Below are positions 1-58,796 of a stretch of 58,796 nt of DNA, one piece after another; the stretch's first letter is position 1; the number at the start of each line of letters is the position of its first letter. The stretch comes from an uncultured Alphaproteobacteria bacterium (GTDB lineage: Bacteria > Pseudomonadota > Alphaproteobacteria > RF32 > CAG-239), in assembly GCA_945835885.1 (NCBI GenBank), contig CAMAJR010000002.1, positions 1 through 58,796 on the forward strand. Direction: 5' to 3'. The notes under the pieces are model-generated. The model was not told the origin of the DNA. It did no database searches and was given only the letters and a program-made list of their open reading frames with translations. A program made the position numbers and the translations under genes.

Positions 1-127
1 CTTTATTGAAATGGATTGTCGATGAATATATTATTAAAAATAAAGATGTTTATAATATTTTTTTATGTGTGGATTATCCGTTTTTTCTTAATATACTTTT
101 AAGCAATATGGAATAGAGGAAGCAAAA

Positions 128-931
128 ATGATTGGATTGGCTTATCCGGAAATATCGCCGATAATTTTTTCAATCGGACCGATAGCAATACGTTGGTATT
201 CGCTGGCCTACTTGGTCGGTATATTGTTTGCGTGGTGGCAGGCGACGACGCGCGTCAAAAAATACGATTTGGGATTGACACGAACCAATTGCGAAGATGC
301 CGTTTTTGCGGCAACAATCGGTATTCTTGCCGGTGGCAGAATCGGTTATATTTTGTTTTATGGCGTGTCGCAATATTGGCAAAATCCTTGGGAAATGGTG
401 GCAATTTGGCACGGCGGAATGTCGTTTCACGGCGGCATTTTCGGGGTAATTATCGCTCTGTGGATTTATACGCACAAAATTAAATATCCTTTTTTGAAAC
501 TGACCGATTTGGCGGCGCCGTTGGTGCCGGTCGGAATATTTTTGGGCCGAATCGCGAATTTTATTAACGACGAACTGTGGGGACGCGTGACTGATGTTTC
601 TTGGGCGGTGCGCTTTCCGCGCGGCGGATATTTGCCGCGTCATCCGTCACAGCTTTATGAAGCATTTTTTGAAGGAATATGCTTATTTATTATACTGAAT
701 CTGATGTGGCGTCACAAATGGTGTCGTGAACGCACGGGGCTGATTTCAGGCACGTTTTTGCTCGGATACGCCGTGTTTCGGATGGTTGTGGAGCGGTTTC
801 GCGAGCCGGATGCGCAGCTTGGTTTTTTACAGTTTGGTATGACAATGGGGCAGTGGCTTTCGTTGCCGATAACACTACTCGGCGTTTGGCTGGTTGTTCG
901 TTCGTTTTTATCGCATAAATCGGAAGATTAA
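128..931 (+). CDS. lgt: Prolipoprotein diacylglyceryl transferase
   Basis: 267-aa polytopic membrane ORF with Lgt hallmarks (IRWYSLAYLVG, HGGMSFHGG, GRIANFINDELWG, HPSQLYE). GAGGAAG SD just upstream of the ATG. Confidence 0.93.
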   Translation: MIGLAYPEISPIIFSIGPIAIRWYSLAYLVGILFAWWQATTRVKKYDLGLTRTNCEDAVFAATIGILAGGRIGYILFYGVSQYWQNPWEMVAIWHGGMSFHGGIFGVIIALWIYTHKIKYPFLKLTDLAAPLVPVGIFLGRIANFINDELWGRVTDVSWAVRFPRGGYLPRHPSQLYEAFFEGICLFIILNLMWRHKWCRERTGLISGTFLLGYAVFRMVVERFREPDAQLGFLQFGMTMGQWLSLPITLLGVWLVVRSFLSHKSED

Positions 932-2100
932 GCAACGGTTACGATGTTGCAATTAAAACGATGGTTTTTTTGCAGGGCGTTATGAGTGCGTTCGGTTACT
1001 TCATTAGCGTCAAGGTCTTTGCGCGTTTTTTCTGACACGCAAACGGAAATTGTGATTTTTATACTTTTCATTGTGGCAAAAACAAATTCGGCAGCGGCGA
1101 TGTTACGCCGTATGTTTTCGGCAAACTCTTTGACGTGGTTGGCGTCTTCGTTTTTAAACACCATAATCAGTTCTTCGTCATTATAACGATATAAGCTCAT
1201 TTCATACGGCAGTTCACGAATCCGATTGACCACCATTTGTTCAAGCACCGTTAATTTTTTGCTGCCGAGAACTTTGAGCAATTTGTCGTGGTTGTCAATA
1301 CTGAACAGTGCGATAGTGTATTTATACGGAAATTTTGTGTTGGCCTGAGTTAAATAAGCAATTTTACTGCCGACATTTTCAAGATAATCATTGTGGTATG
1401 AGTGATGCAAATGTAACAATGTGACACAAAACAAAATTAACGCAAAACTCAAGAAAAATGTTGTTTGACCGGAGGCCGTATCGGCATAAATCATTCCTAA
1501 AAATAAGGCACTGTCGGCATAAAACAGACCGGTATTGATAATCGTGTTTTTAAAGCTGATATTGATGGCAAGCGGCGCCAGTAAAACAACCCACAAGGTG
1601 CAAGCCCATAACGGCATGGCTTCAAGCGAGATTTCAATGTGCGGAACATTGTTAAACAACGGACAAATGTGAGTCCATATCACGGCTTCGACAAGCAAGC
1701 CGAAAAGAAGATATTTGTTACGCGGTTGCGACAGGTGTGATTGCGGCAAAAAATATAAAAATATAAAATTGAGCGGCAAAACAAAGCACAGGCATCGGAA
1801 TTCGGCAGAGCTCGAAAATTCGGAACCGTATTTGATTTTAAGCGTGTTGATGATAAAGTAGCAGACAATGCCCAAAACTAAACTGAATAACGGTTTGGAA
1901 CGTCCGGATATAAGCAGAATTGCGGTCGTAAATGCAGTAATAATTAAAAACGAATAATGCATAACGGCGCTGAATGTGAAACTGAACGGATTTTGCGAAT
2001 AAAACAGTAATAAGCCCAAAAATAAGAAAAATGCCGGTAAAAAAGAGCTTTTTATCGTTGAAAAAATGTATTTCAAATTTTCGGCTTTTTTTAATATCAC
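928..2100 (-). CDS. Integral membrane protein with C-terminal degenerate GGDEF-like domain
   Basis: About 230 aa of TM helices, then a ~160-aa domain laid out like a GGDEF domain (ALFSIDNHDKL, LYRYNDEELIMVF where RxGGDEF is expected, ITISVCVSE). GTG start after a GGGAGA SD. Its stop shares the palindrome TTAA with the lgt stop. Confidence 0.55.
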   Translation of the reverse strand: MILKKAENLKYIFSTIKSSFLPAFFLFLGLLLFYSQNPFSFTFSAVMHYSFLIITAFTTAILLISGRSKPLFSLVLGIVCYFIINTLKIKYGSEFSSSAEFRCLCFVLPLNFIFLYFLPQSHLSQPRNKYLLFGLLVEAVIWTHICPLFNNVPHIEISLEAMPLWACTLWVVLLAPLAINISFKNTIINTGLFYADSALFLGMIYADTASGQTTFFLSFALILFCVTLLHLHHSYHNDYLENVGSKIAYLTQANTKFPYKYTIALFSIDNHDKLLKVLGSKKLTVLEQMVVNRIRELPYEMSLYRYNDEELIMVFKNEDANHVKEFAENIRRNIAAAEFVFATMKSIKITISVCVSEKTRKDLDANEVTERTHNALQKNHRFNCNIVTVA

Positions 2101-2149
2101 GATTGTTCTCCCGTATGAAAGAGCATCATAATTTAAAAGCGTTTAAATT

Positions 2150-3235
2150 TTATTTAATTTTATGAACACATTTAAGAATTGAACTGTCACCGTATGAATA
2201 AAAACGGTAACGTTCGGCAATCGCGTGCGCATAAGCCGCTTTCATACGCTCGGTACCGGCAATCGCACAAATCAGCATAAACAGTGTTGATTTCGGCAGG
2301 TGAAAATTTGTGATAATCATATCCAATATTTTGAACTTATACCCCGGTGTGATGAAAATATCGGTTTCGCCGCAAAACGGGTGAAGTATGCCGTTGTCGT
2401 CGGCGGCGCTTTCGAGCAATCGCACAGAGGTTGTGCCGACGGCAATAACGCGCCGTCCTTCTTTTTTGGCTTGATTGATGAGGTCCGCGGTTTTTGGAGA
2501 AATAACACCATATTCGGCGTGCATTTTATGATTTTCGGTATCATCTGTTTTGACCGGTAAAAAAGTTCCGGCTCCGACGTGCAAGGTTAAAAACACGCGT
2601 TGAATGCCCATATCGTCGATTTCTTTAAGCAACCGGTCGGTAAAATGCAAACCGGCCGTCGGTGCGGCAACCGCGCCTTCGTGCTTAGCATAAACGGTTT
2701 GATAATCCTCTTTATCATTATACGGATTCCACAAACCGGCCAGCGGCTTGTCGCGTTTGATATACGGCGGCAACGGCATAGAACCGTATTGTTCAAGTTT
2801 ATGACCGAGCAAATCAGGGGCGCAGTTAAAGCGGATAAAAACGCCGTCTTCGCTGTCTTTTTGTAAAATTTCAGCAGAAAAGTCAGACTCCTCGGCCGTG
2901 ATGTCTGCCGTGTAAAAACGAATCGTGTCACCGACGTGCAATCGTTTTGAATTTTTGATAAACGACCACCAACTCAGTCCGTCATCAGGGTGATAAAGCG
3001 TGACTTCAACCAAGGCCTCGCCGCGTTTGCCGTAAAGCCGTGCCGGAATAACTTTGGTGTCGTTAAAGACCATAACATCTCCTTTGCGCAGAATTTTCGG
3101 CAGGTCGTAGAAGTGTCTGTCGACGATTGCGTTTTCTTCCGACAAATCGAGCAGCCGCGACGAATCACGGGGATTCACCGGTTGTTTGGCAATCAGTTCT
3201 TTATCTAAGTCAAAATCAAATAAATCCACTTTCAT
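2150..3235 (-). CDS. queA: S-adenosylmethionine:tRNA ribosyltransferase-isomerase
   Basis: 361-aa ORF. N-terminus MKVDLFDFDLDKELIAKQPVNPRDSSRLL plus VAAPTAGLHFT and VGTTSVR motifs are typical of QueA. AAGGGAAAG SD. Confidence 0.95.
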   Translation of the reverse strand: MKVDLFDFDLDKELIAKQPVNPRDSSRLLDLSEENAIVDRHFYDLPKILRKGDVMVFNDTKVIPARLYGKRGEALVEVTLYHPDDGLSWWSFIKNSKRLHVGDTIRFYTADITAEESDFSAEILQKDSEDGVFIRFNCAPDLLGHKLEQYGSMPLPPYIKRDKPLAGLWNPYNDKEDYQTVYAKHEGAVAAPTAGLHFTDRLLKEIDDMGIQRVFLTLHVGAGTFLPVKTDDTENHKMHAEYGVISPKTADLINQAKKEGRRVIAVGTTSVRLLESAADDNGILHPFCGETDIFITPGYKFKILDMIITNFHLPKSTLFMLICAIAGTERMKAAYAHAIAERYRFYSYGDSSILKCVHKIK

Positions 3236-3491
3236 CGGCTTTCCCTTGCAATATTTATATTGATTTGCTTTATATTATGGGCTTAAAAATAAAGCAAGTC
3301 TTTTTTATAAACCAATATTTGGCAATTTTTTTAATTTGTCTATGCCCCTATTTTAGGGAAGATTCGCCGATTATGAAAAAAATATCAAAAAAAAAAGCAT
3401 TTTTTTGACAAAAAGTGTTGCAAAATGGTAAAAATGGTTGTATAGTCATCGCAGAAATAATGAGAAATATGCACTTTAAAGGAGTTTAGAA

Positions 3492-6122
3492 ATGGCAAAT
3501 AAAAGCAAAACTGCAGGTATTCGCAGTGTTGAAGACGCAGAAAAAATTATTCAGTCGTATGCCTATGGGAAAGATTTGGATACAGCAATTCTTTATTTAA
3601 AGAAAAATGATCCGGAAAACAGCGTGTTGGCAACCATTAAGGATTTTGAAAACGATCGTCCGATGCTGAAGGTGTTAAACGCGATGTATCGTGCCGATGA
3701 AGCACGCAAAAATAATGATACGGCCGAGTTGCAAAAAATTGCCGAATTTTTGAACAGCTATAAGGCATATAAAAACAAAGACGATATGAGGGCGATTTTA
3801 AAAGATTTTCCTGAAATCAGTTCGGAAGAAAAAACCGCTATCGAAGAAATCGCTGTTGAAACGGAAAAGACCAATCGCATTCACGAAAAACAAGAAATCG
3901 TTCGTGAAAAAACCCCGAGTATGAGTGATGATGAAATCGTTGCCAACAGTGAACAAATCCAAGAGATGTTGAAAAAATGGTCTGCAGCCATTACCGAAAA
4001 AGATAATGTTACGGTGGTAGACAGCAACGGTGAGGTATTGGATGCCGAAAAGTCAAAAGAAATCAGAGGTCTTCATCGCCAATGGGTTGAATTGGATATT
4101 ATCAGCAAGCATTCCGATAATGCTGCCTTTGTTGCGATGAGTGACAAAGATAAAGAAGAAACTCTGAAAAGAGATATTTATGACCGTTTCTGGAGCGATG
4201 TTGAAGCAATGGCGGCGACGACTGCCGATTTAAACGGTGCCGATGATGCGGAAATTGAAAAAGTTCGTGCCAAAGCGCAACGTCATGAGCCGGTTGTTAT
4301 CAGAGCAGACGTTTATGATGCCAACAGAGAAGAATTAAAAGAAGACATTGCCAATAAAGTTAATGAATTCGGTAAGCAAAAGAAAGAAAAATCTAAGAGC
4401 TGGTTCGCACGTAAGTTAGAAAAACTGAACAATCTTTCGCGCAAAATTACGGGTTATACACCGGCTGAATTCGGTAAGATGGTGTTCAGCGTATTCTCAA
4501 AAAGACGTTTTGCTGCCAATGTTGCGGCGAGCGTGGGTGCTTTGGGCTTGTCCGGTTATGGAGCTACCAGTGCGGCAGCAACCATTGCCGCCGGTGCCGG
4601 CGTGATGGCTGCGGCACCGGCAATCGCTGTTGCGGCTACGGGTATTGCGGCCTATGGCCTTTACAGTGCTTATTCGCAACAAAGATGGAGTATTTGGGAA
4701 AAGAAACACGCCTATTGGAAAGCCGCCAAAGAAAAAGGCGATACACAAGAAATGGCCAAATGGTCGGGTATGACCGGTTGGAATAATGCTTTGAAGGCAA
4801 TTAAGGCCAATCCGGAAGAAAACAAAGTTTATGAACAAATCAAGAAAAATAATAAACGTTACGGCTTACTTGCCGGTGCATTGATGGGGGTCGGCACGGC
4901 ATTCGTTCCGGGTGGAAACGTTGTCGGACGTTTGTTAGGTGCCGGTGCTCGCGGTGTCGGTGCTAATGTGAATGCAAAGTTTATGTATGATTTGGCAAAA
5001 CAAAAATATGCCGAAAATCAGACTGAGCAAAATGAAATCAATATGAAGCGCGCGCGCACAGGGTTGGTTTTGGGTATTGTCGGCACAACTCTTATGGAAG
5101 CTGCCGTTGCCTACAGCGCTTCTCATCCGATTGGGGTTGAACACAATCCGGAAAATGTTGCGTCTAACGGTGCAGAACACAGTCATGCCGCAGAAGCTGC
5201 TGTCAGAGATGAAAATGCCGCTGAAGCGACTCCGGGGGTAGATGCTGAAGCTACTGTTGCAAGGGTTGAGGTTCCGAATCACTACAGCTCTGATTTAGGC
5301 GGTACGGAAAAGCAGTGGACAATTATTCATAAATACGGTGATGACATTTATGAAGAGCATTATCTTCATACATACAATGCGCAACAGGCACATCCGGATG
5401 CTTTTGTGAACTCTGACGGTTCGCATATGACAACTATGGAAGCGCAATACAAGAGTCAGGTTATTTTAGAGGGATTGGCTAAGGAAGGTAAAGACCACCA
5501 CTTCCGCCTGTTTGATGAAAATCACGTTGAAGTGTTTAAGACCAAAGACGGCGATGGTTTTGTTTATGCCAACGGCACTAAAGTTACATCAACGAATATT
5601 GCGCCTGAGTGCTGGGGCAGTGAAGAAAGAGTTGAAACTTTCCGCGCTCTTTACAAGGCCATCGATTGCGGTGAAAGAGTTGACGGTTTAAATGCTGCTC
5701 AAATTAATGCAATGTATAAAGATGTTTTGAGCGGACACGGAAATGCTTATGCCGTGACCAACGAATGCGGCGATATTGAATGGTATCACACATTGACTCG
5801 CAGGGTTGCGCATAAAGTACCTGCTCCTGTGAGTGAACAGACGACAATCAACGAAGTGCCGCCGGCAGATGCCGATATTCAAAATGATGTTCAAATTCTT
5901 GATAAACCAGTAGAAGATGCTAAGGTTGACGGCAGTGTTGAAATTGTGGAAAAACCGGCTCAAGATCATCAGGTTGATGACGGTGCGGTTGTTGGAACAA
6001 AATCGCAACTCGGCAAAGGCACAACATCCAAAACCCACCTTGCTGACGGTCATCACGTTGACGGCGGGACTAGAATAGTTCCGGGGTCGATGGTTAATAT
6101 CGGTCGTGAAGTCGGCAGATAA
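3492..6122 (+). CDS. Large orphan protein (876 aa) with central Gly/Ala-rich hydrophobic segments
   Basis: Long ORF with an AAGGAG SD and candidate promoter elements upstream (TTGACA 3405-3410; TTGCAA-17 nt-TATAGT 3418-3446). No signal peptide. Charged helical N-terminal third, hydrophobic stretch AANVAASVGALGLSGYGATSAAATIAAGAGVMAAAPAIAVAATGIAAYGLYSAY plus two more Gly-rich hydrophobic segments, and a soluble C-terminal half. I recognise no family. Confidence 0.7.
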   Translation: MANKSKTAGIRSVEDAEKIIQSYAYGKDLDTAILYLKKNDPENSVLATIKDFENDRPMLKVLNAMYRADEARKNNDTAELQKIAEFLNSYKAYKNKDDMRAILKDFPEISSEEKTAIEEIAVETEKTNRIHEKQEIVREKTPSMSDDEIVANSEQIQEMLKKWSAAITEKDNVTVVDSNGEVLDAEKSKEIRGLHRQWVELDIISKHSDNAAFVAMSDKDKEETLKRDIYDRFWSDVEAMAATTADLNGADDAEIEKVRAKAQRHEPVVIRADVYDANREELKEDIANKVNEFGKQKKEKSKSWFARKLEKLNNLSRKITGYTPAEFGKMVFSVFSKRRFAANVAASVGALGLSGYGATSAAATIAAGAGVMAAAPAIAVAATGIAAYGLYSAYSQQRWSIWEKKHAYWKAAKEKGDTQEMAKWSGMTGWNNALKAIKANPEENKVYEQIKKNNKRYGLLAGALMGVGTAFVPGGNVVGRLLGAGARGVGANVNAKFMYDLAKQKYAENQTEQNEINMKRARTGLVLGIVGTTLMEAAVAYSASHPIGVEHNPENVASNGAEHSHAAEAAVRDENAAEATPGVDAEATVARVEVPNHYSSDLGGTEKQWTIIHKYGDDIYEEHYLHTYNAQQAHPDAFVNSDGSHMTTMEAQYKSQVILEGLAKEGKDHHFRLFDENHVEVFKTKDGDGFVYANGTKVTSTNIAPECWGSEERVETFRALYKAIDCGERVDGLNAAQINAMYKDVLSGHGNAYAVTNECGDIEWYHTLTRRVAHKVPAPVSEQTTINEVPPADADIQNDVQILDKPVEDAKVDGSVEIVEKPAQDHQVDDGAVVGTKSQLGKGTTSKTHLADGHHVDGGTRIVPGSMVNIGREVGR

Positions 6123-6140
6123 TTTCCAGCAAATAAAACG

Positions 6141-6172
6141 AAAAAGGCGCTTCCCAAGAAGCGCCTTTTTTG
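6141..6172. terminator. Bidirectional intrinsic terminator between convergent genes
   Basis: aaaaa-GGCGCTTC-ccaa-GAAGCGCC-tttttt. Perfect 8-bp GC-rich stem flanked by an A-run and a T-run. Confidence 0.85.
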
Positions 6173-6188
6173 TTGTGTTTGTCAAAAG

Positions 6189-7916
6189 TTACGCGGCAGA
6201 TATAAGGCAACCGGCAACATCTTTACCGTTTTCACGGCGCAAGACAAGGTCGTGTTGCTTAATTTGCAAATAGCCGAGATTTTGCAAAAGTTGCCGCAGA
6301 TATTCGGGATTATGTTTATAGCGCCCGTTTGCTTGAACGGTATATTTTTCAACAGTCGAATCCGTTTCAACCGAAAAAATCAAACGCGTTGGTGCGCAAG
6401 CGGAAAAAATCGGTCGCAAATCGCCGAAATAGCAAAAAACATCGGCAGCGATAACACAATCAATATCGGTCGGTAAATTGTGCAAATATTCTGTAATATC
6501 GGCTTGCTTCAGTTCGGAATAGATATTTTTTTGCCGTGCCAAATCTAACATTTTTGCCGAAATATCGACTCCGATAAATTCGTTATCCGTCGTTTTGAGT
6601 TTTTGCGCGACCAAACCGGTGCCGCAACCAAGGTCAAGAATTCGACCGTTGAACGGTGCGCAGAGTTCGGCAATTTTCTCGACCACGGAATACTGAATGT
6701 TTTTGAGTGTTTGCTCATAAGTGGCGGCAAAATTGTCAAACAACAGCTCGTTATATGCCGTTTCGTTGGCGGCGGTTTGATGATTGATGGCCGACCAAAG
6801 ATGCTGAACGATAATATTTTCCGGCATTTTTTGATACCAATTTTCGCAGATTTTGTGTGCTTTTTCCGGTGCTTGTTCGTTAAACAGCACTAAGGTTTCG
6901 GCAATATTCAAGCTCCAATCGGTATGCTCAGGTGCCAAATAAAAAGCGTGAAACATCAAATCGAGCGCCTGTTCGTATTCTTCCAAACTTTTCAAAATCA
7001 GCGCCAAATTATAGCTCAGTTCCGGTGTTTGCGGCGACAGAATTACGGCCTTGCGATATTCTTCGAGTCCCTCAAGCGTGCGTTTGTTGCGGCACAGCAT
7101 TTCGGCGTAATTGGTGTGCAATCGGAGGTTGTCCGGTGCGATTTCTATGCCGCGCTTATAGAGTTTTTCCGCTTCGCCGAAGTTATGCGAATCGGCTTCT
7201 ATATCGGCTAAGTTCATCAGTGCCGTCACATTGTGCGGATTTATGCTCAGCGCCTGATAGAATAGTTTTTGCGCCGGTTCGGTTTGTTTGAGGGCAATCA
7301 AAGATTCGCCGAGCATAGATTTAATTTCGTCATCTTCCGCCAGCGCATCGGCTTGTTGCAAATAATCGGCGGCGCGGGCATAATCGGCGCTAACAAAGGC
7401 GCGGCGACCGAGATAATAGAGTGCTTGCGGATTGCCGGCGGCCAGTTTTTCGAGCGAATCCGTATTATCGCTGACTTCTGCCAAGTTGGTTGCCGCCTCA
7501 AGATATGTCGAATCAAGTGCTAAAGCGGCGGAAAATTGTTCTTTGGCGGCATCAAGATTATTTTGCGCCCAGTAGAGATTGCCTAAGCCGAAATGCGCTT
7601 CTTTGCAATCGGGTTTGAGGGTGAGAACCTTTTGATACGCCTCGGTTGCCTCCAAAAATTTGCCCAAAGCGCCGAGTGAAACGGCTAAATTAAAGAAAAT
7701 AGGCCAATGTTGCGGCGCATTTTCTATTGCCTTGTAAAAGTAGTTGACCGCTTCGCCGTGAATGCCGCGAGTTTGTGCAATCAGCCCAAGCAGATTGAGC
7801 ACATCGGCGTTATTGGGCGCGGTTTCTAAAATTTGCCGATAGATTTGTTCCGCCTCGTTTAAGGCACCGTTTTGCTGCAATTCAATCGCTTTTTGAAACA
7901 TTAACTGGTATGACAT
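6189..7916 (-). CDS. TPR-repeat protein fused to class I SAM-dependent methyltransferase
   Basis: The N-terminal ~380 aa consist of repeated 34-aa TPR-like units (A..Y......P....A...LG pattern). The C-terminal domain carries methyltransferase motif I, ILDLGCGTGLVAQKL. AAGGAG SD. Confidence 0.8.
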   Translation of the reverse strand: MSYQLMFQKAIELQQNGALNEAEQIYRQILETAPNNADVLNLLGLIAQTRGIHGEAVNYFYKAIENAPQHWPIFFNLAVSLGALGKFLEATEAYQKVLTLKPDCKEAHFGLGNLYWAQNNLDAAKEQFSAALALDSTYLEAATNLAEVSDNTDSLEKLAAGNPQALYYLGRRAFVSADYARAADYLQQADALAEDDEIKSMLGESLIALKQTEPAQKLFYQALSINPHNVTALMNLADIEADSHNFGEAEKLYKRGIEIAPDNLRLHTNYAEMLCRNKRTLEGLEEYRKAVILSPQTPELSYNLALILKSLEEYEQALDLMFHAFYLAPEHTDWSLNIAETLVLFNEQAPEKAHKICENWYQKMPENIIVQHLWSAINHQTAANETAYNELLFDNFAATYEQTLKNIQYSVVEKIAELCAPFNGRILDLGCGTGLVAQKLKTTDNEFIGVDISAKMLDLARQKNIYSELKQADITEYLHNLPTDIDCVIAADVFCYFGDLRPIFSACAPTRLIFSVETDSTVEKYTVQANGRYKHNPEYLRQLLQNLGYLQIKQHDLVLRRENGKDVAGCLISAA

Positions 7917-7981
7917 TTTTTCTCCTTAATGGTATTGTAATCGCTTTACGCATAAAATCCAGCTGTAATTGCATTTTTTGC

Positions 7982-8010
7982 TTGAAAAATGTGTAAAAAT
8001 GGTGTAGTTT
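7982..8010 (+). promoter_or_regulatory. Candidate sigma70 promoter of rpsD
   Basis: TTGAAA (7982-7987), 17-nt spacer, TAGTTT (8005-8010). Confidence 0.45.
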
Positions 8011-8147
8011 GCTCTCACTTCCGAGAAGGCAGATTGTCCTTAAATAGGAGAATCTCGTTGCAAAGTGTGGCTGGAGGCGGTTGCTTACAGCGTTGAGTTT
8101 GCAACTATCGGGACAATAATATTAACAAACAAAAAAGGATAAATTTA
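8011..8147 (+). promoter_or_regulatory. Structured 5' leader of rpsD (candidate S4 autoregulatory element)
   Basis: Nested helices: ATTGTCC 8033-8039 pairs with GGACAAT 8111-8117, enclosing GTTGCAAA 8057-8064 paired with TTTGCAAC 8098-8105. The structure ends about 30 nt before the start codon. Confidence 0.4.
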
Positions 8148-8762
8148 ATGAAAAGTATTGTTTCTGCAAAGAAAAAACTCAGCCGTAGTTATGGCGAAAA
8201 CCTTTGGGGTGATAATAACAGCCCGTTTAACAAAAGAGGCTATCGCCCTGGTCAACACGGTCAAAGAAAAGCAAAAATTACCGACTATGGTCAACAATTG
8301 ATTGCTAAGCAAAAACTGAAAGTTTATTACGGTAACATTTCCGAAAAGCAATTCGGAAAATATTATGCCGAGGCAATTCGTCGTTCGGGCGATGCTGCCG
8401 AAAACTTAATCGGTTTGCTCGAATCACGTTTGGACAACTTGGTTTATAAGGCAAAGTTTGTGCCGACCGTATTTGCAGCACGTCAGTTTGTCAATCACGG
8501 TCATATTACCGTTAACGGTAAAAAAGTGAACATTCCGTCTTATATGGTTAAGGCCGGTGATGTGATTGAAGTTCGCGAAAAATCTAAGAGCTTGGCTATT
8601 GTTGCGACGGCTCTTGAATCGCAAACACGCGAATGGCCGACATATTTGGAAGTTGATGCCAAAAAGATGAAGGCAACATATACTTTTGTGCCGAAGTTTG
8701 ATGATGTTCCTTACGCAGCTGTGATGGAACCGAACTTGGTTATCGAATACTACTCCAGATAG
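8148..8762 (+). CDS. rpsD: 30S ribosomal protein S4
   Basis: 204-aa ORF with S4 N-terminal region (RPGQHGQRK) and S4 RNA-binding domain ([42 protein letters not shown]). Confidence 0.96.
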
Positions 8763-8790
8763 TAAGAACTCTTTTATTGGGTTACTATTT

Positions 8791-8848
8791 GAAAGTTTCT
8801 TCGCTTATGTATCTTTTTATACACCGCGCGAAGAAACTTTCTTTGTAT
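8791..8848 (+). terminator. rpsD terminator hairpin
   Basis: Perfect 14-bp inverted repeat GAAAGTTTCTTCGC (8791-8804) / GCGAAGAAACTTTC (8828-8841) followed by TTTGTATT. The loop is unusually large (23 nt). Confidence 0.6.
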
Positions 8849-9024
8849 TAACCTCACTAAAAGAATTTTTTATTTGGAGGAAATCCGTGGAAAAACCCTT
8901 TTTCTATTAACTCAATTCCCTGAATTTCTGAGAGTTTTCTGCTAATCACCGTCATTTAAGAGGCATACCATGACACAAGAAATCAGATAGGGGCAAATTT
9001 GCACAGAATCCGGAGGCGGCAGAA

Positions 9025-9438
9025 ATGGTGATTAACGGTTCTTCTTCAAAAATAGCCGACGATAAAGCGCTGATGTATCCGTATATCGATTATACTAACT
9101 CTAATTTTATTGATAATTTACCGAAGAATAAGGAAAACAATATCTTAATTTTGGGCGCAGGCGGTTTTACCATAGGGCTTAATGATGTGCGAAATCATTA
9201 TGTTTTTTTAGATGTAATCGGGCAACTTCCACACATATCGGAGGAACATTTTTTACATCAGAACTTGACCGACAATAAATAATTTATTGTGCAAGATGCT
9301 TATTTGTATATGCTCAGAAATACGCAAAAGTTTGATTTGATTGTGGTGGATTTGTATTCTTCGCGCATTTCGGACAGTAACGCGCGCATCAAATCGGTAG
9401 CAAATAAACATTTGCTTGGTAAATTCGGTATTGGATAA
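9025..9438 (+). pseudogene. Spermidine-synthase-like (class I methyltransferase fold) pseudogene, interrupted and truncated
   Basis: The ORF carries NILILGAGGFTIG (motif I-like) and ends at an in-frame TAA (9280-9282). The same frame continues FIVQDAYLYMLRNTQKFDLIVVDLYS, which resembles the DA..fl....yDvIivD motif, then stops after about 25 more codons, far short of a full domain. Upstream (8887 onward) there are only short broken ORFs behind a GGAGG SD. Confidence 0.5.
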
Positions 9439-9440
9439 GA

Positions 9441-10832
9441 TTATTTTCCCTCTAAAATCGCTTTGAATAGCTCATGCACACTCGGAATATGGTTGTGTGC
9501 ATAAAGCGGGTCGGTGGCAAAGCGATATACATTATGACCGGCAAATGCCAAGTTATTTTGAATATCACCGCCGTGACCGATATTCATCAACGTTTGATGA
9601 ATGCAGTAGGTGCGCGGGTCCGGAATTTTGCCGGTTGTGCCGTTTTCGCGCGACCAACTCGAAAATTGGCATTGTGAAAGGCAACCGACGCATTCGGAGC
9701 GTTGTTTTTGCATTTCAATCCATTCGTCCGGCGTTAGAAATACAAGCGTTGAATCCGGCGTTTCTTTAATCATAGAATAGCCGAGCGTGCGTTGTTCTTC
9801 AACCTTTTGTTTGTCGCTCGGATTGATATAAACCGCTTTGTGCGGTGCAATCGGCAATAAAAACGTCAGTTCGTCGGTTGCAGTGTCGCTGTATGATATC
9901 TCCGCTTTTTTACGGCGCATAAGGTTGCTCAAAAATTTGTTTTTAATTGCTGATGAAAAGAAACCCGTCGGGCTGAATTTTTGCAAAATCACATCACCTT
10001 TTTGTGCGTGCATCATCAAAATTTTCCACGCCTCACTAATCGGGCTTTCTTTGGTAATCATCGGACGTGTGCCAAATTGAAACGCAACATTGCCGAGTTC
10101 CGGATTGTCAATATAATCTTGCCAGTCGCTCAAACTCCATACACCGCCGGCAATAATAATCGGCAAATTTTTCAAACCGAGTTCATTCAGAACTTGGCGA
10201 AGCGCAACCAAACGTTCATAAGGGCGTTCCGGCGCAAGAGGATTTTCGGCGTTTGAAAGACCGTTGTGTCCGCCGGCAAGCCACGGGTCTTCATAAACGA
10301 CACCGCCTAAATATTCGGCATAATTTTTGAAAGCGCGTTTCCATAAAACAGTCATAGCGCGAGCCGATGAAATAATCGGGTAATAATAAACATTGTGCTC
10401 AGAAGCGATTTTGCCCAAATTATACGGCAGTCCCGCTCCGCAAGTAACACCGTGAATCAGGCCTTTTGCTCCGTCTAAAACGCGGGTGATGACTTCTTGC
10501 GAATCAGCCATTTCCCAGAGCATATTGATATGGATACGGCCGTTGTTACCGGCAATATCGTGTGCGATTTGCGCTTGGCTGATGCCGCCTTTAATGGCAT
10601 ATTCAACCATTTCGCGATGGCGTTTGGCGCGGATTTTTTCGTGGAAAATTTCCGGTATAATTGTTCCTTCAAGCGAAATTTCGGTCGGACTGACCATCGA
10701 GATTGTGCCGACGCCGCCTTCTTTGGCCCAAGAACCCGAACTTTTTCCGTCCGTTCCGTTAATACCTTTACCGCCTTCAATCAGCGGATAAACCATTGCG
10801 CCCGAGATATTGATTTTGTTTAAATTTTTCAT
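9441..10832 (-). CDS. FMN-dependent TIM-barrel oxidoreductase, nitronate monooxygenase (NMO/2-nitropropane dioxygenase) family, long form
   Basis: 463 aa counted from the ATG preceded by a GAGGTG SD (the table ORF starts 10 codons earlier). NMO-like layout (YPLIEGG.G, GVTCGAGLP, IIAGGVW..., FQFGTRP) plus a Cys-containing C-terminal extension (CVGCLSQC). Confidence 0.55.
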   Translation of the reverse strand: MKNLNKINISGAMVYPLIEGGKGINGTDGKSSGSWAKEGGVGTISMVSPTEISLEGTIIPEIFHEKIRAKRHREMVEYAIKGGISQAQIAHDIAGNNGRIHINMLWEMADSQEVITRVLDGAKGLIHGVTCGAGLPYNLGKIASEHNVYYYPIISSARAMTVLWKRAFKNYAEYLGGVVYEDPWLAGGHNGLSNAENPLAPERPYERLVALRQVLNELGLKNLPIIIAGGVWSLSDWQDYIDNPELGNVAFQFGTRPMITKESPISEAWKILMMHAQKGDVILQKFSPTGFFSSAIKNKFLSNLMRRKKAEISYSDTATDELTFLLPIAPHKAVYINPSDKQKVEEQRTLGYSMIKETPDSTLVFLTPDEWIEMQKQRSECVGCLSQCQFSSWSRENGTTGKIPDPRTYCIHQTLMNIGHGGDIQNNLAFAGHNVYRFATDPLYAHNHIPSVHELFKAILEGK

Positions 10833-10976
10833 AATCTTACACCTCACTTGTTTTTTGCCCAAATCTCCCCGTTTTCCGAATTAAACCGGAATGATATTAA
10901 AAATATAATACGCTTTTTTTTGTTTGAAAAGTAGGCACTTTCTGGAATTATAGTTTCCTAAGAGAAACAAATGCGA

Positions 10977-12437
10977 TTATTCGCTGAGTTTGAACCATTC
11001 AAACGGCACGCCGTTGACGACTAAAAAGGCAATGATAAAACTGATGTAGGCATAAATTTGCAACATACTCGTTAGACTGCGGTGCATTATATCCGAAACC
11101 ATGGGCGAAACCGTGTTCAAAAATTTGTTGATGCCTAAAATACCAAGAAAAATCAAAGTAAGTTGCGCAAACATTCCGGCATTCAGCAGTGTGTCCTTAA
11201 AAGAAGAAGCAATTTTGTAGAGAAAAGTGAAAAAAAGCAAAAGCGCAATCATTAAAACGTTCAAACCGTGATATTTAAATTTATCGATTTGTTCCCGTTC
11301 CAGTTTTTTGCGACGCAAATTTTCGGTGGCCAATTTTTTTACTTCCATTCCGCGCACGGTTTCCGGTTCTTGTTGCTGCTTTTTATAATTGTCCATACGA
11401 ATTTTGAACTTTTCAGCCACCATACACAAACCGCAACCCTTTGGGGTGAAATAAACATGGTTTTTATCTTTTTTGCAACGTTTGTAATGATTAAGCAAAT
11501 AATCCAAATGGGCTTGCCATTCAAGTGCGGACGGGCGCTTTTTGTCTTTGGTAAAGGCACGTTCAAAGAGATTCATCGTTTCTTTATCAAAATAATCGTG
11601 CAAACTGTAAGGATGCGGACGTTGATACGAATCCGGCCATAAACTGTAAGCATAGTGATAACCGGCTATCCGCTCCTGCAACGAAAGCATTGTGTCATTT
11701 GGTTTGCACGGTGTGCCCGAAAACGGATGAATACCGTCATTTAAAAGTTTAAAAATAATAACCGCCAAGGCGAATTTATCCTGTTCTTCTCCCATTTCTT
11801 CGCAAGTTTGGTTCATACCTTCCGGATAAATATATTCTTCGCTGACAAATTCTGCCGGATAACGCGCACCGTTTTCGCCTTTAATTGAAAAGCCGTCGCA
11901 ATCAAATACGACAACAAGCTGATTCTGCTTATAAATTGAAACGTTTGACGGTTTTAAGTCAACAATATAGTGACCGCAAGCGTGCAATGCCGCGACGACC
12001 GATGTAATGTTATAAGCGGCAAAAACACGGTCGAGATAGCGTTCACTCAAACCGAGTTTTTGTCGGGTTGCTTTTTGAATGAGATAATCAAGAGAAATTG
12101 CCTCGTTTGTATCGATTTGCGGCATCAGGTAGCCGATACAAAAGCCCTGCGTGTCTTCAAGCAAAGCGGTAGGCCACGCAATTTGATAATATTCGCGTCC
12201 GTTGTCATTTATGGTCGGAATGTTCGGTCGGTTATGCAACATGGCTTCAAGTTTTTGCCGATTGGTGCCGCTTCGTTCTTTTTCGTGAAAAATTTTGGCA
12301 ACGCTGTTCGGATGTGTCATATCGCGATAGATTTTGCCGGCGGCTCCGCCTTTGTTGAGCATTTCACCCAACATAACACGTTCGTTATGCCCGTCCGGAT
12401 ATAAAGCCAAGCACAATGTTCCGGCATTTTTCATCAT
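10977..12437 (-). CDS. Hanks-type Ser/Thr protein kinase, membrane anchored (yegI-like, TerY-P triad kinase)
   Basis: G-loop-like GGAAGKIY, VAKIF lysine, catalytic loop IVDLKPSNV, VFDCDGF in place of DFG, and IIFKLLNDGIHPFSG. Downstream are RCKK..(13)..CGLC, a coiled-coil and about 3 C-terminal TM helices. The start ATG overlaps the PP2C stop (TAATG) and follows a GGAGG SD. Confidence 0.8.
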   Translation of the reverse strand: MMKNAGTLCLALYPDGHNERVMLGEMLNKGGAAGKIYRDMTHPNSVAKIFHEKERSGTNRQKLEAMLHNRPNIPTINDNGREYYQIAWPTALLEDTQGFCIGYLMPQIDTNEAISLDYLIQKATRQKLGLSERYLDRVFAAYNITSVVAALHACGHYIVDLKPSNVSIYKQNQLVVVFDCDGFSIKGENGARYPAEFVSEEYIYPEGMNQTCEEMGEEQDKFALAVIIFKLLNDGIHPFSGTPCKPNDTMLSLQERIAGYHYAYSLWPDSYQRPHPYSLHDYFDKETMNLFERAFTKDKKRPSALEWQAHLDYLLNHYKRCKKDKNHVYFTPKGCGLCMVAEKFKIRMDNYKKQQQEPETVRGMEVKKLATENLRRKKLEREQIDKFKYHGLNVLMIALLLFFTFLYKIASSFKDTLLNAGMFAQLTLIFLGILGINKFLNTVSPMVSDIMHRSLTSMLQIYAYISFIIAFLVVNGVPFEWFKLSE

Positions 12438-13186
12438 TAAACCTCCGCCCATAAAATTGTTTTGTCATCTGCGTTAATACGTTGCGCGCGGGCGTCGTCC
12501 AAGGTGTTTTTCAAGGCACGCACGGCATAAGTTTTGCGTTGTTCTTTTTCTAAATATTCAACAATCGGCACGAAAAATTTGCGCTGAATTTTATAAAAAT
12601 CGTTTAAGAAAACGAATCCGGTTACGCCGTCGGTCATCAGCATCAAACGGTTAATATCGGCAAACGGTTTGAAGCGCAGGCAATCGCGCCAATCGGACAT
12701 AGTGTAAAAATATGTTTCGCACGAAAAAGTGCCGTTCTCCGGCTCCGAAATAAACAAATTGTCATAGTTGCCCGCGTTAAAAGCAATTCCCGCTCCGTCG
12801 CCGATGTGAAAAAATATTCCTTTGTCGTTGTGGTAAAAAAAACCGATAACCGTGGCTGAAAAATTGATTAAATCGCTTTCAGATTTGCTTTTATTGAAGC
12901 GGTGGAAAATTAATTTTTGACGTGCGATTTCTATGGCTTTGACAACATCACGCCGAATCGTTTTGTGATTTGAGCGCACCAATAAATCACACAATGTTTT
13001 GCACACGATTTTAGCGCCGATTTGACCGTATGGCGCAGAGCCGGCTCCGTCTGAAACAACGCCGACAAGTTTGTTTTTCAGAGTTTTTGAACACGCATAA
13101 TCCTGACAAGGCATTTTGTTGGCTTTATGCAAAGCACCGCGAAGGCAGGCAGACAGAGTTCTTATGTGTGTTTGTTTGTTCGGCAT
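12437..13186 (-). CDS. PP2C-family protein phosphatase (yegK/pphC-like)
   Basis: 249 aa counted from the ATG 4 nt after the vWA stop. Motifs QDY...VGVVSDGAGS, FFHIGDGAG and LMLMTDGV are typical of bacterial PP2C_2-type phosphatases. Confidence 0.75.
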   Translation of the reverse strand: MPNKQTHIRTLSACLRGALHKANKMPCQDYACSKTLKNKLVGVVSDGAGSAPYGQIGAKIVCKTLCDLLVRSNHKTIRRDVVKAIEIARQKLIFHRFNKSKSESDLINFSATVIGFFYHNDKGIFFHIGDGAGIAFNAGNYDNLFISEPENGTFSCETYFYTMSDWRDCLRFKPFADINRLMLMTDGVTGFVFLNDFYKIQRKFFVPIVEYLEKEQRKTYAVRALKNTLDDARAQRINADDKTILWAEV

Positions 13187-13190
13187 ATTT

Positions 13191-13871
13191 TTACTTTTCG
13201 TTCCACTCGGTGATGTCATCGAGATATTTGTTGGCATTCGGGGCAGCTTTAGAAATGCATGAAACACTGCGGCTGAGCCACAGGAAAAATTCGGTGAATT
13301 TTAAGCCGGTCAATCGTTTGGGCGGCAAAATCGAAAATTTGGCGAGCTTTTCCAAGTTGGCACCTTGTGTGCCGATGGCGTGGATGACGACCTTTTTATT
13401 TTTTTGCGCATAGCGGCAGAGTTCTGCCGAATCTTCCCAACCGTAGTCGGTCGGCTCGCCGTCGCTGATGAGAAAAATCCACGGACGTTTAGATGTTACG
13501 CCGCAACTGTCGTATAGGCATTTTTGCTCTTCGATTTTTTGTAACGCTGTTTCCATTGCTTTACCGAGCGGGGTTAAACCACTGGCTTCCATTGTCGGAG
13601 CCGTAAAGTTCATGGCATCTGTCCAGTTCGATTCGATTTTAATTTCGTCTTTACCGAACGCTTTAACAATCAGCAGTTGCACACGGGCACTGGCATCAAT
13701 ATCTTCTTTGAGTTCTTTTTCAAGTGCCGCCAAGCCGGCGTTGAGTTGTTTTATCGGTTCACCGCGCATTGAGCCGGAGCAATCTAACACCAAAACGCAC
13801 GGTGTGCGTTCGTTGGCATTGTCGGCAAATTCGACATACGGGATTCGTTCTATTACATTTTTATCGGACAT
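13191..13871 (-). CDS. von Willebrand factor A domain protein, TerY / YegL-like
   Basis: 226 aa. Intact MIDAS motif in PCVLVLDCSGSMRGEPI, GLTPLGKA, and WIFLISDGEPTD. The size and layout match the TerY family. GGAG SD. Confidence 0.85.
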   Translation of the reverse strand: MSDKNVIERIPYVEFADNANERTPCVLVLDCSGSMRGEPIKQLNAGLAALEKELKEDIDASARVQLLIVKAFGKDEIKIESNWTDAMNFTAPTMEASGLTPLGKAMETALQKIEEQKCLYDSCGVTSKRPWIFLISDGEPTDYGWEDSAELCRYAQKNKKVVIHAIGTQGANLEKLAKFSILPPKRLTGLKFTEFFLWLSRSVSCISKAAPNANKYLDDITEWNEK

Positions 13872-13880
13872 CGTTTTCTC

Positions 13881-14018
13881 CTAACGTCGCGGATAGTTGT
13901 GCGGATAGCCGCTGCCTTCTACCGGACTTGGTTGCGAAAAGCGTCCGCAAGCCGAAAGAGCGGTTGAAATACCGACCAATAAACAACACCATAAAATTAT
14001 TTTACATACTGATTTCAT
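13881..14018 (-). CDS. Small lipoprotein (45 aa), not in the ORF track
   Basis: My own translation gives MKSVCKIILWCCLLVGISTALSA|CGRFSQPSPVEGSGYPHNYPRR*, with a canonical n-region, h-region and L-S-A-C lipobox. The stop lies 9 nt upstream of the vWA start on the same strand. Confidence 0.55.
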   Translation of the reverse strand: MKSVCKIILWCCLLVGISTALSACGRFSQPSPVEGSGYPHNYPRR

Positions 14019-14112
14019 TTGTTAACCTTTATTTTGTAATCTTGAAATTATATATTAGTATATCGGGTAAAAGTTAAAGATAGCTTATTTTTTTAACAGA
14101 AAGTTGATAACT

Positions 14113-14682
14113 ATGAAAAAAATTTTGCATTTTCTCATCGCTTTGTTTTTGTGCACGTCCGCAATATGTCGCTCGGTTGAGGCAAAGATAAATATTTTTG
14201 AAAAACCGCGTTATATTCCGGCCCTCAGCGTTTATGACGATGCGAATAATGCGTATCAGCTCAAAGATTTTCATTCCGATTTGGTGATTGCGCTATTGTG
14301 GTCAAAAACTTGCGGACCGTGCCTGAGTGATTTGCGGCGGCTCGGTGCATTTGTCACACAAACGAGAGAAGAAGGCATTGAAGTCATTTTAATCTCGCCG
14401 GAAAAAGAATGGCGCACCGTTGCCGATAAAAGGGCGTTTTTACGCCGTTTAAATGCAGCGAATATGGTCAGCTTGAATGATAAAAACAGCCGATTTAAAG
14501 ACGGTATGGGTGTTGGGGTGACGCCGACCGCGATTTTGGTTAATCGCAGCGGCGAAGAAGTCGGACACATAACCGGTTCGGTCGAATGGGATAATCCGAA
14601 AGTGATTAAATATATGAAAAACTTGCGCAAAAAGATTTTAAAACAACTTGATGAGCGCGAAACCGCCGATAAGCAACACTAA
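14113..14682 (+). CDS. Periplasmic thiol:disulfide oxidoreductase, TlpA/ResA/DsbE family
   Basis: Signal peptide MKKILHFLIALFLCTSAICRSVEA and thioredoxin-fold CxxC motif WSKTCGPCLSDL. Confidence 0.8.
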   Translation: MKKILHFLIALFLCTSAICRSVEAKINIFEKPRYIPALSVYDDANNAYQLKDFHSDLVIALLWSKTCGPCLSDLRRLGAFVTQTREEGIEVILISPEKEWRTVADKRAFLRRLNAANMVSLNDKNSRFKDGMGVGVTPTAILVNRSGEEVGHITGSVEWDNPKVIKYMKNLRKKILKQLDERETADKQH

Positions 14683-15231
14683 AAACAGAATCGAAAGCCA
14701 TCCGAGATTTTTTTCGATAAAAATGCGCATTTTTTCGCCGTATGCTTTCAACAACCACGCAATTACAAAAAAACGTAATCCGCGTGCGATAACGGAGGCG
14801 AGGGTGAATACCGCAAGGTTTAAATGCACAACGCCGCTGGCAATCGTGATGATTTTATACGGAAACGGCGTAATTCCGGCTCCGAAAACAATCCACGCAC
14901 CATATTCCGTATAGAGATTTTTAAATTGATTGAACTTATCCAAATATCCGTAAAAATCCAGTAGCGGTTCGGCAATCAGTTGAAAGAAATAAAAGCCGAT
15001 AATATACCCGAGATATGCGCCGATGACGCTGGCAAACGTGCAAACGCCGGCGATTTTCCACGCTTGTTTCGGTGTGGCAAGAATCATCGGAATCAGCATA
15101 ATGTCAGGCGGAATCGGAAAAAACGAACTTTCAATAAAAGAAAACGCGGCCAACCAATATAAAGCATATTTTGAGCCGGAAAGGTTAATGACTTCATCAT
15201 AAATGCGCCGAATCATTCGGTTGAAAAACAT
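14638..15231 (-). CDS. DedA/YqaA family membrane protein
   Basis: 197 aa. FIESSFFPIPPDIMLIPM and the TM pattern are typical of the DedA (SNARE-associated) family. AAGGAA SD. The 3' end overlaps the convergent tlpA-like gene by 45 nt. Confidence 0.8.
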   Translation of the reverse strand: MFFNRMIRRIYDEVINLSGSKYALYWLAAFSFIESSFFPIPPDIMLIPMILATPKQAWKIAGVCTFASVIGAYLGYIIGFYFFQLIAEPLLDFYGYLDKFNQFKNLYTEYGAWIVFGAGITPFPYKIITIASGVVHLNLAVFTLASVIARGLRFFVIAWLLKAYGEKMRIFIEKNLGWLSILFLVLLIGGFALIKLF

Positions 15232-15271
15232 CGCGGGTTCCTTAATCTGTTTGTTTTAGATTAAGAGCATA

Positions 15272-15901
15272 TTATGCTAAAAATTTTTCGATTTCAGCAT
15301 AGTTATTATGCCTATCCACATAAAAAATACGCTGATGATTCAATGTGTGGCGCGCGCTTACAAATTCCGGAGAATACTCAATAAGCACGGTATCAGGCTG
15401 ATTTTTTTGTAAATACAGAGCGGCCGAATCCGGATTATGCACTTCAAAATAATCATACCGACTGTTGTTTAAGCTCTCGTGCAAGGCATCGCCGTGCGGT
15501 GAATACGAATCAAGAAGCATAATACGGTGCGTCTTGTTGCCGTGCGTAAGGCTTTCGAGTATATCCGTCAATATCGAAAAGTCTGCCGGCATATTGAGCC
15601 AACGTGTGATTTTCGGGTGTGCGCTGAAATTTTCGGTCGGCGGGTTTAAGGCAATTACCGGAAAATTGACATCTGCCGCTTTATTGAAAAAACTGTCCAA
15701 CATTTCTGCCGGCCGGCGTTCATTTTGTAAATTGATAACCGTAATGTTCGGTTTGATTGCCTGTGCATAGAGTAGCAGCTGATATATATTGTCTGTTCCG
15801 AAAGTTTTGAACGCACGACTGTCGTAGATATCGGCAAATGCCGGAAGAAAACCGCGCCGATTATCGTAGAAAAAAACATTTCCGTTATGAGATGTTTGCA
15901 T
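15272..15901 (-). CDS. Hypothetical protein (209 aa), possibly a degenerate receiver-like (flavodoxin-fold) protein
   Basis: AAGGAAG SD. The C-terminal half (HRIMLLDSYSP...YFEVHNPDSAALYLQKNQPDTVLIEYSPEF) follows the beta-alpha pattern of CheY-like receivers but lacks the acidic pocket. Confidence 0.5.
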   Translation of the reverse strand: MQTSHNGNVFFYDNRRGFLPAFADIYDSRAFKTFGTDNIYQLLLYAQAIKPNITVINLQNERRPAEMLDSFFNKAADVNFPVIALNPPTENFSAHPKITRWLNMPADFSILTDILESLTHGNKTHRIMLLDSYSPHGDALHESLNNSRYDYFEVHNPDSAALYLQKNQPDTVLIEYSPEFVSARHTLNHQRIFYVDRHNNYAEIEKFLA

Positions 15902-15950
15902 TATATCTTCCTTTCGTGATTATGAAAAATATAATCGCGAATCTCAAAAC

Positions 15951-16799
15951 TTAAAGGGCTGAATGCTGAATTAAAAAGGCGTCATAAGTATTTTGCAACA
16001 ACATCGCAATAGTCATCGGACCGACTCCGCCGGGCACCGGTGTTATGGCGGCGGCTTTATCAACAACATCATCAAAATCTATATCGCCGCAAATTTTGCC
16101 GTTGTCGCGGTTTATACCGACATCTATCAAAATCGAATCCGGCTTTATCCAATCGGCTTTAACTAATTTGGCAACACCGCATGCGGCAACCAAAATATCG
16201 GCCTTTTGCGTCAGTTCTTTAATGTTGCGGGTGTGAATATGTGTAATGCTGACAGTGCATTCTTGATTGAGCAACAAAGTAGCAAGCGGTCGGCCGACAA
16301 TCAGAGAAGCACCGATTAAAACAACGTTTTTGCCGCTTAAATTTGGACAATGTTGTTGTATCAGTTTCATAATTCCGAGCGGTGTGGCGGCAATAAAATA
16401 CGGTTTTTCGTTGTTGTGCAACATTCCCGTATTGTATGGGTGGAATCCGTCGACGTCTTTGGTCGGTAAAATTCGGTTGATGATTTTATGTGTATTTAAA
16501 TGTGCCGGCAACGGTAATTGCACGATAATTCCATTGACATCAGTGTTGCGGTTACAGTCATCAATAATTTCCCAAACGGTTTGTTCGGCAGTATTTTCCG
16601 GCAAATGGTAGAGTTCTGTTTCAATACCGATTTCGGCTGCGGCTTTTTGCTTGTTTCTGACATAAATCAAGCTGGAATCATCATTGCCGACCAAGATAAT
16701 CGCCAATTTCGGCGCAGAATTTAATGTGGCGATTTTGTTTTTAAGCTCGGTGCGAACCTGCGCTGCCGTTTCTTTTCCGTTGATTATTTGCGCCGTCAT
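15951..16799 (-). CDS. folD: Bifunctional methylenetetrahydrofolate dehydrogenase/cyclohydrolase
   Basis: 282 aa with ILVGNDDSSLIYVRNK, VQLPLP, DVDGFHP, GRP and PVPGGVGPMT motifs. Confidence 0.96.
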   Translation of the reverse strand: MTAQIINGKETAAQVRTELKNKIATLNSAPKLAIILVGNDDSSLIYVRNKQKAAAEIGIETELYHLPENTAEQTVWEIIDDCNRNTDVNGIIVQLPLPAHLNTHKIINRILPTKDVDGFHPYNTGMLHNNEKPYFIAATPLGIMKLIQQHCPNLSGKNVVLIGASLIVGRPLATLLLNQECTVSITHIHTRNIKELTQKADILVAACGVAKLVKADWIKPDSILIDVGINRDNGKICGDIDFDDVVDKAAAITPVPGGVGPMTIAMLLQNTYDAFLIQHSAL

Positions 16800-16800
16800 T

Positions 16801-17118
16801 TTAATTTTCCTTTATTAAAGCATTTAATTTTTGCGTCAGTTCCGGTGTCAGTTGCACGCTGACATAAAGTTTTTTTAAGTGTGCCGTTGCGCCGCTGACA
16901 AGTTCTATGTTTTGTTTGGCAATTTGCAATTCTTTGGCGAGCATTTTAACTAAGTCTTTATTGGCTTTGCCTTTTTCGGGTGCCGTTGTTATACCGGCTT
17001 TCAGATAAATTTGTTCATCAGCATTTTTAAACAATTCACCGAAGCCGCAAGCAGATGCGTTCGGCGTCAGTTTTATGCGCACGATAAAACCTGTCTTAAA
17101 CGGTTCATAAAAACTCAT
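16801..17118 (-). CDS. yggU: DUF167/YggU family protein
   Basis: 105 aa. I(R/K)LTPNAS, APEKGKANKDLVKMLAKEL and a VSGATAHLK-like ending are typical of YggU. It is adjacent to yggT, as in many genomes. Confidence 0.8.
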   Translation of the reverse strand: MSFYEPFKTGFIVRIKLTPNASACGFGELFKNADEQIYLKAGITTAPEKGKANKDLVKMLAKELQIAKQNIELVSGATAHLKKLYVSVQLTPELTQKLNALIKEN

Positions 17119-17119
17119 C

Positions 17120-17431
17120 TCAGTATTTTAATCCGTTGCTGAAATTTGAAATAAAGAAACCGATAAACATCAAAATAAGCAGCAAAATATACGGCGAAAT
17201 ATCGTGTCCCGATAACGGTTTGATTTTTTTGCGTAAAATTTTATAGGCCGGTTCGGTCAGAGATTTTAAGATTTCCATAAATTTCTCCGCATATTTGTTA
17301 TGCACGGACATAATTTGATAATGCAGCATCCAATATAAGATAATATCAACGGCGACAACCTTAAAATACAAGCTGACAACAATGCTTAACACATCTAATA
17401 GCGCACTTGCAAATGATCCGAATAAACCCAT
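17120..17431 (-). CDS. yggT: YggT family membrane protein
   Basis: 103-aa two-TM protein after an AGGAGG SD. Call rests on conserved pairing with yggU and YggT-like size and topology. Confidence 0.65.
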   Translation of the reverse strand: MGLFGSFASALLDVLSIVVSLYFKVVAVDIILYWMLHYQIMSVHNKYAEKFMEILKSLTEPAYKILRKKIKPLSGHDISPYILLLILMFIGFFISNFSNGLKY

Positions 17432-17442
17432 TTTATTTCCTC

Positions 17443-18324
17443 CTAAACAACATTTTCATCATTTTTGTTTGATGCTTCTTGAGAATTTTTTAACATAATA
17501 AATCTGTTTTTGTCAAACCTTCTTTTATTATATGTCCCACGCAATATGGCAATTTTATCGCTGAGTTCGTCTTCCGAAGGATACGACGGCTCGGGTTGCG
17601 CGGGCGCGTCTGTGACGGTTGCGGCCGTTTCTTGGCGCAGCTGCAACAGCATAATGCGCTTGAGCCAATTTTCGTGTTTGAAGCGATGGCTCAAATCCTC
17701 ATCGTCTTCGTGGTCAATATCTAAACTTTCGCGTTCTTTCGGACTGAAATTGTAGTCATAACCGAGATTTTGCAAAGATTTTAACATACAATAAATCGGT
17801 TTGGCACGCTCAAATTCTTCGCGGTCAGTCGTGATACCTTTTTCATCGCGCGTATAATTGGTTATCAAATCACGAATTTCACGCAAACGCAAAACATTAA
17901 GCACAATTTCATCAATGAGTGTTTCATCATCAGATAAAGCGGTCTTCATAAAGCAGTATGCGGCAAACAGCGTAAATTCGTAACGGTCAATTTTTTCTAA
18001 AAAGTCTTGTCTTTCTTCATAATCTTCGTCAGTAATATACCCATCGTTCATATGCTTCATAACTTCGGCGGCGTTGTTCATAACGTCGTGATAAGTTTCT
18101 TCCGGCGAATTTTTGACGCAACTCATAGTCAGCGCGTGTGCCAACATCTGCATAATTTTGTGCTTATCGTAGGAGTCATCGTTAAATTCTACCGTGTAAT
18201 CATCGGGTGCTAAAATAACCTCGCGTAAAATTGTTCGTGCATTGTAGCGACTAATGTTCGGAAAGCATTTTTCCGTTGCGTTATACATAGAATCGAAATA
18301 TTTGCAATTTTCGTAGCGTCCCAT
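17443..18324 (-). CDS. Hypothetical acidic protein (293 aa)
   Basis: ORF starts 2 nt after the stop of the upstream TerB-like gene. Cytosolic and Asp/Glu-rich (DIDHEDDEDL). No motif recognised. Confidence 0.6.
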   Translation of the reverse strand: MGRYENCKYFDSMYNATEKCFPNISRYNARTILREVILAPDDYTVEFNDDSYDKHKIMQMLAHALTMSCVKNSPEETYHDVMNNAAEVMKHMNDGYITDEDYEERQDFLEKIDRYEFTLFAAYCFMKTALSDDETLIDEIVLNVLRLREIRDLITNYTRDEKGITTDREEFERAKPIYCMLKSLQNLGYDYNFSPKERESLDIDHEDDEDLSHRFKHENWLKRIMLLQLRQETAATVTDAPAQPEPSYPSEDELSDKIAILRGTYNKRRFDKNRFIMLKNSQEASNKNDENVV

Positions 18325-18326
18325 AA

Positions 18327-18761
18327 TTATCTTTCTTCAAAAATGACTTTTGCCTGTTCAAGCCAAATAATATGGTCGATGACCCAATTACTGATTTGTT
18401 CGATTTTTTCCATTTCGACACCGAGTGCAATACCGATTTTTCCGATAAACAAGGTTTCTTCATCTGAAAGAATGTTGTCAATGTGCGAAAGCATACACAT
18501 TTCACGAATCAGTTCTAACGCCAAATGACGGTTTTTGATGATTTTGACATCTTGTAAAATTTTTTCTTCACTAAGAGTTTTGAGTTCCTCTAAATTTTCA
18601 ATGCCTTGTGACTTGGCAGCATCAATGAGAAAACCGAGTTCATTGTCGTCGGTAATCCCGTCAGAATCGGCAAGATGAAACAGAACTCTGAAGAATACCG
18701 TTTTTTCTTTCAATGTTGCCGAATCTAAATATGACGGCAGAATATTGTTGGTTGCGGACAT
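18327..18761 (-). CDS. TerB-like (tellurite-resistance TerB / DjlA N-domain fold) protein
   Basis: 144 aa counted from the ATG behind an AAGGAG SD. Two copies of the TerB-like pattern (FFRVLFHLADSDGITDDNELGFL and ELIREMCMLSHIDNILSDEETLFI). Confidence 0.6.
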   Translation of the reverse strand: MSATNNILPSYLDSATLKEKTVFFRVLFHLADSDGITDDNELGFLIDAAKSQGIENLEELKTLSEEKILQDVKIIKNRHLALELIREMCMLSHIDNILSDEETLFIGKIGIALGVEMEKIEQISNWVIDHIIWLEQAKVIFEER

Positions 18762-18894
18762 ATTTTCTCCTTGTTTTACAAACGTATGCACATAATATAT
18801 ACATTCCACGCATTTTGCAACAGAAAAAAATGTTGAAAAAAAATACTAAGTAGCGTATGGATTATATATTGTTAATTTTTGAAACGGAAGAAAA

Positions 18895-20229
18895 GTGTCG
18901 GAGAAATATTTTATCAAAACTTTCGGCTGTCAGATGAATGTGTATGATTCGTCGCGAATTGCCGATATGCTTAAAAATGAGGGCTATGAAGAAACTTTAA
19001 AACAGCAAGATGCCGATATTGTGTTGTTTAATACTTGCCATATCAGGGAAAAAGCGGCGGAAAAACTGTTTTCGGATTTGGGACGTGCGCATTTGATTCA
19101 ACTTGAGCGTCTCGAAACCGGTAAGCGCACGATTATCGGGGTTGTCGGATGTGTGGTGCAGGCAGAAGATGCACAGATTATTAAACGTGCGCCGTTTGTG
19201 AATTTTGCATTGGGACCTCTAATGTATCATAAAATACCGGAAATGTTGCGTGAAATCAAACAAAACAAAAAAAGCGAAAGTGTTGTTAACACCGAATTTC
19301 CGGCAGAAAGCAAGTTCGATTATTTGCCGGAGAACAGGGCGCAGGGTGCGTGCTCTTTTTTGGCGATTCAAGAAGGTTGTAACAATTTTTGCACATATTG
19401 TGTTGTGCCGTATACGCGCGGGGTGGAATATTCACGGCCGGTGGCAGATGTGCTTAAAGAAGCACGGCGACTTTTGGATACGGGGACTTTGGAAATCAAT
19501 CTTTTGGGGCAAAACGTTAATTCGTATCACGGTGAAGATGAAAACGGAAAAGAGCGCGATTTGGCTTATTTGTTGCACCGCGTTGCCGAGCTTGACGGGA
19601 TAAAGCGTATTCGTTATACAACCTCTTATCCGGCAGATATGAATGATGATTTAATTGCTTGTCATAAAGATATTGCCGTGCTGATGCCGTATTTGCATTT
19701 GCCGATTCAATCCGGCTCAGACCGAATTTTAAAGGCAATGAACAGACGGCATACAGCGGGTGACTATTTGCGAATCGTCGAAAAATTGAAAAAAGCCAAT
19801 CCGAATATCGGTATGTCATCCGATTTTATTGTCGGTTTCCCTGATGAAACAGATGAGGATTTTCAAAAAACACTCGATGTGGTTAATGAGGTGAAATATA
19901 TTCAGGCGTTTTCGTTTAAATACAGTCGCAGAGCAGGCACGCCGGCAGCCGTTATGCCAAATCAGGTGGAAGAAAAAATTAAAAAGGAACGGTTGGAAAT
20001 CTTGCAAAATCTGCTGTTTGATTATCAGACCAAGTTTAATTTGAGCTGCGTCGGAAAGATTATACCGGTGCTTTTGGAGCAAAAAGGACGGCATAAAGAC
20101 CAACTTATAGGACGCACACCATATATGCAAAACTTGCATGTTGAAACAAACAGTGCTAATATGAATAAAATTATCAATGTGAAAGTGGTGGAGGCAACCA
20201 CCAATTCTCTCAGCGGAAAGGAGATTTAA
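18895..20229 (+). CDS. miaB: tRNA-i6A37 methylthiotransferase
   Basis: 444 aa. UPF0004 N-domain (FIKTFGCQMN), radical-SAM CNNFCTYCVVP and a TRAM C-terminus. GTG start. Confidence 0.95.
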   Translation: MSEKYFIKTFGCQMNVYDSSRIADMLKNEGYEETLKQQDADIVLFNTCHIREKAAEKLFSDLGRAHLIQLERLETGKRTIIGVVGCVVQAEDAQIIKRAPFVNFALGPLMYHKIPEMLREIKQNKKSESVVNTEFPAESKFDYLPENRAQGACSFLAIQEGCNNFCTYCVVPYTRGVEYSRPVADVLKEARRLLDTGTLEINLLGQNVNSYHGEDENGKERDLAYLLHRVAELDGIKRIRYTTSYPADMNDDLIACHKDIAVLMPYLHLPIQSGSDRILKAMNRRHTAGDYLRIVEKLKKANPNIGMSSDFIVGFPDETDEDFQKTLDVVNEVKYIQAFSFKYSRRAGTPAAVMPNQVEEKIKKERLEILQNLLFDYQTKFNLSCVGKIIPVLLEQKGRHKDQLIGRTPYMQNLHVETNSANMNKIINVKVVEATTNSLSGKEI

Positions 20230-20231
20230 CA

Positions 20232-21212
20232 ATGGCGGAAATTTGTTTTGAATTATTTAATAATCAATTAGTGCAACAGCTTGTCGGGGAGGCCGACGGT
20301 AATTTGCGTCTGATTGAAAAAATGCTTAATGTCGAGATACTCAGTTTCGGTAATCAGATTACGGTAAAGGGAAGTTCAAGCGATGTTGAAAATGCCAAGA
20401 CGGCAATTGAAATTTTATATAACAAAGTCAGCCGCGGTGTTGATGTCGGTGAACAAGAGGTCAAAGCGGCTGTCAGAATGAGCGGTGATGTGCATAATGA
20501 AGACGACAGAAACAACTTGACCGATATTGTGCTTAAAACCAAAAAACGCTATATTTATCCGCGTTCGGCCAACCAAGCAAAATATATTCAGGAAATGATG
20601 AAAAATGAGCTTGTCTTCGGTTTGGGACCGGCCGGAACCGGTAAAACCTATTTGGCGGTGGCATTGGCGGTTTCAATGATGTTGGAAGGCACGATTGATA
20701 AGATTATCTTGTCGCGTCCGGCGGTGGAAGCCGGTGAAAATCTTGGCTTTTTGCCTGGAGATTTAAAAGAAAAAGTCGACCCGTATTTGCGCCCGCTTTA
20801 TGATGCACTTTATGAAATGCTGCCGGCCGAACAGGTGGATAAAAAATTGGCATTGGGCGAAATTGAAATCGCACCGCTTGCATTTATGCGCGGACGCACA
20901 CTTGCCAACTCGTTTGTAATTTTGGACGAGGCGCAGAATACAACGCCGATGCAAATGAAAATGTTTTTAACCCGTTTAGGCGAAAATTCGCGGATGGTCG
21001 TCAACGGCGATTTGAGTCAGGTTGATTTGCCGCGCGGTGTGCTTTCCGGTTTGCGTGACGCACTCGAAACGTTGAAAAATGTTGACAATATCTCGTCCGT
21101 GACATTTGGCTCGGAAGATGTGGTGCGACACGGCTTGGTTGCTAAAATCGTCAAGGCGTATGAAGAAAAAAGCAAGCGCACCCAAGAGGCGGCACGTTAC
21201 GAAAATGCCTGA
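20232..21212 (+). CDS. phoH: PhoH-like ATPase
   Basis: 326 aa. Walker A GPAGTGKTYLA, ILSRPAVEAGE.LGFLPGD and ILDEAQN motifs. Conserved position between miaB and ybeY. Confidence 0.94.
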   Translation: MAEICFELFNNQLVQQLVGEADGNLRLIEKMLNVEILSFGNQITVKGSSSDVENAKTAIEILYNKVSRGVDVGEQEVKAAVRMSGDVHNEDDRNNLTDIVLKTKKRYIYPRSANQAKYIQEMMKNELVFGLGPAGTGKTYLAVALAVSMMLEGTIDKIILSRPAVEAGENLGFLPGDLKEKVDPYLRPLYDALYEMLPAEQVDKKLALGEIEIAPLAFMRGRTLANSFVILDEAQNTTPMQMKMFLTRLGENSRMVVNGDLSQVDLPRGVLSGLRDALETLKNVDNISSVTFGSEDVVRHGLVAKIVKAYEEKSKRTQEAARYENA

Positions 21213-21726
21213 GATTGTATTAGATACGGTTGTTGAGGACGCACGTTGGTCAACGGCAATCGAAAGTATTGAACAAGTGGCGGAAAAAGTTAAATCCGCC
21301 GCTTTCGGTTATTTGCAACAGCACGAGAATTTAGAATTTTTGACGGCTGATAAACCGCTCAAAATCAATATCTGTCTGAGCGATGATGATACCGTGCAAG
21401 GCATAAACAAAGAGTTTCGCGGGCTTGATAAACCGACGAATGTTTTGTCTTTCGCCAATTTGGATTTTGATAATTTTGCAGCCGAAAATGAACCGTTTGA
21501 TGAAATTGAACTTGGCGATATTATCGTGGCGTTTGAAACAATGACGCGAGAAGCTGACGAGCAGGAGGTGACGCTTTATGCTCATTTTTGCCATTTGCTG
21601 ACACACGGTTTTTTGCATCTTTCGGGTTATGACCATCAAACACCTGATGAAGCAGCTTATATGGAAAATTTGGAAAAAGAAATTTTACAAATTCTCGGCA
21701 TCGCGAATCCGTATGAGGAGGAATAA
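21205..21726 (+). CDS. ybeY: rRNA maturation endoribonuclease YbeY
   Basis: 173 aa counted from the ATG overlapping the phoH end (ATGCCTGA). Zinc motif HLLTHGFLHLSGYDH. The longer table ORF (21106) lies inside phoH. Confidence 0.92.
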   Translation: MPEIVLDTVVEDARWSTAIESIEQVAEKVKSAAFGYLQQHENLEFLTADKPLKINICLSDDDTVQGINKEFRGLDKPTNVLSFANLDFDNFAAENEPFDEIELGDIIVAFETMTREADEQEVTLYAHFCHLLTHGFLHLSGYDHQTPDEAAYMENLEKEILQILGIANPYEEE

Positions 21727-23510
21727 TGGCTAAAAAAGCAGGAACAGCCAAAGAAAATGCAAAGAAAAAAACGGCTGAAAATACAACTACAAAAAAGACA
21801 TCAACTAAGAAAACAAGGGCGAAAACTGTCGCAAAAAAAACGGTAACGAAAAAGGTTGAGGCAAAAAAGGCGGTTGCGAAGAAAACGCAACAAGCAGCGC
21901 AAATTCAAAATGCGGCGGAAACAAAATCGGCTAAAAAAAATCTGTTTGAAGCGGAGTTTTGGCGTGAAAAACTCGAAAAAACAGCAACGCACCCGAAGAC
22001 GACGGCGCTGTTGTTAGGTGTGCTATTGACGGCCGCTTTGCCGCCGTTTTATTACACTTTAGCACTGTTTGCGGCGTTTGCAACGGTAATGTTTTTAGCT
22101 TGTCGAATCGAAAAAATGCGCACGCTTGCGGCTGTCGGTTATTGGTTCGGATTCGGTTATTTTGCATCCGGTTTTTATTGGATTGGTAATGCTCTGTTGG
22201 TTGATGTTGTCAAAACCGGGTGGTTGTATCCGGTGGTTCTTTTCTTAAACGGGGCATTTTTCGGGCTGTTCACGATTTTGCCGTTTATGGTAACAAAGTT
22301 CGGCAGAAATGTGATAACAAAATCGATGCTTTTTGCGGCGATGTGGTGTTTGGTTGTTGAATGGCTGCGCAGCTTTATTTTGACCGGTTTCCCGTGGAAT
22401 CCCATCAGTTCGGTGCTGACATTAAACACGGAGTTGTTGCAGATTTTGGCTTATGTCGGCACAAACGGTGCGTCATTGATTTTGGTGTTGTTGGCAACGC
22501 TGCCGGCTGCTTGGCTGCTTAAACCAACTCGGCTAAGATTTTACGGTATCGGTTTTTTGGTGCTGGCTTGTTGGGCAATGCTTTGGATTGGCGGCGGACA
22601 TGTTATCGAAAATCGTCCGAAAATTACCGACGGTGATTCCCTGGTTGTGCGTTTGGTACAGCCGAGTATTCCGCAGACTCTGAAGTGGAATCGGGAAAAA
22701 TTAGAACAAAATTTGCAAGAATATATCGAATTGAGTAACGCAAAAGACAACAGTTTTGTTGATTTTGTGATTTGGGGCGAAACAGCGTATCCGTTTGATT
22801 TGATGTTTGATGTGAAGCATAATCGCCGGATTACGTCGATTGTGCCGTCGGGCGGTTATTTGATTACCGGTTTTTTACGTCGGGTTGATGACGGGTATCA
22901 TTATACGCCGTATAATTCGTTTGGCGTGGTTAATCGAAAAGGGGAATTGGTCGGTTGGTATGATAAAAATCATTTGGTGCCTTTCGGTGAGTATATTCCG
23001 TTTCGAGAATATTTGCCGGCGTGGATAAAGCCGGTGACAAACGTGGTGGCACAATTCGGACGCGGCGAAAAGTTTAAAACGCTTCAAATCGGTGATATGC
23101 CGGCATTTGCTCCGTTGATTTGTTATGAAATTATTTTTTCTGACGATGTGGTGCTCAAAGGGGAGCAAAAACCGGCTTGGGCAGTGGTGCTGACAAATGA
23201 CGGATGGTATGGTAACAGTGCCGGTCCGTATCAGCATTTAGCTGCGGCGCAAATGCGCGCGGTTGAAGAAGGAATTACCGTTGTGCGCAGTGCCAACAGC
23301 GGTATCAGCGCAGTTATTAATCCGTATGGCGAAATCAGGGCACGCATTCCGCTCGGTGCAAGAGCGGCGGTTGATACGTTGGTTAAACCGAAAGAGGCGC
23401 GACAAACGCTGTTTGGACTATACGGTAATAAAATTTCGCTTGTGATGAGCGGTGCATTGATTGTGCTTGCGCTTTTATGCGGCTTGTGTTCACGACGGAA
23501 AAAATCTTAA
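21726..23510 (+). CDS. lnt: Apolipoprotein N-acyltransferase with N-terminal Lys/Ala-rich extension
   Basis: 594 aa. C-terminal CN-hydrolase domain (VIWGETA, NSF....G....YDK.HLVPFGEYIP, PLICYE) preceded by TM helices. The first ~80 aa are AKKT/AKKA repeats. The ATG overlaps the ybeY stop (TAATG) after a GAGGAGG SD. Confidence 0.92.
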   Translation: MAKKAGTAKENAKKKTAENTTTKKTSTKKTRAKTVAKKTVTKKVEAKKAVAKKTQQAAQIQNAAETKSAKKNLFEAEFWREKLEKTATHPKTTALLLGVLLTAALPPFYYTLALFAAFATVMFLACRIEKMRTLAAVGYWFGFGYFASGFYWIGNALLVDVVKTGWLYPVVLFLNGAFFGLFTILPFMVTKFGRNVITKSMLFAAMWCLVVEWLRSFILTGFPWNPISSVLTLNTELLQILAYVGTNGASLILVLLATLPAAWLLKPTRLRFYGIGFLVLACWAMLWIGGGHVIENRPKITDGDSLVVRLVQPSIPQTLKWNREKLEQNLQEYIELSNAKDNSFVDFVIWGETAYPFDLMFDVKHNRRITSIVPSGGYLITGFLRRVDDGYHYTPYNSFGVVNRKGELVGWYDKNHLVPFGEYIPFREYLPAWIKPVTNVVAQFGRGEKFKTLQIGDMPAFAPLICYEIIFSDDVVLKGEQKPAWAVVLTNDGWYGNSAGPYQHLAAAQMRAVEEGITVVRSANSGISAVINPYGEIRARIPLGARAAVDTLVKPKEARQTLFGLYGNKISLVMSGALIVLALLCGLCSRRKKS

Positions 23511-23610
23511 AAATCTCAATTAATTTTGCATAGCGTGAAAGTCATTAACGGTTTTATAAGCAAAATGTTTTATGACTTATTGTTGTATATACAATTTTAG
23601 GAGATATTTT

Positions 23611-24417
23611 ATGAAAAAATATATTGCAGAATTATTCGGAACATTTGTTTTAGTGTTTGTCGGCTGCGGCACGGTTGTCTTTTCTGATGCCGGTGTGGTC
23701 GGTATTGCTTTGGCATTTGGTTTGGCGCTTATGGCGATGGTTTATTGCATCGGTCCGGTTTCGGGCGCACACGTTAATCCTGCCGTAACGCTCGGCGTAT
23801 TGTCGGCCGGTCGGATGGGACTTAAAGATGCCATCGGCTACATTATTTTCCAATTTATCGGCGCAACATTGGGTGCGGCCGTTTTGTATTATATGCTTGA
23901 ATGCAAAATCAACGGTTATAACTTCGAAATCGGCGGTCTCGGCCAAAACGGCTGGGGTTTGAATTACGGCGGCGGCTATGATTTGATTCCGGCGATAATT
24001 TTTGAATTTATTGCAACTTTTATCTTTATTAAAGTTATTCTAAAGGTTACCGAAGGCGATTTGAAAATTGCCGGTGTGGTAATCGGTTTAACGTTGACCG
24101 TTTTGCATATTTTGGGCTTGAAAATTACCGGTGTATCGGTAAATCCGGCGCGCAGTTTCGGTCCGGCATTTTTTGTCGGCGGTCAGGCAATGGCACAACT
24201 TTGGATGTTTTTAATTGTGCCGTCTGTTGCCGGTATTTTGGCCGGTGTTTGTTCACGTTGTTGCTGCTGTTGCTGTGGCGGTGCGTGCAAACTCGAAGAA
24301 AAAGCATCGGCTGCGGTTGAGGCAAAATCAGAAGAAAAACCGGTTGTGCACCACAGACGCATTCCGGCTCACCGTGGTAACCCGCGCAGAAACGCAAAAC
24401 CGCAAAGCAAAAAATAA
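23611..24417 (+). CDS. aqpZ: Aquaporin Z (MIP family) with Cys-rich C-terminal tail
   Basis: Two NPA boxes (HVNPAVT, SVNPARS), AELFGTF N-terminus and AGGAG SD. About 45 aa longer than typical AqpZ, with CSRCCCCCCGGAC followed by a charged tail. Confidence 0.92.
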   Translation: MKKYIAELFGTFVLVFVGCGTVVFSDAGVVGIALAFGLALMAMVYCIGPVSGAHVNPAVTLGVLSAGRMGLKDAIGYIIFQFIGATLGAAVLYYMLECKINGYNFEIGGLGQNGWGLNYGGGYDLIPAIIFEFIATFIFIKVILKVTEGDLKIAGVVIGLTLTVLHILGLKITGVSVNPARSFGPAFFVGGQAMAQLWMFLIVPSVAGILAGVCSRCCCCCCGGACKLEEKASAAVEAKSEEKPVVHHRRIPAHRGNPRRNAKPQSKK

Positions 24418-24437
24418 TTATTTGCATAATTTGAAAA

Positions 24438-24466
24438 AGCTCTGTCGCTCGGCAGGGCTTTTTTGT
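24438..24466 (+). terminator. aqpZ intrinsic terminator
   Basis: GCTCTGTCG/CGGCAGGGC stem (two G-U pairs) followed by TTTTTT. Confidence 0.65.
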
Positions 24467-24474
24467 TTCGGCAT

Positions 24475-24512
24475 AAATAAAAAAGACATCGGTTGAAAGG
24501 ATAAGACCGATG
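24475..24512 (-). terminator. topA intrinsic terminator
   Basis: On the minus strand: CATCGGT, 12-nt loop, ACCGATG, followed by TCTTTTTT. Confidence 0.55.
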
Positions 24513-24638
24513 CCTTTCTTTGTGCTCTTTTTGGTAAAGAAATTTTGAAAGGAGATGAGCACTCAATGACTATAATGTTATAAAAGCATACAACTGCGTC
24601 AAAAAATGACGTATATTTTCAAAATCGATAAAAATGGT

Positions 24639-27104
24639 TTATTTTTTTGCCGTAACGATTTTGATTGCTTCTTCTTCGGTCAGCTCACTCGGCGCATATC
24701 CTTTCGGAATGGCATAATTGTTGCGACCGCATTTGAGATACATACCGTAGCGCCCTTTGCTCAAAACGATATCTTCTTTGGTTTTCGGGTGTTTGCCCAA
24801 AACTTTCGGTTCCGGCTTTGCGACAGCGTGTTCCAACATTTCTGCGGCGCGTTCGGCGGTTATGTTGAAAATATTATCGGTGCCGGTTAATGATTTTGAC
24901 TTTGTGCCTTGCTTGATGTATTGACCGAATTTGCCGATATTGACTTCAATACCGTTACCTAAATTCCGCGGTAAAGAAATGAGAATTTCCGCTTGTTCCG
25001 GTGTCAGTTCTTCCGGCTTGACAAACTTTGGTAAAGTGACGCGCTTCGGCTTTTCGGTGGTGGCCGTCGCATCTTCGCCGAGCTGAACATAAAAACCGTA
25101 AGGACCTTTTTTGAGGTAGATATTCATACCGTTGTGCTGTCCCATTTGTTTGTTTTCGTTTTGAAGCGGACGAATTGCCGAATCATTGGCGTCTTTTTGT
25201 TCTTCTTCCTTCGTGTCGGTCAGTGGTTTGGTGTAGTTGCATTCCGGATAGTGCGAACACCCTAAAAAGGCACCGTATTTCCCGAATTTTATACTCAAAC
25301 GCCCATCGTGACATTGCGGACAACTGCGCGGGTCAGAACCGTCTTTACGCGGCGGAAACAGGTGCGCCGAAAGTGCTTCGTCAATGCGGTCGATAACTTC
25401 TGTCAGTTGCAACGGTTGGACGCTTTCCACCGTTTTTATAAACTTGCTCCAAAAGCCGCCAAGCAGCTTTTTCCATTCCATATTGCCGGCAGAAACGTCA
25501 TCGAGATATTCTTCAAGCTGTGCCGTAAAATCGTATTCTACATATTTTTTGAAGAAATTTTCCAAGAACACGGTCACAATACGTCCGCGGTCTTCCGGAA
25601 TAAACCGCAACTTTTCGACTTTGACATATTTACGCTCTTGCAATACGGCGATAATGCTGGCATAGGTTGACGGACGGCCGATACCGAGTTCTTCGAGCTT
25701 TTTGACTAAACTTGCTTCGGTAAAGCGCGGCGGCGGCGTGGTGAAGTGCTGTGTCGGTTTAATCTCTCCTTTGGTCACTTTTTCACCGGCCTCGACATTC
25801 GGCAGAATGACGTTGTCATCGTCTTCATCGGAATCGTCCTTGCTTTCTTGATAGAGCTTTAAGAAGCCGTCAAATTGAATGACTTGACCGGTGGCACGCA
25901 GAAGAATTTTTTCATCGGCAGATTTTGCATCAACCACAACTTTATCTAAAATTGCCGGATTCATTTGACAAGCAACGGTACGTTTCCAAATCAGCTCATA
26001 AAGTTTGTGTGCATCCGAATCGAGTTTGAGTTCCATTTTTTTCGGGGTATTCATCACGTCTGACGGACGAATTGCCTCGTGCGCTTCTTGCGCATTTTTG
26101 GTCTTATTTTTATATTCTTTGGCGGTTTTCGGTAAATATGGCGCACCAAAATATTTTTCAATTGCCGCACGGCAGGCGTTTATGGCGTCTTTTGACAGGT
26201 TGACCGCATCGGTTCTCATATAAGTGATATAACCGTCTTCATAAAGTTTTTGCGCCACTTGCATTGTTTTTTTTGCCGAAAATCTGAGTTTGCGCGCTGC
26301 TTCTTGTTGTAAGGTTGATGTTGTGAACGGCGGCGCCGGATAGCGACTGGCCTTTTTGCGCTCAACATTATCGATATGAAAATCTTGCGCTTCGATTTTT
26401 GCTTTGGCATCAGCGGCTTTTTCGGCAGTGTTAATCGTGAATTTCGCTAATTTTTTGCCGTCGAGGTTGATGAGGTGTGTCAGCATTTGCGCGTTGTTTT
26501 GCGTCAACAGGTTGACATCAACCGTCCAATATTCTTCCGGCTTAAATTTTTCGATTTCGGTTTCGCGCTCGCAAATCAGACGCAACGCCACCGATTGCAC
26601 TCGGCCGGCCGATTTTGACCCCGGAAGTTTGCGCCACAATACCGGTGAAAGCGTAAAGCCCACCAAATAATCAAGGGCACGACGCGCCATATATGCACTG
26701 ACCAAATCTTGATCAATTTCACGCGGATTTTCGATACCTTCTTTGACAGCGGATTTTGTGATTTCGTGAAAGACTACGCGCTCAATTTTTTTGCCGTTTA
26801 ACTTCTTTTTTTCTTTCAGTTCTTCCAAAATATGCCACGCAATCGCTTCTCCCTCTCTATCCGGGTCGGATGCGAGAATGAGAGTGTCGCAATCTTTGAG
26901 TGCGGCAATAATGTCGTTGAGGTGTTTGCGACCGGCGGCGCTAAATTCCCACTGCATCGCAAAATCATGTTCCGGATCAACCGAACCGTCTTTGCTCGGC
27001 AAATCGCGAATGTGGCCGTAGCTGGCCAAAACTTTGTAATCCGAACCGAGGTATTTGTTGATTGTTTTGGCTTTCGCCGGAGATTCCACAACGACTAATT
27101 TCAT
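24639..27104 (-). CDS. topA: DNA topoisomerase I
   Basis: 821 aa. TOPRIM N-terminus MKLVVVESPAKAKTI, ASDPDREGE, active-site region ITYMRTD and a C-terminal zinc ribbon (CPQC...C..C). Confidence 0.97.
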   Translation of the reverse strand: MKLVVVESPAKAKTINKYLGSDYKVLASYGHIRDLPSKDGSVDPEHDFAMQWEFSAAGRKHLNDIIAALKDCDTLILASDPDREGEAIAWHILEELKEKKKLNGKKIERVVFHEITKSAVKEGIENPREIDQDLVSAYMARRALDYLVGFTLSPVLWRKLPGSKSAGRVQSVALRLICERETEIEKFKPEEYWTVDVNLLTQNNAQMLTHLINLDGKKLAKFTINTAEKAADAKAKIEAQDFHIDNVERKKASRYPAPPFTTSTLQQEAARKLRFSAKKTMQVAQKLYEDGYITYMRTDAVNLSKDAINACRAAIEKYFGAPYLPKTAKEYKNKTKNAQEAHEAIRPSDVMNTPKKMELKLDSDAHKLYELIWKRTVACQMNPAILDKVVVDAKSADEKILLRATGQVIQFDGFLKLYQESKDDSDEDDDNVILPNVEAGEKVTKGEIKPTQHFTTPPPRFTEASLVKKLEELGIGRPSTYASIIAVLQERKYVKVEKLRFIPEDRGRIVTVFLENFFKKYVEYDFTAQLEEYLDDVSAGNMEWKKLLGGFWSKFIKTVESVQPLQLTEVIDRIDEALSAHLFPPRKDGSDPRSCPQCHDGRLSIKFGKYGAFLGCSHYPECNYTKPLTDTKEEEQKDANDSAIRPLQNENKQMGQHNGMNIYLKKGPYGFYVQLGEDATATTEKPKRVTLPKFVKPEELTPEQAEILISLPRNLGNGIEVNIGKFGQYIKQGTKSKSLTGTDNIFNITAERAAEMLEHAVAKPEPKVLGKHPKTKEDIVLSKGRYGMYLKCGRNNYAIPKGYAPSELTEEEAIKIVTAKK

Positions 27105-27108
27105 TTTT

Positions 27109-28239
27109 TTATCCTTTTATTTTTGCCACTTTATTACCGGCGTGTCGCTCGATTCTGCCTGAAAATTCCAAGTCGAGAATTTGCGCAAAAAACTCGGCTT
27201 GCGATAAGCCGCAAGTGCGTAACAATTCATCAATATCAACACCTTCATAAGAAATCATGTCTATCAGACGGATATTTTCAGTCGGCATTTCCGACATTGG
27301 AATTGATACTTCTTTATGTGCAGAAATATTTACTTGATTTTTCGGTTTGTCAAGAGGGTGCAACAAAGTTTTTGGTTCTTTAATACCCCGATTTTGTCGC
27401 ATACTTAATACATTAAGTATATCATCTGCATTTTCTGTTAATAAGGCACCATCTTTGATTAATTTGTTTGGTCCGGCGGAACGACTTTCCATCGGCGAAC
27501 CCGGCACGGCAAAAATTTCTTTTCCTTGTTCAAGCGCTAATTTTGCCGTAATCAGCGAGCCGGAATTGATATTGGCCTCCACAATCAACGTTCCTTCCGT
27601 AAGAGCGGCAATGATTCTGTTGCGCCGCGGAAAGTTTGAAATTTGCGCCGATGTGCCGAGCGGAAGTTCGGAAATCAGCAGACCGTTGTCACGAATGTTG
27701 TTGTAAAGTTCGGTGTTTTCGGTCGGATACGGCACATCAACGCCCGTGCCCAATACGGCAACGGTTGCACCGGTTTGCCCTTTGGCGTAAAGTGCGCCTT
27801 TGTGTGCTGCGCCGTCAATGCCGCGTGCCATGCCGGAAACGGTTAACACATCGGCTTCGGTTAAATCATAAGCAATATGCGATGCCATTTTGCGTCCGCC
27901 GATAGAGGCGTTACGCGCTCCGACAATCGAAACCGACAGCGGATAATTTAATAAATCAATGCGTCCCAAAGCATAAATAATCGGCGGAGCGTCGTTGAGT
28001 TCAAGCAGATTGTGCGGATAGTTTTTATCGGTGTAGGCAATAATTTTGACACCGATTTGGGCGGCTTTTTCCAATTCGATTTCTGCCATTTGCCGCGAAA
28101 ACAACGCACGTTTTTGCGCTGCCAATTCCAATGCGTTTTTGATGTTTCCGGCCTTTTTGACGTAGTTGTAAAACGTGACCGGCCCGATGCCGTCGGTGTT
28201 AATCAGTTGCAGTATGTCAATTAAATTTGTGTCTTGCAC
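27109..28239 (-). CDS. dprA: DNA processing protein DprA/Smf
   Basis: 376 aa. Rossmann-like core (IVGARNAS..G, SGMARGIDGAAH, VLGTGVD..YP, FPRRNRIIA) and a C-terminal winged-helix. Conserved plsY-dprA-topA order. Confidence 0.93.
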   Translation of the reverse strand: MQDTNLIDILQLINTDGIGPVTFYNYVKKAGNIKNALELAAQKRALFSRQMAEIELEKAAQIGVKIIAYTDKNYPHNLLELNDAPPIIYALGRIDLLNYPLSVSIVGARNASIGGRKMASHIAYDLTEADVLTVSGMARGIDGAAHKGALYAKGQTGATVAVLGTGVDVPYPTENTELYNNIRDNGLLISELPLGTSAQISNFPRRNRIIAALTEGTLIVEANINSGSLITAKLALEQGKEIFAVPGSPMESRSAGPNKLIKDGALLTENADDILNVLSMRQNRGIKEPKTLLHPLDKPKNQVNISAHKEVSIPMSEMPTENIRLIDMISYEGVDIDELLRTCGLSQAEFFAQILDLEFSGRIERHAGNKVAKIKG

Positions 28240-28241
28240 GG

Positions 28242-28877
28242 TTATTTCTTCTTGAAACTGATTTTACTTTCTTCACCGTTGAGCAAACGCACGATATTTG
28301 CGTGGTGACGGAAAACAACCAAAACAGCTAATGCGGTGTAAAATGCCGCATATATCGGCGGACACATAAACCAAGCGGCAATCGGCATGGCAACCGCTGC
28401 GGTCAGTGCCGATAAAGAAGAATAACGGAATGTGAATGCCATAACAAGCCATACCCCGAGCGCTATCAATGCGACATAGGGCTGTGTCATTAAAATAAAA
28501 CCGAATGCGGAGGCAACGCCTTTGCCGCCCTTGAATTTGAGCCAAATCGGAAAATTGTGTCCCAAAACACCGAAAGTTCCGGCGATTAACGAACCGACAA
28601 CATTAAACGGCGCATTAGCGTTCCAAAGGTGTATAATCGGCGTATCGGGCAAAAATTTATATGCAATAAGCGCGGCTAAACCTGCTTTCAATGCGTCCAA
28701 TATCACGGTTAAGAGCGCAAGCCATTTGTTGCCGGTGCGCAAAACATTGGTGGCGCCGATGTTGTGTGAACCGATTTTGCGAATATCGCCGTATCCCGCC
28801 AAATAACATAAAACCAATCCAAATGGAACTGAACCGGCCAAATAGCCGCCCAAAGCGCAAAAAGCAAGTATTGTCAT
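28242..28877 (-). CDS. plsY: Glycerol-3-phosphate acyltransferase PlsY
   Basis: 211 aa. GSHNIGATNVLRTG and FKGGKGVA motifs in a multi-TM protein. Confidence 0.93.
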   Translation of the reverse strand: MTILAFCALGGYLAGSVPFGLVLCYLAGYGDIRKIGSHNIGATNVLRTGNKWLALLTVILDALKAGLAALIAYKFLPDTPIIHLWNANAPFNVVGSLIAGTFGVLGHNFPIWLKFKGGKGVASAFGFILMTQPYVALIALGVWLVMAFTFRYSSLSALTAAVAMPIAAWFMCPPIYAAFYTALAVLVVFRHHANIVRLLNGEESKISFKKK

Positions 28878-29057
28878 ATTTTTTCTCCAAAATTAAGATT
28901 ATTTATTTTGTAGCCGAAATAATTTTTTTTTGCAACCTTAATTTTTTACGGTCAAACGGCAAAATTATAAAAATTCTGTTGAAACCGTGTAAAATAATAA
29001 TGACAACACAAATAAAATGTTTAACATACAAACAGATTTAATTGTGATGAGTGTAAT

Positions 29058-29768
29058 ATGAAACCCAAATATAAAAGGATAATGCTTAAATTATCAGGCG
29101 AAGGTCTGGCCGGAAGCGAAAAGTTCGGAATCAATGCCGACGTTATTGCGCGTTTGGCTCAAGAGATAGTTGCCGTGCATAATTTAGGGGTTGAAATATG
29201 TTTGGTCATCGGCGGCGGCAACTTTTTCCGCGGTGCCAAGAATGTCGGGAATATGATGGATAGAAGTGTTGCCGACCAAATCGGTATGTTGGCGACCTTA
29301 ATGAATGCTTTGGCGATGAAGTCGGCATTGGAAATACTCGGTTGCGCGGCGACGGTTTATTCGGGATTTGCTGCACCGCAGGCGTGTGAAACATACAGTT
29401 TTCGCAAGGCGATTAAGTCGCTTGAAAACGGCGAAGTCGTGATTTTTGCCGGCGGCACCGGAAGCCCATATTTTACAACCGACACGGGGGCGGCATTGCG
29501 TGCGGCGGAAATGCATTGTGAGGTTTTAATGAAGGCAACGCAGGTTGATGGTATTTACAGCACAGATCCGCGCACAAATTCTGATGCAAAGCACTTTGAT
29601 GTAATCGGTTATGACGAAGTGATTGCCAAACATCTGAATGTTGCTGATATGACGGCGATTGCGTTTGCGCGCGATGCAAAGTTGCCGATAATGATTTTTG
29701 CTCAAGCAGGGGAAAACGCATTGATTGATGCAGTGTGCGGTAATATCAAACATTCAATGATAAAATAA
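29058..29768 (+). CDS. pyrH: UMP kinase
   Basis: 236 aa with YKRIMLKLSGE, VIGGGN.FRG, FAGGTGSPYFTTD and VDGIYS.DP motifs. Confidence 0.96.
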   Translation: MKPKYKRIMLKLSGEGLAGSEKFGINADVIARLAQEIVAVHNLGVEICLVIGGGNFFRGAKNVGNMMDRSVADQIGMLATLMNALAMKSALEILGCAATVYSGFAAPQACETYSFRKAIKSLENGEVVIFAGGTGSPYFTTDTGAALRAAEMHCEVLMKATQVDGIYSTDPRTNSDAKHFDVIGYDEVIAKHLNVADMTAIAFARDAKLPIMIFAQAGENALIDAVCGNIKHSMIK

Positions 29769-29778
29769 TGAGGGAAAT

Positions 29779-30342
29779 ATGACAGATTATAATTCGTTAA
29801 AAAATGATACATTGGAAAGAATGGATAAAACGCTGGAATCGCTTAAAAGTGATTTTGGCGGTTTGCGAGCCGGTCGCGCTCATGCCAGTTTGTTAGACGG
29901 TATTTTGGTTGAGGCATACGGCAGTATGTCTCCGATAGCGCAGGTCGGAACGGTTGCGGTGCCAGATGCGCGCACATTGTCGGTCAGTGTGTGGGATAAA
30001 GGGTTGCTTAAAAGTGTTGAAAAGGCCTTGCGTGAAAGTGATTTGGGCTTGAATCCGATGAATGACGGGCAGGTTATTCGTATCCCGATTCCGCCGCTTA
30101 GCGAGGAACGTCGTAAAGAGTTGGTGAAAATCGCCGGCAAGTATGCCGAACAGGCAAAAATTGCCGTGCGCAACATTCGCCGTGATGCGATGGATGAAGT
30201 CAAAAAAATGAAGAAAGATTCATTGATTTCCGAAGACGATGAAAAAAAATACAACAATGATGTTCAAAAATGGACCGATGATGCCGTCAAGAAAATCGAT
30301 GAGCAATATGCGTCTAAAGAAAAGGATATTATGCAAGTATAG
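29779..30342 (+). CDS. frr: Ribosome recycling factor
   Basis: 187 aa with LRAGRAHASLLD, IPIPPLSEERRKELVK and IRRDA motifs. Confidence 0.96.
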   Translation: MTDYNSLKNDTLERMDKTLESLKSDFGGLRAGRAHASLLDGILVEAYGSMSPIAQVGTVAVPDARTLSVSVWDKGLLKSVEKALRESDLGLNPMNDGQVIRIPIPPLSEERRKELVKIAGKYAEQAKIAVRNIRRDAMDEVKKMKKDSLISEDDEKKYNNDVQKWTDDAVKKIDEQYASKEKDIMQV

Positions 30343-30351
30343 GGTCGTGTC

Positions 30352-31056
30352 GTGAGCAGTTCGGATTTGCAACATATTGCTTTTATTATGGATGGTAACC
30401 GCCGTTGGGCAAAGCAGCGCGGTTTGCCGGTATCGCAAGGACATAAAAAAGGTGCGGATGTTTTGGTTGAAGTCGCAAAAGCGGCTAAAGAAATCGGTAT
30501 AAAATATATGACTGTTTATGCGTTTTCTACCGAAAATTGGCAACGTTCCGAAAGCGAAGTTTCACAGCTTATGGATTTGCTGCGGCAATATTTAGACAGT
30601 GGTTTTAAGGAATTGCAGGAAAACGATGCTCGGATTTGCTTTATCGGCGAAAGACATATGCTGGCACCGGATATTGTGGCAAAAATAGAAAAAATAGAAC
30701 ACGAAACGGCAGACAACAAATCCGTAACTTTGTGTGTTGCACTCAGTTACGGCGGCAGACAAGAGATAACGGCGGCGGCAAAAAAACTTGCGGAACAGGT
30801 TCAGCAAGGCATAGTCAAGCCGGATGATATTGATTGCAAGATGTTTGAACAATGTTTATATACTGTCGGGTTGCCGGATCCGGACTTGATGGTCAGAACC
30901 GGCGGCGAAAAGCGTGTCAGCAATTATTTGCCGTGGCAGTTGTCTTACAGCGAATTTTATTTTTCAGACACATTGTGGCCTGATTTTAATAAAAAAGAAT
31001 TAATACAAATTGTTGAAGAATACAGTAAAAGGGAGAGAAGATATGGTAAGTCGTAA
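30352..31056 (+). CDS. uppS: Undecaprenyl diphosphate synthase
   Basis: 234 aa with HIAFIMDGNRRWA, FSTENW.R and RTGGE.R(V/L)SN(Y/F)L.WQ motifs. GTG start. Confidence 0.94.
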   Translation: MSSSDLQHIAFIMDGNRRWAKQRGLPVSQGHKKGADVLVEVAKAAKEIGIKYMTVYAFSTENWQRSESEVSQLMDLLRQYLDSGFKELQENDARICFIGERHMLAPDIVAKIEKIEHETADNKSVTLCVALSYGGRQEITAAAKKLAEQVQQGIVKPDDIDCKMFEQCLYTVGLPDPDLMVRTGGEKRVSNYLPWQLSYSEFYFSDTLWPDFNKKELIQIVEEYSKRERRYGKS

Positions 31057-31951
31057 AATGGGAGCGATGATTAAAAGAGTGTTGGCGGCGGCGGTAATGA
31101 TTCCGATTGCAATTATAACGTTGTATATCGGAAGTCCGTATGTTGAAGTTTTAGCAATCACCGTCGGCGGTTTGCTTGCGTGGGAGTGGGGAAATATGCT
31201 TTCTACGCCGCACACATCGTCGTATTATGTAACAGCGTATATGATGGCATTGGCAACGGCTATTTGGGCGTATAATTTCTCAGTTATTTTTTCGATGATT
31301 GCGATTATTTCGCTGTTCGTATGGGCATTGGCGGAAAAAGAAAAACATCGTTGGTTGCTTGTTTTGGGGGTGCCGTATATTGCTATCGGCGTGGCTTCGT
31401 TGATTTGGATGTATCGTTCATTTGACCCGAGCGCCGGTGCTTTTGACCCACGCTACAATTACAGCTTTATAATGTCGGCTTGGTTCTTTTTGATGGTTTG
31501 GAGTATGGATATCGGCGGTTTGGTTGTCGGTTGCAACGTGCGCGGACCGAAATTGGCACCGAAAATCAGTCCGAACAAAACTTGGTCCGGATTTTTCGGC
31601 GGAATTATGCTTGCGGTTTCGGTCAGTATTATCTTTATGTATTTCTGCACGCAAATTATGGAAATTCCGTTTTATGATTTTGAAAAATTCCGCTACATTT
31701 CGTTTTCGTATAAGCCGTTGGATGTGCGCTATGAGTGGAATGTCAACAGCCAGATGTTTTATGCTTTGTTAGCGGTGTTTGTTGCAATATTGGCGCAAAT
31801 CGGTGATTTAATCGAATCGGCAATTAAACGCAAAGTTGGCGTTAAGGATTCATCAAAGCTTATACCCGGACACGGTGGGGTTTTTGACCGAATCGATGGC
31901 CTGATTTTTGCGTCGGCGTTTACTTATATGTTTTTTGCGTATATTTTGTGA
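31043..31951 (+). CDS. cdsA: Phosphatidate cytidylyltransferase
   Basis: Multi-TM protein with the CDS signature SAIKRKVGVKDSSKLIPGHGGVFDRIDG. Start chosen at the ATG behind GGGAGAGAAG, overlapping the uppS end. Confidence 0.9.
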   Translation: MVSRKMGAMIKRVLAAAVMIPIAIITLYIGSPYVEVLAITVGGLLAWEWGNMLSTPHTSSYYVTAYMMALATAIWAYNFSVIFSMIAIISLFVWALAEKEKHRWLLVLGVPYIAIGVASLIWMYRSFDPSAGAFDPRYNYSFIMSAWFFLMVWSMDIGGLVVGCNVRGPKLAPKISPNKTWSGFFGGIMLAVSVSIIFMYFCTQIMEIPFYDFEKFRYISFSYKPLDVRYEWNVNSQMFYALLAVFVAILAQIGDLIESAIKRKVGVKDSSKLIPGHGGVFDRIDGLIFASAFTYMFFAYIL

Positions 31952-31961
31952 GGCAAAGCAA

Positions 31962-33392
31962 ATGTCGATAATAACAAACATTATTTATTATATTGTGCCG
32001 TTTATCGTCCTGTTGGGCGTGTTGGTGTTTGTGCATGAATTCGGGCACTTTATTGTGGCGCGTTTGTTGAATGTGCGTGTGGTGGCTTTTTCCATCGGAT
32101 TCGGTAAAAAATTATGGAGTCGCACCGATAAAAAAGGAACGTGTTGGCAATTGGCGGCTGTTCCGCTTGGCGGATATTGTCAGTTTTTAGGCGACGGTGA
32201 TGCCTCTTCTTCGACAACCGATGACACATTGGCAAATTTGAGTGATGAAGAAAAGAAAGGTGCGTTTGCCTTGCAGCCGGCGTGGAAAAAGATTCTGATT
32301 GTTGTTGCCGGTCCGTTCTTCAATTATCTGTTTGCGGCCATATTGTTTTTTGGAATGTTTTGGGTTTACGGCAAAATGGTTTATCCGCCGGTTGTCGGCG
32401 AAGTTTTTGAAAACGGTGCCGCCGAAAAAGCCGGAATTTCCGTTGGTGACAGAATCGTCAGTATAAATGGTAAGGAAGTTTCTGACTTTTTGTCACTCAG
32501 TAATGAAATTCAGTTGTCGCAGACGGACCCTGTGGAAATTGTGGTTGAGCGGACATTTGAAACAAAGGTGCGTCCGGATATTGTTTCTGCCTGTGCTAAT
32601 GACAACCGCAAACTTATCGGCGTCAGCGGAACGCGGATGACTCAAGAGGTGACACTTTCGGACGGTTCTACGGAAACAAAAGAAACTGTTTTGCCGATTG
32701 TCAACAATGTTTTGCCGGATAGTCCGGCACAAAAAGCCGGATTGCAAAAAGGCGACGTGCTGGTATCGGTTGACGAAAAGCCGTTGAATTTGTTTAAAGA
32801 TTTGAAACAGTATGTTATGGAGCATCAAGAAGATGAAATTGCCGTTCAATACAAGCGGCAGATATCGCTTCAGGCGCATTTAGATGAAAAAACACCGCCG
32901 GGAGAAGAGAAAAGCGCGATGCCGCGTCGTCGAATGCTCGGTGTTAAGTCGGTGCCGGATTTAACCGTGTCGGAAGAGTATGGCTTTGCCGAGGCGGCTT
33001 TTGCCGGTGTTAAAGAAACTTATGATATTACCGCAATGACTTTGCGCGGGGTTTGGCAGATGATAACCGGTCAACGCAGCGGACAAGACGTCGGAGGTAT
33101 TATTCGGATTGCCGAGATGTCCGGTGATGTGAGTAAACGCGGCGGATTTATCGGGTTTATCTATTTTATGGCTTTGATTTCGGTCAATTTGGGACTACTC
33201 AATTTGTTCCCGATTCCTGTTTTAGATGGTGGAAATTTGGTTATCTTTGTAATTGAACTGTTGATAGGTCGTGAGCTTAAACCAACTGTTAAGGATTGGA
33301 TTTTTAAGTTTGGTATAGTGATTGTGTTGGCGCTTATGGTGTTTGCGACATGGAATGATGTTGTGCATCTGATTAGCCGATTTTTTAAATGA
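31962..33392 (+). CDS. rseP: Site-2 (RIP) zinc metalloprotease RseP
   Basis: HEFGHFIVAR (HExxH) in TM1, PDZ-like segments (GAAEKAGISVGDRIVSING; SPAQKAGLQKGDVLVSVD) and the C-terminal NLFPIP.LDGG motif. Confidence 0.92.
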   Translation: MSIITNIIYYIVPFIVLLGVLVFVHEFGHFIVARLLNVRVVAFSIGFGKKLWSRTDKKGTCWQLAAVPLGGYCQFLGDGDASSSTTDDTLANLSDEEKKGAFALQPAWKKILIVVAGPFFNYLFAAILFFGMFWVYGKMVYPPVVGEVFENGAAEKAGISVGDRIVSINGKEVSDFLSLSNEIQLSQTDPVEIVVERTFETKVRPDIVSACANDNRKLIGVSGTRMTQEVTLSDGSTETKETVLPIVNNVLPDSPAQKAGLQKGDVLVSVDEKPLNLFKDLKQYVMEHQEDEIAVQYKRQISLQAHLDEKTPPGEEKSAMPRRRMLGVKSVPDLTVSEEYGFAEAAFAGVKETYDITAMTLRGVWQMITGQRSGQDVGGIIRIAEMSGDVSKRGGFIGFIYFMALISVNLGLLNLFPIPVLDGGNLVIFVIELLIGRELKPTVKDWIFKFGIVIVLALMVFATWNDVVHLISRFFK

Positions 33393-33406
33393 TGAGGAAT
33401 AAAACA

Positions 33407-35665
33407 ATGAAAAAAGTAATTTATGCCGGATTATTAACCAGCTTGATTGCATTTCAGGCAAATGCCGCCGGATACTATGTGAAAAACATTGAAGTTGACG
33501 GTTTGCAACGTGTGGAAAAGGAAACGGTATTGGCGTATTTGAATTTGAAACAAAATCGCAACATATCGCAGGAAGAATTGGATAATTCGTTTAAGAGCTT
33601 GTATGCAACGGGTTTGTTCAGTGATATTGACTTCGATATTTCCGAAAAAAATACGTTGAAAATCAATGTCAAAGAAAATCCGATTATCGGTAAGCGCGCG
33701 TTTGACGGCAACGATAAAATCGGTGATAAAACATTGGAAGCTGAAGTTCAGTTGGGACCGCGCTCGATTTATGATAAAGCAAAGGTGCAACAAGATGTTC
33801 AGCGTATTTTGAATGTTTACCGTAAAACCGGCCGCTATGCCGTGACGGTTGAGCCGAAGATAATCGAACGTGAAGATAATCGTGTTGATTTGATTTATGA
33901 AATCGATGAAGGAACTTCTGCCAAAATCGATAAAATTAACTTTATCGGCAATACGCATTACAGCAACTCCGATTTGCGTGACGAAATTATGAGTCGCGAG
34001 AGCAGATGGTATCGCTTTTTCAGCTCAGCAGACGAATATGATGCCGAAAAAATGGATTATGATAAAGAAATGTTGCGTCGTTTTTATACAACGCACGGCT
34101 ATGCTGACTTTAACGTCGAATCTGCCGTTGCCGAATTGAGTGATGACAACAAATCGTTTATTTTAACTTTTACGGTTGATGAAGGTCCGCGTTATAAAGT
34201 TAAGAACATCAACATTGAATCTCGTATTGAAGGCGTTGATACCGAAAGATTGCGCAAAGATTTGGAAATTTCCTCAGGCGATTGGTATAATTTGGAAGAT
34301 GTGGAAAGGTCAATTTCAGAAATGACCGAAACACTTGGCAAAAAAGGTTTTGCGTTTGTTGAAATCGGGGTCGAATTTCAACGTGATACGGCAAACAATA
34401 AGATTGACCTGAACTTTGTTGTGAATGAAAGCGAGCGTCTGTTTGTCAATCGTATTAACATTACCGGTAACGAGCGAACGATGGATGAGGTTATTCGTCG
34501 TGAATTCAGAATTGATGAGGGCGATGCGTTCAATATCTCTAAACTTCGTGATTCACGTCGTAATATTGAAAACCTTAACTACTTCAGCAAAGTTGATTTA
34601 CAAACAGATGTTATTTCCGACAACAAAGTTGATGTGAATGCGGTTGTTGAAGAAAAATCAACCGGTTACTTTAATATCGGTGTCGGTTATTCTACCACGA
34701 ACGGTGCTTTAATCAGAGCCGGCATTGTTGAAAATAACTTCCGCGGCAAAGGTCAGGAACTCGGCTTGAATGTCGGCCTTGCTGAAAAGAATAAGGATTA
34801 CAACATCAGCTTTACCGAACCGTATTTCTTGGGACGTCGTTTGAGTGCCGGTATTGATTTGTTCTTGGACGATCAGGACTATGAAGAGGAGGCATCATAC
34901 GACACACGCACCATCGGCGGACGCACACGTTTGGGGTGGAAATACACAGACAGATTTTATCACTTTATGCGCTATAATTTGAGCGAAAACGATATTAAAA
35001 ATGTTAAAGATAATGCTTCTGAATTTGTGAAAGCCGAGGAAGGAAAGGCCGTGACTTCGTCTGTTGGCGAAACATTTATCTACGACCGTCGTGATAGCTC
35101 GGTGAATCCGAGAGAAGGTTACTATCTTTCGTTCGGACACGATATTTCCGGTTTAGGCGGTGATACAAAATATAACAAAGTTGATGCAAAGATTTCTAAA
35201 TTTTATACGGTGTTTGACCACTATACATTCAGATTCTTTGCCAACGGCGGTTACGTTGCGGGTTACGGCGGAAAAGATGTCAGAATGTCTGACCGCTACT
35301 ACTTGGGCGGTGCGAATATGCGCGGTTTCGAATCTGCCGGTATCGGCGCGCGTGACCTCAGAACAGGCGACGCCTTGGGTGGTAACTGGATTGTGACTTC
35401 CGGTGCCGAGTTGACCTTCCCAATCGGGTTGGATGAACTCGGTGTCAAAGGCCGCACTTTCTGGGATGTCGGCACAATCGGCAAACCGGATAAATTTGAT
35501 GAAAACAAAATTGCTTATACCGGTTTGGTCAGACAGTCCATCGGTTTCGGTTTTGACTGGTTCTCTCCGATGGGACGTGTTAACCTTGACTTCGGTTTCC
35601 CGATTGTTAAGGCGGATTATGATGGAAAAGAAGTGTTCCGTCTGAACTTCGGTACCAACTTATAA
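33407..35665 (+). CDS. bamA: Outer membrane protein assembly factor BamA
   Basis: Signal peptide [27 protein letters not shown] repeats (I.V.G......V), a C-terminal beta-barrel with GG..S.RGF and a terminal aromatic-rich strand. Start taken at the ATG behind a GAGGAA SD. Confidence 0.94.
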
Positions 35666-35675
35666 GGGAAAAAAT

Positions 35676-36689
35676 ATGGTAGATAAACATTTTTATGATG
35701 TGAAAGAAAACGTGACCTTGGCACAAATAGCAGAGGTCACATCTGCCGTCTTAACAGACACGGTCAAGGCAGATGAAAAAATAGCCGATATTGCGACAAT
35801 GACCTCTGCCGGCGCCGATGATGTGTGTTTTTTCTATGACCGCAAAGAGAAGGAAAAGGCCGCAGAAATGAAAGCAAAGGTCTGCGTTACGACCGAGGAT
35901 TTAAAACAATTTGTGCCGGAAGGAGTTGCAGTTTTGGTTTGCGACAATCCGAAAATTGCGTTTATCAAACTCAATGAATTTATGTATGCCGAAAAAAAAG
36001 CAAAACCGGCTATTGATGCAAGTGCCAAAATCGCTTCAAGTGCCAAAATCGGCTCAGGTTGCAGTATCGGCGCCAACGCGGTAATCGGCGAAAATGTCGA
36101 AATCGGCAACGATTGTGTTATTGAGCCGAATGTCGTGATTGCGCAAGGTTGTAAAATCGGCAACAACTGTCGAATCGGTAACAATGCCTCAATAGCATAC
36201 AGCATTATCGGCAATAATTGCTACATTTATACCGGTGCGCGTATCGGGCAAGACGGTTTCGGTTTTCAAATGATAAACGGTCAACATCATCGCATTGCGC
36301 AACTCGGGCGCGTGATTATCGGTAACGATGTCGAAATCGGTGCCAACACTTGTATTGACCGCGGTGCGCTTGATGATACGGTTATCGGGGACGGCACGCG
36401 TATTGATAATTTGGTGCAGATTGCGCACAATGATAAGCTCGGACGCGGTTGTGTGATTGTTTCACAGGTCGGAATTGCCGGTAGCTGCACGCTCGGAGAT
36501 TATGTTGTTTTAGGCGGTCAAGTCGGTTTGGCGGACCACTTGAATATCGGCAGCGGCGCGCAAGTTGCGGCACAATCCGGTGCAATGCGTGATATTGAAG
36601 CGGGCGCGGTGGTTATGGGGTCACCGTGCGTGCCGTTTAAGGATTTTATGCGCCAAGTTTCGTTTTTACAAAAAAATTCTAAAAAATAG
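35676..36689 (+). CDS. lpxD: UDP-3-O-acylglucosamine N-acyltransferase
   Basis: 337 aa. Long run of hexapeptide repeats (IG.N..I), G.DGFGF and IAHN motifs. Canonical bamA-lpxD-fabZ context. Confidence 0.92.
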
Positions 36690-36697
36690 AGGATAAA

Positions 36698-37150
36698 ATG
36701 GCTGAAGAAAAAATTTATAATATTGATGAAATTATGAAAATGTTACCGCATCGCTATCCGTTTTTGTTGGTGGATAGATTGATTGTGGAAGAACCGGGTG
36801 AAAAGGGTATCGGTATTAAAAATCTGACAATGAACGAATTGTTCTTTCAGGGACATTTTCCGGGCAATCCGATTATGCCGGGGGTGTTGCAGATTGAGGC
36901 AATGGCTCAAGCGGCCGGTTGTATTGTGATGGCGGCAGAAGGCAATTATGAAACTCAAAAATGCGGTGTGTTGTTTATGTCGGTTGACGGTGTAAAGTTT
37001 CGTAAGCCGGTTCGGCCGGGAGACCAACTTAAAATGCATCTTGAAAAGGTTAAAGCTCATCGCAATATCTTTGTGTTTAAGGGCGTGTCAAAAGTTGATG
37101 ACCAAGTGGTGTCTGAAGCAGAATTGACGGCAATGGTTATTAAAGAGTAA
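36698..37150 (+). CDS. fabZ: 3-hydroxyacyl-ACP dehydratase FabZ
   Basis: 150 aa with LPHRYPFLLVDR, FF.GHFPG.PIMPGVL.IEAMAQ motifs. Confidence 0.95.
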   Translation: MAEEKIYNIDEIMKMLPHRYPFLLVDRLIVEEPGEKGIGIKNLTMNELFFQGHFPGNPIMPGVLQIEAMAQAAGCIVMAAEGNYETQKCGVLFMSVDGVKFRKPVRPGDQLKMHLEKVKAHRNIFVFKGVSKVDDQVVSEAELTAMVIKE

Positions 37151-37155
37151 CAAAA

Positions 37156-37461
37156 TTAAAAAGAATCGATTTTGTAAAACTTTGATGGCGCATCTTCGGT
37201 GCGCCATTTGCCGTATTCTGTGCATTTTGCCAAGTATTTTTTTTCTTCGGTGGCGGACGGCAGTTGCATCGGGACCGAATCAAGTATTTTACCATCGGTC
37301 AGAGTGATAATATGGCGTAAAACATTGAGTTTTTGTTTTTCGGTCAGATAGTTCAGCGAAAGCATAATCATACTGTCTTGGTAAGGGATAAAATATTCGT
37401 TTTCAACGGTTTCTTTTATTTGCACCAAGTCACCGACGGCGCGGATATAATGTTTTTTCAT
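37156..37461 (-). CDS. Hypothetical protein (101 aa)
   Basis: ATG preceded by an AAGGGAGAAG SD. No recognisable motif. Lies directly downstream of the structured leader and terminator at 37494-37700. Confidence 0.55.
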   Translation of the reverse strand: MKKHYIRAVGDLVQIKETVENEYFIPYQDSMIMLSLNYLTEKQKLNVLRHIITLTDGKILDSVPMQLPSATEEKKYLAKCTEYGKWRTEDAPSKFYKIDSF

Positions 37462-37492
37462 TTTTTTCTTCTCCCTTTTTAAGTGTTGCAAA

Positions 37493-37519
37493 TAAAAAAG
37501 CTATCTTAAAAAAGATAGC
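37493..37519 (-). terminator. Intrinsic terminator (minus strand) about 30 nt upstream of the orphan gene start
   Basis: Minus strand reads GCTATCTT-tttt-AAGATAGC-TTTTTT: perfect 8-bp stem, 4-nt loop and T6 run. Confidence 0.7.
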
Positions 37520-37700
37520 AGGAAGTCGAAAGCTATAACAGGTATAGTGCAGGTATTCAGCGCCATACAGACGCCTTATTTCCTACCTTCCTGCCAAAGC
37601 AAGAAAGTAGTTTTTTACACTTAGAAGTTAAGTTAGCTTAACTATCTATGAAACCTATAGATGCTTTCGAACATCACACCGGGGATTTACCCGTTGCACA
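37494..37700 (-). ncRNA. Candidate ~200-nt structured RNA (independent sRNA or attenuator/riboswitch-like leader)
   Basis: Non-coding stretch bounded by a consensus -35 promoter and a canonical terminator. It contains long-range complementarities: TCGAAAGC (37653-37660) with GCTTTCGA (37527-37534), and GCAGGAAG (37587-37594) with CTTCCTGC (37519-37526). No family recognised. Confidence 0.4.
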
Positions 37701-37703
37701 ATT

Positions 37704-37732
37704 AAATTAGCACGCAAAATGCCGGTTGTCAA
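37704..37732 (-). promoter_or_regulatory. Candidate sigma70 promoter for the 37.5-37.7 kb RNA unit
   Basis: Minus strand: TTGACA (37732-37727), 17-nt spacer, TAATTT (37709-37704). Confidence 0.45.
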
Positions 37733-37834
37733 ACGGTTCTGAGGGCGATTTTGCGTAAAATTTTCAAAAATTGCTTGCAAAATCCGTTTTATGCGTTTAT
37801 ACCATAGCCAAGTTATAACTTGTTTGAGGTTTTT

Positions 37835-38059
37835 ATGAGCAAAGAAGAATTGATTGAATTGACCGGCGAAGTCGTCGAAAAATTACCGAACGCCATGTTT
37901 CGCGTCAAGCTTGAAAACGGGGTGGAAATTTTGGCGCATACAGCCGGTAAAATGCGTAAGTTCCGTATTCGCGTGATGGTCGGCGATAAGGTGGATATTG
38001 AAATGACGCCGTATGATTTGACTAAAGGGCGCATAACGTTCCGCCATAAAGACGCATAG
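37835..38059 (+). CDS. infA: Translation initiation factor IF-1
   Basis: 74 aa. [67 protein letters not shown] is near-consensus IF-1. GAGG SD. Confidence 0.97.
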
Positions 38060-38070
38060 TATGATTTTAG

Positions 38071-38092
38071 GCCGCACAATGCGGCTTTTTTT
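38071..38092 (+). terminator. infA terminator
   Basis: GCCGC-acaat-GCGGC followed by TTTTTTT. Confidence 0.6.
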
Positions 38093-38224
38093 ATTTGGCT
38101 TTATTTTAAATTTGTGAAGTTTAATAACTTAACGTATTGGCAAAAATATTCTATACTATGTGTATAGAAAGGTGTTATATGGAAAAGGCGCACGATAAAT
38201 TGAAGAAATAAGGCACAATATGAG

Positions 38225-38266
38225 AAAGAAAAAGACCGCTCTTAAAAATAAGAACGGTCGTTTTTT
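38225..38266. terminator. Bidirectional intrinsic terminator
   Basis: GACCGCTCTTA-aaaa-TAAGAACGGTC (10 of 11 bp) flanked by an A-run and GTTTTTT. Sits 32 nt downstream of the stop of minus-strand gene 38298-38660. Confidence 0.65.
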
Positions 38267-38297
38267 CATATACATACTTCATTTTTGAGTTTCATTG

Positions 38298-38660
38298 TTA
38301 TTTTCGAAACCACCAATGAATAACCCAAATGAAACATCGCAGAGCATTATAGGTCAGTGCCCAAGTTATGCCGAACATCATAAGTCCGATTGCGGGAAAC
38401 AATATAAAATTAAATGCTTTCCCCGTCCAATCCGCTCGGTTCGGAAAATCTACAAATAGGCAGAGAATTACACCTACTGTGAACAGAACTCTATTTATAA
38501 TTTGAGCTTGGTAGGTGTTGTATGACAACAAGTCAAGCTTCAGCGCATCTTTCCAATCGGAATCGAGTGCGGCAAACAGACCCATAACACAACCGATAAA
38601 GACAACCAGCTGTCCGATGGCTGTTTCCATCATAAGAGTGTATAACACCATAATTTGCAA
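38298..38660 (-). CDS. Hypothetical membrane protein (~117-120 aa, 4 predicted TM)
   Basis: Hydrophobic ORF. The probable ATG is at 38651. No clear SD and no motif recognised. Confidence 0.5.
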   Translation of the reverse strand: MQIMVLYTLMMETAIGQLVVFIGCVMGLFAALDSDWKDALKLDLLSYNTYQAQIINRVLFTVGVILCLFVDFPNRADWTGKAFNFILFPAIGLMMFGITWALTYNALRCFIWVIHWWFRK

Positions 38661-38738
38661 TTTTTTATAATTTTAGTGATTTTTTTCAAATGAAGTTCCA
38701 CCCTCTCAAAAAGAAAGAGCGGAACTCCGTTTCAGAGC

Positions 38739-39245
38739 TTATTCCTTAGTCGGTTGGGGAGCGCTTTTAGAACGTTTTTCGTTCTGCTGCCAGTAGACAC
38801 CGGTTTCGCGTGCACCCGAAATAAACAAGAAAAGAGCCGTTGCGCCGTGCAAGAAATTCCACTCAACCGGACGAAAGTTCGCAAAGGGAATAACCAGCAT
38901 ATTAACGGCGTAACCAATGACGAGGCACCAGCCGACACAGGGCACCCAGATTCGTTCTTTAAGAATTTCTTCTGCGGTTTCCTGTTGCTTTTTGGTCATC
39001 GGTTTTAAGTCGGGAAGATACTTGAACCGCATCAACACAATCTCGCGCAAAGAAGCAAGACCTGAGATGATAAATGCCGCCCAAATCAGTTCTTTACTCT
39101 CTATCGGTGTGCAAACTTCGACAAACGGCGCAATGGCGCAATTGACGAAAAACCCGAGACCGATGACTGTGCCGAGGCCAACCATCCAAAGGTGCGAAGT
39201 TTGTATTTTAACATCCTTTCGCAACAAATTTGTAATTTTTTCCAT
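38739..39245 (-). CDS. Hypothetical membrane protein (168 aa)
   Basis: ORF with about 4 TM helices and a basic C-terminal tail. No clear SD and no motif recognised. Confidence 0.5.
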   Translation of the reverse strand: MEKITNLLRKDVKIQTSHLWMVGLGTVIGLGFFVNCAIAPFVEVCTPIESKELIWAAFIISGLASLREIVLMRFKYLPDLKPMTKKQQETAEEILKERIWVPCVGWCLVIGYAVNMLVIPFANFRPVEWNFLHGATALFLFISGARETGVYWQQNEKRSKSAPQPTKE

Positions 39246-39376
39246 ACGCGATATATAAATGATTTGTAATTGTAGAGTTATGTTATGCTATATCGAAAAT
39301 TTTGTCAAGATGTTTTGTGTTAATAAGTGCTTGAAAGCGGCACAAAATACATATATAAATGCGAAAGAGAGGGAAA

Positions 39377-39916
39377 ATGGTCAGTCTTTGGAAATTATAT
39401 ACACTGTTTTTTAAAATGGGGCTGTTCACGTTTGGCGGCGGTTATGCTATGTTGCCGATTTTGCAAAAAGAGGCGGTTGAAAAGCAAAAATGGATAACCG
39501 AGGAGGAATTGCTGAATTACTACTCCATCGGACAATGCACACCGGGTATAATTGCCGTGAATGCCGCATCGTTTATCGGTTATAAACTGCGTAAAATCGG
39601 CGGACTTATCAGTGCGACGCTCGGGGTGATTTCGCCGTCGCTTATCATTATTGTTTTGGTGGCGGCGCTCTTGCGGCAATATATGGATAATCCGTATGTG
39701 CAACAGGCGTTTGACGGAATCCGTATTTGTGTGATTGCACTGATTATCAATACGGTCTGGAATATGTGGCAAAAGGGCGTTAAAAATGCGCGCGGCTATA
39801 TTGTTTTTGCCGCGGCGGCTGTGCTTTTGTGGTGCTTTAATCTGTCGGCGATTGCGGTGGTGATTTTAGCGGCTGCGGCATCGCTTATCCCTGACTGGCG
39901 GAGGAGCAAAAAATGA
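39377..39916 (+). CDS. chrA: Chromate transporter family protein (short CHR, N-half type)
   Basis: FFKMGLFTFGGGYAMLPILQKE is the CHR-family signature. GAGAGGGAAA SD. The stop overlaps the next start (ATGA). Confidence 0.85.
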   Translation: MVSLWKLYTLFFKMGLFTFGGGYAMLPILQKEAVEKQKWITEEELLNYYSIGQCTPGIIAVNAASFIGYKLRKIGGLISATLGVISPSLIIIVLVAALLRQYMDNPYVQQAFDGIRICVIALIINTVWNMWQKGVKNARGYIVFAAAAVLLWCFNLSAIAVVILAAAASLIPDWRRSKK

Positions 39917-40431
39917 TATATGCGCTTCTGTGTTACGAATTTTTCAAAATCGGATTGTTTGCCGTCGGCGGCGGTTTGGTGACGGTGCCGTTTTTGTTTG
40001 ATTTGTCAGAAAAATACGGTTGGTTTTCTACGACTGAATTGGCGGATATGATTGCCGTTTCACAGTCAACACCGGGGCCGGTCGGAATCAATATGGCAAC
40101 ATACGTCGGTTTTAAGGTTGCCGGCTTGGGAGGTGCATTGGCGGCAACATTGAGCGAAGTTCTGCCCTCGATGATTGTGGTTTATCTGATAGCGCGCGCA
40201 CTTGCAAAATGGCAAAATAATTCGCGTCTCGATAAAGTTCTTGCCGGTATTCGTCCGGCGGTTTTAAGCTTGATTTTATTCGCCGGATGGGGTATAGCTA
40301 AAGAAACAATTACCGATTATAAGTCGTTAGCGGTTATGCTCGGATTGCTTGCGGCTATGCGCTTGCTTAAAAAAAGTCCGATTTATTTTATTGCGGCATC
40401 GGCGGTTATCGGTTTGGTTTTGCATATTTGA
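39913..40431 (+). CDS. chrA: Chromate transporter family protein (short CHR, C-half type)
   Basis: FFKIGLFAVGGGLVTVPFL and SQSTPGPVGIN motifs. The paired short CHR genes are translationally coupled. Confidence 0.85.
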   Translation: MIYALLCYEFFKIGLFAVGGGLVTVPFLFDLSEKYGWFSTTELADMIAVSQSTPGPVGINMATYVGFKVAGLGGALAATLSEVLPSMIVVYLIARALAKWQNNSRLDKVLAGIRPAVLSLILFAGWGIAKETITDYKSLAVMLGLLAAMRLLKKSPIYFIAASAVIGLVLHI

Positions 40432-40441
40432 GGGAGGGATT

Positions 40442-41458
40442 ATGACGGAAACGGTTTATGATGTGGTCGGTATCGGTAATGCGATTGTCGATGTGTTGGC
40501 AAAAGTTGGCGATACATTTTTGATTGAACGCGGTTTGGACAAGGGCTCAATGACATTGGTTGAGGCGCTTGAAGCCGGCAAAATATATGCGGACGTTATA
40601 CCGGAATTACAGGTTTCGGGCGGTTCTGCGGCAAACACTGTTTCCGGTATGGCATCGCTCGGTGCCGATTGTGCTTATATCGGTAAAGTACACGATGACG
40701 AGTTGGGGCAACTGTTTCAGCGCAATATTGCAATGGCCGGTATTGACTTTTTTACGCCGCCGTTGACCGAAGGACCGGCGACCGGTCGCAGTGTGGTTTT
40801 GGTAACACCTGATGCCGAGCGTTCTATGTTCACCTATTTGGGGGCGGCGCGTAAATTAACCGAATCCGATATTGACGAAAAAACCATCAGCGAATCGAAG
40901 TTTTTGTTCTTAGAGGGTTATTTGTGGGATGAACCGAGTGAGCAACAAGCAATGCTTAAAGCGTGCGAATTGGCACATAAACACGGGCGAGAAATTGCGT
41001 TCAGCGTTTCAGCAAAATCGTGTATTCAAAAGCATCGTGAGAGTATGCTCAAAATGATTACCGACCATATCGATATTTTATTTGCCAATGAAGAAGAATT
41101 GAAACTTTTGTTTGAAACAGAGGATTTGGAAACAGCACTTGATGCAATTAAGCCATTGGTTAATATTGCAGCTATAACGCGCGACAGTCGCGGTTCGGTT
41201 GTTGTTCACGGGCGAGAAAAGATTTTTGTGGAGGCTGAAAAAATCGAAAATGTGGTTGATTCAACCGGTGCCGGTGATTTATATGCCGCCGGATTTTTAT
41301 TCGGTTTGAGCCGCGGGCGCAGTTTAGGCACTTGCGCCACCATTGGCGGAATCACCGCGGCGGAAGTAATTACGCACTACGGGGCACGACCGGAAGTTTC
41401 GCTCCGCGGTTTGGTGCGTCATCGGCTGATTGAATACGGCAAACGCGCCAATACTTGA
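40442..41458 (+). CDS. PfkB-family carbohydrate/nucleoside kinase (adenosine kinase-like)
   Basis: 338 aa counted from the ATG behind a GGGAGGG SD. GIGNAIVDV N-terminus, GGSAANT and DSTGAGDLYAAGFLFG motifs. Confidence 0.85.
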   Translation: MTETVYDVVGIGNAIVDVLAKVGDTFLIERGLDKGSMTLVEALEAGKIYADVIPELQVSGGSAANTVSGMASLGADCAYIGKVHDDELGQLFQRNIAMAGIDFFTPPLTEGPATGRSVVLVTPDAERSMFTYLGAARKLTESDIDEKTISESKFLFLEGYLWDEPSEQQAMLKACELAHKHGREIAFSVSAKSCIQKHRESMLKMITDHIDILFANEEELKLLFETEDLETALDAIKPLVNIAAITRDSRGSVVVHGREKIFVEAEKIENVVDSTGAGDLYAAGFLFGLSRGRSLGTCATIGGITAAEVITHYGARPEVSLRGLVRHRLIEYGKRANT

Positions 41459-41546
41459 CATTGCGGAAGAGATATGGTATACACGCAATACAAAGAAACA
41501 ATTGTGTGATTATTCTATTGAACACTAAATATTAAATTTTAAGCGT

Positions 41547-42557
41547 ATGGAACTGAAAAGAGCAGAAATTATCCGTTTGTTGTCAGATGAACAAAATCAA
41601 GACGATTTGTTTAGGCAGGCTGATGAGGTGCGGCGGCAGTATGTCGGCGACGAGGTGCATTTGCGCGGACTTATCGAGTTTTCAAACATTTGTCGCAACA
41701 ACTGTATGTATTGCGGGATTCGGCGTGATAATTCGCAGCTTAAACGCTATCGGATGAATGAAGAAGAACTGATAGATACGGCACGCAAGGCGGCTGAAAT
41801 GGGCTTTAAGACGATTGTGATGCAGTCGGGGGAAGATGTGTGGTTTTCACGCGAGCGAATGTGCCGCATTATTGAGCAAATAAAGAAGTTTGACGTGGCA
41901 ATAACGCTTTCGGTCGGCGAACGCCCGTATGAGGATTATAAGGTGTGGTTTGATGCCGGTGCCGACCGGTATTTAATCCGCATTGAAACAACAGATAAAG
42001 ACCTCTATCATCGGCTTGACCCAAATATGAGCTGGCAAAATCGGCACGAATGCCTGATGGCACTCAAAGAAATCGGTTACGAGCTCGGTTCGGGGATTAT
42101 GGTCGGGTTGCCGGAGCAGTCAATCGAATCAATTGCCGACGATTTGCTGTATTTAAAGGAAATCGGTGTGGATATGGCCGGTATCGGGCCGTTTATTCCG
42201 CACGCACAGACGCCGCTCAAAGATGCAAAAGGCGGCACGCTTGACTTGGCACGGCGCACTATGGCGATAATGCGCTTGTTGATGCCGGATATCAATATTC
42301 CGGCGACAACGGCGATGGAAAGTTTGCATCCGCGCGGGCGAATTTTGGCGTTGCAAAGCGGTGCAAACGTGGTGATGCCTAATGTGACGGAAGGTGAATA
42401 TCGCAAGCTCTATGAGTTGTATCCGGGCAAAATCTGCGTAGATGACACACCGCTTCATTGTAAAACCTGTATCGGTGCCAAAATTATGAGCATCGGGCGC
42501 AAGGTCGGTATGGGATATGGCGGACACGCCGGCCGTTTGCCGCACGGTGCGAAATAA
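41547..42557 (+). CDS. hydE: [FeFe]-hydrogenase maturase HydE (radical SAM)
   Basis: 336 aa, colinear with my recollection of T. maritima HydE: YVGDEVHLRGLIEFSN(I/V)CRNNC.YCG.RRDN..LKRYRM, IV.QSGED, GADRYL.R.ET, MVGLP.Q....DDLL.LKE, GIGPFIPH..TPL, IPATTAM, YPGKICV. Confidence 0.88.
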   Translation: MELKRAEIIRLLSDEQNQDDLFRQADEVRRQYVGDEVHLRGLIEFSNICRNNCMYCGIRRDNSQLKRYRMNEEELIDTARKAAEMGFKTIVMQSGEDVWFSRERMCRIIEQIKKFDVAITLSVGERPYEDYKVWFDAGADRYLIRIETTDKDLYHRLDPNMSWQNRHECLMALKEIGYELGSGIMVGLPEQSIESIADDLLYLKEIGVDMAGIGPFIPHAQTPLKDAKGGTLDLARRTMAIMRLLMPDINIPATTAMESLHPRGRILALQSGANVVMPNVTEGEYRKLYELYPGKICVDDTPLHCKTCIGAKIMSIGRKVGMGYGGHAGRLPHGAK

Positions 42558-42631
42558 AACTTGTAAAATCAGTTCGATTACACTACATTAAGTTCATAAA
42601 ACAATAATTATGAACTTAATACAGTATTATT

Positions 42632-42988
42632 ATGGAAGAAATGAAAATTATTATCTATTCGTTTATCAGTGCCGCCATTTTTCTGACACTGTTGACCTTA
42701 AGGTATGACTTGAACTGGAAGAAGAAAAATCCGTGGTGGCGTCAGAATGATTGGAAATTGCGTCTTTCTTCCGCCGAACAAGCTTATCGTCAAAGCGAGC
42801 GACAGAAACTTCATAATATTGTTATGGGGTGGTTGATTATGCTGTTTGTGATTCTCGGAACAATGATTTTGTCCTTGTCCGTAACAGCAAACGGTGGTTT
42901 TTCCGGTATCGGCAGTTATTGGTTCTATTTAGTGCCGTTTATCTGCGCGATTTTCCTCGGTATCATCGGAATCCAGCGTCGAAAGTAA
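42632..42988 (+). CDS. Hypothetical membrane protein (118 aa)
   Basis: Three hydrophobic helices and no SD. No motif recognised. Confidence 0.45.
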   Translation: MEEMKIIIYSFISAAIFLTLLTLRYDLNWKKKNPWWRQNDWKLRLSSAEQAYRQSERQKLHNIVMGWLIMLFVILGTMILSLSVTANGGFSGIGSYWFYLVPFICAIFLGIIGIQRRK

Positions 42989-42997
42989 CAACAAATT

Positions 42998-43030
42998 CCC
43001 TTTGTGTCAAAAGATGCAAAGGGGATTTTT
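42998..43030 (+). terminator. Intrinsic terminator
   Basis: CCCTTTG, 12-nt loop, CAAAGGG, then GATTTTT. Confidence 0.5.
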
Positions 43031-43121
43031 CTTATGGCACATTTGCTTTGCAGAAACGCAACAAAATACTTGCATCAAATATGTGTTTCGTGTAGCTTAA
43101 AAAGCAGCAAAGGATAAAAGA

Positions 43122-43775
43122 ATGATTGCAAAGTTACGCGGAATTATAGATACAATCGGTGAAGATTCGTGCATTATTGATGTCAACGGTGTCGGCTATC
43201 AGGTGGCAGCGTCGGCAAAAACACTCGGTAAGCTCAATGTGGGAACGGAAACGACGTTGTTGACGATTATGACCGTGCGCGAGGATGATATTTCGTTGTT
43301 CGGGTTTGCCGATGTGTGGGAAAAAGAGTGGTTTAACACGCTGACCAAAGTGCAAGGTGTGGGAGCCAAAGTTTGTCTGAGCATTCTGTCTGTTCTAACT
43401 CCGACACAACTTTCACAAGCCATCAGCGCACAAGATAAAGCGTCTTTTTGTCGTGCTTCCGGTGTCGGACCAAAATTGGCGGCGCGCATTGTGACCGAAC
43501 TTAAAGATAAAATCGTGACGGTGCCGGTCGCGGTCAGTAACAGTCAACCGATGTCGGTTGCTAAAGAAAACGCGCCGGTTGAACTTAAAGAATTGCCGGC
43601 AAGCGATGCCGATTACGGCAAAAATGAAGACGTGACATCTGCTTTGATTAACCTCGGCTATCAGCGGTTGGAGGCGTATCGCGCGGCAAGTAAGGTTGTG
43701 GCGGAAAATCCGGAGGCAAATATTGCAACATTGATTCGCTTGGCGCTTAAAGAATTTGTCAATAAGGATATGTAA
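43122..43775 (+). CDS. ruvA: Holliday junction branch migration complex subunit RuvA
   Basis: 217 aa with [15 protein letters not shown] and two HhH motifs (L..V.GVG.K.A, GVGPKLA.RIV.ELK). Confidence 0.93.
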
Positions 43776-43777
43776 TT

Positions 43778-44836
43778 ATGAAAGAAGATGCCAGAATTGT
43801 CAGCCCGCAAGCACAGCCGGAAGATGCACAGGTCGGTAATAATCCGGTGAGTTTGCGTCCGGCATCGCTTAAAGATTTTGTCGGACAACGCGAAGTCTGC
43901 GATAATCTGAAAGTGTTTATCGAAGCGGCAAAACAGCGTGGCGAAGCGCTTGACCACGTTTTGTTGTTCGGCCCTCCGGGACTCGGTAAAACAACATTAT
44001 CATCAATTGTGGCCAAAGAACTTGGTGTAAATTTCAGAGCCACTTCCGCGCCGATGATTTCAAAATCGGGTGATTTAGCGGCAATCCTAACGAATTTGGA
44101 ACGCAACGATGTGTTGTTTATTGATGAAATTCATCGTTTGAATCCGGCTATTGAGGAAGTTCTTTATTCGGCAATGGAGGATTTTCAGCTTGATTTGATT
44201 ATCGGCGAAGGTCCGTCGGCACGCTCGGTGCGAATCGATTTGCAACCGTTCACGTTGGTTGGTGCGACCACGCGCTCCGGTTTGCTTTCAACACCGTTGC
44301 GTGAGCGTTTTGGGATTCCTTTGCGGCTTGATTTTTACAGTCACGAGGATTTGAAAAAAATCGTGCAACGCGGAGCAAATTTGCTCAATATCGAGATTTC
44401 GGACGGCGGAGCGATGGAGATTGCCAAACGTTCTCGCGGAACACCGCGAATCGCCGGACGGCTGTTGCGTCGTGTGCGTGACTTTGGTGCGGTTTCGGAT
44501 AAAAAAATCATTGATGAAAAAATTTCTGATATGGCTTTGCGGCGGCTTGATGTGGACGACTTCGGGTTAGATAATTTTGACCGTCGTTACCTTAATTGCA
44601 TTGTCAATAATTACGGTGGCGGGCCGGTCGGTGCCGATACATTGGCGGCGGCACTTTCGGAAGAACGGGATACGATTGAGGAAGTTGTTGAGCCGTTTTT
44701 GCTTAAACTCGGCTTTTTGCAACGCACACCGCGCGGACGTGTGATTTCTCAGCTCGGTTATAAGTATTTGGGGATTAAAATACCGCAAAAACCGAGTAAG
44801 CAGTATGATTTATTGACGGGGGAAGTTGATGACTGA
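43778..44836 (+). CDS. ruvB: Holliday junction branch migration ATPase RuvB
   Basis: 352 aa with LRP..L.DF.GQ, Walker [26 protein letters not shown] and [15 protein letters not shown] motifs. Confidence 0.97.
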
Positions 44837-45281
44837 GTTCAATGTGTTGCCGGCAAAAGGCGAAATTATCGGTAAAATATTTGCGTTTCCGGTGCGGGTG
44901 TATTATGAAGATACGGATGCCGGCGGGATTGTGTATTATGCGAATTATCTGAAATTTGCTGAGCGGGCGCGCACCGAGTTTTTGCGGGCGCTTGCAGTGT
45001 GTCAACAAAAGGATTTGGAGCAAAATCAAACCGGTTTTGTGGTGCGCTCTTGCCATATCGAATATTTGCGCTCGGCTGTTTTGGACGATGCGCTGATTGT
45101 GACGTGCAAAGTGTTGGAGTGTGGCTCGGCAAGTGCAACGATTGCACAAGAAATTTTGCGTGGCGAAGAAGTGTTGGCAACTGTTGAAGTCAAGGTGGTT
45201 TATATGAATGTGGCAACGCATCGCCCGACACGGATTCCGGCGGAAATGACAGATAAATTCAAACAATTCGACGGTAAATAA
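44829..45281 (+). CDS. ybgC: YbgC-type 4HBT acyl-CoA thioesterase
   Basis: 150 aa with [15 protein letters not shown](Y/H)ANYLKF.ERAR.E motif. Conserved position after ruvB. Overlaps the ruvB stop. Confidence 0.85.
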
Positions 45282-45977
45282 GTGGATAAATCAACTGAAA
45301 AACAACAACGTTTTTTGCAATATGCCGCGTCACCGTATGCCGGTATCGACGGCGGTGACGAAGAGGCGGAATATTGGTTTGTCGGTATGGAATGGTCGGC
45401 GCGTGAAGATTTTGCGGAAAGTTTTGAAAAATGGCAGAAGCAAGAGGGAAAGCCATATTCTACAAATGTTGATATTACGAAAGGTTCGTGGGCTTTTGAA
45501 AACCGATTGAACGATATTTACCAAAAATTATTGCCGCACAGAGCGCATGACAAAAATATCTTTGCCGAAAATTCAAACTCTTTTAAACTGAATCTGTTTC
45601 CGCTTTCGTTTTTGAATAACGGTGAAAAGGATAATTGGCAAAATGATGCGGCGGCGCAACAGACCGGTTTTGCCTCATTTGCCGAATATCAAAGAGCAGT
45701 TATACCGGCACGGCGCGAGCTTTTTTCCGCCTTGCTCAAAAAAAATAATAAGCCGAAAACGATTTTTTGTTTCGGTACCGGTTATTTGGAATATTTTGCG
45801 GCGGCTTTCGGGTTGAACGCCGATGCGTTTGTTAAGCAATCGACTTTGTTGGCGCGTGACTATCATTTTTATGTTGCGCGCGCAAACAATCCGTTGATTA
45901 AAAGGATTATTTTGTGTCCGTTTTATTTTGCCGACAGTGATATTAAACACATTGTAAATTGCGCGGAATCGGCATAA
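45282..45977 (+). CDS. Hypothetical protein (231 aa)
   Basis: GTG start immediately after the ybgC stop. Alternating beta-strand-like motifs (YWFVGMEW, FKLNLFPLSF, IFCFGTGY, IILCPFYF). No family recognised with confidence. Confidence 0.5.
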   Translation: MDKSTEKQQRFLQYAASPYAGIDGGDEEAEYWFVGMEWSAREDFAESFEKWQKQEGKPYSTNVDITKGSWAFENRLNDIYQKLLPHRAHDKNIFAENSNSFKLNLFPLSFLNNGEKDNWQNDAAAQQTGFASFAEYQRAVIPARRELFSALLKKNNKPKTIFCFGTGYLEYFAAAFGLNADAFVKQSTLLARDYHFYVARANNPLIKRIILCPFYFADSDIKHIVNCAESA

Positions 45978-45997
45978 AATTAAATCGGATTCATTTG

Positions 45998-46026
45998 TTG
46001 ACAAAAGTTGCAAATCAGCGTATAAT
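45998..46026 (+). promoter_or_regulatory. Consensus sigma70 promoter of the ankyrin-repeat gene
   Basis: TTGACA (45998-46003), exactly 17 nt, TATAAT (46021-46026). A GGAGAA SD and the ATG at 46058 follow. Confidence 0.65.
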
Positions 46027-46057
46027 TCTCTCTACTTGAACGAATGGAGAATAATAT

Positions 46058-46879
46058 ATGGCAGATTCCATAAAAAAACGTGTTAAACAAGCGGTTATCG
46101 GTGTTAAAAAGGCGGTGGAAGACAGAAGAGCTCAAAAAGCCGAACGTCAGCGGGTTAAGGCGCTGACTAAAGAACTGATTAATGCCGTTAAAAATCCCGA
46201 TGAAAACGCTGCGCAAAAAATTACCGATTTGGTAGCGCGCGGTGCTGACGTTAATACGTTTGATATGGATAACGAGCGCAGTTTGTTGCATTATGCCGCC
46301 GAGCAAAATCGGACGGATGTTGTTAAAGCATTGGTTGAAAACGGTTGTAAAAAATATATCAATGTGAATGATGTTCACGGTAAAGACCCTGCATTTTATG
46401 CGATTGATTATAATAATTCGGAAATGCTTGATTATTTGCTCTCAAACGGTGTTTCTGTCAACCGTCCGGCTGATTTTAATTTGGAGTCGTCTTTTCGGTA
46501 TGCCGTGCGTTCGGGGCACGTTAATTTGGCAGAAATCGAATTAAAACACGGGGCAGATATTAACGACCACGTCGGCGAAAGTTTTAAATTATATAACAAG
46601 TATGAAAAAACATATCCGGGGCCGACACCGCTTGCCGATGTTGTGAGCGGTAAAGATGTGCATAGCGATTCAACGATTCAGAAAAAATATGATATGGCGA
46701 TGATAGAGTTTTTGCTCAAAAACGGTGCACGCACAGACTTAAAAGATGCTTACGGACGCGATGTTAAACAAATTGAGAATATACCGGCGATTCACAAGAT
46801 TTTGATGGAAACACGAGCACCAAACAAGAGCGATATGACAATGTTGTCGGCTGCTAAAAATGCAAAAAGCATTGTCTGA
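46058..46879 (+). CDS. Ankyrin-repeat protein
   Basis: 273 aa with at least 4 ANK-like units (LLHYAAEQNRTDVVKALVENG; AFYAIDYNNSEMLDYLLSNGVSVN; FRYAVRSGHVNLAEIELKHGADIN; MIEFLLKNGARTDLKD). No signal peptide. Confidence 0.8.
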   Translation: MADSIKKRVKQAVIGVKKAVEDRRAQKAERQRVKALTKELINAVKNPDENAAQKITDLVARGADVNTFDMDNERSLLHYAAEQNRTDVVKALVENGCKKYINVNDVHGKDPAFYAIDYNNSEMLDYLLSNGVSVNRPADFNLESSFRYAVRSGHVNLAEIELKHGADINDHVGESFKLYNKYEKTYPGPTPLADVVSGKDVHSDSTIQKKYDMAMIEFLLKNGARTDLKDAYGRDVKQIENIPAIHKILMETRAPNKSDMTMLSAAKNAKSIV

Positions 46880-47251
46880 TTCTGATTTTTTTTAATTTTC
46901 TGATAATTTTTGACAAAAATTATATTGCCAAGTGAAAAACTTTGTGTTAATATGTAAATGTTCTTAAAAAATTATTATAGCTTACGGATTATTAAATTAT
47001 TCGTGGAGGAAATCTGTTTTTCTCATCGCTATATTCTTAAGAACATTTTCAAGAAAAAATGTTTTCAATATAGTTAGTAGGAGGGGCCTGATTTATCTTA
47101 TCATACGCTGAATCCGTTTTTACAAACATCTGATTAATTCACTCAATATCTCCCGTAGAAGTATAGTAGCGGTCGAGGAGTGCGTTGTCAGGGGTTGTGT
47201 AAGAGCAGATTGTATGTGCGGATATTTTGGGAGCTGGCCTGCGTTTTTAAT

Positions 47252-47893
47252 ATGAGGAAAGCGATTCTTTCTCTCGTGTGTGTTGTTTTTGTTGCTCTGA
47301 ACGCTATGGGGCAGCAGGTTTATGGATTAACTTCGGTAGAAAAGAACGGCAAGGAATTTGTTGTTCGTGTCGGCGATTTGGTTTTGCCGGTTAATCCGTA
47401 TTTATATAAGCGGGTTAAAAAGGATATGGCATCATACGTTCTCGTCACCTACAACGGCGAGAAGGGCAGTATGATTACGGTCGCCCATCGTGCCAACGTC
47501 AGTTATGCCGTCTTGGCTGTAGATTCTGTCGGACTGGATGAGGAGAAAGACCTCGCCGAGGTCTACTTGTCCGACAAGACAGTCTATAAATCAACCAACG
47601 ACGAGTGGCTCAAAGTCCTCAAAGGGCAGCACGTCGAGCGCTGGCTGGTGGATGGAGAGACCAAGACGTTGCAGCACTTCAGAACAGTGCCTCGTGACGT
47701 CGAGTTAACAACTGCGGTGCCGTATGCCACTGTTCCCGCCAAGACCGAGGTAGCTCAGGTAACCACGGCTAAGGAGGCGGCTCAGATAACCACGGCTAAG
47801 GATGTGGCTCAGATAACCGTAACGGCTTCAGCCGATAAGGTGGTGGCACAGACCTTCAACACACAGAATCGTCCTGCATTGGTTCGCAGATAA
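47252..47893 (+). CDS. Secreted hypothetical protein with C-terminal 9-aa tandem repeats
   Basis: Signal peptide MRKAILSLVCVVFVALNAMGQQ. Codon usage is visibly richer in G/C-ending codons than in neighbouring genes. AQVTTAKEA / AQITTAKDV / AQITVTA repeats. Confidence 0.7.
   Translation: MRKAILSLVCVVFVALNAMGQQVYGLTSVEKNGKEFVVRVGDLVLPVNPYLYKRVKKDMASYVLVTYNGEKGSMITVAHRANVSYAVLAVDSVGLDEEKDLAEVYLSDKTVYKSTNDEWLKVLKGQHVERWLVDGETKTLQHFRTVPRDVELTTAVPYATVPAKTEVAQVTTAKEAAQITTAKDVAQITVTASADKVVAQTFNTQNRPALVRR
47753..47827 (+). repeat. 27-nt tandem repeat, about 2.8 copies (coding)
   Basis: gctcaggtaaccacggctaaggaggcg / gctcagataaccacggctaaggatgtg / gctcagataaccgtaacggct. Confidence 0.85.
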
Positions 47894-47920
47894 GCGTATC
47901 AAGCAATGCAGAATGAACGA

Positions 47921-47968
47921 AGCGTCCGAGTTTTCCCTTGAGAGGCAAACTCGGACGCTTTTTGTTTT
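47921..47968 (+). terminator. Strong intrinsic terminator
   Basis: Perfect 12-bp stem AGCGTCCGAGTT (47921-47932) / AACTCGGACGCT (47948-47959) followed by TTTTGTTTT. Confidence 0.8.
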
Positions 47969-48007
47969 GCTTTAATTGAGCGTTTTGTTTTAAATATTCG
48001 TGTTTAA

Positions 48008-49210
48008 TTACAGTGTTTGACACAATGTGGCGGCAAGCGTATCGAGTGCCTCGATTTGTTCGGCTTTGAGTGTCGATTTGAGCGATACGGTTGGTTCCAA
48101 AACAGTGCAATTTTTCCATTTGGCGATTTCTTCCGCCATTTGTTTGCCTGCCATAGCTGCCCAAGTGCCGTTATCCAAGAGGGCTATCGTGCGGTTTTGC
48201 AAGTTATGTGCCGTCAGTTCGCGCAACAAATTATCCATATTTACGAAAATACCGCCGTTGTAAGTCGGGGCCGCAAACACCAAAGCCGCGCAACGAAAAG
48301 CGTCGCTGATGATGTATGACGGATGTGTGACCGAAACATCATAAAGCCGAATGTTTTTCACGCCTTTTTCTGCTAATTTGGTCGCCAAAATCTCGGCGGC
48401 GTTGGCGGTATTGCCGTAAATCGAGCCGTAAGCAATCATAACCGCTTTTTCTTCCGGCTCATAGGTTGCCCATTTGGTGTATTTTTCGAGAATAAAGTTC
48501 AGATTTTGCCGCCAAATAAAGCCGTGCAACGGACAAATCATCGCAATATCGAGCGTTGCGGCTTTTTTCAGCACATTTTGCACTTGTTGCCCGTATTTGC
48601 CGACAATGTTGGTATAATAGCGGCGTGCTTCGTCCAGATATTCGCGCTCAAACGGCACTTCATCGGCAAAAATGTTGCCGTTTAGTGCGCCGAATGTGCC
48701 GAAAGCATCGGCCGAAAACAAAATTTTGGCGGTTGCGTCATAAGTCATCATAACTTCCGGCCAATGCACCATCGGGGCGGCAACAAATTGCAACGTATGT
48801 TTGCCGGTGCAAAGCGAATCGCCTTCTTTTATCAGCAGATATTTTTCCGCCGGCAAATTAAGTTCAAAAAATTGCTCAATCATTTTTTTTGTTTGGGCGT
48901 TGCAAACAACGGTAGTTTCCGGATGTTGCTGCAAAAGCGCCGCCAATTCGGAACAATGGTCCGGCTCCATGTGATGAATCACAATATAATCAAGCGCGCG
49001 TCCGTTTAACGCAAATCGCAGATTTTCAAAAAACTGATGGCGAACCGCCGAATCGACCGTGTCAAACAGAACGGTTTTGTCGTCAAGCAACAAATATGAA
49101 TTATAAGAAATGCCGTTCGGAATAGGATAAACGTTTTCAAACAAAGCCAAACGGCGGTCATTGGCGCCGAGCCAAATTAAATCTTGAGTCACATTACGCG
49201 TGTTGTGCAT
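48008..49210 (-). CDS. Flavodiiron protein (FprA / rubredoxin:oxygen oxidoreductase type A)
   Basis: 400 aa. Metallo-beta-lactamase-like domain with diiron ligand motif HHMEPDHCSE and a C-terminal flavodoxin domain (MIAYGSIYGNT). AAGGAG SD. Confidence 0.88.
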   Translation of the reverse strand: MHNTRNVTQDLIWLGANDRRLALFENVYPIPNGISYNSYLLLDDKTVLFDTVDSAVRHQFFENLRFALNGRALDYIVIHHMEPDHCSELAALLQQHPETTVVCNAQTKKMIEQFFELNLPAEKYLLIKEGDSLCTGKHTLQFVAAPMVHWPEVMMTYDATAKILFSADAFGTFGALNGNIFADEVPFEREYLDEARRYYTNIVGKYGQQVQNVLKKAATLDIAMICPLHGFIWRQNLNFILEKYTKWATYEPEEKAVMIAYGSIYGNTANAAEILATKLAEKGVKNIRLYDVSVTHPSYIISDAFRCAALVFAAPTYNGGIFVNMDNLLRELTAHNLQNRTIALLDNGTWAAMAGKQMAEEIAKWKNCTVLEPTVSLKSTLKAEQIEALDTLAATLCQTL

Positions 49211-49330
49211 TTTTATTCTCCTTTAATGATGTTGCCGTAAATATAGCGACGATTACGATAAAAGTAAATGCTTAATTTTATTGACGCGGAAAACTCTTGC
49301 GCTATAATCACCGCAACAAAAGAGGAAAAA

Positions 49331-50071
49331 ATGCGTTACAAAATTACGGTGGAATATGACGGCACAAACTTGGTCGGATGGCAAAAGCAAAAAGACGGCG
49401 CGAGCGTTCAGGAATTTTTAGAGCGCGCGGTGGAGGGGTTTTCGCATCAAACAACCGAGGTGTTCGCCGCCGGCAGAACCGATGCCGGTGTGCATGCGTT
49501 GGCGCAAGTGGCACATTTTGATATAGATTTGGACTTGAGCGAATACAAAATGCAAGAGAGTTTAAACGCACTGTTGCGTGCGTTGCAAGCACCGGTTTGC
49601 GTGATTAAAACAGAAAAAGTCGGAGATGATTTTCACGCGCGTTTTTCAGCCAAAGGGCGCGGTTATGTTTATCGGATTTTAAATCGACGCGGCAATAGTC
49701 CGCTGCTTGTTAATCGCGTGTGGCACGTTACTTATCCTTTAGATGTTGAAAAAATGCGGCAGGGAGCGCAATATTTGCTCGGGCACCACGATTTCAGCTC
49801 GTTTCGCGGTTCGGGGTGTCAGGCAAAATCGCCGCTCAAAACATTGGATAAGTTGGATATTGAGCGAATCGGCGATGAAATCGTGTTCACGGTCGAGGCG
49901 CGTTCGTTTATTTATCATCAGGTGCGTAATATGGTCGGAACCTTGATGCAGGTCGGTTGCGGCAAGTTGAAGCCGGAAGATATTAAGCGCATTTTAGAAG
50001 CGTGCGACCGCACCAAAGCCGGCATCAGTGCGCCGGCGTGCGGTTTGTATTTGAGCAAAGTAATGTATTAA
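49331..50071 (+). CDS. truA: tRNA pseudouridine(38-40) synthase
   Basis: 246 aa with MRYKITVEYDGT...GWQKQ, AGRTDAGVHA (catalytic Asp) and FIYHQVRNMVG motifs. Confidence 0.95.
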   Translation: MRYKITVEYDGTNLVGWQKQKDGASVQEFLERAVEGFSHQTTEVFAAGRTDAGVHALAQVAHFDIDLDLSEYKMQESLNALLRALQAPVCVIKTEKVGDDFHARFSAKGRGYVYRILNRRGNSPLLVNRVWHVTYPLDVEKMRQGAQYLLGHHDFSSFRGSGCQAKSPLKTLDKLDIERIGDEIVFTVEARSFIYHQVRNMVGTLMQVGCGKLKPEDIKRILEACDRTKAGISAPACGLYLSKVMY

Positions 50072-50072
50072 A

Positions 50073-50306
50073 TCAATGCATTGACTTTTTGAGTGCCTTT
50101 TTTTGCTCTTTGAAAGTTTTTTTCGTGTCTTTAATACATTGTTTGGTGGTCATTTGCTCGTTTTTCAGGCATTCTTGTAAGTGTGTGCGCATTTGTGCGT
50201 CAAGTTGCTTATATTCCGGTGTGTTTTGATAATGCGAATCGCCGGCAAACGCATTGCCGCATACGGCAAAAAAACAAATGACGGCGGCCGTTAAAATTTT
50301 TTTCAT
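50073..50306 (-). CDS. Small secreted protein (77 aa)
   Basis: AAGGAG SD. Signal peptide MKKILTAAVICFFAVCGNAFA followed by a Lys/Gln-rich helical mature part. Confidence 0.6.
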   Translation of the reverse strand: MKKILTAAVICFFAVCGNAFAGDSHYQNTPEYKQLDAQMRTHLQECLKNEQMTTKQCIKDTKKTFKEQKKALKKSMH

Positions 50307-50403
50307 TTCATACTCCTTTTTTTATGTTGTGACCAAGCCCGATATAAGTATTGAAAACCGGTCGGCAATATGCTAATAAGGTTTATAAATGAGGAGAAAA
50401 CAA

Positions 50404-50826
50404 ATGAATACTGCTGAAAAATTATCTGAACCGAAATCAAAACGCGATGTTGCCGCCGGTTTAATTATGTGTGACGGCTTGCTCTTAATCGGACAACGCA
50501 AACACGGTAAGAGTTTGGAATATAAATGGGAATTTCCGGGCGGAAAATTGGAGCAGGGCGAAACGCTTGAAGAATGCCTTAAACGCGAAATGATGGAAGA
50601 AATGCAGCTTGAAATCGAGGTTGGCAAGCATTTTGCGGACTCAAGTTATGACTATGATTTCGGCACGATTGTTTTGCACGCTTATTGGGCAAGTTGCAAA
50701 AGCCGCGATGTGCCGGTGGTGTTGGAACACGAACAATACAAATGGATAAAGCTGCAGGATTTGCCGCAATATGATTTTGCGCCGGCGGATAAGCCGATTA
50801 TCGAGGCGATTTTGGCACAGCTTTAA
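50404..50826 (+). CDS. mutT: NUDIX hydrolase, MutT-like (8-oxo-dGTP diphosphatase type)
   Basis: Nudix box GGKLEQGETLEECLKREMMEEMQLEI preceded by WEFPGG. GAGGAG SD. Confidence 0.85.
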   Translation: MNTAEKLSEPKSKRDVAAGLIMCDGLLLIGQRKHGKSLEYKWEFPGGKLEQGETLEECLKREMMEEMQLEIEVGKHFADSSYDYDFGTIVLHAYWASCKSRDVPVVLEHEQYKWIKLQDLPQYDFAPADKPIIEAILAQL

Positions 50827-50908
50827 GGGGTGTGAATTTTCTTTTTTTTAAGATAAAGTTAACTGAAAACATATATTCTTTTGGTTAAGAGTGGAAATGA
50901 GTGTTTAA

Positions 50909-52360
<1,452 letters not shown>

Positions 52361-52363
52361 GCT

Positions 52364-52768
52364 ATGAAACTGACCGTGTTCACGCCGCTCGGGACGGCAC
52401 TCAACAGCAAAATCAAAAAGGTAACAATCGAAACCTTGAACGGTTATTATACGTTGTTGCCGAAACACGTTGATTTTGCAGCGGCTATGCGGGCTAATAT
52501 TGTGGTATATACCGATGACAACGACGTTGAAAAATATGTGGCGTGCCATCACGGAATTGTGGTTAAAAAGGGCGAACTCGTGACCATAACGGTGCAAGAT
52601 GCCGTTACGGGAGAAACACTTGATGAATTAAGCGAAGTTATTAACCGCGATTTTAAGCAGAATGACGAAAAACGCAAAGAATTAAACAGCGCAATGGCTC
52701 GGCTCGAACTCGGGATAATGCGTGGATTCGGCCGATTAAACAAAGGGGACAACGATGGTGGAATTTGA
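52364..52768 (+). CDS. atpC: N-type ATPase epsilon subunit
   Basis: 134 aa with beta-sandwich N-terminus (V.TP.G.........V......G...(I/L)LP.H). Position directly after beta. Confidence 0.85.
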   Translation: MKLTVFTPLGTALNSKIKKVTIETLNGYYTLLPKHVDFAAAMRANIVVYTDDNDVEKYVACHHGIVVKKGELVTITVQDAVTGETLDELSEVINRDFKQNDEKRKELNSAMARLELGIMRGFGRLNKGDNDGGI

Positions 52769-53093
52769 AGAAGTTCAGGATTCTCAGGTGCGCGATGAGC
52801 TTATTCGCAAAGCAAAATTGATAAAACGTCGTCCTTATCGTCGGTGGCATACGCACTTTGGTATGATTGCTGCACTCGGCGGGGTTATCATTGCGCCGAT
52901 TTTGCTCGGACTTTGGCTTGGCGGCTATCTTGACGAAATATTACCGCAACGCTTTTCGTGGCGGTTGTCGTTGTTGTTTGTCGGCTTTGTGTGGGGAGCA
53001 TTTAATGCGTATATGTGGGTGAGTATCGAAAATCAAAAAAATGAACAACTTGAAGCAAAATCGAACGTTATCAAACAAGGAGAAGAAAAATGA
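52755..53093 (+). CDS. atpQ: AtpQ (ATPase_gene1 / AtpI-like small membrane protein of N-ATPase operons)
   Basis: 112 aa, two TM helices (GGVIIAPILLGLWLGGYLD; LLFVGFVWGAFNAYMWV). Position between atpC and atpR. AAGGGGA SD. Overlaps the atpC end. Confidence 0.75.
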   Translation: MVEFEEVQDSQVRDELIRKAKLIKRRPYRRWHTHFGMIAALGGVIIAPILLGLWLGGYLDEILPQRFSWRLSLLFVGFVWGAFNAYMWVSIENQKNEQLEAKSNVIKQGEEK

Positions 53094-53458
53094 GTAACGG
53101 GTCGTTGGAACTGATGTGGCAACAAGCGGAAAATTGGCGTTTGGTCGCGGCTGTGTTGTGCGGTGTGATTGTCGGCGCGATTTATTTTTATTGTTTGCGT
53201 TGGACTGTCAACAAAATGAGTGAGACCAGTCATAAGTTTCGTTTGTTCGGATTGACGGCTCTGTTCAGAATTGCACTGTTTTTCGGTGTTTTAGTGCTTG
53301 TCGGGCATCGTAATGTTGCCGTCATTTTGCTTTATGTCGTGGCGTTTTTCTTTACTAAAGCGGCGATTATTTGGAAAGAAAAAGGCAAATTTAGCAAAGA
53401 TGAACCGCAATCGAAAGATACGCCAAAAACAGAGGAGAACGCAACAGATGAACTTTAA
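53090..53458 (+). CDS. atpR: AtpR (N-ATPase-specific membrane subunit)
   Basis: 122 aa, three TM helices with intramembrane Arg (GAIYFYCLRWTV; FRIALFF). ATGA overlap with atpQ. Precedes the a subunit as in N-ATPase operons. Confidence 0.75.
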   Translation: MSNGSLELMWQQAENWRLVAAVLCGVIVGAIYFYCLRWTVNKMSETSHKFRLFGLTALFRIALFFGVLVLVGHRNVAVILLYVVAFFFTKAAIIWKEKGKFSKDEPQSKDTPKTEENATDEL

Positions 53459-54188
53459 GGCGGATTTTTCGCATTGGCTGGATTTACCGTGGCAGGATAA
53501 AGGTATCGGACTCGAAAGTTTTGATGCGATTAAGTTGCTTGATTTCGGCAGTTTCGGGATAAACGTCACGATTTTTAATTCGTGGATTGTGATTGCGCTG
53601 ATTACGCTTGTTTCTTGGCTTGCCACACGACGTATCAGCTATGGAAAAGAAGTGTCTAAAATTCAAACGGTATTGGAAATTTTGGTGCTGTGGATGCAAA
53701 AAGAATCGAAAGAAACCAGTGGGTCAAATGCAAACGGTTATTTCCAGATGGCACTTGGGCTGTTCTGTTTTATTTTTACGGCAAATTTGCTGACCTTCAT
53801 TCCGTGGTTTCGTCCGCCGACGGCATCTTTAAGCACGACAATGGCGCTTGCTCTGACGGTGTTTATCGCCATTCCGTATTTTTCGATTAAAAACGCCGGC
53901 ATTAAAGGGTATTTGAAAAAATTTATCGAACCGGCGCCGCTGCTGCTGCCGATGAATATTTTCAGCGAGGTATTTTCGGTATTTGCGATGGGATTGCGTT
54001 TGTTCGGCAATATGCTGAGCGGCGTGATGTTTGGCGGTATTTTGAGTGCGTTTATTCCGTTTGTGGCACCGCTGACAATGCAGACATTGGGACTTTTGAC
54101 CGGTTCGATTCAAGCATATATTTTTGCGCTTTTGGCGCTTGTTTATACTTCAAGCGTGAAGGCGGAAAATGATGAAAATTTAACATAA
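53448..54188 (+). CDS. atpB: N-type ATPase subunit a
   Basis: 246 aa counted from the ATG behind an AGAGGAGAA SD (the table ORF start at 53298 lies inside atpR). Essential-Arg motif GLRLFGNMLSG. Confidence 0.92.
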   Translation: MNFKADFSHWLDLPWQDKGIGLESFDAIKLLDFGSFGINVTIFNSWIVIALITLVSWLATRRISYGKEVSKIQTVLEILVLWMQKESKETSGSNANGYFQMALGLFCFIFTANLLTFIPWFRPPTASLSTTMALALTVFIAIPYFSIKNAGIKGYLKKFIEPAPLLLPMNIFSEVFSVFAMGLRLFGNMLSGVMFGGILSAFIPFVAPLTMQTLGLLTGSIQAYIFALLALVYTSSVKAENDENLT

Positions 54189-54208
54189 TTTAAAAAAGGA
54201 GAAAAATA

Positions 54209-54478
54209 ATGGATTCATACGCAATTATAGGAGCTGTTTCGATTTTTGGTGCGTGCATTTGTATGGGTATCGGCAGTTTGGGCTCGGCACTCGGAGAAGG
54301 TAATGCGGCTGCGGCAGCGCTGACTGCAATGGCTCAACAGCCGGATGAAGCGGGACGCATTCGTTCAACGATGTTTGTGACGCTTGCTATGATTGAAACA
54401 ACGGCTTTATACGCCTTACTTATTGCTTTTTTGGCACTTTATGCGAATCCGTTTTGGAATTATGCCATTAATCAATAA
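54209..54478 (+). CDS. atpE: N-type ATPase subunit c (Na+-site signature)
   Basis: 89-aa hairpin with AQQPD loop and ion-site residues E (helix 1, GEGNAA) plus ETT..Y (helix 2, AMIETTALY). Confidence 0.93.
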   Translation: MDSYAIIGAVSIFGACICMGIGSLGSALGEGNAAAAALTAMAQQPDEAGRIRSTMFVTLAMIETTALYALLIAFLALYANPFWNYAINQ

Positions 54479-54497
54479 TTCCGATAAGTGAGGGACG

Positions 54498-55277
54498 ATG
54501 CAAATTGATTTATGGACATTAATCGCGCAAATTTTGAATTTGCTGATTTTGTTATTTTTGCTGCGCAAGTTTTTGTATTTGCCGGTGTTAAAAGCTGTCG
54601 AAGCTCGGCAAAAGCTGATTGTCGATGAAATCAATAATGCCGAAAATGTGCGCAAAAAAGCCGAGGAGGCCGAAAAAAAGAGTTTGGCGCAGGCAAATAA
54701 GTTAGAAGCGGAAAAACAATCCGTTTTGGAAAAGGCGCGTGATGATGCGGCAATTTTGGCTGCCGAATTAAAAGCGCAAGCGGAAGATGAATATCGGCAA
54801 AAACGTCAGCAATACAGTGATAGAATTGTTGCCGAACAACAAAGTTTTGACTTAGCTATGCAAAAAGCCGCGGCGGAATATTGGACACAGTTTGCACGCA
54901 AGGCGTTGGCACAAATTGCCGATGCGGATTTAAATGCGGCAGCAGTTTCTCAACTGATGCGCAAAATCGAAGAATTGTCGGCAAAGGAACAAAAAACTTT
55001 TGCAGAGGCATTTATGGTTAAACAGCACATAGATATTCAGACGGCATTTCCGCTTGATGACAAATTAAAAACGCAACTTGAAGAATTTTTGCGTCAAAAA
55101 TGGAAACTTTCGAAAACAACCGGCTTTGCTTATGAAGAAAAAGCTGATTTGATTTGCGGGGTGCAAATTGTTGCCGATGAACAATTGGTGGCGTGGAATT
55201 TTAACGGATATATGCAGGAATTTCGGCAAAATATGCATAAATCGGTGGCGCAACTGTTAAACAGGGGTGAAAAATAA
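54498..55277 (+). CDS. atpF: N-type ATPase subunit b, long form with delta/OSCP-like C-terminus
   Basis: 259 aa with an N-terminal TM and a long coiled coil typical of b. The extra ~100 C-terminal aa end in ADLICGVQIVADEQLVAWNFNGYM, reminiscent of the delta C-domain. The operon has no separate atpH. Confidence 0.85.
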   Translation: MQIDLWTLIAQILNLLILLFLLRKFLYLPVLKAVEARQKLIVDEINNAENVRKKAEEAEKKSLAQANKLEAEKQSVLEKARDDAAILAAELKAQAEDEYRQKRQQYSDRIVAEQQSFDLAMQKAAAEYWTQFARKALAQIADADLNAAAVSQLMRKIEELSAKEQKTFAEAFMVKQHIDIQTAFPLDDKLKTQLEEFLRQKWKLSKTTGFAYEEKADLICGVQIVADEQLVAWNFNGYMQEFRQNMHKSVAQLLNRGEK

Positions 55278-56776
55278 TGAAAGCAGAACGGACTTTTGAG
55301 GCGGTGGCTCAAACTATTGATGATACAAAAATGCAACTCAAAAAAGAAGAAGTAAGCATTGTGCAGTCAATTTCTGCCGGAACGGCGATTGTCAGCGGTT
55401 TGGAAAATGTCGAAATGGACGAATTGTTACAGTTTGAGCATAATGTGCAAGGTATGGTGCAAACGCTGAATCGCAATTCGGTCGGGGTGGTGTTTTTGGA
55501 TAATCCCGACAAAATTAAAGCAGGCGACCGCGTGATGCGCACCGGGCGTGTGCTTGATGTGCCGGTCAGTGAGAATTTGTTTGGGCGCGTGATTAACCCG
55601 CTCGGCGAGGTGCTTGACGGTAAAGGGGCTTATGCTTATAACGAGCGGCGGCCGGTAGAAGTTGAAGCCGTGCCTATTATGGACCGTGCACCGGTGGACA
55701 CGCCGTTGCAAACGGGAATTAAGGCCGTTGATGCGTTTACGCCGATTGGACGCGGACAACGTGAATTGATTTTGGGTGACCGGCAAACCGGAAAAACCGC
55801 AATCGCGCTTGATACCATCATCAATCAAAAAGGCACCGATGTTGTGTGTATTTATTGTGCTGTCGGCCAGCGTAATTCGGCTGTTGCCAATGTCATTGAT
55901 GCTTTGAAAAAATACGGTGTTGCCGAACAAACTATTGTGGTGTCGGCATCGGCTGACGATGAAGCCGGTATGCAATTTGTTGCGCCGTATGCGGCAACTT
56001 CTATCGGTGAATATTTTATGGAACGCGGGCGTGATGTGCTTGTGGTGTATGATGATTTAACAAATCACGCACGGGCATATCGTCAGATGTCACTGCTTCT
56101 CAGACGTCCGCCGGGGCGAGAGGCCTTTCCGGGTGATATTTTTTATATTCACTCGCGGTTGTTGGAACGTGCAACAAAATTAAGTGCCGAAAAAGGTGGC
56201 GGCTCGTTGACCGCATTACCGATTGTATGCACCGAAGCCGGCAATATTTCGGCTTATATTCCGACCAACATTATTTCAATTACCGACGGACAGATTTATC
56301 TTTCCGCACCGATGTTTCAAAAAGGTTTAATGCCGGCTATTGATACCGGTAAGTCGGTATCTCGTGTCGGCGGAGATGCCCAGTTGCCGGCTTATAAATC
56401 GGTAGTCGGACCGCTGAAATTGTTTTATGCACAATTTGAAGAGTTGGAATCGTTCACAAAGTTCGGAACGCAGCTTGATAAGGAAACTCAACAGCGAATC
56501 GTGCGCGGACAGGCAGTGCGGCAAATTTTGCAACAAAGACAATTCAATTTGTTGTCAGCAACCGAACAAATTGCCGTTTTTGCGGCTACAAATGCAGGAT
56601 TGTTTGACGGTATGGACACAATGCAAATAATTGATGCGCAAAAAACAGTGCTTAAAATCTTTCATACACAATTCGGCGAATTGGAAAAGGCCGTGCTTGA
56701 CCGGCGTAAACTGACCGATGAGGAATTATCACAAATGACAAAGGCGTTTGCTGCCGTGTTAAAGAGCGGAGAATGA
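55277..56776 (+). CDS. atpA: N-type ATPase alpha subunit
   Basis: 499 aa with Walker A GDRQTGKT, VYDDL and ITDGQI(Y/F)L motifs. Confidence 0.95.
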   Translation: MKAERTFEAVAQTIDDTKMQLKKEEVSIVQSISAGTAIVSGLENVEMDELLQFEHNVQGMVQTLNRNSVGVVFLDNPDKIKAGDRVMRTGRVLDVPVSENLFGRVINPLGEVLDGKGAYAYNERRPVEVEAVPIMDRAPVDTPLQTGIKAVDAFTPIGRGQRELILGDRQTGKTAIALDTIINQKGTDVVCIYCAVGQRNSAVANVIDALKKYGVAEQTIVVSASADDEAGMQFVAPYAATSIGEYFMERGRDVLVVYDDLTNHARAYRQMSLLLRRPPGREAFPGDIFYIHSRLLERATKLSAEKGGGSLTALPIVCTEAGNISAYIPTNIISITDGQIYLSAPMFQKGLMPAIDTGKSVSRVGGDAQLPAYKSVVGPLKLFYAQFEELESFTKFGTQLDKETQQRIVRGQAVRQILQQRQFNLLSATEQIAVFAATNAGLFDGMDTMQIIDAQKTVLKIFHTQFGELEKAVLDRRKLTDEELSQMTKAFAAVLKSGE

Positions 56777-56777
56777 T

Positions 56778-57665
56778 ATGCCGATTGAAGCTTTGCAACG
56801 CAAAATCAAAACGACGAAGGACTTGCGTGAGATTGTCAACAATATGAAGACATTGTCGTCGGTCAGTATTTTGCAGTATGAACAGGCAAATTCCGTGCTT
56901 GATAAATATCAGCGTAATCTGCATGACGCGTTTCATGCGTTAGCGCTTCATAACGGCATACCGAACTTATCGGTGAAGCCGACAGTGCATCAGCGCTCTT
57001 TGTTCATATTGATCGGTTCGGATAATGGTATGGTCGGGCGGTTCAATCGCGAGCTTATCGAAGTAGTGAAAAATTATATGAAAGAACACCGTATTTTGCT
57101 CGCGGATACGATGTTTATAACTGTCGGCAAACGTTTGTCACAGTTGGCAGAACAGGCCGGATTTAAGATTTTGGCCGGATTTGCGACTTCTAACTCGGTT
57201 AAAACGGTAACATCTTTGGCCGGAAAGGCCATTGTGCGTATGGAATCCGCTCTGCGCCAAAAACACATTTCCGATGTTTTTGTATGCTTCCATCAGCGCG
57301 CTAACGCAACGGCGGTGGAAACGCAAATTAAGAGGATGTTGCCGATTGATGTCGCGGCCTTGCAAAAATTGCGTTACAAAAAGTGGGAAACCAACAATTT
57401 TCCGATGTTGGCAACGCCGCCGGATAAAATGTTTGCGGCATTACTCAGCGAAATGATGATGATTACGCTTTCTAAGCAAATAAATGCATCATTGGCGGCA
57501 GAACATTGGACCAGAATGACAAATATGCAAAATGCCGAAAAAAATATTGATGAAAATCTCGAAGAAATGAATTTGGAATATCAGCAACAACGCCAAGAAG
57601 AAATTACCGGCGAACTGATAGATGTGATTTCAGGCGCCAATGCCCTAAAAAAAGACGAAAACTAA
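56778..57665 (+). CDS. atpG: N-type ATPase gamma subunit
   Basis: 295 aa. N-terminal helix (L.RKIKTTKDL.EIV..MK.(L/V)S) and C-terminal helix (RQ..IT.EL.(D/E)(V/I)(I/V)SGA.AL) are typical of gamma. Confidence 0.9.
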   Translation: MPIEALQRKIKTTKDLREIVNNMKTLSSVSILQYEQANSVLDKYQRNLHDAFHALALHNGIPNLSVKPTVHQRSLFILIGSDNGMVGRFNRELIEVVKNYMKEHRILLADTMFITVGKRLSQLAEQAGFKILAGFATSNSVKTVTSLAGKAIVRMESALRQKHISDVFVCFHQRANATAVETQIKRMLPIDVAALQKLRYKKWETNNFPMLATPPDKMFAALLSEMMMITLSKQINASLAAEHWTRMTNMQNAEKNIDENLEEMNLEYQQQRQEEITGELIDVISGANALKKDEN

Positions 57666-57703
57666 TGCTTTCGCCTTTTTAATAAAAAATTTTTTAGAGT
57701 TGA

Positions 57704-57928
57704 TTATCTGTCAATACCTTTATCGCCTTTATTTGTTGTGGCCTCAATTTGTTGCCGTGTGCTGAACTTTATGACTGCGTCAGGTGTTTTTGGTGCTTTT
57801 TCTCTGTCCGGATTTTTAGGTGCGGACAGTTTGTCAACGAACGTATCAAAACTGTTTTTAATTTTTGAGGCAATTCTTTCTTTTACGGAAGGAGTATTTT
57901 CTTGCGGTTTAATATCAGTTGTATTCAT
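57704..57928 (-). CDS. Small hydrophilic hypothetical protein (74 aa)
   Basis: AAGGAG SD at correct spacing. Lys/Pro-rich with no TM helices. No motif recognised. Confidence 0.5.
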   Translation of the reverse strand: MNTTDIKPQENTPSVKERIASKIKNSFDTFVDKLSAPKNPDREKAPKTPDAVIKFSTRQQIEATTNKGDKGIDR

Positions 57929-58030
57929 AATTTTATCTCCTTTGGTTCATTTTCTATCGCTACATCACAAAAAAAAGAAGATTTTAATTTTTTTTGTCAA
58001 CTATTTTTAATGTTTATGCTCTGTTATAAG

Positions 58031-58066
58031 TAAAAGAAAAGAGAGGGCTTTCGGGTCCCTCCCAAA
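58031..58066 (-). terminator. Possible terminator of the lipoprotein gene
   Basis: Minus strand: GGAGGG-acccgaaag-CCCTCT followed by a T-rich run (CTTTTCTTTT). Confidence 0.4.
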
Positions 58067-58097
58067 TCTTTTTCAGAAAATTACCAGGTTTTACAAA

Positions 58098-58529
58098 TTA
58101 AAACTGACGCGGAGCGTTCATCAACATCGGTTGAACGCAGTTCGGGCCGGAGCAAACTTCTGCTCTGTTATACGGACGCGTTTCATACGATGTGCTTTGG
58201 AACGTTCTCGGCTCATATACGGTGCGGTATGTTGTATTTTGATATACAACCTGAACCGGTGTTCTTACCGTATATTCTTGTGGTGCGCAACCGCAGGTCG
58301 GAGCCGGCGGACAAGCCGGAGCAGCGCAAACCGGAGCGGCTTGGCAAGCGCAATTAGAAGCTACCGGTGTATAAGTTTGAATCGGAGCCGGTCTCGGTGC
58401 CGGTTGTGCACCGCAGGAGCCGGTTTGACCGGAATACTGATAATTGCGAACTTCACTTGTTTCATCGTAGGCGCAAGCTGCCAATCCGGCAGTCAACACC
58501 AACACTGATAAATAAAATAAATTTTTCAT
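58098..58529 (-). CDS. Cys/Pro/Ala-rich lipoprotein (143 aa)
   Basis: GGAGG SD. Signal peptide with lipobox MKNLFYLSVLVLTAGLAA|C. The mature part contains 13 further Cys in CxC / CxxxC-type clusters (NCACQAAPVCAAPACPPAPTCGCAP). Confidence 0.7.
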   Translation of the reverse strand: MKNLFYLSVLVLTAGLAACAYDETSEVRNYQYSGQTGSCGAQPAPRPAPIQTYTPVASNCACQAAPVCAAPACPPAPTCGCAPQEYTVRTPVQVVYQNTTYRTVYEPRTFQSTSYETRPYNRAEVCSGPNCVQPMLMNAPRQF

Positions 58530-58796
58530 ATATACCTCCAGTTAATTTCCTGAAACTTTTGAATATTCATATCTCATTTCCATTATTAACAAATTTTTAA
58601 CGAAATGTTAAGCATTTTTTTACTTTTTCTTAAAAAATACATAAAAAAAAGCGTGTTTTGTGCGTTTTTGTATAAATTTTTAGAAAATATGAAATTTATT
58701 GTAAAAAATGAAAAAAATTAAAAAATAAATTAACATATTGAAATTACGTTATTTTGTATTTTTTCCGATTCGTAAAACAGCGCTGTTTGCAAAACT

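Follow-up and report, generated by a model that had tools for sequence, protein, structure and literature searches.

A YegL-PphC-YegI-type vWA, phosphatase and kinase gene triad preceded by a small lipoprotein gene in uncultured gut Alphaproteobacteria

We know of no substrate, trigger or phenotype for any member of the YegL-PphC-YegI family. The TerY-P triad was reportedly defined by Anantharaman, Iyer and Aravind in 2012, and is said to have been recognized as an anti-phage system by Gao et al. in 2020. The T6SS threonine-phosphorylation pathway of Pseudomonas aeruginosa consists of PpkA and PppA together with the lipoprotein TagQ and TagR. Experiments have established E. coli YegI as a two-pass inner-membrane kinase (bioRxiv 10.1101/819920), and expression of its operon was undetected under the conditions tested (10.1101/303594; 10.1101/819920; PMC13232886). 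The kinases of tested defence modules are described with a C-terminal OB fold (PMC11090510). In archaea, the zinc finger of ArnA docks on the vWA domain of ArnB, whose C-terminal region, when phosphorylated, serves as a switch under ArnC and PP2A (PMC12852372; PMC6509490).

Here, we describe a four-gene operon in a 58,796-nt stretch of DNA (the window) from an uncultured alphaproteobacterium. Its products are a very small lipoprotein, a vWA protein of the metal-binding type, a PP2C phosphatase and a Ser/Thr kinase anchored in the membrane. Judged by homology, the locus appears to be the form taken in gut Alphaproteobacteria by the yegL-pphC-yegI triad of E. coli, which is poorly understood; we take the variant to be new, and the kind of triad is already known yet functionally unsolved.

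Gene order and genomic setting

The four genes occupy the minus strand, in the order lipoprotein (13881-14018), vWA (13191-13871), PP2C (12437-13186) and kinase (10977-12437). Re-measuring their junctions returned the 9 nt, 4 nt and 1-nt overlap (TAATG) from which a sequence-only reading had claimed a single tightly packed operon, with GGAG within the first junction and GGAGG ahead of the kinase start. The genes co-occur with the same tight packing in 80 species-level loci (one per species-representative genome), where the median gap is 15 nt between lipoprotein and vWA genes (at most 33 nt in 78 of the 80, and sometimes an overlap), -11 nt between vWA and PP2C genes and -1 nt between PP2C and kinase genes. 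Such packing is far beyond chance. Within the block, matches to terminator and promoter consensus sequences show no excess over shuffled sequence, and a putative operon promoter and 5' UTR lie in the divergent intergenic region (14019-14103, minus strand), in which an alignment of 13 related loci retains two blocks amid otherwise variable sequence: ATATAAT, about 25 to 30 nt 5' of the lipoprotein ATG, and AAAGGTTAAnAAATG, a putative ribosome-binding region.

Genomes of 78 species of uncultured Alphaproteobacteria from gut and rumen contain the block, flanked by a constant set of housekeeping genes, which in most of these species are a redoxin gene upstream and NMO downstream. In the window, the upstream neighbor (14104-14682, plus strand; Pfam AhpC-TSA and Redoxin), treated here as context only, encodes a secreted TlpA/AhpC-type thioredoxin-fold protein whose CxxC is CGPC. 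This divergent gene adjoins the promoter region in 77/78 clade genomes and 61/61 metagenome loci; the one clade genome that lacks it, L081, keeps the lipoprotein gene. No tRNA, mobile-element or defence genes were found near the locus in the window, which agrees with the earlier description of a cassette set among housekeeping genes without mobile-element markers, and only 4 relatives were detected in 2.9 million viral contigs. The locus thus appears to be a strongly conserved chromosomal one, holding the same position across the 78 species found, and does not look mobile.

The vWA protein, phosphatase and kinase

The vWA protein (13191-13871; 226 aa) is of the TerY/YegL type and predicted to be cytoplasmic. 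It matches Pfam VWA (E 1e-7) and VWA_2 and is 42% identical to E. coli YegL over its full length (E 6e-51), and its homologues are annotated in source records as "uncharacterized protein YegL." Its MIDAS motif, DCSGSM, contributes D30-x-S32-x-S34 (13770-13784), which together with T100 and D137 is invariant in homologue alignments. In the AF2 model (pLDDT 78), a vWA fold is followed by a disordered tail (residues 204-226), and Foldseek returns vWA/I-domain structures, among them ArnB (8s05) at a TM of about 0.55 and 21-22% identity, the level generic to vWA folds. The C-terminal tail (WLSRSVSxxS...W) is conserved and is kept in relatives as low as 37% identity. With a median identity within the clade of 82%, as against 71% for FolD and 64% for NMO, the vWA protein appears to be under extreme purifying selection.

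The phosphatase (12437-13186) is PphC/YegK-like: it matches PP2C_2 (E 1.1e-35), shares 26% identity end to end with E. coli PphC (E 1e-12), and carries motifs (DGAGS, HIGDGAG, DG and DDKT) that are invariant in the clade. Its mechanical open reading frame begins at a GTG at 13267; the ATG at 13186 gives 249 aa, compared with 245-251 aa in homologues. The kinase, whose ATG at 12437 overlaps the PP2C stop codon, has 486 aa (480-493 aa in homologues) and begins with a Hanks-type catalytic domain (aa 1-315; 11493-12437, minus strand), with a Pkinase match at E 1e-10 and 30% identity to E. coli YegI residues 12-317 (E 2e-29). The domain contains a P-loop (GGAAG), K48, a catalytic loop (HYIVDLKPSN), DCDGF replacing DFG, and a YPE motif; its catalytic residues are invariant across 37 homologues, and PknB is among the kinases that its AF2 model matches. 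The three large proteins all exceed the curated Pfam cut-offs, and so the earlier assignment of a vWA protein with intact MIDAS, a PP2C phosphatase and a Hanks-type kinase stands.

The kinase domain is followed by a zinc-ribbon-like motif (aa 316-340; 11418-11492), C321-x5-H327-x7-C335-x2-C338, which the sequence-only reading had not mentioned. It is invariant in the clade, occurs in E. coli YegI as well (CIVSAMH...CPWC) and in 144/144 kinase-family representatives of at least 400 aa, and is modeled by AF2 as short beta strands (pLDDT 80-87). Beyond it lie a charged helical linker (aa 341-387; 11277-11417), with 14 K/R and 9 D/E and with long helices predicted for 336-356 and for the stretch starting at 366, and a C-terminal membrane anchor (aa 388-486 plus the stop codon; 10977-11276). 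A hydropathy scan finds three C-terminal segments in this kinase and in 56/78 clade homologues, and AF2 places the anchor helices at 366-404, 422-446 and 450-474; the loops are very short, with about 6 and 9 residues predicted to be exposed outside the membrane and no ectodomain. Median identity in the clade is 65% for the catalytic domain, 36% for the linker and 28% for the transmembrane (TM) tail, the least conserved part.

Across 607 kinase-family clusters (50% identity; E<=1e-30), the conserved unit comprises the kinase domain together with the zinc ribbon (query residues about 15-342), and the C termini vary. Source records name relatives "helix-hairpin-helix protein with protein kinase domain." In 127/144 family representatives (about 88%), a crude hydropathy scan counts at least one hydrophobic segment C-terminal to the ribbon. 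Because membrane attachment is so frequent, and because YegI is itself a proven membrane kinase (10.1101/819920), the earlier proposal that the TM helices are an undescribed, envelope-directed addition does not hold; the particular form of the anchor, three helices without an ectodomain, nonetheless appears from these comparisons to be clade-specific.

The small lipoprotein and rival readings of the locus

The first gene of the operon (13881-14018) encodes 45 aa with a signal peptide and a lipobox (LSA|C), leaving a mature lipopeptide of about 21-22 aa, CGRFSQPSPVEGSGYPHNYPRR, encoded at 13884-13949. The clade consensus is CG[KR]xSxPxPxEGSGYPHxYP, with C24, G25, S36, H40, Y42 and P43 invariant, and these residues use all synonymous codons (Ser36, for example, both AGY and TCN), which indicates that selection acts on the peptide. 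The gene lies immediately 5' of the vWA gene in 80/83 loci analyzed; a vWA gene is within 150 nt of the lipopeptide motif in 73/75 metagenome loci and is likewise present in the other two, so that the motif was never seen apart from a vWA gene among the 75. There are 341 database relatives, of which 120 were listed, mostly 41-51 aa in length, and Pfam assigns the family no domain. The small lipoprotein proposed from sequence is thus real and conserved, and seems to be a clade-specific feature of the triad; the gene is missing from triads found beyond the clade (E. coli, L076, L085 and L086).

That absence would also fit a reading in which the three large genes alone form the system and the lipoprotein, an unrelated envelope protein such as a divergent LptM-like LPS-translocon chaperone or a redoxin partner, shares their transcript through inherited synteny, which we regard as possible though doubtful. 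The NCBIfam LptM model is matched by 42/55 members of the lipoprotein family (best E 1.1e-4) and Pfam LptM_cons by 12, the lipoprotein gene stays next to the redoxin gene almost throughout, and the part of the kinase that would have to meet the lipopeptide, its TM tail, is weakly conserved. Every LptM match, however, is below the curated cut-off (27.7 bits), and generic lipoprotein families match similarly. In the window lipoprotein, the sole member with a matched stretch reported, the match covers the signal peptide and CG[KR] and not the mature motif, whose invariant GSGYPHxYP differs from the LptM motif, CGxKGPLYxP. Spacing to the vWA gene is tight, the motif keeps the company of vWA genes, and in L081, where the redoxin neighbor has been replaced, the lipoprotein gene is still 14 nt 5' of the vWA gene. 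The link between lipoprotein and triad is nevertheless confounded by shared ancestry, since redoxin and NMO are also syntenic and L081 is the single informative exception. We consider it very improbable that the locus belongs instead to a Ter tellurite/metal-stress system (terZABCDE-terY clusters) in which the vWA protein would take the part of TerY and sense metals: the protein is of TerY/YegL type, and a 160-aa open reading frame 4.5 kb away (18327-18809) resembles TerB, which is listed as "faint" in the precomputed annotation of its L004 homologue, but the match is subthreshold (17.6 bits against a cut-off of 24.4), the intervening genes (FolD, p209 and DedA) adjoin the triad only in the window's closest relatives, and the 17 window reading frames scanned (128 to 20229) contain no Pfam TerC, TerD or TerZ match.

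The sequence-only reading had identified the genes as a TerY-phosphorylation triad of the yegIKL kind and, by extension, as the anti-phage system TerY-P. The first part is borne out by the TerY-type vWA/PP2C/kinase composition, the homology to YegL, PphC and YegI and the shared gene order; the defence identity is not. A defence function, in which the triad would sense infection and bring about growth arrest or other protection, its fixation reflecting a domesticated defence locus, has in its favor the three-domain composition of TerY-P (PMC7699616; PMC11090510), the variable surroundings of distant triad relatives (in L086 the triad lies between an upstream IS-type transposase and a downstream KAP-like P-loop NTPase, and L088 and L089 sit on IMG/VR contigs), and a weak match of the kinase to the PADLOC defence kinase family PD-T4-6 (E 1e-4). 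We judge it improbable. E. coli YegI gives the same PD-T4-6 matches, which therefore reflect generic kinase-domain similarity; no PADLOC model was matched by the cassette proteins at a convincing E value, and the vWA and PP2C proteins matched none at E<=10, although the library includes a model named TerY (which E. coli YegL, as a control, reaches only at E 0.032). Tested TerY-P kinases are described as OB-fold fusions (PMC11090510), whereas the kinase here ends in TM helices. Finally, a locus with no adjoining defence or mobile genes in the window, fixed between housekeeping genes in 78 species and encoding a vWA protein better conserved than FolD or NMO, shows a pattern opposite to that of defence islands, which are patchy and turn over fast.

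Proposed mechanism and comparison with known systems

We consider it reasonably probable that the four genes form an operon passed on by vertical inheritance, in which a YegL-PphC-YegI-type Ser/Thr phospho-signalling module is joined by a clade-specific mini-lipoprotein. In this clade the module would act as a signalling pathway of core physiology (envelope or stress) and not as a mobile anti-phage cassette. The kinase would be held in the inner membrane by its three poorly conserved C-terminal helices, with catalytic domain and zinc ribbon in the cytoplasm, a topology to which hydropathy and the AF2 model point, as does the one proven for YegI in E. coli. It would autophosphorylate, and the cotranslated PP2C would strip those phosphates; biochemical work has established both activities for the orthologues of E. 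coli, and the conserved catalytic residues suggest them here. By analogy with archaeal ArnA/ArnB/ArnC/PP2A, the vWA protein may be a dedicated cytoplasmic partner. Most likely the kinase would dock on it by way of the invariant zinc ribbon, and the vWA protein's C-terminal WLSxSxSxxS tail would be the site of phosphorylation or of readout, making this protein a switchable adaptor that relays the signal. More speculatively, the coexpressed lipopeptide may provide the envelope-side input that elsewhere comes from the large extracytoplasmic domain of most family members; with a poorly conserved TM tail and so few residues outside the membrane, a specific contact with the kinase is not evident, and Gly at +2 might send the lipoprotein to the outer membrane, beyond the kinase's reach.

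The PpkA pathway resembles this cassette in having a membrane Hanks kinase, a PP2C, a vWA domain and an envelope lipoprotein, from which PpkA receives its signal, but the vWA domain of PpkA is part of the kinase chain and lies in the periplasm, whereas ours is separate and cytoplasmic, and TagQ is much larger than the lipoprotein here; the neighbors scanned around the locus include no T6SS or FHA genes. The Arn module, which regulates the archaellum in Sulfolobus acidocaldarius, likewise unites a MIDAS vWA protein, a Hanks-type kinase and a Ser/Thr phosphatase, and is an analogue in function rather than an orthologue: the beta-sandwich inserted in ArnB and the helical bundle of ArnB are both absent from our vWA protein, the zinc finger resides on a separate FHA protein (ArnA) instead of on the kinase, the phosphatase is PP2A instead of PP2C, and the module is not membrane-anchored.

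TerY-P shares with the locus a TerY-like vWA protein, a PP2C and a Ser/Thr kinase, and CoCoNuT-linked triads also have a zinc ribbon C-terminal to the kinase domain (PMC11090510); it differs from our locus, whose vWA protein has no PADLOC TerY match, whose kinase is membrane-anchored without an OB fold, and which is neither tied to restriction, DNA-processing or secretion modules nor located in a variable island. The closest counterpart is E. coli yegL-pphC(yegK)-yegI, which encodes the same three proteins (COG4245 TerY-type vWA, PphC and YegI; 42% identity over the full length, 26% end to end, and 30% over kinase domain plus zinc ribbon, respectively) in the same order with overlapping junctions. 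The two kinases have in common membrane anchoring, a D-x-D in place of DFG (DCD here, DSD in YegI) and a C-x5-H-x7/8-CxxC motif. YegI is longer (648 aa versus 486 aa), with a C-terminal helix-hairpin-helix region that is absent here, two internal TM helices instead of three predicted terminal ones, and a less canonical catalytic loop (VGDVNQNS, compared with HYIVDLKPSN). In E. coli K-12, yegJ interrupts the locus (10.1101/819920; PMC13232886), whereas the alphaproteobacterial locus is highly conserved in its clade and has, unlike that of E. coli, an upstream small lipoprotein gene and a thioredoxin-fold neighbor.

Layout and genomic setting of the operon

The four genes lie on the minus strand between positions 10977 and 14018, and all of the coordinates and junctions given for them in the sequence-only reading are correct. 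The lipoprotein gene (13881-14018, minus strand) encodes a 45-aa product, MKSVCKIILWCCLLVGISTALSA/CGRFSQPSPVEGSGYPHNYPRR, and is followed after 9 nt by the vWA gene (13191-13871, minus strand; 226 aa), with a GGAG inside this short junction. The PP2C gene (12437-13186, minus strand; 249 aa) begins at an ATG at 13186, 4 nt past the vWA stop; a mechanical ORF list extends it to a GTG at 13267, a start that we rejected because it implies about 80 nt of overlap with the vWA gene and does not match homologues of 245 to 251 aa. The kinase gene (10977-12437, minus strand; 486 aa) begins at an ATG at 12437 that is preceded by GGAGG and shares one base with the PP2C stop codon (TAATG). The domain assignments made from the sequence agree with Pfam, in which VWA and VWA_2, PP2C_2 (PF13672, E 1.1e-35), and Pkinase (E 1e-10) all score above their curated cut-offs; the Pfam scan of the 45-aa lipoprotein returned no family.

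Tight spacing extends to related loci. The lipoprotein-vWA gap has a median of 15 nt (range, -11 to 68) and is 33 nt or less in 78 of 80 loci, and the vWA-PP2C and PP2C-kinase gaps, which are 4 nt and -1 nt in the window, have medians of -11 nt and -1 nt over about 80 loci. That the locus is a single compact operon is thus directly supported. Upstream of the lipoprotein gene, an ATATAAT box and a conserved ribosome-binding region, AAAGGTTAAnAAATG, are common to 13 related loci, and these blocks, read as sequence, would fit the lipoprotein gene as the first cistron. The 15-nt block AAAGGTTAAnAAATG (within 14019-14103, and in the same region of 12 related loci) has been kept even though the coding sequences have diverged to about 50 to 60%; because this conservation exceeds the needs of a plain Shine-Dalgarno sequence, the block may be a regulatory element. 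Scanning for promoter and terminator consensus sequences was uninformative, with matches at the level expected from shuffled sequence; the top promoter-like match spans the lipoprotein start codon, and the sequence just 3' of that codon varies among aligned relatives.

The nearest relatives of the kinase and vWA proteins come from uncultured "Alphaproteobacteria bacterium" MAGs recovered from gut, rumen, and bioreactor samples. A scan of one genome per GTDB species with the vWA alignment yielded 80 loci, 78 of which belong to a gut/rumen clade (vWA identity of 74 to 97%), with records titled "Proteobacteria bacterium CAG:495" and "uncultured Azospirillaceae" and numerous RUG, RGIG, and MGBC MAGs among them; the other two are from marine Rhodospirillaceae-like MAGs (vWA identity of 56 to 57%). 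Comparing the window proteins with all loci by tblastn recovered a block consisting of a divergent thioredoxin-fold gene (here the redoxin gene, 14104-14682, plus strand), lipoprotein, vWA, PP2C, and kinase almost everywhere, and the same NMO-family gene lies downstream of the kinase in 62 of the 78 clade loci. Median identities to the window proteins over these 78 loci are 82% for vWA, 71% for both FolD (15951-16799) and DedA, 64% for NMO, 56% for the kinase, 51% for PP2C, 50% for the lipoprotein, and 34% for the redoxin, which makes the vWA gene the most constrained of the neighborhood. For the vWA protein, whose function is unknown and whose family is often held to be accessory, conservation above that of FolD and NMO is unusual.

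Other genes of the window are of housekeeping type (lgt, queA, rpsD, a MiaB/RimO-like radical-SAM enzyme, folD, and a DedA-family gene), and near the operon there is no tRNA, integrase, or transposase, in agreement with the housekeeping setting free of mobile-element markers that had been described. A phage origin was considered and rejected: the search of IMG/VR found only four relatives, and one of these looks like a chromosomal fragment from within the clade that keeps the redoxin-lipoprotein-vWA order. Two ORFs of the window have no Pfam match, one of 876 aa (3492-6122, plus strand; none at E<=0.05) and one of 209 aa between the DedA-family gene and folD (15272-15901, minus strand), the latter evolving very rapidly within the clade (median identity of 33%) and syntenic in closer relatives. 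The NMO-family protein (PF03060; 9441-10862, minus strand) is unusually long, at 473 aa from the listed TTG start, and is matched by Pfam at residues 118-328 only; an ATG at 10832 (MKNLNK...) is the more probable start. It lies 114 nt from the kinase gene (or about 144 nt when counted from the ATG at 10832), and no terminator-like site was detected between the two genes.

The small lipoprotein

The lipoprotein call from the sequence alone was borne out: the N-terminus is basic, a hydrophobic stretch and a lipobox follow, and the mature part has about 22 residues. MKSVCKIILWCCLLVGISTALSA followed by C fits the lipobox [LVI][ASTG][GAS]C, and the cysteine is invariant in 55 of 55 members. Aligning these 55 orthologues shows C24, G25, S36, H40, Y42, and P43 to be invariant and P30, P32, G37, Y38, and P39 nearly so, with the consensus CG[KR]xSxPxPxEGSGYPHxYP[RK]x. 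Every synonymous codon is used at the invariant residues (both the AGY and TCN families at Ser36, four codons each at Pro43 and Gly25), indicating that it is the peptide, and not the DNA, that is conserved. A profile search found 341 relatives; the 120 of them that were listed are 41 to 51 aa long, save one of 70 aa, and contain no Pfam domains, and the few with names are each a "hypothetical protein" of Alphaproteobacteria or Pseudomonadota MAGs. The window itself carries an lgt gene (prolipoprotein diacylglyceryl transferase; 128-931, plus strand), which fits an organism that processes lipoproteins such as the 45-aa product; no second small lipoprotein was present in the window.

We scanned metagenome contigs for [GD]SGYPHxYP and obtained 75 loci with enough downstream sequence. 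The vWA gene lies within 150 nt of the motif in 73 of these loci, and the remaining two also contain a vWA gene. The thioredoxin-fold gene is beside the lipoprotein gene in all 61 of 61 metagenome loci and is therefore equally constant, such that synteny alone cannot separate a lipoprotein-vWA association from a lipoprotein-redoxin association. One clade genome, with locus L081, does separate them, since a PilT-like ATPase gene stands there in place of the redoxin gene and the lipoprotein gene is still 14 nt upstream of vWA. This PilT/T2SSE-like gene (693-1667 of L081) runs on the same strand, with 9 nt between its end and the lipoprotein gene, and occupies the position that the divergent redoxin gene holds in every other clade genome. 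In another related locus, L003, a T2SSE-family gene and one resembling bundlin/PilS lie a few kilobases upstream.

Outside the clade, no lipoprotein gene was found upstream of the triad (the vWA, PP2C, and kinase genes) in loci L076, L085, and L086 or in Escherichia coli. Upstream of the triad, L076 has lysA and a gene for a 409-aa protein. In the marine loci, a conserved 195-aa protein with hydrophobic ends is encoded directly upstream of vWA, in the lipoprotein's place (L085, 5338-5925; L086, 5369-5956).

We also considered whether the product might be LptM, whose mature region reads CGxKGPLYxP, and rejected this identity. The window protein scores 14 bits on NF047847 (cut-off, 27.7), over residues 7-26 only, and 12.3 bits on the Pfam LptM family (PF13627; cut-off, 27.3); 42 of the 55 members match the NCBIfam LptM model below threshold, with a best E value of 1.1e-4. 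In the window lipoprotein, the sole member for which the matched stretch was reported, the match covers the signal peptide and CG[KR] without the mature motif. An LptM-like identity is unproven and unlikely.

The kinase, phosphatase, and vWA proteins

The PP2C protein conserves the motifs DGAGS, HIGDGAG, DG, and DDKT, including the metal-binding Asp motifs. An alignment of 37 kinase sequences shows the P-loop glycines, K48, H156, D160, K162, N165, D179, and D181 to be invariant, as well as P205, E206, D220, R293, and the set C321/H327/C335/C338, and the catalytic loop HYIVDLKPSN is nearer to the Hanks consensus than is the VGDVNQNS of E. coli YegI. Judged from these sequences, the invariant catalytic residues and near-consensus loop make it very likely that the kinase is active, and with the catalytic motifs of kinase and PP2C intact, both enzymes are probably active.

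The AF2 model of the kinase (mean pLDDT of 82) has a bilobal kinase with two short strands at the Cys/His motif, then a long helical linker and helices continuing through the hydrophobic tail. Hydropathy analysis finds three hydrophobic segments in the C-terminus, where AF2 places helices, and the kinase is predicted to be an integral inner-membrane protein. Foldseek searches with this model returned PknB, PknA, and eukaryotic kinases, and a PDB sequence search found only remote eukaryotic kinases. About nine residues follow the last hydrophobic helix, leaving no ectodomain. Within the clade, conservation is lowest in the transmembrane (TM) tail, where median identity falls to 28%; the kinase domain has 65% and the zinc ribbon 60%.

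Searched exhaustively with HMMER, 1.84 billion representatives of 50% identity clusters yielded 607 kinase-family proteins at E<=1e-30. The best 150 of the 607 range in total length from 355 to 1145 aa, and nearly all of them align solely to query residues ~15-342, that is, to the kinase and zinc-ribbon motif; the exceptions are an in-clade representative, three short fragments, and three or four that reach ~20 to 60 residues into the linker. Among these 150, the in-clade representative is the only one to align over the three-helix tail. The C...H...CxxC motif is present in 144 of 144 representatives of at least 400 aa, and a crude hydropathy scan places one or more TM-like segments after the motif in 127 of the 144 (exactly one in 108). 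The median length after the last such segment is 243 residues in the family representatives, and the family thus consists mostly of receptor-type membrane kinases whose C-terminal modules vary. The short tail of the window kinase is a minority form, 30 or fewer residues following the last TM segment in 10 of 127. The kinase TM helices had been put forward as a new envelope-directed addition, a claim that does not stand given that a membrane anchor is common family-wide; the peculiarity of the window kinase is the absence of any sensor domain, rather than the anchor.

In the vWA protein, which has no signal peptide, the MIDAS (DxSxS...T...D) is complete, with D30, S32, S34, T100, and D137 invariant, YegL included. 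A C-terminal motif, F-x-E-x-F-x-W-L-S-x-S...S...W, is shared with E. coli YegL and persists among relatives of as little as 37% identity. The AF2 model (pLDDT of 78) shows a Rossmann-like vWA fold that gives way at residue 204 to a disordered tail. PDB sequence searches detected no solved structure for vWA or PP2C. Foldseek with the vWA model matched integrin I-domains, anthrax-receptor vWA domains, Rpn10, TFIIH p44, and archaeal ArnB (8s05, the ArnAB complex; 21 to 22% identity). We set aside the Foldseek results for the two AF2 models as generic folds, the ArnB match being the only lead.

Possible roles and relation to known triads

The operon had been proposed as a cassette of the TerY-phosphorylation (TerY-P) type, and the listing of TerY-P (Gao et al. 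2020) as an anti-phage system is in keeping with the literature, in which the triad of vWA, phosphatase, and kinase is reported to be active against T7-like phages (PMC7699616). A defence function for the window operon is a different matter. A PADLOC scan that covered the four proteins and, for control, YegL, PphC, and YegI of E. coli returned no system-level match, and filing the locus as a TerY-P defence system was rejected on that basis. In PADLOC-DB, the window vWA and PP2C proteins had no match even at E<=10, and the kinase had only weak matches to PD-T4-6 and MkoA, which are generic defence kinases; the library includes a TerY model (PDLC02224), which E. coli YegL reaches only at an E value of 0.032. 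TerY-P was defined by Anantharaman et al. (2012), as given in the passages of PMC11090510 and PMC4978471 that deal with it. The tested TerY-P modules have a C-terminal OB fold on the kinase, and triads linked to CoCoNuT restriction systems have a zinc ribbon instead (PMC11090510), whereas in the window kinase the zinc ribbon is followed by a helical linker and three TM helices. A TerY-P defence locus would also be expected to sit patchily in defence or mobile islands as an accessory element, whereas the window locus keeps the same flanks in most of 78 species and has housekeeping neighbors. Distant relatives of the triad do adjoin transposase, KAP-type NTPase, or GIY-YIG-like genes or sit on IMG/VR contigs, and such contexts indicate that the wider family is probably mobile and may include defence functions. 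Among these relatives, L086 has an IS-type transposase gene upstream and a KAP-like P-loop NTPase gene downstream, and L085 has a GIY-YIG-like gene downstream. For the clade, the PADLOC result, fixed position, housekeeping flanks, and strong purifying selection together make a classical defence role unlikely. Membership in a Ter operon was rejected as well, the sole signal being a subthreshold TerB match 4.5 kb from vWA. The ORF concerned (18327-18809, minus strand; 160 aa) scores 17.6 bits against a Pfam cut-off of 24.4 over residues 94-139, its homologue in L004 carries TerB as "faint" in precomputed annotation, and it is only in the window's closest relatives that the genes lying between this ORF and the triad adjoin the latter.

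In this clade the triad behaves like a core rather than an accessory locus, its position being fixed across at least 78 species, and this fixed position, together with vWA conservation above that of FolD and NMO, argues for a physiological rather than a defence role in at least this branch, with the vWA protein, by its conservation, the component under the tightest constraint. By transfer from the E. coli orthologues, the kinase would be inserted in the inner membrane, would autophosphorylate, and would be dephosphorylated by PP2C. The vWA protein may be its cognate cytoplasmic partner or substrate, docked through the kinase zinc ribbon and switched through its Ser-rich tail. ArnAB offers an analogue with experimental grounding (PMC12852372), in which a MIDAS-bearing vWA protein is the docking site of a zinc-ribbon domain and has its C-terminal region phosphorylated by a Hanks kinase and reset by a Ser/Thr phosphatase; by analogy, we infer that the zinc-ribbon-like motif of the kinase is a candidate docking element and the vWA C-terminal motif a candidate phospho-acceptor or readout element. 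The promoter region is also that of the divergent gene for a secreted thioredoxin-fold protein, a hint that the pathway may concern the envelope or redox processes. More speculatively, the lipopeptide could be the envelope-side input that replaces the missing sensor domain. In its fullest form, which we regard as unlikely, this proposal holds that the large sensory ectodomain of most YegI-family kinases has been replaced in the clade by a separately encoded, lipid-anchored peptide of ~21 residues (with invariant GSGYPHxYP) that acts as the envelope-side ligand or co-sensor of the sensor-less three-helix kinase and that the four-part pathway performs core, possibly essential, envelope surveillance. 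If true, this would be the first physiological (nondefence) role for a TerY-type vWA/PP2C/kinase triad. Such triads are widespread, the kinase-plus-zinc-ribbon core alone accounting for 607 clusters (50% identity, E<=1e-30), and this locus offers testable handles in the invariant zinc ribbon, the conserved Ser-rich vWA tail, and the tiny co-encoded lipopeptide, its value being limited by the fact that the organisms are uncultured.

The earlier interpretation holds in part; membrane anchoring itself, being family-wide, is no addition. New here are the sensor-less three-helix anchor, the core-gene-like behavior of the triad locus, and a strictly co-occurring mini-lipoprotein family that has no Pfam domain, passes no curated threshold, and is named merely "hypothetical protein." The affiliation with the yegIKL-type triad is upheld by homology of the vWA, PP2C, and kinase proteins to YegL, PphC, and YegI and by a shared gene order. 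In BLASTP comparisons with the E. coli K-12 proteins (read from NC_000913.3), the window vWA is 42% identical to YegL over its whole length (residues 14-224, E 6e-51), the PP2C is 26% identical to PphC/YegK end to end (residues 9-248 with 4-253, E 1e-12), and the kinase is 30% identical to YegI over residues 18-329, the kinase domain and the first residues beyond it (E 2e-29). The vWA-PP2C-kinase order matches that of the E. coli triad, with its ATGA overlaps, as described in strain B and in pathogenic strains (bioRxiv 10.1101/819920); the E. coli operon was not seen expressed. Beyond YegI residue 317, BLASTP gave insignificant alignments only (E 9.6 and 91). The YegI C-terminal helix-hairpin-helix region, the basis of the COG name, is absent from the window kinase, where residue 486, past the TM helices, is the last; because the helix-hairpin-helix region varies across the kinase family, we do not treat it as defining. 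Both kinases have D-x-D instead of DFG (DCD in the window, DSD in YegI), and in both, C-x5-H-x7/8-CxxC directly follows the kinase domain (CKKDKNH...CGLC in the window, CIVSAMH...CPWC in YegI). The locus belongs with the TerY-type phosphorylation triads of the YegL-PphC-YegI kind and is distinct from the TerY-P defence system defined in PADLOC.
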